Assembly: GCA_965644265.1 (NCBI GenBank)
Contig: OZ286462.1
Span: forward strand, 39,680,001 to 39,744,000
DNA: 64,000 nucleotides
Direction of reading: 5' to 3'
Source of the DNA: Glycera tridactyla
Taxonomy: Eukaryota
A model generated the notes under the pieces. That model saw only the letters and a list, made by a program, of their open reading frames with translations. It ran no database searches and had not been told where the DNA came from. This document shows, one piece after another, positions 1 to 64,000 of the stretch. Positions within the stretch are counted from its first letter, which is position 1; every line of letters begins with the position of its first letter. The position numbers and the translations under genes are program-made.

Positions 1-346
1 AAACCCTACTAATGAATTAGACGAAAATAAATCTCACAGGTGACTATCCCATGCCTGTTGCACAGGAATACTCCCATGTATCACAATGACCTGAAACCAC
101 TCAAGTCATGATCATTTACTCATGATTACAAGTGGCTGATCTTGGTTGCTGATGTTTCATGATATGAAAGCTCAGAAACTCAGAGCACCCATCCACAATT
201 TCCGTTGGTCTTGAATTCAGTTTGTTTCTGTTCCATCATCAGCCTTGTAACATTTGTACATTCGCTGGCGCAGTTATTTTGCATTTTTCCATTTTTGTCA
301 TTTTGCCAATACTGCATACATTTTTTTCCATCTGACTGCTACCTAC

Positions 347-470
347 CTTGAGGTGAGTTGGCACGTGGGGGCTGATCTGAACCATCGTCGTTTGAGCCTC
401 GGCCGCTATCAGCATTCGAAACATCTGCCGAACATGCGCTATCCGAATCCACGGAAGTCATCTGAGCCTT
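347..470 (-). CDS. Pcdh: Protocadherin cytoplasmic exon with DSGRGS (CM1-like) motif; gene continues beyond left edge
   Basis: Acceptor gttctcgtgttgtag|AAG at 471/470 and donor CAAG|GTAGGT at 347/346. Phase-0 translation is KAQMTSVDSDSACSADVSNADSGRGSNDDGSDQPPRANSPQ(G). DSGRGS (393-410) matches the DSGxG core of delta-protocadherin tails. This frame is absent from the supplied ORF track. Confidence 0.85.
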
Positions 471-3077
471 CTACAACACGAGAACATCATATGCTTTATG
501 ATAACTTTCCAGAATTCAAGAGTAGTCCAGTGAATTTGTCCACTTGCATGACCTATGGTTATTCTGAGTTCTTTTTTAGGTCAACAACAAGCAACTGGCA
601 TGCAAGAATATCATTATAATCGATCTTTCACTGCATGATAGCACTTTTATTTACTTACAATTTCAATCAATCTGATGGGAGAAATAGAGCAGATGTCAAG
701 CTGGATCAGGTATATAAACACAAACATTAGGACTCCTGTCATTTATACTGTGTTGTCATTACCCACCATAGTCAGTTCCTTTCAATATTGGAATTCAAAG
801 AGATCGGGGCTGGCTCAAAAACAGACTTTATAGTTCAAATGGCACAACCTGCTGCCACTGAGACCGATCATCAGGCTACTGCCAGGAAATTGAACTTGGT
901 AGGAAAAATAACTAGTGAGTGTATAGCATGATGATGGAAGAATTTGCAAAGAGTTGAATATAGAGGAATCTCTTTTTAGATCACAATCCTGGTATTACTG
1001 TTACAGCGATGAGGTGTAGATGATTAGGGTTTGATACTGGTATGGCCCACTGCTGGGAAGGGAGTAAGACAATAGTATCAGGCAGACTTGTACATTTGAC
1101 ACTAGATGGGGACCTTGATCCATAACATAGCTCATCTCATTCATGTCATTGCTTCGTTTACTGTCTACGTCATCTATGCCTCAGTCAATGTTTCTGTCCC
1201 AAATAGCATCACAGAAAATCCTCATTGTTCAATAATGCAGGAAATGAGAAATGGTTTCCTTACTACTGCTGTCTACATTTTATGTAATTGTTATCAAAAG
1301 GTATCTTTTTTGAAACTTCCAACCAGGTTACAGAAACTTCCAAATTGAAATTTGAAAAGCTGGAAATTTTTAGAGAATTGGTATCACTGCTCCGAATACA
1401 TCTTCATGCTCCCTGGATAGCAAACATGTGCATGAATACATGCACGCATGCATGCACATGCACACACACACACACACACACGTGTTACATTCTCACATGG
1501 CATGACATGACATGCTGGTAGCCTGTTCACACCGACAATTGAAAAGACCGAGATTGATGGTTCATGAGTCGTGCTGTACTCCGAGACAGAGACCTGCGGG
1601 TCATCTGAGGCATAGTGTTCATCAACACACATCACATGTTCTCTATCAGGGTGCCCTGTCTCCCACAACGGCACAGCTTCACCTTGGTAAGCCCCACCAA
1701 CCACAAAAAATACCTAGCATCCTTATCAAGCTACTCGCTCTAACTGAATATACCTGTACATCATTTTAGTACCTATAATGCAGGATAAATTGTAGAATAC
1801 GTGTGCAAGTGTCAATGACAGAAGAAATAGCACAATAGAAAAAGTCAGAGTCATAATTCTTGCATAAGGCAACAATGAAGTAGCAAAAAAGCTGTGGTTG
1901 ACATGAGCAATGGAGATGAAATATCAGTGAAGAAAACAAGAAAATTTCAATGCCTAAACCACATGCGCCTCTCTATTCACAAAATGCTGATATGATTTGA
2001 GCATCATATTCGGGGGAATTTACACCATCTGCGGGTGCCACAGCATACCCAAATATCCTGAGCTCGGGAAATCTTCAGCTGGTATAAGCTAGTTCTATCT
2101 TGATAAAATGGCATAGATATAGGAATGCATTAGTGCCAAACAACATCATGGGTTCATTAGTCATGGCTGTAAATCAGATCCTATTTTCAATTTGGTGAAG
2201 TGCTATAGATCACTGACACTGCTGTATCAATACCATTCATGTTCAGTTGACTGATTTGGACTAACTGATGCAGAACGTGGAACCATCATCCAAATTGTAT
2301 AATTAACGGTAACTACACTGGATATAGTGAACAAACCAAGTATTTGATACTGTAGAGAGGGATATAGAGCCCTATCAAATGAACAAGCAGCCATCATATA
2401 GGGCCTACCATATTCTGCCAAATAGATGCAGATGCGCAATAGATACGACCCCATCCTCAGACCCCACAAATGTAAATACAGTGTACCAACAGACACACCC
2501 CTATATTCTGTCAAGAATGAAATTTACCTAATACTTCCCATGAACAATACCATGGAGCATGTACATGGTGCATTAATTTGGTAGAATACAGTCCTCCTCT
2601 GAGCAAATATAAGTTGATGGTCTGTTGGCGAGTTGGGTGATTGGTTGGTTGGTTAGAGGCATTTTAACCCGTAGGAATATGTGCAATATGTGTTCTGGAT
2701 CTGGAAGAGCAAGATGCATTGTCCCCTGCTGGCATCACTTTCATAAACCCTGAACACTGGTGATGGGTACCCAAAAAGCTTATAATCAGGAAACATGATT
2801 TAATTCAGAGATAATTATACAGGGTCTATATGAAGTCATTTTGCAACTGGGAAAAGCTGTTACATAAAGTGCTTGAATGGTATCTTAAGGTAAAATATTT
2901 TTTCAATGATAATTTCCAAGCTCCCAATTCAGACAAACCTTTACCACATAAAATCACACCGGCAAGAAGCTGCAGCAAGTGCTTCAATATTCCTCTCCAA
3001 TATCTTTGTTTCGCTGGCGGTGCAAAGCGGGGAATAAAAACCAGACTGCAGCATACCCAAAGAGTTGGCAAATTTAC

Positions 3078-3416
3078 CTCCAAGTCAAAAGGACTGCAGT
3101 CAATATCGGGAAAGTATGGCCACAAGTCATCGATGCCTGGTCGATCACAGGGCGGAATGACCATGTCTGCATCAACGGGATCGATCCCGGGTACCATGTA
3201 AGGATCCGGATTGAGCAGATGAGGATCAGGGGCGTACCCGAGGAACCGCTCCATGGGATCGGGAGGGTACCTCAGATAACTCTCTGAAGTCCTCCCATCT
3301 GCATCAACGATCCAAATTTTTGGGACCCTGGGATCGACAGGGAGATGCGAATGTTCGCCAAACTCGGGATCAGGTTTGTATTCCAGATCTCCACCATACA
3401 TAGTGGCACCCTCCAA
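3078..3416 (-). CDS. Pcdh: Predicted internal protocadherin cytoplasmic exon, 113 aa, Pro/Asp/Tyr-rich (LEGATMY...SPFDLE)
   Basis: Acceptor ccatctctttccattgcattgcgttgtag|TTG at 3417/3416 and donor GAG|GTAAAT at 3078/3077. 339 nt, open in phase 0 at both ends, matching the flanking exons. GC/CpG-rich relative to the intron, and the in-register antisense frame is also open. Membership in this gene is inferred from strand and phase. Confidence 0.72.
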
Positions 3417-6400
3417 CTACAACGCAATGCAATGGAAAGAGATGGTTAAGTGGGACAGACATGTCATCAGGGCTCAACAAATCAAAATATTCATTCTGAG
3501 ATGGGGTTGGAGTTCACAGAGATGCACTAGGATAGTGCATCAACATATAAACCAAATGTCTTCCACATTCCTCATGTCAAGTGTATTCATCGATTCTGCT
3601 ACAGTTTGAGCTATCTGAAGCTCCCTAATTCATCTACTCCAGCTTATTTCATAGACTGAGAACACAAACATGCTCACGCAATTTCATAAACAATTCACAG
3701 AATTACAAGGAACTGTGCAGATAATTATTCACATCGCTATTATATTTCCAAAATATCCGCACATTAGTGTCTGAGGCAATCCCCATCTCGAGATTGTACC
3801 AGGGTCCATTTTGTGGGTGGCAATTTAAATCACATAAAAATCTCAGTGAATGGACAGGGCGAGACATTTGTCATATTCCACATCATGGGTGGCTTTACAT
3901 GAACAAATCAATCCAGGATCTTCGCCGGGCAAAGCGACATCCGGCAATAAAATCGGGCAGATCAAAGTCGGATACGAATGCAGCATGACTCGACAATATG
4001 ATATTGTGAGTTCGCATTGTGAAGGAATGCCAGCATGCCCAATTGTGGTGATTGCAAAGCAATCTTTCAGGATACATGGATGAGTGAATGATGGAAGTTT
4101 TACTTAGGGGCAGGTGTGATGACCTACCACAGCAGGTGAGGTGTGAGGACCCTCCGTAAATATACAATCAAACAGTCATTTATCACTCGTGTGCTCACAG
4201 CAAGTTAATGGCTCAATTTCTTTTCTATTGCATGTGCAGCTTTCTTGAATACAAATCCACAAATGCGTGATGCATATGCATGGTTGTTGAATACAAACTA
4301 CATTGTATCATATTTGAAGTGATACCTGTCAGATTGTTCTGTAGCCATCACAAAACCAGGTGACCCATCATGAATAATCAGGAGGAAAGAGCCATGATCC
4401 CAGAAGTTGTAACAAAGCTTCTCCAACAAATCAACAAACTGCACTATAGTGAGGAGTCTTTCATATCACTGCAGACCAGAAAATCATCCTACACACTAAG
4501 GACCAGTCCCCTCAGCTGTCTTCAGCTTTTGTCTTCAGATATAGGTGGGTACTTTGCATCATCATTTTGAGCTAAGAGGGTCGCATTCATATTTGACTCA
4601 ATTCATTCCTGAAGAATGTCAACCATCATTGATTGATTTATTGAGTGGATTTTCAACAGCATGTATCAATGCAAATGGAGATGCCCTGTTGCCTTCCCTG
4701 AAAGGTGAAGGAGTCTCCTGCAGAAATCCCAAGTGACTGGTATAGTCTTAGTTGGCATGATTTGGAAGGGTGCTAGGTTCTCCCAGAAGATGTGAGAAAG
4801 TTCAAATTGCATTGACGACACCCCAAGAAGCTCACATAAACTGAACAAGGTCATTTGAGGCCAATTGTTGCTCTTCTAACAACACTGACTTCCAGGCCAT
4901 GTCCCTATTGAATAAATAAATCTCTCAAGCAGAAGTATTTAGCAGAAATGAAAACAGTGATTTTTCTATGACATATGACCTCAAACAGGAACTTTAGAAG
5001 AAGACATGCCGGATCTTAACAGAAATCTGATACCTGCTACTTTGAAATGTGGCACATTTCACACTGAAACCATAGAAAAGTGAAAGCATGCTCATGGGGT
5101 ACTTCATCTATTAGTACGCCCCTCCCCCCGCCCCCCCCCCCAAAAAAAAGAAGCTCATATGTTTGAATTTTAGGCGAAACAAAGAATGTCTCTTGTAAGT
5201 AGGCATGCCAGTCTTCGAAGATGAATTGAAGTAATGAAGCTGAAATACAGTTGCATATGCCTACAAAGACCACCTTTGGTCTCTGTTGAGGAGTTTTTAA
5301 CTTTTTCAGAATTCCAAAATTTTCGGAAAAATGGCATCACTGAAATGCCGACAAACTAGAAATCCTGTGATCCATGTCCATCTTTACATCATTCTTGGTG
5401 AGCTATCCATCCTCAGAGATGGTGTAATACTTTATTCAACATTAGCAAAGGGATGGCTAATGCCATGGAAACGGCTATGACCCATTAGGTGATCATCCTG
5501 GGTGTTGCATGATGGAGAGAATGCCATCAGAAGCTGGGAGTTGGACCAATATAGCATCCTGTTAACCATCACCCATGGATGCTGGCAGGAATGCAGTCAG
5601 AATGCAGGATTCTTCCATGTTCATCTTCCATTATCTTAATGCATTGTATGGACGGCAAATTTACTGATGTTCACATGTATGAATACTGCTAAAAGCCTAT
5701 CCATTATTATGTGAATTTCCTGAATATTTTTGACCAAGTTTGGGAGATCAGGAGTTTGAAATGAACCTGGAGAATTCCACATGTTACACAGGTAAGCTGC
5801 AGTTTGCAAGGGAATGACATCAAAAAGCGTCATCAGGTATGGACATAAAGGGTTGCCATGGTGACGGGTAGCAACTGTTGGATCTCCAATGATTGTTGGT
5901 TTCACACTATCACGCACATCACAGTTCATCAAGCAAGGATTCCCCCTCCCCCCGCACATGTAAAATCATGCGACATTGACTGTGTATCATCCACATGGTC
6001 TTTTAAATAATGTCTATGATCTGCACAGATAATGGTACACATGACAGAGGAATGGGGGGGGGGGGGTCACTGCTTGAATGAAAATCTCTCAGTAGTGATT
6101 TTGATGACCCAATCAAATGTGCTCTGAACACTGACCAAGTTGTGTGAGAAAAGCATCCTGTTCCCTGAATAGACCCCCCCCCCCCCCCCCATGCACACAT
6201 ACACATGCGGACAAACGGGCAATTATTCGCCCACACATTGAAAACTCTGTGACTTGATGGATTTGATGATTTTACAAGGGTGACAAATGAATATAAGGTT
6301 TCTCAGTATCTCCTATCGGCAAGAAAATGCTGCCAACATTGTGAATAAGAAAGGCTTAAAGTAACTAAACATGAAACATGGTTCAAAGACTTGGATGCTT

Positions 6401-7200
6401 AAACTTTCATGGGGATGGCTGTTCAAATATATCCTGATCCACTGCAGTCAATAATTTTTCTTCTTGTAAATGGAATTCGTCTCTAAGCCCTCCGCAGATC
6501 CACATGTCTCCAGGAAATCCAGGATGTAATGCACCTCGAGGACATCAAAGAAATGGAAGTCAAAAAGGTTGAGCCTCATTCAATAGACCACCCACCACAA
6601 CTGCAAAAAGTAGTAGTCTGAGCCCAGAGATTTACAAACCCAGTAGACCAACTGAGTTGAATTTGGTACAAAAGATTAAAAACGTCTAGCCATGTCATGA
6701 TACACATCATGTTGAGTATTGGTGGTTAATTCAATTAATGTATGCACATGTTACTGATGCAAAAGTGTCCTGTCTCTTCCATAAATGGGACTTCCGTAGT
6801 GAGGATCGCATGATTTCTATCTAACAAATCATTGTCTCAATCATTGAATCATGAAATTGGACCACAGACAAACATGTGTGACAACAGGGGGAATTTTGCG
6901 ACCCATGCGTAGAGACTGTCGGAGTCACAATGTTTCAACTAGGATTACCAGTGCACACATCCCACAAGCTGGGTATTTCGAGTACAACCAACATTCATAG
7001 GTAACAGGTTCCTGCCAGCATGAGGGTACAAAGTTGATATATATAGACCTGTTTGGAAGTCAACATTTTCAAGGTTCATTCCACATTTATAAATTTCCCA
7101 GCATCAGGAGTTGCAGAAGACAATAGGAATAGAGAAATGTCTAGCCAGTTTGGTCTTCGTTATACAAAATCATCCAGAGGGATTAGTGTATACTACAGTA

Positions 7201-7350
7201 CAGTGAAACCTGTTGTGAAAGACTACTAGTGGAATTGAAAGGGGGTGACCTTATTGTCAGATGTATATTTGAATATTCTAGATAGAGGTGCTGTCTTGAA
7301 GTAGTGGTCTCCTGTCATAGTTGGTTTCTCATCAGGCATCCCTCATCAAA
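7201..7350. mobile_element. Degenerate MITE
   Basis: TA|CAGTGAAACCTG start and GTGGTCTC/CTCATCA motifs. Right end eroded. Similar remnants at ~5248, 9545, 12798, 14270, 18515, 29100, 36890, 51535, 57770, 61443 and 62828. Confidence 0.55.
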
Positions 7351-8859
7351 GGTCCTTCACAAATGCAATATCTTTCTGATGAGCAGAAAACTGCTTTGGG
7401 AATAATAATTCATTAAAACAGGTGTTGTCCCATGGCAGGGTCAACTGACTTCATGCACAGTTTGATTCTTCCCTGTTTTAACCCAATTAGGATCAATTAA
7501 GGGTAGAGGTTTGCCCCAATTAGAATGTATCAATTATTGATCAATTACCCTAATTATACCCAATCTTGTTGCCCAGAAATCAGGCCATTAACCACCCTGA
7601 CAGCAGCTGATCCTGAGCAGGAAGCTTATTAATTATGAATCAGTGATTACCAATGATATGCTGCTCTTTATGACACAATTGTTCCCCTCACCTGTACAAT
7701 ACATGCTCATCAATTGTTCATGGATAGCATTTTATGATCCAACAAATTGTCATCTAGATTCAGAGATCTCTGAATAGCGTACACCAATGATAGAACCTAG
7801 ATTACAACAAAATATGGAAGTTCAGATAGTCTGTTAAAAGATATAGTGGCACTTGCAGCTGGGAAGCACCTAACTTGGAGACCAGCCAGTATGTTATACA
7901 AGTAACCGCTGTCAAGCCCTGGATGTGAGGTTTAGGAAGCTACAGTGTTGCTCCCATACTCTTTTCACATGTTCTACTTCATTCAGGCTGATCATCTGTA
8001 TGATTTGAAAAGATACCTTCCTACCTGTTCAGGCTATTTCAGTTTAGCTGAAGTATTATTGAATTTCCATGACTGCGCGCTAGTATGGTTACTGATTCAA
8101 TAGTCCATGTCAGCACCAGCAATCATAGAATCTTATAGGATATATATCCACCAATGCACCAGTGTGACATATTTCTATATTATTCAAAGTGAGGCATTGA
8201 CATACCAAACCGTGTCTAACCTTACAAGGGTGAAATCATACACTAGCATCCTGATCAATATTTGTTGGGTTCGGCTGACAGTCCACACTGAGAAGGCGCA
8301 GGGTGTAAGCTCCAACCCCCAGACTGCCTATATTATTAAACATCCCCTTCTGATATTTGATGACTTATTGATTCTCCTCTTCTGATGCCTTATATTCACA
8401 AATAAACTTATCTCATATATCTTTATATTCTACATCAGTTTCAATGCTTCAGTGCAAACGATGTCAAAGTTGATGTGAATCAAGATATAATCAAGCAATT
8501 GAACTTATGTCAGCTTTCTAACATTTTTTCTTCTTTGAAAACCCTATGATTGATATGTGAGAGATGAACTTCTCATGCCTGTTGGTGTTCCACAATCGAT
8601 ATAAGTGAAAATATGGCACATTTGGAGAAGTCAACTATGGGCAAGAGGGCATGGAAAAAAATCCAGCAAACCTATCTACTTGCCACATCTAATTTCATTC
8701 AGCCCTGTTTTATGATCATTGCATTCACAGTGATACAAACGTCTGTTGGCCAAAATTAGTAATGTTGGCAATATTGCCAATCATCAAAGAAGTGGATGCT
8801 GAATTTTATTCTATGCATAAAACAAACTAAACTCTACTGGTTAGCATCTAGGCCTTCAT

Positions 8860-9016
8860 AAAAATGTCTGCACGGACCACAAAGACCACCTGCCTACAAT
8901 GTCCACCTGAAGCTGTGACAGTAGATACAGCGGATAACCTCTCTACGAAGGCCATCTCTCTACAAAGGCCACTTTTCGATACCACTGGAGTTGGTCTTTC
9001 TAGACAGGTTCAAATG
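8860..9016 (+). mobile_element. Degenerate MITE subfamily B
   Basis: AAAGACCACCTGCCTA, AAAGGCCACTTTT and AGACAGGTTC motifs in family order. Boundaries approximate. Confidence 0.6.
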
Positions 9017-10328
9017 TGTGCACTAGATTTTTTTCCCAGATTGGGTATAGTTCCACCAGCATGACTTTGGAGTTCACACCACAGATAGAGCTGTGGGCCC
9101 ACTGTGTGGAGTTCAAACAGGGGATTTTCTAACACACACATACATACAGGTGTACCGGCATACTCCATTGTACCAGTGTACCTGCAAAAGTACGACATAA
9201 CCTGGCAGTGTGGCATTGTCACCGGCACGTTTTAACGTGTCTGTTTGCGGGATCAGGTGATGCCAGACACCATTTCAACATGCTGGACCCCCATCTGATG
9301 TACGACGAAAAATTGCTCTCTGTCATATATCATTCCACAATACCCACAGAGAATGTGTCTCCCATCTATTTCAATTCTCTCAACCTCACACAACAAGGAA
9401 GAATGCAGCACATTTTAATCATAATCCCAAATTCAAGTAAGAACTGCATGTGCTAAATGTTGCCAAATTCAGTCTCTCAAAAGCATGGGCTCACATCAGA
9501 GGAATGGTATATTTGACTATGCCTGAAAGAAAAACTACTCAAGAAAGTAATTCCCGATCAGTGGAGGTTTCTCATCAGGGGGATCCCTCGGAAGTTTCAC
9601 TCTAGTACATTCTTCATTTCAAATAAATTGATAAAGTGAGTTTGAAAATCAAAACCCAATTTTCCGGATTCTTTATCTCAATATTTCATATCAACATTTT
9701 GAATTTTCCAAAGCCTCATGATAATGTAAACTTATTGAGCTATATATGCGATACTATTTGTATCTCTATTAGGCACATCCTGTATTACAATGCCTATTGT
9801 CATTCATGTGCCTTTTACATGAGGCACTGAGTCAACCAAACCCTGTATTATCAGCATTCCACAAATCGGGACCTGTACCACCAACCACGACTGTCATTTT
9901 TTCACTATGTAGTAATAGTTTTCTGCACTTTGGGTGAGTTGTGTGTACGACACTGACTGGTATACATTACACAAAAGAACTACCTTCGCCTCAAACAAAA
10001 AACATTCAACACTGGCATAGCCACAAGCATATAGTGCCCTAAAAGAATCTGTTTTTGTGACCATCTGGTTGACTGGAGGCAAGTGGCCACACACAGACAG
10101 CTGGCTGATAATTTACCTACAATTACAACCCCAACAAAAACCCGCTCCTGCCCAACTCCTCCATTTATCATTTCTGCCCATAGCAATAATGCATACATAA
10201 TGAAGCCATCCCCAAGCCACATGTAAGGACTTCACTCCGAATAATACAACATTTAACTTAGATAATACTCTACTTTTTCTTAGCATGCCCAGGTTCTCTG
10301 CAGACATGTGAACTGTAGATAGGTCAGA

Positions 10329-10573
10329 TATTATTATTATCATCATCATCATTATCATTATCAACATTGTTATTACTATTATTATTATTATTATTACAGT
10401 GAAACCTGTCTTGGGAGACCCCTCTTTTGGGAGACCACCCTCTAATGGGAGACCCCTCTTTATCGGCTCTCCTCTATTTAACATAGTCAAATATACCTCC
10501 AATGTGAGACCACCTGTCTTAAGAGACCTCTTTCCGTTGGCGTTTGGGGCGGTCTTCCAAGACAGGTTTTACT

Positions 10574-10613
<40 letters not shown>

Positions 10614-10692
10614 TATTATTATTATTATTATCATTATTATTATTATTATTATTGCTATCAATATTATTATTATCATTATTAAAATTATCATT
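10329..10692. repeat. (ATT/ATC)n microsatellite split by MITE A
   Basis: ATT/ATC trinucleotide runs on both sides of 10397-10574. Confidence 0.95.
10397..10574 (+). mobile_element. TA-flanked MITE, subfamily A (178 bp), inserted in an (ATT)n tract
   Basis: TA|CAGTGAAACCTGTCTTGG ... CCAAGACAGGTTTTACTG|TA. Internal GAGACCACC repeats and core ACATAGTCAAATATACCTCCAAT. The pogo/Tc1-mariner assignment is inferred from the TA duplication and CAGT termini. Confidence 0.9.
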
Positions 10693-10899
10693 CAAAATTT
10701 TCTGAAAATATTCTCATAATCTGTCAAATGTGATTTGACTCTTGAAGATTGAAGTTGGCTGCTTCTGAATCTCAATTGTTGCATTGAAATTCTGACATTC
10801 TGAATACTTCCTGTAGAAACATGCACTACTGTTGAACAACCAACTGTGACTCATGACATACAGTTAAAAGAAACGGGGATGGGGGATCAAGCATGCCCC

Positions 10900-11090
10900 A
10901 AAGGCAGTAGTGGCAGTCTCTAGAGGGTATGCATTATACCCCAAACACAGGCCAGTTTACCCCATCTGATGAGGTGTCAACCGCCCACACTGGATCAACA
11001 TGCTTCACATGGTGTGGGGGCTCTCTTGTCTGACCAACATCCCCAGCAGGGGATCAAAACATGTCTTCAACCCTCTACTCCTCACCACTA
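10900..11090 (-). mobile_element. Possible degenerate tRNA-derived SINE
   Basis: On the minus strand, TAGTGGTGAG ... GTTTTGATCCCC resembles Pol III A/B boxes, followed by a GC-richer body. Weak resemblance to ~995-1115. Confidence 0.25.
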
Positions 11091-11771
11091 TATTCAATTC
11101 TATTTGCCTGTCCAAATTCAACCAAAAAGGCTCATGTGAACAATAATGGAATGTACAATACCATAAGACAGAGTTTCTGCTTTCAGGTGATCATAGTAGG
11201 GTTATTTTCATAAAAATGCAGAACCTAATGAGATACATAATATTCATGAAAAGTAGTTGATATTTAAGACAATGACACTTTCCTAAATACAACAAAAGAC
11301 AAAAAGACTGAGAATGATAAAAGAAATAATTGCCACCAGACAGAATCTCAGTTTAGAATGATCAAAACAAGATTATTTTCATCTGATATATGGTACCAAC
11401 TGAAACTGATGATATTCATGGGCAATTCTGCATCAGTTGATGTGTAAGAGGGTGACACTTTCCGAAATACAACAAAGGACAAAAGACAAGGGATGACACT
11501 GATAGTGCTGCATACAATGGCCGATCATGGCCCGCTCAGTCCTCTACCAGCTTGGTCAAGTGGTCAGTCATTATCAGGGTTCAGCCATTTGCCCGAGGCT
11601 ATACTGAGATATCAGGTCGGCTGAACATATTAACGGAGTAGACAATGGTTGGAATGTCGCTCGCTCTCACTGTATCTGCTCCTTTCACTTGACCTTCTCT
11701 GTTCTCCACATGCCAGGATAGGATGTTTTCTAGCCTAATTGCATATTTCATCATACCGAATTAGAGTGATA

Positions 11772-11933
11772 CATTCGGACCACCTCCGAAGACCACCTCT
11801 CTATAAAGGCCACCCTGAGCTGCAAATGTGGTAGTATTTTCAACAGTAAATGATCTATCTATAAAGACCACCACCCTATAAAGGCCACTTTTTTTATGTG
11901 ACCGAAGGTGGTCTTCGAAGAGACGTTCGACTG
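11772..11933 (+). mobile_element. TA-flanked MITE, subfamily B
   Basis: Core CCCTGAGCTG...GGTAGTATTTTCAACAGTAAATGA and right end GTTCGACTG|TA. Confidence 0.8.
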
Positions 11934-11944
11934 TACACCAAATA

Positions 11945-12108
11945 CAGTGAAACCTACACCGAGAGACCCCCTGACAAGAGACCACCTCCGACAGGAAACC
12001 ACTTTTCCAGGGCAGTGTTCTTATTTGACAATGTCAAATATACCTTTGATGAGTGACCCCCTCTTTTGAGTGACCACTTTTTTGGTGACATTTAGGGTGA
12101 TTTCATTG
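11945..12108 (+). mobile_element. TA-flanked MITE, subfamily A-like
   Basis: TA|CAGTGAAACCT ... GATTTCATTG|TA with core TGTCAAATATACCT. Lies 11 bp from the preceding MITE. Confidence 0.8.
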
Positions 12109-14999
12109 TATTATATCATGTTAATACTACACATTCAGGACTCCACCGAAATCTTTAAAAAAATGTCTCATATATGAATATATATGGCTGGCTGGCTGCT
12201 TATCTATTGTATAGCTGTCAGTTCATACATATCTTCATCTATATTCCATAACAAACTGACCACTGCTGAACCAGCTTATACAGCAAGACCTAATTGATTA
12301 CTTAGAAAGAGGGGGATGACAAATTAGGTGAGTACAGTCACTGTCCAGCGAAACCTACTTCAGATATAATAAAGTGTCCCACTCAATACTATGATGTGTA
12401 AATGGAGGATAATTTTATCAATGGGAGGATGAGTTCAACCTTATTTTCAGCCTCTTGGCCGAGTCCCAGAGGGGGACTTCAGAGAATCTGCCAACCTGAT
12501 GATGAGCACATTGTCAGTGGAAACACCTGGATGCACCCATTCAAACACAAGTGAAAGCCACAACAAGCGGGTGAAACCCATCCTCTCACCCACCCATGGC
12601 AGATTACCTGGCCGACCATGCATGAAAATAATTTGTTTCATTATGCCACCTTTCTCCTGTTGACCTTCACAATTGTTCAAAATTTACATAACTGTGCCTT
12701 AAGGCAAAATGACTGTTAATGAAGTGGTAATACAGTGAAATCAAGACACTGTCACTCATGATTGTAGACTATCTGATTTAAAATACAGTACAATGTACAG
12801 TGAAATTTGCATAGGACGCTCATCCTAGATGCAACCAGAAAGTGGTCTTTCAAGAGAGTTGGTATCTCATCAGAGGAATATTTGAATACGTCAGAAGGGA
12901 GAATCTAATTTGAGATGGTCAGCTACCACAGGTAATCTCTAGTTTGGGTTTCTTTAGGCTTCACTTTACCCTGTGCCGAAAAATTCTGTTCCATTCTCCG
13001 ATTCAAAAATCCCTGAGCTATCTTCTCTATGGGATATTCACAAAGGAATTCAGAAATTCACCTGCCTTTTGGGCACTTAGATATCAAGTAAACCTGCCCA
13101 CCTCAAGAATCAAACTGTCCAGTCCAGTTGGCTTCTCCTTTCAACATAAAAAATCTAATATGCTACCTATGAATATCAAAACTCAATGTGCACTGACTTG
13201 CAAGTCACCTCTCTTGGTACAAATTTCAGTTCCACAGAATGTATGAGTAGGGATACACTGGTATCAGATACATTTGAGAAAGGAACTCGGCACCAGCTTA
13301 TTATATACAGTCATGAAATGGTTAAGATGAAATTCTGAAAGGAGAGTCAAGAATGCAACTACGACAAAGCAACTACTATGTAGTTTCAGAAGATACCATC
13401 GAGACAGATCAAACGCCAATGAATATTGTAAAACGATGACGATCATTAACGTTAACACGGAAGATGATCTGACTAATAATGACACATTTTTAGTGCCAAG
13501 ATGGCGGGTGACGATCCCTAATTAGAGGCTGGAGGCATGCTGGGATATCTACTGATGCATCCTGGGTACCCACGATGCACCCTGTTATTTACTCCTCGTC
13601 ACCAGCAAACTGGCCCGAGGGTTCCGTTGAACGCTGAATGCATCAGTAGTTCCAACTCTGATAACAACTCTTCACAAATGACAGGTCGCCGGTTTCAAAC
13701 TGGGAGAAAGACAAATTTCCGTAAGAGTCCTCTGCCCTATCGAGCAGAATGGTTTTGTAATGGTGGAGGTTCAACTGGAAAATATGCCACGCTTTAACTT
13801 GAATGTAAAATTTAAAATGACTGACAGCTGTACAACATTCAATTAGCTACGAATGTTCAATTTGCAACACCAGCAAGCTTTACTGGTGTCAACAACACAA
13901 AATAGGCATGCTGGAGTACCTGAATTTAGTTGTTATTATAAAGCAAAAAGATTTTATTGATAATAGTGTGGATATTCAAATTACATTAGTGGTTCAAACA
14001 CATATTAATCAAGGAATCCATACAAATATTTCCAATGATGAATACAACATTCTGTACATAACATTCATGTTCGAAACAAATTTAGTAATTATACATAGAC
14101 CTTTCTCTTCCGCTTGTTGCACACTCCTTGAGGAGAATGAAATGGCCCATATATAGAAAGACCACCTAGCTATTGAATTCTCCAGATCTAAAATCACATG
14201 ACACATGAATTTTGGCAGGAAGATTCACTCATCTATATACAACAATGATTAAGATTTGAACACGACTAAAAAGACCAACTGTTTTATGAGACCACCTTCC
14301 CTGTATTTTGAGTATACCTTGCATAGGTTTGCCTGTATACCTGAATGATTTACATTTCTGGTATATGATTTCTACTCTTGCCAACCATCAGAATATGATA
14401 TCGGGAGTCATAACGGATGACTGCTCCTGTTAAAGAAGCTGCATATCCCACAGAGGTGACCCTGACGTGAACCTCACACTGCCCTATTAACTTTGATAAA
14501 TGGATGAAATGTACACACAGATTGGAGCACGAATGAACATAAAGTAGGCAAACCACAATGAATGCTGACAGATAATACCAAGTATGGTATCTTCTAACAG
14601 CATGAGATCCACTTCAGGCCCATTTTCCAAAGGGAAGTAAACTATCTTACTTAGTCTGATGGCAATTTTTGGGTGCTTCCCTGGAGAATGGGAAAGATGA
14701 TTTGATTTACAGTTGAACTAGCTCAAAAGACCAATCCTATACAATGGCCATCTGCCGACACAACCTCCCCCTCCAACAGCTGCAATTCTATTTCATAACG
14801 TAGATGATCTTTCTATGTCTTATGTTCTATGAGCACCATCTGTGATATATATTGAGATGCCCATGCAATGGGTTTGGGTGAGTTCATTCAAGACTCCTTC
14901 TATTGGACACCCGGTGGGAGGTGAAAATTCATGAAACTCGATTAGTCATTTCTGATTGAAAGGTAAAGGGAAAGAGAGGAATGAGAAAAGAGAGAGATA

Positions 15000-15162
15000 N
15001 NNNNNNNNNNNNNNNNNNNNNNNNNNNNNNNNNNNNNNNNNNNNNNNNNNNNNNNNNNNNNNNNNNNNNNNNNNNNNNNNNNNNNNNNNNNNNNNNNNNN
15101 NNNNNNNNNNNNNNNNNNNNNNNNNNNNNNNNNNNNNNNNNNNNNNNNNNNNNNNNNNNNNN
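15000..15162. other. Assembly gap (163 N)
   Basis: N run preceded by GA-rich simple sequence. Confidence 1.
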
Positions 15163-16439
15163 ACATGCAAGCACAAGATTAGCCCCCCCCCCCCCCTCCA
15201 CCCAACCCTCCCCTACATCAGCTCAGAGCACAGGTAAGTATTTAATGGATAGTTTCAGCATGCATACCATGTCAGCAGTGGGGTACCATTGTGTGGAGAG
15301 AATTCCAACACTGTGATCTAAATATAGGTTCCTGGAAGATCAGAAAGTCTGATAGGACTTAACGGGAGATTTGAATTGAAAGCGCCTGAAATACCTGCTC
15401 AACCCTCGGCCAACACCCCATCATTACGAGCTAACTTGAATGCAGTGAACAACAACAACAACAAATAGATGCTCTGGCTCAGATTTGGCCCCATCAGTAG
15501 CTCAAACTTTGTCATTTGGTCAGGATAAGAATAGGCAACTCTGATCCACATTGTGTCTTAAATCTTGAATCAGTTCATCTTGGAGGGGATTAGAATTGAT
15601 GATCATCAAAAAGTTTTTTTTTTAATTATTATAACTCATAGATACAAAAAATTACAAGAAGTGGGCAATTAGCAGTGTGCAGCTTTCTCCAGCACACACA
15701 ACCAAAACCATGTATTTGATAGATATGCCCATGAGAAGAAGCAATGATTTTTGTAATTAATGGTTGAATTCTCCAAAAAATATTCCCTCATACTCTCAAA
15801 TGTATCTCTTATGAAATTTTCAGCTAAATTGCAGTGACTTCTTACTTCCAGTTTCCCATCCAATTTTCAGAGATCTGAATTATTATTGGAACAATGGCAT
15901 TACTGTTAGAAACAAAGTTGGGAACTACTATCATGAGCGAAGGATGGTGAGGGACTCATAAAGCATGCAGTATAGAAGCTATCCAGCTCCCCGTCAATCT
16001 GGTCCAAGTGGGAATGTTTGCATTTGGCGTGAAGTAGCTCAAGTGAACAACAGCCACGAGGAAGTCAGGAAGGATGTAATCAGACAATAGACTAGAATTG
16101 CCGGCGAATTGTCCCCGGGATTACCATTAGTCTACATCTAAACACGAGCAGCTGACCACAATGGTAGTCACCACATGACAGACCAGCGAGGATCTAACCT
16201 AACATACATGGAATGGAATCCTCCAGGTGCTACGATAGGAGCCAGGAAACATTGTTTGTTCTGAGGTTTGCCACTGCTGACCGAGGATGCCATATATGGG
16301 GAATCTGACCCCTTCTTTATTGACCTGTCAGTCAGGAGTGGGTCATTTAATACGCTGTTAGGCTAGTAGAGTGATGATTTCAAACATCACTAAGAACATG
16401 CTGATTTTCTGTGAGGTTTACAGTCATAACCTATGTGAT

Positions 16440-16872
16440 TTAAAGTGAATTTGCAATAAGAGATCGCTCTGAGTATCACCAAAATGCGGTGTCTCAAAAC
16501 AGGTGGTCTATATTTATCAGAGAGAAAGTGGTCTCCCAGCCTAGGTAGTCTCTTGACAGGGGGTCTCTTGTCACAGGTTTCATTGTATTATACATGCTAG
16601 CAACAAAATGACAATCTCTCCAAAATATTCACAAGGGACAAGTAGCCGAGGTATAGTAAAACCTGTGATGAGGGACCTCTGATGAGGGACCTCTGATGAG
16701 ATACGACCTCGGATGGGAGACTACTTTCTCAGGACAGCTTTTCAAGTTGACATAATCATATGTACAGTAAAATAGGTAATTCACTGTTGGAAATACTATC
16801 AAGGTCGCAGCTCAAGGTGATCTTTGTAGGCAGGTGGGTTTTATAGAGAGGTGCTCTCAAGCATTTTTCCTG
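16440..16872. mobile_element. Cluster of three MITE remnants (~16440-16585, ~16654-16740, ~16765-16872)
   Basis: CAGGTTTCATTG|TA end, TAGTAAAACCTG start with CTGATGAGGGAC repeats, and a subfamily-B core (GGAAATACTATCAAGGTCGCAGCTCA). Boundaries approximate. Confidence 0.65.
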
Positions 16873-16916
16873 TACCTCTGGACCACACATACACACATGC
16901 GGGCATGCACGCATAA

Positions 16917-16934
16917 ACACACACACACACACAC

Positions 16935-16982
<48 letters not shown>
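16917..16982. repeat. (AC)n microsatellite
   Basis: Near-perfect AC run. Shorter CA/TG-rich compound tracts at ~1425-1481, 28175-28290, 31470-31500 and 58258-58350. Confidence 0.95.
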
Positions 16983-16991
<9 letters not shown>

Positions 16992-17653
16992 TCCAGTGTC
17001 ACACACAAAATCACTTCAACAGACTAGCATTCAAACCACATGATGTAACCAAGTCCACATGGCTACTGCCATGATACAAGCATTCAAGGATGTTGACCAC
17101 TGGGCTAATTCAGGAACATGTAGACACTTTTGTGTTCTCTTCACTATATCCTTTCCAGATACCATAGTGATTCAGGACACCTAATCCAATTCGATGTGAT
17201 CTTGAGCATTAGTGAATCAGCCCTGTTTCAAATGTTTGACCACTTCTGTGTTCAGTGGTTGCATCTGGCGGCTGAAGTGGTTTAAACCACTCGAGTGCTG
17301 AGCCCAGTATTTTGCTCTGTGACTGTTCCCTCCTTGACCGCCCTCTTCTCCTACTGCCTTGTACACATGGACTGAATAGAGTGGGAACAGAGCTTATGTA
17401 AGAAGGTTTGCCATTGGTCAAATCTGTCAATCACATCCTGGAAGCATGTATCCAGTATGGCAAACATGAGTGTCCAGTCGATTGATTGACTGACAGACAG
17501 TCGGGGTTCAATAGCATGTGTATTGATTGATTGTGGGAGTCGTGTGATGTGAGTAGCTCCCTATATATGATAGGGGCAGTGTGAGGACCCCGGTCCTGGT
17601 TCAGACAATTTCTCTGTTGTTTAGGATGATCCCTCCCCACCAATTTAAGCATA

Positions 17654-17823
17654 CAATCAACAGAGGCCACCTTCAGTTGCATAAAAAAGTAGCTTCTATA
17701 GACAGGTAGCCTTCACAGAGAGGTCATTTACTGTTAAAAATACTATCACAGTTGCAGCTCAGGATGGCCCTAATAGGCAGGTGGTGTTTATAGAGAGGTG
17801 GTCTCTCGAGCAGGTTTGACTAC
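17654..17823 (-). mobile_element. MITE subfamily B, reverse orientation, degenerate
   Basis: Reverse core GGTCATTTACTGTTAAAAATACTATCACAGTTGCAGCTCAGG and end GCAGGTTTGAC. Boundaries approximate. Confidence 0.72.
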
Positions 17824-18987
17824 ATGTTCATTAAATATCATCTAATATTTTCGCCAAACGTGGAATAAATATAGAGAAATTGACAAAAGTGTTAGAGGAT
17901 GAGGTAACATCTGGAACATATTTTGGTTGTCTCCATTGATGATCATGGACAAGATTCATAGATCACTCTGTATCACAGACAATAAACTACAAATTACCAA
18001 ATTAGATGCCCACCATGCGAAGTTGCCAAAACAGATGATGAAGAGCCATCACAAACAGATTGTTCTCAGCATGTGATGTCCGCCCCCATCTGAGAAGAGT
18101 GCGGGAGAAACCATAACAGGTGTCAAGATGAAGATAAACACACTGAATTACGATGCTATCAAAACCTTGATCGCACGTCTTTAACATGGAAATATCTTCC
18201 TAGCTGATGGTGATTGTAAAGTGATACTGGAATGTTGATAGAATATCACCCACATGAACACATAATTCCATGAAAATTGAACCATTCCAAGTCAGTTTGA
18301 AAAGTTGATTCAGCATTTTGTATAATATATAGTGTGTATTTCAGAAGGATGTTACACCCGTCTTCAATGGTGCAGATAAAAGACAATAGACCATTCCATA
18401 TGTTGCAGACCTGTGAAACGACAACAGACTCTGGAGTGATACAATAACAGAGAATCACCTCCCTTACGCAGCCACTCACTGATTCCCCATTGAAGTACTT
18501 TCACTATAATTGACATGTACTGAATAACCATCTGCCTTAAGCAACCACCAAACGTGGGTGCCTAATATAGGTTTGACTGTATTTCAGACTCAAAACTGTC
18601 TGGATATCAATTTACTGCAAATATCTTGAATCTGGGGAATGTTCTGATCATCAACTTTGTGGCACTCTCCATTTCACAAAGTCATGGGATGAGAATATAT
18701 ACATACATGAACATGTATAAAATAAATAGCCTGCCCCAGTACATCATGACTGCTGTCTTCTATATCACTCAACATTTAATGAGCAAGGAGTACGCTGGAT
18801 ATACAATAACAACAAACTGACATCTACTGTACTTTTAACCCACTCTATTAAACAAATTGAATTACAGCCTATCTAATCAAGTCCGTACACTCCTCAAATC
18901 AACCAAGATATTCTTGCGCGAATGTGAAATTTCCATTTCTCTCACTGAATATAGATTATAGTTTGGAATAACCACATGCTACCTAAG

Positions 18988-19036
18988 GTCGTGCTGCGAA
19001 GTATGCGATGTCGTGCTGCGAAGTATGCGATGTCGT
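18988..19036. repeat. 22-bp tandem duplication
   Basis: GTCGTGCTGCGAAGTATGCGAT twice plus a partial GTCGT. Confidence 0.9.
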
Positions 19037-19782
19037 ATTTGCAGGTGCTGCTGTTTTGACTGGTTCCCTCTCAAGCCAGGTGTGCTGACACCCGAGATGT
19101 GCCCATGCACCCACGTGGGGTCAAGCGATATATCGCTGAGAAAACCCTTCTGTGCACACCCGCTTGATGTGAGAGAAAGGCAAACATGGTGAGATCTGCA
19201 CCTAACCCCATCTAGTGGACATCATATTGCGCCTCTTTGATGTTGCACCCTTTCACCAGCGCCAACAATAGAAACCTATGTATTTATCATGAACGTAAAA
19301 TAGAGACTGCAAAATATGGCTTCAACTGATGAAATTTAACATGTATTGTAATGTTCAAACTTTCGACAATAAACATACCACTTGTGCCAACCTATTAGCG
19401 GGTTTAAATATGTTATGGTTCATGTAAATAGGTGGCTGTTTCATGTGTGTAAGAATACATTGGAAGTTGTTAATAGAGCAAATAGGTGGCCATAAAGGTA
19501 TGGATGTGCACTTGTTCGGAAATTATTGACTCAGATGTGGGATGTCCAACACCAGGTGTTGAGAAGTTGGTGTATGGTGGTTGTAGGACTGGGCGGTCCG
19601 AGGTACAACAGGTCCGCTGGTCAGTAAAAATGTTGCTGATATTACTGAAAACTATCAAACGTATGAAGGGACTTGTCTCGAATCATATCATGTATATGGT
19701 GTATTCCAGATCTACAAGCATTGGATTATCCCTTACAAGTGTCACTTTCACAGATGTTGAACAAATTGGTAACAGGTATCTA

Positions 19783-19942
19783 CAGGCAACCTGCTTGAGA
19801 GACCACCTACCTATAAAAGCCACCCTGAGCTGTGACCTTGATAGTATTTTCAACAGTAAATGACCTCTCTATAGAGGCCACCTACCTATAAAGGCCACTT
19901 TTTGATGAAATCAAACACGGCTTTCACAGACAGGTTCGACTG
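19783..19942 (+). mobile_element. TA-flanked MITE, subfamily B
   Basis: TA|CAGGCAACCTG ... CAGGTTCGACTG|TA with core CCCTGAGCTGTGACCTTGATAGTATTTTCAACAGTAAATGACC. Confidence 0.85.
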
Positions 19943-22506
19943 TACTACCAGTTGCTTTCCTCACTATAGCAACTGAATGCCTTCAATTCCGAATCCGAGA
20001 GCCCTAATGCTTAGATGAGATGGTCTTCAGGAATACTGCAGTTCTTCACCCAAACTAATGCTTTTTACCTGGTTTCGCAGGCATCTCGCATGTCAGTTCC
20101 CACAGACAGAGCCTGCTGGGTAAAACTGCCTCCTGCCAGCCACCCGCCTGTCAGCTGCGACCATGCGGGAAGCATTGTCTGTCTCGTACTATTGTCATGA
20201 TGAACACCTCAACTTTCTTTATATTTAGCCCATGTCTGATTGAAATTTCCAGCATGGCAATAATTGAATTCATGCTGAATCTTCTAAACTTTCCCTAACG
20301 TTAGTTAGATAGGTGAGTTATTTAATGATGAATTTTAGAATCATGGGAATGCAGCAACAAAGTCTCTTCGCTCCTGTAATACATGATCATGACAGAGTTT
20401 ATACTTCATAGATGATTATTCAAAGAAGCAATGTTTGAGGGCTGTTTGAGCAGATGTCTTGCCAAAATGATTGGGATTTTATTACCCACGAGCTCCAATT
20501 ACTGCCCATATAACACTCCTTCTTGAAATGGTCTACTCATGACAACTTTCTGAATATCAATCACAATTTTCATGGAAATTGATCGATAATGCAAATACCG
20601 AAGTTTGTTGTACAATTGGAAGGCGGGGCTCTCACTGGTGCACTAACACATTGATTAAATAGTGAATAGATGAGCACACATTTCATGTGCCACATGCAGG
20701 AAATGATAATAATTAGGTATGGCATTTTCAAATGAAAATTCATGACATCATTCAGTCAGGGGGATGATGATTCTATCAGAGAAAGAGAGAGTTTTAAGTG
20801 CAATCAGTTCTACATCCGTATTCGACTGACACCTATTCAAGCTTTGTCTGATTCCAACAATGGCTGACAGGACACCTGCTTACCCATCATGCAATGGTCA
20901 TAGCTGGTGTCACACCTCAAAATGGAGAAATATCCCCACAAAAGTTGACGGACAACATGAGAACAGTTTTGTAATTGCTATGGTGTTTTTGCTATGCTTC
21001 GCTCGCAAAAACCATCAGGTTTGCAGACAGTCCTTAATGAGTTTGTGTCGCACAAATATAGTTAGGCTCACATTACACCCAAAATACTAATAACCAAATA
21101 ATTTGATATGCACTGTGTGTTTTTAGTCTTAATCCATGTAATCATCATATTTCGATGACAACCTGGTACAATATCTATCACACAATACTAATCCTCTTCC
21201 AAACACTGCACAGGATAAATTGTGCATGATTCAACAATCCTTCTGCTCACAGTGTTTGCAATTTTTTTTTTCACCAAACAAATTTGCTTTGTCTTTCTCT
21301 GCAATCTGAACGTTGGAACAGGAATATTTAGAATAGTGTGCAACAAGTTTGTAGATCATGGAAGCTCTACCAAGGCGATGAAAAAAGTTTGTTTCCTTCA
21401 AATTTGAAAAAAAAAATTGGAACTTCATACTTTTTGTCACATGAAATTTGTTTGTCAAAAAATACATATATTCCATCTTAAGAAACTTTCTGTAACAAAA
21501 TTGTGAGTGTTATTCTTGAAATATTTGAACACAGTGTCATGAACAAAGGTCATTCAGTTGATCAAAGGGAATATATAGCAAACTAGCCGAGCGTGGGTGA
21601 GGGATACATTTCTCCATCCAAAAATAAATAAAAATATGAGAACAAATGCAAGTTATAAGCTTGGTGCTGAAAAAAGGCCACATTTTTTAGCAGGTCTGCA
21701 ATCATCAAAGCACTATATTCATAGAGTGAAAGGTACTTTCATGAAAAAGTAGAATACCTAGCATTCAGATTTTGTCGGGTGATGTCGAATGTGAAGAAAA
21801 ACAGTGGTGATACTGCAGTGAAATATGAGAACACACCACCCAGTCTGGATCCGAGGGGTTTTATATAAGTTCTTAGATTTTCTATAGGTACAGGTGCCGA
21901 CTATACCGGGAGTCATAAAAACAATGTCAGCCTTATTTGTTTCTTGTCTTCAGCTGACAATCTGTTTACATAAATACTTTAGAAGGACAATCATGACAAG
22001 CTTGAGCTAAGTACTGTGCTGCCCATGACTATGGCTCTCTTTCCTCGCCACCCCTACATATGGACCTAAGTGTGGTGTCTGGGACATGGATTATTTTCCA
22101 TTTATTCATGATCCACACTGCAAACATGGCCACTGCTTGCTGTACCTGCAGGAAGTGGTGTGAGATCTGGACACATACACATGTAGTTTTGCAGAGATTT
22201 TGGGTCAATATGGAGAACCTTGTGACTGGAGGTGCAAGATGCTTAACCTAGGCTCGCAGAAGCAGATTTAAGAGACCTTCTGCCCATACCTACACACAAA
22301 CTAAAAGAAATTGTGAGACAATGATGTTTTATCATCAAGATTCTCACATCATGGGTTTGACTGTATAAAAGCATGAAACAGATACCAGAATAATACAGCT
22401 TGAAAATAGCATAATAGTTTTCTTTCGCTGAAGGGTAGTATACTCGACAGATCGGTGATTGGTAAAGTAAAGGTTTCTCATTCTTTGTCATGGACATTTC
22501 ATAGTT

Positions 22507-22695
22507 CAGTCAAACTTGTCTGAAAAGACCACCGCTGGTTGTATCTAAAAGTGGTCCTTGTAAAGAGATGGTTTTTGTACAGAGGTTTGTACAGAGGTTG
22601 TTCAGTGTGAAGAATGTCATCACTCAGTGTGGCCTTTTGACTTTGTGGGCAGGTGGCCTTCGGTACAGAGGTGGTCTCTCTAGCAAGTCCAACTG
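22507..22695 (-). mobile_element. Degenerate MITE of the CAGT-TIR family
   Basis: CAGTCAAACTTG ... CAAGTCCAACTG termini with AGAGGTGGTCTC subterminal motifs. Confidence 0.65.
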
Positions 22696-25064
22696 TTTTC
22701 TGGACTTATTACTATGTTAATTATAGCAAGGATGAATGGCCTGCCAGAGACACATAGAAGACAAATTTGGAGAGATAGCTCATACACATGGGGTGAGTTG
22801 GGTGTACTACGACCAGACATTTGTAAGAAATTTATATCCACCATACATCAAATAGGCCAAGCGTGGTGGGTGTCTTCTCTTAACCCATTTTACCAGTATC
22901 CTTCCCAATTGACTTCTGCAGCATCCACTCTGAAAATCCTGCATGAGTTCATGTAGTGGTACAACAATATTATAAAGTGGAACCTGTGCTACAAGACTAT
23001 CAGAGATACCAAACCTCTGGTAAATAAGAATAATAATAATGGTGCTAATTTTTAAGGGTAGCAGTGCCAGTATTTGCAATGGGATCATAGGGGAAATCTC
23101 TACATTTGTGAGTTGCATTACTCACAGTAATGTCAATCAGATGAATGAAGCTGGATTTATATGATAAGATGTAGAATATATGATAAGATTTTCTGAAACG
23201 ACCTTCACCTAACCACAGGAGTATCTGTTCTGAGGCTTCCAACAAGATTTCCGCAATATCTTAATTTGAAAGTTGACATCCCTGTACTCATGAGAGGCCA
23301 GAATTTTGGCCTTAAATGAGAAGTCTGCTCAAAATTGTAGTGGTTGGCATCTACATACCAACCTAAATAACAGCAAAATTTGGAATCATGAAACAGTTGG
23401 CTTCTTATCAGAGGTATATCCAACTCAGGAGAGAACTTCCTGAAAGAAATGCCAAATATGACCTTAAATCATCCTGTTATTCGAATTGACTTATCAATTT
23501 TCATGAGACACATTATTGCACTTAGTTTAGAAGTAATGTAACTCGGCTGGAGGACATTCACCTTTTGTTAAGAAGGATGAGCAAGCTCAATCTTATCTGG
23601 GTTAATAAATTAGATTGATCATCTTCCGTAACACATCTTGAATGTACAAGTTGTGGTAGAGAAGAAAAACATGTCATAAGTCAGAACCATCCCCGCCTAC
23701 CATTTAACAACATTTTCATGATGCTAACCCATTTCAGAAACAAAACTCAGCAGAGTCGCAACTCATTTTATTGGAGAACAGAATATGGTCAAAGTTGCAT
23801 GAGCCCTCTATAATGAAGAAATATAATGATGAAAATGACTCCGAGTGTTAATTGGTGGTAATTGTATTGGTGAAACGAAATAAAGTTGTTCAAATGTTCC
23901 ATACCCGAAGATCAGGAAAAAAGGAGAGTTTCCTGTCAACAAAAACATAGTGATGTTGGTGGGAACTATGAGGGATGATTTTCTTTTTTAAAGAGCCCTC
24001 CCAGGGCACAAATCATCCTATGACATAAAACACAATCGAGATCTCTTCACACAAACCCCTTCACATAGGGTAGGATATAACATATGAGCCATCCTCATCC
24101 TTCTATTGACATAACAAGTTGCTCATAAAAAGAATGGATTACAATGAATTTATCTCACCTTTGCACAAACAACATTAAGAGTAACACTCCCAGACTCCCA
24201 CATGTGTTTTTTGTCCTTTTGTATTTGAGGGCAGTGACCGCTTTCTGTCAGAAACATCATGATGATGAATAACTGCCACTTCTGTCAAACTCAATTACTA
24301 TGGGTGATAAGTGATGAAATCCTCTGGTATTAATAGTGTTGAAAGACCTGTCTCTGACAAAGGCGTTCTCCAAAAAGAAATCCCTAGACATATTCATGAA
24401 TAATATGTTTGTCAGAAAGAATCTGGGATGATTTGTATCATGGTTGTGATCAGACATGAGGAGATTCATCGATGGATCGATTCAAAAATTCAAAATGGAG
24501 TGTATTCTACTCAATCAATTTTATCCTGTTGAAAAAATTCAGTGCATTAAAATTTTAGCCAAGGTTGCTTAGGCTGCTTTCACTACCTACAGCAAATCAT
24601 CTTTTCATGCATTGGTCTCCACGGGTAGTGCGAGAAGATACGCTCAGTCACCTCTGCACAATAATGCCCCCTCCGTAGACAGCACCAATTGAACAAAACT
24701 GAGTTCTAGTGAAAGTTGATACTCCATATGACAATATAAGGTCACCCATCCATCCAAGTTGGAGCCATGTGTGTTCTTATGTTGCATTTCACCAAAGATC
24801 AGGATTTGAGTGGCTAGAGCCAATGTGTATCCTAGCTATACTCCACTACATGATGAGTACCAGAAAAGTGACAAATAAAAATAACATATTAACAGGATGA
24901 ATTTTAATACAGTCCCAACCAAGTTCCTCATCTCCACCATATCATCTGATACCAACATTCCTAAATGAATGAGATCATTCCATGATATATCAAGTGAATG
25001 ATGCTCAGGGTATTTTTTACTTATCATTTATGAGGTAATTCTTCATAAGATGACAACCCAGATT

Positions 25065-25237
25065 CAGTGATGTTAGTGAGATGACACAGAATTTTGAGAT
25101 ATATGTCAACAGTCCTAACCCTGAGTATTCTTGAAAATAGGTTGTGAACATTCCCTTGAGGTTGCTGAAATATCTCAAGTTCACGCTCTCACTCAATTTT
25201 CGGAATTTTGATATGTTCCGGAAGACTGGCATCATTC
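25065..25237 (+). mobile_element. CAGTGATG-family element
   Basis: CAGTGATGTTAG ... TTTTCGGAATTTTGATATGTTCCGGAAGACTGGCATCA. Confidence 0.65.
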
Positions 25238-25383
25238 ATTGAGGGAAATTTTCGTGGAAAAAATCCACTATCAACTGCATACGGCAGGATGATTTTTTCA
25301 ACACATGCAACTCAATGCAGATCCACGTATACTGAAGAAGATACATAGTGTCCTGGTGTTTCAAGCAAGAAAGAACCAGAAGT

Positions 25384-25437
25384 GTATATTATGAATAAAC
25401 TTGAAAGTATATTATGAATAAACTTGAAAGTATATTA
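25384..25437. repeat. 23-bp tandem duplication
   Basis: GTATATTATGAATAAACTTGAAA twice plus a partial third unit. Confidence 0.9.
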
Positions 25438-28400
25438 CGTGGGTGGTAACAAGTCAGAATACACAGGTCTCCATCGCTTCACCTCACGCTGACACCAGCT
25501 AATTTAAAGTTCAGTATTCGTGTGTGGAGGAGGGCAGGCAGGATTGCCAGCTTCTGTATTTGTTTACTTTTGACTATCTTCAGCAAACAGAGTGACACCT
25601 TAGGTATCTCCACAGGTATGCTAACCAACTGGTAGCAGCACCCGGCAGCGTGAGAGAATTGCGCATCTCAAGTCGAAGTTTCAACATTCATTTTTAATTC
25701 ACATCATATCAAACATCTAAAATATTGGAATATCCAATCGAGAATGTTACATTTCGGACTTAAAATGAAATATTCTGTACTTCTGTATTCTTTTGATTTG
25801 AGAAACAACCAATATTAAATACTGACCAGAACATGTAGCCTGTTCAGAAACTCTATGACTCTTTTCGGAGAGGCTCAACTATGTGACTCATTCCGTGACG
25901 TTCAACTGCATGCCCCAATTCTCAGTTCTTGGCTAACCTATATGATTACACATTTGTTCGCTAAGCCATAATTTGCTCAAGAGAATATATTGATATCTCA
26001 GCCATTTCTTGTTGAAGAATACCTCTCAAATCATCCTTGTCAGTGATTTTGGCGAGCCCTCTTAGCAATGCACTTGCCTACTTTTCTACTTCGAACAACT
26101 GAAGTATTTTAATGAGTATATGAGAACATTTTGCCATTGCCCTCTATGTTCCATGTGCATCTAACTCATATTCTAGTATTCTGGATAGGAGGCAGGGTTC
26201 AGCCATTTTCCCAATTTAGCACATATGGACATTTCAAGTCTCAAACATTCAAAGTGGTTGCTCTTTTTAGGGAGAATGTGGCATGTTTTCAGCAAGGCCC
26301 TTTTTCCAGACATACAAGACAAAACATTTGCTCACGACAGGCTGAATTTAGGGGTCTTATGAAGAACAACAATAACTAGCACACTTGAAAACACTGTGGT
26401 GTAGACGCCAAACAAACGCCAAACAAACGACTTAGAGTAGGATGCAGTGTGCCTCCAGACCTTGATCCTACATAACTCTATCCTGTCAAATGCAAACAAA
26501 AGCCAGGATATTTTGCATATTATTTATGCAACAGTGCACCACCTAATCCAGGAAATCTCACAAGAATTAGACGTTTTTTTACCGATTAGTTTTTCATTGT
26601 CAAACAACTCGCTTTGCAATAGTTATATCCGGTGGGTACACAACATTCTGCTACTGGTCTATGGACTCTTTTTCCCTCACATTCATTTGCCACAGGAAGA
26701 CGCTACCTGTCAGAAATCTGAGCGATATTCAATATTATCAACGATTTACAGTGTGGACCAAATGATGCAACTTTTCCACAATCACTGATACTTTACATTC
26801 ATGGGAATGCCAGCATTTCATGAACAAAAAAGTTACGATTTCATGTTTTTTGAGTGATAATTAAAAGAAAATTTTCAGAAAAGAGGTGTAGTTCTCCGAT
26901 AAGTCAACATGGCGTATGATATAAGTGAGCCTTATGATTTCACCCTGAAAGCTGACTTCTCATGTATAATAATAATTTGATGGCAATGCCTGCTCATACT
27001 CTGGCATGAAAGACTCAACTTATAGGACAATTTATTTGGTATGGTACTATCAGGAGACCTGGTTTCAAAGTTTGAGCAAAATTCAAACGACTCATGATTT
27101 TCAATTATCACATACAAACTTTGGAATTCAGAATTTTGTTTGGTGACTTGACACCACTGGAAAATTTGAAATTTGTAAAATGTCCAGTATCGAACCCCTT
27201 ATGTTGACCCTGTCCTCCCCCCCCCCCCCACCTCCAGTGAATATCACTCAAAAATGTGTGTGATGGCAACTCTGCATACACTTGTTGAGATCAGTTTGAA
27301 TTGGACTCTCTTCAGATCGCCTGCTCCACAAAATAATCAAGAGATCATCGAAATACCAGATGTCAGATCAAGATCTTATGGATGACTGCTTCTGTATATA
27401 TCTACATGATAGAAGATGATCTGTGTATTTGTGTCTCGGTGAAAAAACTTGATAAACCATCAACAATGATCACAAAAGGAGAATCATCTACTAATATACT
27501 ATAACGGTTCAATACAATGAAAGAGTGACTTTCAAAAAAGACCAGCAAGCATGCGATGACATCAATTATTCACAATTGAGGATGAATAACCTGAAAGTTC
27601 AAATTTGAAGTCAATAAGGGTTTATATGCTGGCACACAGAGTATGGTGAACCCAGAAATATTACTCTAAAATGACAACGCTTGGAGGCCCTATGAGAGGA
27701 AGCATGATGGAACAGTCACGATTTTTATGGATATGATTTATAAATGATGACTTTGTGCATCACAATCTTGCCATATGCATTCATCACTCATACAATATTT
27801 AGATGGGATTGATGCATCAAAGTAGTTTTAATCGCAGATCTCAGTACTTATAAAAAAGATCGTCACAGGTTTGAAGTATAGAGAATGCACTCTTGCCTGA
27901 GAGAGTGTCGGGGCTGAGGGTGTTATGGCCAAAGCTCACCGGAGGTGGCCTAATCCCATCTAGGGGCGCAGGCTATTTGCATAGCCTCCTTCCAAAAACC
28001 TGTGATCTCAAAGTGACAAAGAGGATGAGGGACTCTGTAGTAATACCAACCATTGACATTTTTATCACATTTACCAAAATGCAGGTATTTCTTCTCTCTA
28101 CTTTTTCAATACATCTCCTGAACTGGGGACAAACAACCATGCCCTTGGGGATTCTCGAAATAAAATTTTGGGTCTCTCCCCTCCTTTCTCTCTCTCCCCC
28201 TCTTTCTCTCTCTCCCTCTCACCCTCCATCACTCACACATGTATGCACAAAGATGCAAACACATGCACACACACAGACATACACAGACACACAATCATTT
28301 CGGTTCAGTTTTGTACCAGGCAGAGAATGGAAAGGGAAACCTTATAACTGGAAAAGAAAGGCGTATCAGTTTTTGTATAGAACCAGCCCATTGTCCATAC

Positions 28401-29788
28401 TCAGATGTACAGAAGAGGAGAATTACAGCACACCCCCTGAAATTGATTCTGGACGTATATTAATGTCCAATCCATCTATATCCGTTGGTAATGCAGCCAT
28501 CTATACTGTTACAATGTGAAGGTGAAGGAATGCCAAACATGGGTCACCCCGCACTCTGTATGTACACTCCTGGAAAAACGGCCAGCACATCCATCCATGC
28601 ATCCTGTTTGTTGATCTTTTCTTGAAGCAGTTATAAATACTTCTTGCTGGAGTGGATCATCACACATGTGAGAAAGGTCACTTTTTATGTATGTATCATC
28701 CGTCTTTTCCTCTCCTCTTGAACCAACCTACACCTCTCAACTCTGTCTAGCTCTTCATAAATTGAAAACATTTCTTTAGATCCAATTTGTATATATTTTA
28801 GATGATATCATTAAAACTGAATTTCATCAGCATTACTCAACCTGAAAATGTGCAAAGCCTTACCTGAAGTATCAGGTTCCCGATGAATGCAAATAAGTGA
28901 GTTCAATTCAAACATTGAACGAATGCTTCATGCAATGAATATAAAAGGCATGCAACGGGGAGACATAAAGAAATGTTTGAAATGGTAATTGCAACAGCTG
29001 TCAAGAGGCAAAACGAACATTTTATGAGGTGCTCCATATGAAAAAACACTAAGCTAGATTATCTTATCAGACATCAGGGTGAATCACCAAGTACATGAAC
29101 AGTGAAACTTGTGAGGAGGGGGCTCATTGAAAGATCACCTCTGGCCAGTTACCACTTTTGCAGGGCCACCTATAAATCAAATATGTGGCCCTCCAAGAAA
29201 CCAAATATTATGAAGGTTGATCATTTATGACACTATGCCTGGCTTCAATGCAGGTTTTCACTATAAATGTATATGTGCAAATACATAGCTAAACCCACTT
29301 CCCTCTAAAAACCCTACCACAAGCTCCCCTGGACTGTTGATGATGGGAGGGGGGACTTGCCTAAGCTTCAGTATCTTGGCTTCAATTTCTGACTGCTCCT
29401 GTTCCAATAAGACGGTGAGATGACACACATTATATGTATGTTTATCTGGACCTGGATGGCTCAATCCTTGCTCCAACTGGCAGAGATCCAACCTACCTCT
29501 AATTGGAAATACTGTTTTGCAAGAAGTGGAGAGCATCAGGCTGATATTGGCAAAAGGATGCCTCTTCTAGCTGCATGGTCAGCCAGACAGATTACCTATC
29601 GTCCATCCACATTTTAGACTAAGAGTAATATTGTGTAAAACCTCAGCCCAGAGATCCCCTTTTTTATCACTAGAGTCTACTTCAAGGAAACCTCGAATTA
29701 CCACCAGAATAAAAGATTACATCACTTGCTTTTCATTTGCAAGTACTTCTACTGAACAGAGTGATCTCAAGTAATGTGAAATGAAATA

Positions 29789-29948
29789 CAGTCAAACTTG
29801 TCCTAAGCAAGACTCTTCCTAAGCAAGAACATGCTCTAAGCATCACATTTCTGTCCAACCCAACAGAGTACTGTATTTTCAATTATGATTGATCTGTACC
29901 AAGCATGCTTAGGACATGCTTAGGAAAAGCTTAGGACAAATTTGAATG
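29789..29948 (+). mobile_element. TA-flanked MITE, subfamily C (CCTAAGCA repeats)
   Basis: TA|CAGTCAAACTTGTCCTAAGC ... GCTTAGGACAAATTTGAATG|TA with three subterminal CCTAAGCA/GCTTAGGA repeats per side. Confidence 0.85.
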
Positions 29949-32900
29949 TACCATCATGATGCTGACCTAATATCACTTTTGTTCTTGGAGAAAGTCCATT
30001 TCCATGAATTACACTCATATACTCAAACATATGCCAGCAACTACAGGTTGCCGACTTATACAGGAGAAATTCCATGAATGTAAATGTATTTGCGCATAAG
30101 TGGTATCACCAGAAATACATTGTTATATTTGAGAAAGATATAAATGTCCATATCATAGTAAGACATTCAAACAAAGATTATCCTCAACCAGGATATGGGC
30201 ATTTTTAATTCACTACCATTGAAATTTCACACTCTTGCATTTTGGCATGATGACAATTCTTCGATCAATGTTCCTTCGTAGAATCTACCGATATCTTGGC
30301 TCTCTACAATCAGTTTGATGTCAGTTTGAGAAAAACCAAATCACGTTTTGTAGCGCCATCTAATTTGTAAGGTTTGGTGGGTGCCTAACATGCATGGTTT
30401 AATCACTACTTGGCAAGCGACACGGACACTATTGCCATTCAACAAAAAATTGATAACTGAGATGCAATCTATCATCGACTGTACCCAGGTGGTGAAAGTA
30501 ATTTTTGTTTCCTACTTTCTATCGATCTTTAGGAGGAAAAAATTTCCAAATTTTCAGTCTGACTGCAGTCATTACATGGGAGAAATGAATCAGTAATACA
30601 TTGTATAACAAAGGAATCTTGCTTCATGGTGATATCTTTCTTTTAGACATGATTCTCATCCATACTTTTTATTTTGTTTTAATTTGGGACTGCCTGTCAA
30701 GCCCCACAGCAAAATGTACTTGCCAAAGGCAAATGTGAGGCTCTTTATTTGGACCCTGATCAATTCATATTGGCAAAATGTAAGACTGATTTCATACAAA
30801 TTTTTCTTGACTTCACTAAGCTAACAGAAACCAGAAGCCAACATGATCCAGGGATGGAATGGGAAGGTTCATCCCACATCAATGACAATTGAGAATCATT
30901 TCAAACTAGCCTATTATCAGGAAAGCTGAATTCATAATGATACAATACCAAGAACACCAATAATAACTGAGGTTGGAGTTCACCATGTTCAATCCCCCGA
31001 ACATATATAGGTCATCCCAAATGTAGAATCAATGAGGAAAATGCCACAGTTGTTCGGCATGTTCACTTGCATTTCCATCACAACAAACCCACTGCATCAC
31101 GGTAGACTTCCTTTCAGTTGACATCCTTTCAGAACATCCCCTTCAATAGTTCTATAACACAGCCTGTATGCACAAAGCATCATCATCTCAAAAAGCATCG
31201 AGACAAAAACTGTGAATATTTCCAACCATGTTTACCATATCACTTATCTATGATAGCAGTTTTGAATATGAATGGCATGCATGCATCGGGAATTAGAGAT
31301 CTGAGGGGGGAGTTCACTGACATGGAGGATTGGAAGGAAACACTGATGCCGTTGATCAAAAGTTGATGCCGAAGGCTTTTGCTAAATGTTTGAAATGAAT
31401 AGTGTGATGCGTCCCCAGATATATTTATGATGTTATGCATTTGGCATATTATATTTATCAGAATACCAATGTGTGTGTGTGTGTGGGGGGGGGGGCATGT
31501 GTGTCCATGGGTGGGTGTACAAACACTCACTGTCACCAAGGATGTCTACCTCTGTAGGACAGAAGGAGTAGCAGTGCCAGAAAGAGTAGCAGCAGCAGCA
31601 AGAGTAGCAGTGCCTATCTAAAAGAGAAGCAGTGTCAGTATTTGCAATGAAATAGGAAAATAAAAATTGGTGGTGTAGCGCCTGCCAAATCGACAAACGA
31701 ATCAACCGATGTACCATGTTGGCCCTACCACCTGTGACATGCATCTAAAAACTCACCAATGTATATTATACTCACACTTATTAAATTTGAAAACTAATTA
31801 GCACCAGAAAAAGATGGATGGAAGAGTGAGTTTAATTAATCATTTTCAGATACAAATTATTCGCAGCCTTCTAGCAGCTGGTCGCCCTGAACATGTACCA
31901 TTAGATGTTCAAATTCAAGCCTCAATAGAAAATACATAGAAAATATTATCAGGGCGTGGAAATGTCATGAAAATTGACCTGCCCCTACCCTCCCCGGGCA
32001 GATGACACTGAAATATACCTGCCTGACTCCTCATGCTCTTCATTAATCATAATTTTCTACCCATCGATGGCACTAGTAATAGGCAGATAAAATATGTTGT
32101 TTCAATAATCCCTCTGAATTCCAACGATGCAAACAGTCCATCTCAAATCACAGGTGAGTCAGCGTAAATGCATGCGGCTGAGAAATGCGAGGCAAGCATG
32201 ACTTATATGGACGGAATTAGTAAATATATTGCCACTGGATTGTATACTTAGAGATCACAATTGAATTACTGGACACAGGAAAAATAAATATGAAGTATTT
32301 ATATTAAAAGGAGCATAGTGGGAACGTGTTCTATGCTGTGTGACCGGATGTATGTCAAGACGACACTAGCTGGATTAGAACTTGACACAGATAAGTGAAT
32401 AGATCTATTCTGAGGTTAGCTACGACAACCACGATGATGAGTATCCTTGAAAGCCTGACTGGAGTGGCCATGCAAGTAACGAAAAATGAGTTAAAGATCT
32501 AAAGACCTCTCAATAGTCTAAGTAGTCCTATAAGGACGAAGCTCTCAGGATTTTTCCCGAGCTTTTCATCATCATATGACTTCTGTGATCACTTGGATAA
32601 ATTTGATCAGTACAACAGGTACTAGGTAGGATGAACAAAAGTATGGACCAAAATATACTTCAAAATGGTTACTGAAATTTAGCATCAAAATAATGTGGTG
32701 TCTGCAAGAAGTTGCCACATTCCAGAAATATAGTCGGACACTATACAGAAATCATATAAATATTTTCAACAACCATGAGAAATTTTGGAGGATAAATCAA
32801 ATGGGTTCACACAGCATCCCATGAAGTAATCCTATTGTCAAGCAAATTTTGATCACTGCGGAATTGAGAGTGTAAAGTCAGTCTCATATATTCAGCCTGG

Positions 32901-35900
32901 AGCTGAATCTAAAGCATGTTATAGATGGTGCTTCGTGAATTTTGTGGTACAGATCAGTACCATAGAGATTTTATGCTAGGGCTATCCAGTGGTGTGTAAC
33001 ATCGATTTAAAGAGAGAAGAATACCAACTGATACAAATTACTGTCTTTCTTGGGGGGGGGGGGGGGGGTCGATGACCAAAACATCTGTAAAGTGACAATG
33101 AATCCAGCAGATCTTCCCCTCATTCCAGCAAAATGACAAGAAAATGGGGACAATCTGGCAGGGCACAGTATAGTTCACACCAGCCAAGTGCTCATTTGTC
33201 AGCCCAGGTGGAACTAAATGCCCCAGCCCAGATGCAATTAGGGGGCTGATGACCGAGCCCACAATATCACCCCAATTAACCCATTCTCTGTCACCTAGCA
33301 GCTGACGCGAACCACCTCACTACTGTAATTGATTTTTGGCACCTTTTTGGATGGATGAGAGTGACATATATAATGCAGTAAAACGTAACATTTCACTTCA
33401 AATGATTTTAATCATACAGTACTGCAAATTGACAAAAAGTTCAGAAATGTAGTCAGATATTCTGAAGATATGCTTATAGTCTCAAAAGTACATGATTTAG
33501 AAAGCCGAACCATCTTCGGGCAATATCTGGCTTTTTTCATGTTTTATCCAATCATCTAATTTTTAGAAAAATTCCTGAAAACTGGCATTACTGAATATAA
33601 TGTGATAATCTTCGTGATTGTGTTGTGCTGAAAAAATGTTAAAACATTCCTCCTAAAAGATAATTCCGGCTTTCGCTGAGATTTCATGTCTTGATGACCA
33701 CAGAATCTTAACGAAATCAAGCCAGATAAATGAAAGAAAAAAGACAGGTGAGTGGTTTTCATCACAAAGCACAAGTTTGACAATAATTGTTCAGGGGCTA
33801 TCATTATCATTAGGGGTCACCATAGCAACAGGTAAGTTCTGCAGCAACAGGCTATTCTCCAATTTGATAGGGTGATAACATTATCAAGGGGAACCCAACT
33901 GTGAAAATACCCATAGTCCAGCCCACCCGACTATCACAGCTATCAAAATTCCACTGGATTGGGACGACAGCCACAAATCATCGGGTGACGTTCATTCAGG
34001 TGTGACTGGGGTATTGTGTCGCTGACAAAACAAGACAAAGTTGCTGACCACTGGCGTGGGATGACCGAGACAGATGTGATTTGTCATGCAGTGTAAATGC
34101 CCGACTGGCTGGCGTGCTGGTGGTACATACATTATACGTGATCACGGCTCTGAAATATATAAAAATTCAGCCGAATCCCGGCATCTCATTCATGGCCTGT
34201 CCGAAAGACAAATGATATTTCATGTTTGTTATAAGTAGTAATTTATCAGAAGCACCCTGGAGCAGTAATGGCAATTTTTTATGCATCCTGAGTAGATACA
34301 TGATGTCAAAATGTTTGCCCCATCCCTGCTGGGTGCCATACAAAGTTTGCATTTATGATGTGCCATATTTTCCAGCAAAAAGGTGTTAAAATTTGAAGAC
34401 GCCGGGTATCTATCAAAAACCACCTTTTCACAATTACATGTCGTACACATATACATTAAGTGATGCACAACCAAATATTTGAGGACGGCATATTATCTTA
34501 TGATAACATCACATGCATTTGACTTTTTTTTCCAAATTTTACAAGTTGACAATCTTGTACCTCGGTACCAACTACAGTTTGTTTTTGTGCTGTTATATCA
34601 CAACAGGAATACTATTTGACACCAAAGAGAGCGTTTCACTGATGCCGAGATGTATTCTTGAATAACAAAGTAGGTTGACTCAAGCACTCGTTTTCTTATA
34701 GCAATTGACTACAACAACCCCAATTTTATTTTTATTCACACTTTGGTGAAGTGCTCCCTGGGACTGTTATACTGTGGGATTGTTGAGCGGTCCCCGCAGT
34801 AAACAGCTATAATGGCACATAATGATGTCAATATTGCCCATTACGCTTATCTACCATCACAAATATGAGTTTTATGATTTACAAGACTTGTCCGCCATTG
34901 ACTTTGGCTGACCCGGACAGCTCATCTCTTGCTCTGGACGCACTCCTATCAGTAGAATATACATTTAAAATTTGGGAAGATGCTTCTACATATGAGATAT
35001 TTCTCTGAGAAAAACTTTCAGTTGTATTATGATGAATCAGTCGATAAGAAGAAACCAATATGTCATGTTCCATTATGACACACACAAACAAAATGCAACT
35101 GAAAGCATCTTAAGGGTGAGATGAGCTCAAACACAATGGATCCAGAGAAGCTTCCTTTTAGATATATAACCCCTTCATCTACTGTATGAAAAGTTATCAA
35201 AATGGAAAAGATCGATTAATATATCTACTTCACTTCCTAATAAAAACAGCAAAAATGAGAATTTTCTTATCGCAAAGTTAAGGTTAAAAGAGACATCATC
35301 CCGGGCAAAAATGGTAGTGAAAAAAATACCTGACTATGATAAATGGGCGAGCCAAATTTTCTGGCAATAAGTACAATGTTGAGATCAGTATCGCAAAGTT
35401 CGAGCGGAACAATCACCGATAAACGGAGCAAACTGAACATCCTCTGAACATACCGCTATTCTATTTTACAATCCCAGTCCTCTCTATCAACATCTTGGAT
35501 CTGCGATCCCTAAACATTTACAATACGATAATTCAAAAAGTGCATGAGAGTTACCAATTATGTTGTAACCTAAATGATGGGTCTCCTGATGGGGGCGACA
35601 CACCCTGCTTTGCCACTTGAATAACACTCAACATTTTTAACGGCATCCAACAATGGCTTCAAGTGCTTTCCCAATTTCTACATGATAGTTGTTGTACATG
35701 TCTGAATGGCATATACTATCATGAGTTGCATTAAAAGTGCCATTGAAAATGCAGCATCTGTGCATTTTAGGTGTTCAGCATTTTTCACCAGTATCGATTA
35801 ATGCACCAGGTTATAATCAAACAATTTCGATCTATTTGGCCATAAGCTAGGCAAGACTTTTTTTAACCACCATAACCTGATTTGGATGATTCAATAATCA

Positions 35901-37307
35901 GTGGCTGAAAAGTGATTTCATGCAATCTAAAGTCCATATAGATCTGATATGCATAACAGGATGATGTAGGGATACCAACATTTAATGACCAAAATTGGTA
36001 AAAGTATGGATGGCAGTATTTGCAATGATCAAATAAAAGGATTCTGATTTTCTTGGAGTACTAATATGCATAAAATGCAAAATGATATCTGCTCAAACAG
36101 GGTGATCATTACTTCAACATCATAATGGTTTGCATCTCTAGATATTTAACAAAACACTCGGGCTGGTTGAGAATGCGTCATCTGTATTCGGAAAATTGAC
36201 TGATAAGTCATTTATTCATGTTCCACCTTTAGCTAAGGTGGAACATTATCAATTTTTTCCATAATTTGCATGAAGCTTATGAATAGTACAAAGCATTGCA
36301 GAATTCAACTCATACTTTCAAGCAAATTTATGTTGTAACAAATTCCCAATTAACTATGAGTGTTTTCCAAATACTTGAAAGATGAGAGTAGCATCATTCT
36401 ACAAAATGTTTTATGTCATTTTAAAACTTATTATGCACCAGTCACCAAGAAAAACATCTGACAAAAAGTTGATGAACAACTTTTTGACATGCACCTTATA
36501 GTTCCTGTGACGTATTTCACTTACATAATGAAGGGGGTGCCCTAATTATCAAGGTTTAATTTTCTAAGTACATCAGGGGCATCATTAATTCTGTCTGAAT
36601 TTGATGCAGATCTGAGAGTAAAAAAATATGACATAAATTCTTCAGTGTTGCTAAAACTGCTTCTTACCCAAATTGAAAATAATATACTTTTTTTACCAAT
36701 GGATTCATGTTTTCAAGCTCTTCTCTACCTTGCACCTCAAATTACTTGAGTGTTTACTAAATAGATTTGAATATATAATAGTCTAAACAATACAGGTGCA
36801 GCAAAATCAGTTACAAGTGATTTCCACGAAAATGCATTCATACATTTCCCTCATTCAACAAAGCCTACCTTCTAAGGGCAACTTTTCTATTTGATATAAC
36901 CACCTATACCTCTGATGAACAACCAACTCATCTAAAAGACCACTTTTTGGTGATATTCATGCCAGTCACTGGTTGGAGACATCACTCTAGTTTGTTCACT
37001 ATAAGAAGAATTCGAATACTGATGGTTTTTTGAATTGAACAGATGAAGATAGAACAGGCAGTGGTGCCTGAAGGTTTTAAGGGGAAAAAAGCATAGCAAC
37101 TGAGCGCGTCTTTCCATGAGCACATGTATTTCCAGGTGTGAGTGGGCATGAGCATCAGTGAAACATGTCCAGGATCTGCATAGATATATCAATGGTGGAT
37201 GTGGCCCAGCCGCCTCCCAGCATGAGGCATTGCATGAGACGGATCCCAGAGACGCCCAGCATATGTAATGTGTCATGCAACTTGTTCAGTGTAACAATAC
37301 CCACCTC

Positions 37308-37308
<1 letters not shown>

Positions 37309-37338
<30 letters not shown>
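37309..37338. repeat. (TGC)10 microsatellite
   Basis: Ten perfect TGC units. Confidence 0.95.
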
Positions 37339-37380
37339 GACTTGTGCCCAAAGTTACACACACTCCCTCATTCCCGAATA

Positions 37381-37558
37381 CAGTAGAACCTTTTTTGTGA
37401 GACCGCCCCAAATGCCTCCCAGTAGCGGTCTTCCAAGACAGGTGGTTTCTCATTGGAGGCATATTTGACTATGTCAAATACAAAAGAACCAATGAAGAGC
37501 AGTCTCTCAAAAGAGGGAGGTCTCTCAAAAGAGGAGTCTCACAAAAGAGGTTTTACTG
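37381..37558 (-). mobile_element. TA-flanked MITE, subfamily A (178 bp), reverse orientation
   Basis: TA|CAGTAGAACC ... GGTTTTACTG|TA. The reverse complement aligns with 10397-10574 including the GACATAGTCAAATA core. Confidence 0.88.
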
Positions 37559-37560
37559 TA

Positions 37561-37716
37561 CACTGATGTCGATGTGATGAAGCAAAATTTCCAGGAATAT
37601 ATTAAGACTTTCCTCAGAGAAAAACATACGTATTTTGAAAATCAGAAGCGGATGACAGCGCCTTTTCAATCTAAATTTTCAGGGTTCTGAAAATTTTGGG
37701 AAAAGAGACATCACTG
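37561..37716 (+). mobile_element. CAGTGATG-family element abutting MITE A
   Basis: CACTGATGTCGAT ... AAAATTTTGGGAAAAGAGACATCACTG. Confidence 0.65.
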
Positions 37717-39153
37717 CACATACTCCTCACAGAATACTACCCAAAATGATTTGCAGTCAAACTAGTTCTGCCCATGAGGCAATGGCGAGGGGCAAAATAG
37801 CATGCCTATACTCAAACGAGAAGCCATGGAAGTGGAATGAAGGGAGGATCAAAGATATCCTATAGCGGAATCAATATTGATTTTTCTCAAGCGCAATTGT
37901 TCACAGGAGGGGGTCTATATAGGAACAATCTAAATGAGTCCTCCCATGAAATGATAGGGTGTGGGTAACAGCAATACTATAATTTGATTCAATCCTCTGT
38001 CTGTATACCCTAATTGACCAAGTCTCATAGTAGTGGCTGCTCTGCCAATGGTAGGTGAATATACATCAGCACAGAGTTGATTTAGCTGCAGCTTAGCCAT
38101 CTATACAAACACAGTCATCTCTAAACCAGGACTGGGGCTAGCATACCCTCAAACCCATGAGATCTGGACAAATCTAGGTCATCTGATCCACTAGCAGAAA
38201 TCACGCAGAAGGCTTTCAAGCTGATGAAGCTACACTCTACTTATGGGCTAAAGATCTTGCATGAGCAAAGCTTTCCAAAACCAAGTGATCCAAACAGAGA
38301 GACCTCCCCCCCCCCCCCCCCAAATACTTCTTAGATTTCATCCTCATGCAATGGCTGGAATTATCATTGATGAAATTGACTTGGGAAATCACCTAGGACC
38401 ACATCGATGGGGGAGGGGGGGGGGGGTTGCAATCTAAAATAGTGATTATACTTGCTACAGTTAGCTCAAAGCAAATAAGAGATCATTATGTTGATCTTTG
38501 ACATCGTCGATTAGAATCAGGAGACAATTTTTTTCGCACAGCTAGCTTTAGTGAAACTGACTGCTGACGTCTGAACATTGGGAATCTCAAGCTGAGCAAT
38601 TAAGTCAAACAAATTCACAAGATGGAGTCAGCTGAGTTGCTGTCAAATGATGACCTACTAATCCTCTAAATAGGTCAAAGGATGCAGGACAAATACTTAT
38701 TATGAATTAGATTGAAAGACCAACAACACACGGCTTGGATCGTTAAGCCAATGATGATGGTATTCATCTATCATAATTTGTGGCCAAACTTCAACTGAAG
38801 TCAGTTTGAATAACTCGAGTACTGAAATTCAAGATGTTGTACAATGGTGTATCAGGTCAGGTCAATAGTTCAAAGTTCATTTCTTTGCAGGAGTCAATCC
38901 TCAAATTAGGGCGGCAATGAGGAATTCCTCAATGCATCTGTCAGAATAAATTACCTGTCTATCAGTGTTGAGTTCCCCCTGAAGCTTTTTCAGATTGAGA
39001 AGAAAAACTGTAGTGGCCGTGGGTTAATCATCCTGATGGTATTGGAAAAAGTCTTATGGAATGATGATATAATTATCATGCTCATATTTCATATGTGTCT
39101 TCTTGAAGCTTTGAATTCCAGTCCCGATATTCTGTGCTCTTTGATGGCAACTA

Positions 39154-39395
39154 CAGTCAAACTTGTCCTAAGCAAGACTTGTCCTAAGCAAGAACTTGTC
39201 CTAAGCAACATGATTCGGTTCATCCCGCCAGTACACTGAAATACCTCTGTCAGGATACTGACCTAGATCTCAGCAAAGTAGTCTCTCAATAAAGGTGGTC
39301 CCTCATCATTGGTATATTTGATTACTTCAAAAAGAAAAGCTACCTAGAATAAGTGGTTTAATATTGAGTATGGTCTCTTGTTTTAGGGTCTCTCA
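39154..39395. mobile_element. Partial subfamily C MITE followed by a second family remnant
   Basis: TA|CAGTCAAAC plus three TTGTCCTAAGCAA repeats, then AAAGGTGGTCCCTCATC-type motifs. Right boundary approximate. Confidence 0.65.
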
Positions 39396-40139
39396 TAGCA
39401 GTTTCCATTGTAAATGAAGCATCGGACCAAAATCAGAATGGGAGCAAGCCAGCAGATATATATATATAGCCAATATGATCAAGAGAGCTTTATGTGGGAA
39501 ATAGATAGAGGAAGTATTACCATTTTTTGCAGGGTTTCTGAAATCTTTAGGGAAAGGGTTGCAGTCGCGTGTCTCTATAGGATGGTGAAGCACAGAGTTG
39601 TTACCAAGCCACAAGGGCATTACACCCAGTGCTCCAACATAAAAGCTTGAACCTCGATGGAGGCGATAGACTTGGAGCTGTGACAATTGCGATGGCAAAC
39701 TCTGTCAAAGGTTCTCGTGACAAAAAGAACGATCGCTTTTCATACATACATCGAACAGCGAATTTGCATCAGCTGGCATGATGTCTCTTTTGATACATAC
39801 ATATGGTGAACATCGAATTCGCCTCAGTGACTGACATACAATTTTCATGTGTGGTCAATCTATTAACTCCATCAATTCTGCCTGAATTAAATCAATATGA
39901 ACATCTATATTTAGGGTAGAAATCTCATCGAAATCTTATTTATGAGCCTCTACATTTGGATGGCATCATGTGTACATTATCTTAGCATCATCAAAGGCTC
40001 ACAGGGCTTTTAGGAACACACAACTAGGGCAATTACCTTCACTAACCATCCAATCCCGATTGGTGCATACACAGTTATGTCAATGAACTGAAGAAGTTTC
40101 TTTGGAAATATGGTGATATTTTTTCTAACTACACAATAG

Positions 40140-40306
40140 ACCATTGACAAGAGACCACACCAAATGTCACCAAAGTGTGGTTTTTCATTATGTGGTCTCT
40201 CATCAGGGGTTAATTTGATGATATAAAATTGAAGAAATGCCCTGAGAAAGCAGTCTCCCATCATAGGGGTCTCTCATCCAGGGGTCTCTTGTCACAGGTT
40301 CCACTG
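40140..40306 (-). mobile_element. Degenerate MITE of the CAGT-TIR family
   Basis: GGGGTCTCTC repeats and end GTCACAGGTTCCACTG. Left boundary approximate. Confidence 0.65.
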
Positions 40307-42273
40307 ACTGCATTCATGGGGAAGATTCTTGCCAGATTGCAGTAATTTCTCAATTTCCATTTTTTATCTGATTTTTGAAAGTTGCATTTTGGATACAAAG
40401 CCTTTCAAAATCTTCTTGAGGTATATTTCAATGCAGATACTATACAATTATTTTGTAGAGACTCTTTACTGAAATACTCCCTGACAAACACAAATGAAAG
40501 TGGGAGATCGAGGAGTGCCAGCAATTATGGATCGAATCGTGCCAAATGTATGGGCTGATTAGATGGACCTGTCACTATACATAGATATCAAACTCTAAAA
40601 TGACCTCCCTATATCCCCGGACCCAACATAATGCCCCCATCACTAACAGGTCAATATGGTGGATAGAATCAATGAAATCCCACCAACTGTTTCCTTGCCA
40701 GGTACATATAAAATACCCGCAACTATTTGACAGGCGTGAATGAACCTGTATCCTCTGATTTACAAATACTATTTGACGTGACAGAGAGCCTATCAAACTA
40801 TGTCAAATATGCTGATATTGGAGTATTTGCTATTGTCACAGTTAGGTTGGCATGATTTTAAACCACCCTCAATATTTGGGGATCAATAGCATTCTGAATC
40901 AAGAGAAAATCGCTGATATTCAAGGAATGGTGCACTTCATAAGAAGGGGAGCACTTCATAGGAAGAAAGGAAGGGCCTGAATTATGAAATGCTTCTACCT
41001 GTCTGTCTTAACTTGTGAACTACAACCATTCAATACCTGAGACTTCTTCAGAAGTGTTTTTCTGATTAGATTCGGTCTCTTGACATTTTCGAGGTGAGCA
41101 GGACAAGGTATACTGCCAATGGCAGAACTGATTCACTTGGCACCGGGAAGAGACAAGATTCCATCATAGGAAATCTTCTCATGTCATGCAACCAACCTTG
41201 TTATAAGTGGTTATAACAGGTTTTACCTGGCAGCACACATCTCCTCAAAAGAACTGAACAGAACTCTTTTCCGACTGAATTCATCTTTGCAAATGAACAC
41301 TATTGCAACACAATTACCGACTGGTAGCTTTCTAGAACTTCATCCTCACTCAAAATAAGACGCTTTATTTGAGAGAAATGGAGAAAAAAAGGAAGGGTCC
41401 AATTGTTCAAGCTCGTGGATTCCTCAGCAGCTCAGGTGATTTTTTGGGGGAATTCACCAAGTAAGCCCTACAAGAACATGTGGGAATTGAATAAGGTATG
41501 ATCGTTCATTCATCTACATGATAGGGAAATCATACATTCTGCTACCATCACCACCCCTGCCACCACCAACATCATTTCCACCACCTGCACCACCATGGCT
41601 ACTGCCGAAAGTACTTTTATATCGTTGTTTGTTTTCCTTTTTCAATTTTACAATGTTTGCCTTACCCAGCCTAGCATACCATTTCTCCAAGAGAATCTAA
41701 CGCAGAACATATTTCCACTATAAAATCTTGTCTATCTCACAAAGTTGTGCATGTCACATCATGCAGTGCACATTGAGTAACTATAGACCACATCCAAGTT
41801 CGGGTCGCGGGGTCAATCAACTCTAATTCAACATCTATACAACTGTTTTTCCTTTGCTAGAGATACCTGCAATTTTAACACCATCGGAGGCTTTTTATAG
41901 ACGTCTCCATAGCAATTACGCTTTTTGTCCTGTCTGACACCTGAACCAGTGATATATGCATCCTCTACCAATATTCACAATGTGATGGGCACCCGTCCAA
42001 GAAGGCCGTTGATTTCTACTGTGGCCCATGAAAAGAAGAGTTCATGAGAGTGCATGATGCCACTTGCTGTTTAATGTGATACCAAGTACAGCTAGGATGG
42101 CACCTCATGCCATCACTCTCGCACATTACAAGGCTAAGATCATACAAATTTAAGACAAGTAATGAGTACTAATAAAAAAGATACTACCTAATATCATGAG
42201 ATCTGAGAGATTCCACCTATTTAATAGACATGAAATGTGTTTAGTTAATCAATATTGAGATGGTGAGAAACTA

Positions 42274-42446
42274 GAATAAAACCTGCCATGAAATGCCCTA
42301 ATGAGAGACCACCTGTTTTGTGAGACCATCTCCTGTGATCTCTTTGTCTCTAAAAGCTTGCCAAATTTGCTGCCAATGAGACCACCTCTTTTGAGAAACC
42401 GGTTCTTGTTGGCATTTAGGATGGTCCCTCATAGCAGGTTTCACTG
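42274..42446 (+). mobile_element. TA-flanked MITE of the CAGT-TIR family
   Basis: TAAAACCTGC ... GCAGGTTTCACTG|TA with GAGACCACCT repeats. Confidence 0.78.
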
Positions 42447-43755
42447 TATACTGATCAATGATGGACTTTTCATTGCTTGGAAATACAGCAGTATCGTATT
42501 TAATATATTCAAGGATCAATACCTGAATGATATCCTCAATGTATCAAGTCGATGATAATTAGTCCAAGATTTGGTTTCAAAACTAATGCCTGCTGAAGGA
42601 ATCTCATTTTTGATTTGTTAGCACTTTGATGTATTTTCAAACAGATGACGGATGATCTTGTGAAATCTTCAAGCTAACTTCATTGAATACAATGCATTTT
42701 ATTTCACTGAAATAATGGTAGGCCCTATATATCTATCTATATATTGCATTAGGTTTATGGAACTGGTTATTGGTATGGACTCAAGAAAATATAACATGCC
42801 AGATACATTGACACATTTAACAGGCACCCAGCAGTGTAGAAACCAATACATCACCTCATTTGTCAATGTGTAAAGAAAAAAATTATAGTCAGCAATTTAC
42901 AACTCAAAGATTGTCATTCTCTGAGATTCTTGTGTGTTTGGAGCAATCTGTCAAACTGTCAACAATTGACAGATGACACTCAGATATTTAATGCAGGTCA
43001 GCAAAAAAATGATTCAAAGAATGATAAGGATTTTTATGTGGCATCCACATCTTGATGATTGTTGTATCTCACCTTACAGGCCTTATGCTTTATCCAGCAT
43101 CTTTATCATCAAAGTGATGGATGATGAGCAAATGATGATGCCCAAGGCTGAATCATTGTGGCAAAAACATACCAAAGTATGCATTTTCTGATTCACTGAT
43201 GCCCTCGGAGGAAGACAGAATTTTTTGAAATGTGATACAATTGCCTAAAAATATCCCAATTTCTTCTTTAGCATTTTTGGAAAAAATGTGTATCATTCTC
43301 AAATTTATATATTATACACCCCCCCCCCCCCCCCCTCCCTAAACTTCTTTGCTAAGTAAATCCTCCATAAAAAAGGGGGTCACATGGAACTTGAATTTGT
43401 ACTAGACAGCTCAGATTATAGAACCTGGGAGAAAATTAAAGGATGTTTCACCATCGGCATGCAGACAGGGTCACTTTTGTGAATTCAAACGATATAGTCA
43501 TGCTTTTGTTGTCATTCAGCACCCTATGACATGGCGGCAAGCTTTGCTGTAATGATCCATTCACTCACTCACTTTCATGCATTGTCCGGTGAGGAATACT
43601 ACCTAAAGTAGAGTTTATATCATGACAATGTAGAGGCACATCAAAGATCTTGCCGGATGACATGCATGTGCTCTTCACATCCTGGGTTTAACTGACAGTC
43701 TCACAACAGGCATTACTGGCCAACTACCATGGTATCCGCAAAGGTAGACTCAACC

Positions 43756-43804
43756 CACAGGTGAGCTAATGGGTCACCCATCACACAGGTGAGCTAATGG
43801 GTCA
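43756..43804. repeat. 21-bp direct repeat, period 28
   Basis: CACAGGTGAGCTAATGGGTCA at 43756 and 43784. Confidence 0.9.
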
Positions 43805-44700
43805 ATAAGATGGGGTGATTTTCAGAAACATGCTGATACATTCGAAAGTGGCATGGTATGTTATACCTGCCAAGGTTCTCTGTGAAAATCACAAGAATTG
43901 ACAACCTCAGCTTTGATTCTTATTTTTCACCCATCTGCTGGGAGGTAAATTCCAAATCTACGTGCGCACTTTGGAAATCTACCTGCCCTAATCAGGTGGG
44001 AGGCCATCTCTTCCGGCATTGATTAGGACTGGAGAAATGTCTCCCTATAAACAGGAAATTGATTTTCCCATTCTGATACATGGCTAAAAAATCAGGTTAT
44101 TCACAACATAACAACATAATTTTGGTTACGACCACCTGGCAATAAACATCATGTATTGATGAGATACTTTTCCCCTGAAAAAAATTGAATCATTTTAGAT
44201 GGAATTGGTCTGAAACAGGGAATATGACAGAATAATGATGGCATGTATTCACAAGATTGAATAACTACATACATTCTGATTGACAGAGGATAGAATGAAG
44301 ATGGAAGGGCAAAATGCACTGGATATTGTCAACTTCTTTAGGGATAGTCGGTTTCAGAGAAGGGTTAGTTATTATATCTTAGCAACACCTTGTCTATCAT
44401 GTCAATGATCTTAAACATGCAATCACGTTTTTTTTCAGTCCTGTGAAAATGGACCACCGGCAATCTTCACATTAAAGAATTAAGCTGTCAAGCCTCTCTC
44501 ATTCGGACAGGCGAGAGATGCATTTGTGATGGAAAAAAACTTACATGCACATCCTTGTGTGACATGTAGACGTTTAAGAAGTGGTGAATCCCCATCAAAG
44601 ACGCATACATCACTAATAACAGCTACGGCTGTCATCATCAAAATCCAATTTCCCATGCTGGATATTTCCACATGAATATGAGGGCACCTTCTGAGTTTCA

Positions 44701-44866
44701 TTTATAAAGACCGCCTTCGGTCGCATCAAAAGGCGGTCTTTATAGGCAGGTGGTCTTCTTAGAGAGGTCATTTACTGTTGAAAATACTATCACGGTCACA
44801 GCTCAGGGTGGTCTTTATAGACAGGTTGTCTTTATAGAGAGGTGGTCTTTAGAGCAGGTTCGACTG
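44701..44866 (-). mobile_element. MITE subfamily B, reverse orientation, one end rearranged
   Basis: Reverse core GGTCATTTACTGTTGAAAATACTATCACGGTCACAGCTCAGGG and end CAGGTTCGACTG|TA. The left end is replaced by a hairpin. Confidence 0.8.
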
Positions 44867-44880
44867 TATAGTCAAACTAA

Positions 44881-45063
44881 CAGTAAATTCAATCAGATGA
44901 AGATAGATTTCCAGAATTATGATTATATTTTGTTAAACTACCCTCAGCTAATCTCAAATGTATCTATCTTGAGACTTCAAGCAAGTTTTTCAACAATTTC
45001 TGAATTTGAACTTTTCACCCAAATTTTCGGAATTCCAAAAATGTTCGGAAAATGGCATCACTG
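44881..45063 (+). mobile_element. CAGTGATG-family element
   Basis: Shares GATGAAG..ATTTCCAG, TAAACTACCC and CTCAAATGTATCT with other copies. Ends TTCGGAAAATGGCATCACTG. Confidence 0.65.
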
Positions 45064-45716
45064 TACCAAGGACACCAATTGGCAATGAGAAAACACAGTA
45101 GGATAGCATCCACAATGCACATCTAAACAGAACATTCAGAAAGGAGAACATTATCATTTTGATCTAGGATTCAGTCGATAATGTATATTTCTAAACACTG
45201 CAGAATATGATAGGGGCAGCGCATGATTATGCGACACTAATTACTTTATGAATGCAGTTGGTGGTAGTTTTTCAAACAACCATTTCTGACATAATTCTAG
45301 GGCACACAGCAACATCTGCCACTTTCAATGAAAGCCATGTGTGAATGTATTTCATTCCTTACTATTAATGTGATGAGAGCACGGAGGACAAAATTCACCA
45401 ATGCCAATCTCTGTGTCACATGGGATACCCTCATGTGTTAGTAGGTGACATCGGGAGGAACTCAGGTGGTATGGATCATATCAGTTCTTCCCAGGTCAGA
45501 TACCCATCTCACTAAGGGTGAAGGTTCAACCCAAATGGTGAAAGTAATTTCAATTACCATGGAAATTGAGAGAATCTATGTCATTTTGAGTGCATCTACT
45601 TTTAGTGAAACAAGGCCCGTTTCATCTGTGGAATCTGCGTATTCATTCCTCAGGCTACAATGGCGGCTAAGGTTTTTGTAATGGGACCAGAACATAGTAA
45701 GGATGTTGAGCGGATA

Positions 45717-45912
45717 CACATAAAACCTGTCATAAGAGACACCTTGACGAAAGACCAACCCCTGATGGGAGACCATCATATCAAGGTAGTTTTATCTGGC
45801 ATAGTCAATTATACCTCTGACATGACACACTTCCCCCCCCCCCAAAAAAAAAATTAATTGAAGGCCACTTTTCGTGACATCCAGGGCTTCTGGTCTCTCA
45901 TTGCAGATTTCA
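45717..45912 (+). mobile_element. Degenerate MITE interrupted by a C/A run
   Basis: TAAAACCTGTCATAAGAGAC start, GGGAGACC and GCCACTTTT motifs, core CATAGTCAATTATACCTC. Confidence 0.6.
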
Positions 45913-48900
45913 AGATGCAGATTTCATGCAACATTTGCACTGGAGTGAATATTTGACCATAGCATTCCAATCTACAGTGTGAGTCTGAAGTGGTCTGAAT
46001 TTGTATTTCCATCTTGAACAAGGTCAGTGAGATGAACTAGGTCAAAACTTTTTGGTGGATGGTTGAGATAAAAAGCTTCATCTCTATCCAGTTTAAGTGT
46101 AGGTTGCATGATGGAAGGATGTTTATCATTTTTAATTGGGCAAAATGTTTCTTAGTCGCCTTGTTTGGCCTGTGGGGATTGATCAAACCTTGAACCCAAA
46201 ATGGTCTGTATGAGTGACACACCAATTACAATTTTCAATTTTTCATAAAGTGTGAGCATTCTAAAGATTTGTAATGATGGTTAACAGTATGATTTGTCAT
46301 ATATTTCCATATCAAAGTCTCATTTTCAAATCAAGCCATAATCTATAAAATCTTATAAATCCTAAGAAAACACTCCCATATTCCCTGAAAAGTATCACTT
46401 GGAGAGCTTCCTATTTGGATCTCAGGGACCAAACATTGAGGAATTTGAAGTGCTTGTTCATTCCATTTCCCACTATATTTGAATAATTATGCATTTATGA
46501 CTAATATAATCCTCATGCAAAGGGGCACCAGAAAGACAACTGATATTGCATGTCGTGGGTAGCAGTTTCCATACATTTCACAGGCACATTTGAAGACCAA
46601 GTTGAGCAGAGGTCACCAAAGTAATATACATTTCTATAACAGTGACTATTAAGTTTATGATATTCTCATATATATTTGACACAGACATGCTAATGTACAT
46701 AGACATCTGTTGAGTTATCAGCCAAGCTGCAAACCATGCCTGGGAACTAGACATAATGGTTGTCATGAAAATGATTTATCATTGCAAGAACACTGGCATT
46801 AAAGCCATATAATCAGAAATAACTTGTTTTATTTCAACTAACATATGGAGAAATCTCACCAATGACCCTTCATATGTCATGCGAAATATGAAGCCTTTTT
46901 TCAAACAAGAAGTGACAAAATGTTGAATTGATAAGGAAATTTCTTCCAAATAGTTGGGTATCAGTTGGCCAGAAGAACCACTGCAATGGCTCCCTAGTGC
47001 TTATGATATGAATGGTGTTAGTGGTATGGAGTAGAAAGCACTCCCTGGACTCCATGTTTCTCCCATGTCACCATGAGGAAAGCTGGCCAATCACAGATTA
47101 TATGTGTATACAAGTCACAGGTCAATATTGACCAATCAAAGATTCTGTATATAATTACCTCACAGTCAATATGGGCCAATCAGTGGCAGCCGCTTATATG
47201 AGGGGTAGGGCTCCTTTCAGGAAGGCAGGTGGCCAAGCTGATATTCACCGGTCCAGGAGCATGCATTGATCGGGATTTCTTAAGAATGATGGAATCATAT
47301 TGGTGACATAATTCCTCCCATATTTCCTCTACATCTTCATGATAATTTATACACAAACCAGCAATTTCAATGGGAAGAAGCAGGATTCTCGGAAATGTCA
47401 TTAGATTCTGTAAATATTACCCTCACATATAATCAAAAGTATATGCAACTTCATGCCAGATTCAGGCAACTTCTCAACCTTGATTTCTCATCGGAAATTT
47501 TTTTATGGGAAGTGGCATCATTTACATATACAAGAAAATAATTTACTGCACTTCACAAGATACTCTACTGATTGATCTCTTGGGACTAGGAATTGAAATA
47601 GGTCTACTGTAAAATTTAAAATATCAATGAAAGAATGCTGGAATGGCACAGAATTTATTGACCACCTATGAGATTTGATCAGAATTGTCAACAACTGCAT
47701 GACTGAATTGGGGAGCGGTGGGAAAGTCCAATGCAACTTAGAGTCAGTCTATATTGGGTGTGTACCATTAAATATACAAGAGAGTATTTTCACAAAACGA
47801 TTTTGCCATAGGCAAATCTCATCCCATACTCCAAAGTATTAATCATGTCTTACCCCTGAGAACATTCTGCTGATCAAAGGAGCGAATGCTCAATTTGAAA
47901 TCAATAATGGGTCTCATTGTTTGTTTATCTTCTGCAAGATAAGATGTGAAATGTACATGCTGATATACACAAATCATAAGGGATATTATCATCAAATGAA
48001 AAAATACCAATCATTGGAGGGAAAAAATCACAGTATGAATCGCAGCCATTGTAACAGACTTGTGGGAGAGATCGAATCCTCCCAGCTGTGCCTGGAGGGT
48101 ATAATCCATAAAATAAATGTTCCACAGTGGGGTGTTTATGGGTATTTTCTTACATACTTACACCCTGAAGAATAGGCCAGTGTATCTTGGGAATGGCCTT
48201 GAGTGACATGCTTGATTATAACTTGAGTATTAACCCTTCAAATGCCTGAGTTGAAGCAGCCAGTGGTCCACATGATGTACCTCTGCATTCGTCCAATAGG
48301 GTATTGTGTCATTTCCAAAACTGGACATTATATAAGCTGTAATTGGTCAATGCATCACAGCCAATCAGGTCATTGAAGACACATGTGAACTCATACAAAG
48401 TGGGAATGACCAGTGACCTTGGATCCTACCTACGGTCTCTGGCCTGATTGAATTTGTGAAAAAAAACCCAGATAAATGGCAATTCATAACATCCCAGGAT
48501 GAGGGTATATAAGGATTGGGTAATTCTAGTTTGTAGGAATGGACGAAATACTTGCCAAATTAATGGGCGGAAGACTGGGGAGGGAGAAGAAGCAATGCAT
48601 GGATCACTCAGTAATTAAATGTACCATAGTCAAAAATATCAGGCAATATTCGAAAATGGCTGAGGTCCTATCTGGAAAACAAAAAACTTTAAGAATCTGG
48701 CGAGAGTTGGATAAATTCACTGATTTTCTGGAATCATAGGTTTTCTGTAGGTGAACAAAATGTGTATTTCAATGAAATGCAGAGGTCAAACGGTGAAAGT
48801 GAAGTCTCCCAATCAACTGCCCCCTTTGGCAAAATGGCTCTCATTTCACCAGCGTCTCCCACAGAATTCCCACAAACTGACCCAATCACAATGCCTCGAT

Positions 48901-49829
48901 TCTTCCACAAGCTGGTCCTTCTTGGGAGTCTTGTTTGAGCTCAATCTATGATGTGACACTCACTCCGATAACATACATACTGAGTCACTGAGTGACGCTG
49001 TACCTTCTACCCCTTTAGAATTTCACAGCTGAACTTCTTGATCCTTGCCTCCTGATGACAATTTGTCCACACATCATTCAATTTAGCTAACTTTCAAACA
49101 TAAAAATGCAGCGATTTTCAGACACTGGTAGAATTCATGGGCTTTAAAAGTATATTGACATAGTTTTCATGCGCCATTTCCATGTTATTTCATCTTAAAA
49201 AATCATTTGCCTTTTGGATGCATTTATCAACAATGGCTTCACTTCCACACAACGTTTGTGATCGGATGCAAGAAAAAAAATCAATATATCTTGAGATTAT
49301 ATGCCAACCAAATGAACGCACCCTCAAATGGGTTTTTCATTTTAATGTATGATTCCCAGAGGGGCAGTATGGTACGGAATCAATGTATGGCTAAGTGGGG
49401 GTGGTCTAGCTAATTCTAAGATTCGAGCACCAGATACGAGATGACGTTGATGACGGGAAGTCTGGCGCTCTCAGTATGACTTGTTTACTATCAAGTTGAA
49501 GTGGTTCTAAGGCGGAGTGTGACCCGTGTTCTGTGTTGTGTTACACGGAATGCAGTTAGAATTTATATTAGATGTTTGGCATGTTTATTCAGTGACATAC
49601 ATCATAATTGGACCTCCTACCATACAGGAACGTAATGAAAATACCACACATGCTGAGTGCTGAGACCTAGTGCCAGCTGTCCCTCGAATCATTCCAAAAG
49701 ATTCTGTTTTACCCTCAATTTCAGAGCTGAGTCTCACTTGCCAAACTCGCCTCCCAAAATCCTGATGGTGTGTTAAATTGATAGGAAATTCAAGTCAAAC
49801 ATGTGATGAAATAGTAGACGAGAGACCAT

Positions 49830-49958
49830 NNNNNNNNNNNNNNNNNNNNNNNNNNNNNNNNNNNNNNNNNNNNNNNNNNNNNNNNNNNNNNNNNNNNNNN
49901 NNNNNNNNNNNNNNNNNNNNNNNNNNNNNNNNNNNNNNNNNNNNNNNNNNNNNNNNNN
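49830..49958. other. Assembly gap (129 N)
   Basis: N run. Confidence 1.
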
Positions 49959-52178
49959 GAATGAGTGCTAAGTAGTGTACTGTAACTTGTAGGTAAAGTG
50001 AAAGTTGCATCATTGTATACTCCTCAAACTATCAAATGCTTCCTTCAGAATGGCCTGACTTTGTGGTTAACAACACTGAGCAATTCCGATGGAGAAATCA
50101 CTTGAATGGTTCTCCTTCCCACTTACTACTGGCAAAACATGTTTCTGCCTAAAGCGGTTCTATGCCATACTATGTAAAAACGGGGGCAGATTCACTAATA
50201 GCGAAAGTATTTGCAATGATCATATAAGAAGAGAATTTCCTGCGGGTAATATTGTGCATTTATTCTCCATAATTTTAATCATTACTATCTCTCTAAGCAG
50301 AGATGCCAACCTTTGCAGGAATAAATAGCGAATCATTAGAAGAGTAGTGGTGACAATATTTGCAATGAAATGATGAAATCCTTTATTTTGTGTGGAATGG
50401 TAAAATTTCAATCCAAAAGCTTCATTTGTGCCCATCCCCTGCTGGCCAGCAACTTCCAATTATAGAACATTTGCTGGTAAGTTGCTATGGTTACCAATCA
50501 AACCAGGAGCAACATGCAAGGGCAACAGGGTACTCTATCAATCATGGTGAAACCCTCCGTGGCCAGGAATGGCAGGGCGGAGTTTGTGTATATACAGCGT
50601 TGACTTGTTAAATCCGTCTGTCTACAGGTTAAGTAGCTGTTATTGCATTGTTTGATTACCTTTAATTACCATGACACAGGCCAACAACAGCAGGTGTTTA
50701 ACCATGAACAAATGGCATGTAGTTACATGACGGACATTAAACATTGAAACCTACTCACAAGTTCTGTCAACATAGAGAAATTTATCAGTCTATATGATAC
50801 AGGAACATGCGAGTGACAAAGTTATTTCATTTTTATGATAATCACAGTGAGTTTGATTGTGACTGAATTCAATTTGGTTGTACTTCCTGAAATATTTGAC
50901 AAATACTCTATTTTGCATGATACAGGGAGCAAAATCCTCACCATCTAAAAACATTATTGTTTTAAATCAACCATGCCTATTCAGTTGGGACAGCAGTGCT
51001 GGAGGCAAAGTCATTGTTTGGCGTAGAGCAGGCATGCTAATCTCAGCCTCAATCATCAGTAGTGATCACATCACAAATGTCACTTCATCCCCACAATTCA
51101 CAAAGATTAGCTCTAGCCAGAAATATCTATGCAGACATTTTTGGACAGAGTTTAATTGGCACTGACTGGTATGCTATCTAATTAGCTGGACACTAATTTT
51201 TATGACTTTTAGAATTCCATGAGTCACAACATGGTAATAACTGTTCCCCCAATCACGATCACGCATAGACTTGCCACAGGTTCCCCAAGCTCGAGAATGC
51301 ATACATTAAGATTACATGGTAACACTTATAATCCAGGACATGGATGCCAGTGTCAACTTGAATATATTCAAACAACCTTAGTTTTTGCGTTCTTGATTAA
51401 TGTCCAAAGCCAATTAGTTTCAACATCTACACATGTAATGATCATGTCGATACATTCATCCAACATGCTAACCCACAAACACATTTTTTCCCAATCTTTC
51501 AGAAAACCTCAACACCAGTGTCCCTTGCTACTTGGTTGGAAGAATCATCAGAGTCCCCTGATGAGAGACCTCCCATTCTTGGAATTTTTCAAATCTGAAA
51601 AAGTGGCTGAATGGTATATATGCATCGGTCTGCCCTGTAGAAACGCATTCTGGCTCTGACCCACTCTGTATGCACAAGCCTGGCCTGTTCTTTGTCCAGG
51701 GGTGTCACCCGATTAGTATGAGGAAACCCAGGTGGAAAAAAAGTCAACAAATTGGGTCAAAATATGTCAGCACTTGTGCATGGTCAACAGTGTTTTGCTG
51801 TTTGAATTTTTCTCACTGGTCTTTGATACGCATGGACTGTAGGGAAAAAATTGTTTGTCATGATCATAATGAATACATTCTTTGTTAAAAACCTTGACGT
51901 GTGGGAGAAAATAGAATTTTTATTGACTGATACAGGATTAGGTAGACGTGTAACTGCTACTTAAAGAGTACAGTTTACCTCAAGCAATATGGGTGACAGA
52001 TTTGGCTTGACGTTAACCAGAAGAGTAATTGTCGCCATCCAGTTTGGAGACTTGTGAATACTTCTGCTAAACTTGGTAACTGAACATTCCTTACAAATAC
52101 ATATAGTATTATTTGATAATGCATGATTTGTTGGATCCATGATACTGTCAAACTTCAAGGTTGACAACTTCAACCATA

Positions 52179-52359
52179 CAGTGATGTCGATGAAATGAAT
52201 CTAAACTTTCTGAAATATGGGTAGATTCTTAAACTACCCCGACATATTCTCAGACATATCTGGTCTCAAACATACATTCAAATTCCTGAAATTGCTGGAT
52301 ACAGAATTTTGACAAAATTTTTCGAAAATCAGAAAATTTCCGGAAAGTTGGCATCACTG
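52179..52359 (+). mobile_element. Second non-autonomous family (CAGTGATG...CATCACTG termini), ~155-180 bp
   Basis: Left CAGTGATGTCG, right GTTGGCATCACTG preceded by AAAATTTTTCGAAAATCAGAAAATTTCCGGAAA. No clear target-site duplication. The termini resemble hAT-type TIRs (inference). Confidence 0.7.
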
Positions 52360-53355
52360 ACTATAACCCAGATAAGAAAGATTAACCAAAATAGAATCCA
52401 AGCTAATCAACACAAAGAGAAGAAAAATATCAGTTTTCGACAACCTGATCATCTAATCAATGGAGTTCACCCAAGTGGATTAACCTACAAATCTACAAAA
52501 TTACACTCAGTGTGAAAAGGGGTTTGGTTAATTGAGCTATCAGAATAAATGATACATTTCGAGTGTGCAGACCCATTTGTGTGAACAAACGGCAATGAAC
52601 AAGTTTTTCGTTTCTTAGATACATGGAACTTGCTCATGGCACACAGAAGTCTGTTGGGTGTGCCTGCTGGGCACATGAGATTTCCTTTAGGAAAATCATC
52701 CTCACCCTAGTCACCTACATCAAAAACATTAAGATTCCATTTCCAAACTGCCAGAACTACAAGACAACCTCAAGCCAGCTCCTATCAACTCCATACTCTG
52801 GTGCAAGCTTCAGTAAGGGGAACAAATAACTATGTCAGGAAAGATCAACCACATTTTGAGCTGTCAAAAAACTATTCCTTTTCTCATCACTATGCAGCTG
52901 AGAAATTTTAGTGTGGGCTGAACACACAGTCGATGATGACAAAAAGTGGTGAGAGGTTGACTACGCTGTTGACAAGAATGGGCGGAAGAAATGGGTCAGA
53001 AAAATGTAGGTGACATATCTTATGGCGCACGACTATTACAAGTGATCTGAATGTTCAAATGGCATATCCAATACGGTAGTGGGTGCTGCATCAAAACCAT
53101 GTGTTACCCCACACCATACCAGATACTGGATTGGATTGACAGCTCCCAACAATAAAGACTGACCCTAGTGGTATGGGATGAAGAAGCTTATCTCGAGAAT
53201 GGTGACATATGGTGATTTATGACTGTTTGATGCCCCATGATGCTCTTCAATATGTACCCACTCAGTCTCCGATCCTGGGTATGAGTTTGACTGATCTCAC
53301 ATGCCAGTATCTCTGAAGATATCCCAATAATGCCTGATAAATGCTGTGAGCTATC

Positions 53356-53666
53356 TAGTGATATCAGTGAGATGAAGCAGAATATTTTGCAAATACACTC
53401 GAACCTCCTCAGAGACCACCTCTTTATACAGTCCAACTCTCTAGAAAGGACACCCTGAGCTGCGACCATGGTAGTATTTTCAACAGTAAATGACCGCTCT
53501 ATAGAGACCACCTGCATATAAAGGCGGTCTTTATAGAAAGATTCTACTGTATGCATAATCTCAGAAGTATCTACTAAAATTTCCTGCCAGGTTGCAGGAA
53601 TTTCTCCCTTACAGCCACTCATCCATATCTCATAATTCAGAAAGTTTCAGAGAAACGATATCACTG
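53356..53666 (+). mobile_element. CAGTGATG-family element split by a nested MITE B
   Basis: TAGTGATATCAG ... CGATATCACTG. Removing the 156-bp insertion leaves ~155 bp, the same size as 37561-37716. Confidence 0.6.
53396..53549 (+). mobile_element. TA-flanked MITE, subfamily B, nested in a CAGTGATG-type element
   Basis: TA|CACTCGAACCT ... GATTCTACTG|TA with the subfamily B core. Confidence 0.82.
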
Positions 53667-53841
53667 ACAAGTTTTTTCTCTATCACTATGTTCAAGACAC
53701 TCTAGACAAGGGTTGGTTCAATATGATGGATGGACAGGGGTGAAATCCCACCGGACAAAGAGACATAAAATCTGAAACAGCATTTCAATAAAATCCAGTC
53801 CGCTGCAAGAAGAAGGTGGAGTGATGGAGATAAGAACTCAC

Positions 53842-64000: not shown

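Follow-up and report, generated by a model that had tools for sequence, protein, structure and literature searches.

We propose that the minus-strand segment 3416..3078 is a genuine internal coding exon of a protocadherin gene, that it would encode a disordered acidic spacer carrying docking motifs, and that its sequence is specific to this lineage; as a joint reading, built from sequence analysis, we hold this to be reasonably probable. The first of these elements, that 3416..3078 is a real coding exon, appears very likely from the signals described below. In our model, exon 1 (896 codons) would be joined to the candidate exon (113 codons), then to an exon encoding DSGRGS, and then to a last exon of about 233 codons, so that an acidic, proline-rich and probably disordered insert would come to lie after the juxtamembrane region and ahead of the DSGxxS motif. 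We infer both the splicing as drawn and the docking by the motifs.

Gene structure and exon boundaries

By its predicted product, the gene is a seven-repeat, delta-like protocadherin, and its 5' part occupies the minus strand of the window, the whole 64,000-nucleotide stretch of DNA analysed here. Exon 1 (56529..53842, minus strand; 2688 nt) encodes a signal peptide, seven cadherin-type repeats, a transmembrane helix and an 85-residue juxtamembrane tail, and it ends in phase 0 at the donor GAG|gtgagt. Pfam reports Cadherin (E=2e-91, in six stretches) as well as Cadherin_2 on this exon. Six to seven repeats and a transmembrane helix, all in one large exon, characterise the delta-type protocadherin ectodomain, and this is the arrangement found in exon 1. 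The layout of the clustered protocadherins was not found: there is no second ectodomain exon within the window, and the paralogues are dispersed. The protocadherin set of this genome is a dispersed single-chromosome expansion and not a variable/constant cluster. Along contig C10, between about 11 and 111 Mb, lie over 25 first exons of protocadherin genes that are 33-40% identical to exon 1 of this gene, at distances of hundreds of kb to Mb from one another.

The downstream part of the tail is encoded by two further exons. Exon 3 (347..470, minus strand; 41 codons plus one base) is Asp/Ser-rich and contains DSGRGS, a match to DSGxxS; it begins at 470 with an acceptor in phase 0 (ttgtag|AAG GCT...), encodes KAQMTSVDSDSACSADVSNADSGRGSNDDGSDQPPRANSPQ, and stops at 347 with a donor in phase 1. 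The frame is restored by the acceptor of the last exon, tttgcag|AG, which lies outside the window (G000:C10:39673318-39674015, minus strand), and the protein ends ...STSSNV before the stop codon. The last exon encodes a His/Arg/Pro/Asp-rich low-complexity tail with three NPY motifs and five P..P.[KR] sites. No homologue of it was found in a word search, and no match to it among the paralogues. All exons were searched singly, not as a joined spliced protein.

The candidate exon lies between exon 1 and the DSGRGS exon, about 50.4 kb downstream of the former. It is stop-free over its 339 nt. Upstream of it, positions 3417..3460 (minus strand) hold a possible branch site (cttaac), a pyrimidine-rich tract and ttgtag|; the acceptor reads ...ccattgcattgcgttgtag|TTGGAG, with 3416 as the first exon base, and the codon immediately 5' of the exon is TAG, made with the acceptor AG itself. 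At the other end, GACTTGGAG|gtaaat places the final exon base at 3078. The donor gtaaat (3072..3077, minus strand) follows GAG, has no G at +5, and was read from the sequence; a boundary in both composition and periodicity falls exactly here. The first-pass annotation had drawn a symmetric exon at this place, and its coordinates, phases and residue counts were all correct on recheck: the segment is bounded by AG and GT, is in phase 0/0, and is in phase with exons 1 and 3. As 339 is a multiple of three and both ends are in phase 0, the frame is kept whether the segment is included or skipped.

Does this symmetry indicate a regulated cassette exon, whose inclusion would switch on a phosphotyrosine- or proline-recognition docking module built on Y-x-P-D-P? 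We regard this as unlikely. The 0/0 phase and the moderate donor, GAG|gtaaat, both speak for it. Symmetry in itself, however, is no sign of regulation and says little about it, because an exon gained in a phase-0 intron is tolerated only if its length is a multiple of three; the DSG exons of the paralogues, moreover, all begin in phase 0. The motif content of the peptide also bears on this reading and is taken up below.

Coding signal of the candidate exon

Seven independent lines of sequence evidence indicate that the candidate exon is more than chance. Just one of its six frames is open, and that frame stays open in 0.8% of shuffles of its own bases (P=0.008); the open frame to which it belongs, 196 codons long, is the second longest on the minus strand of the window. 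Its GC content is 0.528, compared with a mean of 0.392 (sd 0.040, maximum 0.516) for 339-nt windows of the intron, and its CpG observed/expected ratio is 0.72, where the intron has 0.34, exon 1 has 0.83 and exon 3 has 1.08. Its CpG content, too, is above that of any intron piece of the same size, and when the sequence is binned at 100 nt the GC/CpG island matches 3078-3416. A codon log-odds score trained on 14,026 codons, those of exon 1 and of 16 paralogous first exons, gives +0.083 per codon for frame 0 and values below zero for the other two frames, and the value in frame 0 is reached by just 0.5% of the 197 intron open frames of at least 60 codons. Similarly, the segment has a three-base periodicity (chi2 30, 6 df) that none of 2000 shuffles reaches (P<0.0005), and its pattern is that of exon 1: position 1 is G-rich, position 2 is A-rich and G-poor, and position 3 is T-rich and A-poor. 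When the interval of about 52 kb between exons 1 and 3, without positions 1435-1491 of the intron ahead of the DSG exon, was scanned for open frames of 90-450 nt in phase 0/0 that have a pyrimidine tract and AG before them and GTR after them, 3416..3078 ranked at the top with 23.9 bits, and the highest-scoring candidate elsewhere had 6.3. The remaining lines, the end of the signal at the donor and the single copy in the genome, are described further below.

Two observations enter less favourably. Synonymous codon usage does not set the exon apart (score -0.026, with 25% of null frames higher), in a test that is powerless in this genome. In addition, the reading frame runs on past the donor for 83 codons (3077..2829) to a stop codon, within 2826..3077 (minus strand). 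This run-on counts against the candidate exon, and chance is needed to explain it. It looks non-coding: its GC content is 0.39, its coding score is -0.455, and its periodicity is at the level of noise (chi2 2.0, P=0.93). As the run-on has neither the periodicity nor the GC content nor the coding score of the exon, the coding signal stops exactly at the proposed GT.

The run-on also invites a different reading, in which the frame belongs to a separate nested gene or to an alternative terminal exon, with an ATG at 3401, a stop at 2826 and a product of 191 residues. The 83 open codons beyond the donor, an A at -3 of the ATG, and an ATTAAA at 2804, 22 nt past the stop, are all in its favour. The extension nevertheless has the composition, the coding score and the flat periodicity of intron; about two such hexamers would, by our own estimate, be expected there by chance; and a look-up of the exact 191-residue, ATG-started product found none on record. 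We consider this reading very improbable.

Could the segment instead be an intronic GC/CpG-rich island, such as an unmethylated regulatory element, in which one frame is open by chance? The island character itself would fit, as would the failure to find a homologue and the silence of synonymous codon usage. Sequencing reads bear on both readings. Two studies supply four small public runs of 53-86 million letters that contain 0.87, 0.52, 0.32 and 0.19 of the 31-mers of the exon (31 sampled), which we count towards the exon; three of these runs were guessed to be RNA by the tool, and that none is on record as RNA would fit the island. Opposed to the island are the open frame, the in-phase AG and GT sites with their pyrimidine tract, and a periodicity that resembles that of exon 1 and ends exactly at the GT donor, together with repeats that exist at the level of the peptide with synonymous differences between their copies, and orthologues that carry an exon in the same intron. 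The island explanation is accordingly given a small probability, and we continue to treat 3416..3078 as a coding exon.

Elsewhere in the large intron, a 208-codon open frame on the plus strand (27893-28519) matches no Pfam family and scores like non-coding sequence (-0.28); it probably reflects chance or a decayed element. Two patches in the middle of the 50-kb intron, 18975-19174 and 19975-20174, have GC contents of 0.53-0.54 with 12 and 7 CpG per 200 nt; a regulatory island or a repeat could account for them.

The encoded peptide: composition, repeats and motifs

The 113-residue peptide contains 20 Pro, 17 Asp and 7 Tyr and has a net charge of -17. It includes YKPDP, YPPDP, YAPDP and LNPDP as well as two copies of VDAD, as the first-pass annotation had described, and these counts exceed expectation in 100,000 composition-preserving shuffles: P=0.001 for four copies of PDP, P<1e-5 for four copies of [YL]xPDP, and P=1e-5 for two copies of VDAD. 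Aligned locally with each other, the two halves of the peptide pair residues 11-40 (3297..3386, minus strand; LEYKPDPEFGEHSHLPVDPRVPKIWIVDAD) with residues 59-84 (3165..3242, minus strand; LGYAPDPHLLNPDPYMVPGIDPVDAD) at a score of 40 (shuffle-based P=0.013). Two tandem units, each of about 30 residues, are therefore present in the exon, with the pattern L-x-Y-x-P-D-P ... D-P ... V-P-x-I ... V-D-A-D. The motif copies differ in synonymous codons (CCT/CCC/CCG and GAT/GAC), and identity between the units at the level of DNA is down to 12 nt around VDAD. Likewise, Tandem Repeats Finder reports nothing in 2700-3700, and DNA repeats within the candidate exon are just 12-17 nt long. The synonymous differences fit an old duplication that would have been held at the amino-acid level.

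What structure might such a peptide adopt? A single-sequence AlphaFold2 model is mostly coil (mean pLDDT 52, pTM 0.20), with one weak hairpin at residues 33-47. The peptide is probably disordered, and a model of such low confidence is compatible with disorder and no proof of it.

We compared the peptide with 26 standard linear-motif patterns, which were written for this analysis and not taken from ELM. Y-x-P-D-P and VDAD fit none of the 26, among whose classes are SH3, WW, EVH1, SH2, PTB, AP2, clathrin, TRAF, caspase, LIR and WIRS, and the only matches in the peptide are four generic PxxP and one YxxP. RVxF, the site that marks the conserved cytoplasmic motif CM3 of delta1-protocadherins, likewise had no match in the pattern scan. 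In both VDAD copies (3297-3311 and 3165-3179, minus strand) the next residue is small or Met (IVDAD|G and PVDAD|M); the copies loosely recall caspase-type sites, and the caspase-3/7 pattern that we tried is not fitted. For the cassette docking module introduced above, these results cut both ways. Four copies of Tyr/Leu-x-P-D-P are far above chance, and Tyr motifs, NPY and NPYY among them, are likewise abundant in the rest of the tail, outside the candidate exon; against this, the motif fits no SH2, PTB, SH3, WW or EVH1 pattern that was tried.

We favour a plainer role, in which the segment, as two old tandem copies of the unit of about 30 residues, would act as a flexible spacer presenting repeated short linear motifs to a cytoplasmic partner. 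By lengthening the distance between the membrane and DSGxxS, the insert would also shift the spacing of this degron-like motif. Tyrosine phosphorylation and phosphotyrosine docking at these sites are speculation. In a bolder version, L-x-Y-x-P-D-P...V-D-A-D would be a new lineage-specific docking module whose regulated inclusion recruits a phosphotyrosine- or proline-dependent partner and alters the control that the adjacent degron-like DSGxxS motif exerts over turnover of the receptor; we consider this version unlikely. On present evidence we see in the candidate exon a tail exon of an ordinary sort, disordered and quick to evolve, and not a new kind of system.

Does the peptide belong to a known family? 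The first-pass annotation had recognised none, and our searches agree: there are no matches among 1.84 billion cluster representatives (exhaustive search, E<=0.001), none in a word search, no Pfam family, and no usable match in the ESM Atlas, where the recognition score is low (1331). This result is weaker than it looks, as the species itself seems to be absent from these collections, judging from a best match to exon 1 that is just 49% identical. Within the 2.04-Gb assembly the candidate exon is single-copy at both the protein level (E<=10) and the DNA level. An origin from a transposon was considered and rejected, the exon being single-copy at both levels and without a Pfam family; a match to a transposon open reading frame, which the first-pass annotation had named as one of the observations that would overturn its interpretation, was looked for and not found. 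Outside the exon, a dispersed genomic repeat at 2705..2793 (41 matches elsewhere, mostly 79-98% identical) is the sole part of 2700-3700 with further copies in the genome, and it lies some 30 nt past the stop codon of the open frame. With the last exon of the same gene, the candidate exon shares a DPRVP that is not significant (P=0.22).

Related genes and known systems

The best relatives of exon 1 (P0001-P0004) are 46-49% identical to it, and their first exons end at the same ...E|gt position; we take them as likely orthologues. The nearest relatives with a species name are from the annelids Capitella and Paralvinella, at about 36%. Two of the likely orthologues, here called A and B, proved informative for the tail. 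In orthologue A (ENA ERZ21781341, L002 21980-22105), exon 2 has 42 codons (PESSRPSF...QIQ), and in orthologue B (GCA_013332975.1) the exon in the same intron has 43 codons; both are in phase 0/0, and that of A has canonical sites. The two are clearly related to one another (score 87; shuffles average 26), and neither has any similarity to the candidate exon (P=0.64 and P=0.93). An exon of the A/B type was looked for in the intron of this window, and an exon of the PDP type in the 16-kb interval between exon 1 and the DSG exon of A, and neither was found. Similarly, nothing resembling the candidate exon was seen when A and B were walked for 15-19 kb downstream of exon 1 (in A, 10 kb further), or in the 27 kb downstream of exon 1 in a third relative, C, a stretch that ends before the tail exons.

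The DSG exon of A is 76% identical over 34 residues to exon 3 and has the same phases; it was located in A only, and the walk along the contig of B stops short of the DSG exon of B. The last exon of A (in L027 11029-11728) follows directly after its DSG exon, is homologous to that of the present gene, and ends S-H-V where this gene has S-N-V, so a C-terminus resembling a class I PDZ ligand appears to be conserved between the two. In this genome, each of six paralogues has its own DSG exon, starting in phase 0 and ending in phase 1, and the core [NT]DSGRG recurs in these six and in orthologue A. Judged from these predicted structures, a phase-0 intron separates the first exon of the family from its DSG exon.

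The introns themselves differ in size. The first intron measures 50 kb here, compared with about 9 kb plus 7 kb in A, and the intron between the DSG exon and the last exon is about 6.3 kb here and less than 200 nt in A. The intron between exon 2 and the DSG exon of A contains a satellite-like tandem array (L027 6400-8600) in which one frame stays open for 367 codons and which carries a public gene call. The sole weak matches of the peptide, which fall in this array (E about 1-5), were taken as chance.

A and B carry a different exon, of 42 or 43 codons and in phase 0/0, at the place of the candidate exon; therefore the presence of an extra exon is conserved, and this particular sequence is lineage-specific. 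We thus propose that an extra symmetric exon in the phase-0 intron is common to the orthologue group and that the 113-codon sequence is a feature of the present lineage, in which the exon sequence would have been replaced or would have diverged past recognition. The suggestion of lineage specificity made by the first-pass annotation is borne out by the databases, in which no homologue was found, and by the equivalent 16-kb intron of A, from which the sequence is absent.

The same comparison raises the question of whether the exon is young, weakly included or neutral, spliced in as drifting filler with no specific partner. The tail exons of the gene evolve very fast, the last exon likewise being without a homologue or a paralogue match, and exon 2 of the orthologues is unrelated in sequence. 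CpG, on the other hand, is kept at the level of the other exons, and the motif copies are held as amino acids while their codons differ. We judge drifting filler highly unlikely and prefer the spacer with repeated motifs. Provided that the predicted splicing is right, the exon illustrates how quickly signalling tails can change in an expanded family of invertebrate protocadherins whose ectodomain, DSGxxS motif and C-terminal S-x-V end remain constant. The contrast between the 42-codon exon of two other species and the unrelated exon of 113 codons, with its repeats, in the present gene would then represent exon turnover or the de novo birth of motifs in a neuronal-type adhesion receptor, and the longer exon would supply a defined peptide for tests of binding partners.

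How does the candidate exon compare with known systems? In general terms, proline-rich regions that bind SH3, WW, EVH1, SH2 or PTB domains are, like the candidate peptide, disordered, rich in Pro and Tyr, and built around short repeated motifs; unlike them, the candidate peptide is strongly acidic and fits no standard pattern that was tried. Exon 2 of A and that of B share with the candidate exon the intron, the 0/0 phase, canonical splice sites and a Pro-rich composition, and in A the exon likewise precedes the DSG exon. They differ from it in length (42 and 43 codons compared with 113) and in being serine-rich and not acidic, without PDP or VDAD.

For the exon that follows, the relevant system is Xenopus PAPC. 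PAPC and related delta2-protocadherins have a conserved Asp/Ser-rich (DSR) region, about 25 residues long, which GSK3 phosphorylates and on which binding of beta-TrCP, ubiquitination and correct localisation depend (PMC4291225); DSGKGD is present in the text of that paper. Exon 3 resembles this region in being Asp/Ser-rich and in containing DSGRGS, a perfect match to DSGxxS. This putative counterpart of the DSR region sits in exon 3 and not in the candidate exon.

Finally, PCDH19 offers a vertebrate parallel for the candidate exon itself. Exon 2 of PCDH19 is much shorter than the candidate exon. It too is a small in-frame exon placed right after the giant exon for the ectodomain and transmembrane helix, and it too codes for cytoplasmic tail; the two have no sequence relation, and alternative use is reported for the PCDH19 exon (PMC2633044). 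Alternative splicing of delta-protocadherin tails is documented more widely (PMC7339444), in agreement with the background from which the first-pass annotation had argued, and both precedents count in favour of a regulated cassette. Of the systems considered, PCDH19 exon 2 would be the closest functional precedent, and the exon at 3416..3078 is best described, as far as its sequence tells, as a lineage-specific, repeat-bearing tail exon that stands outside any family.
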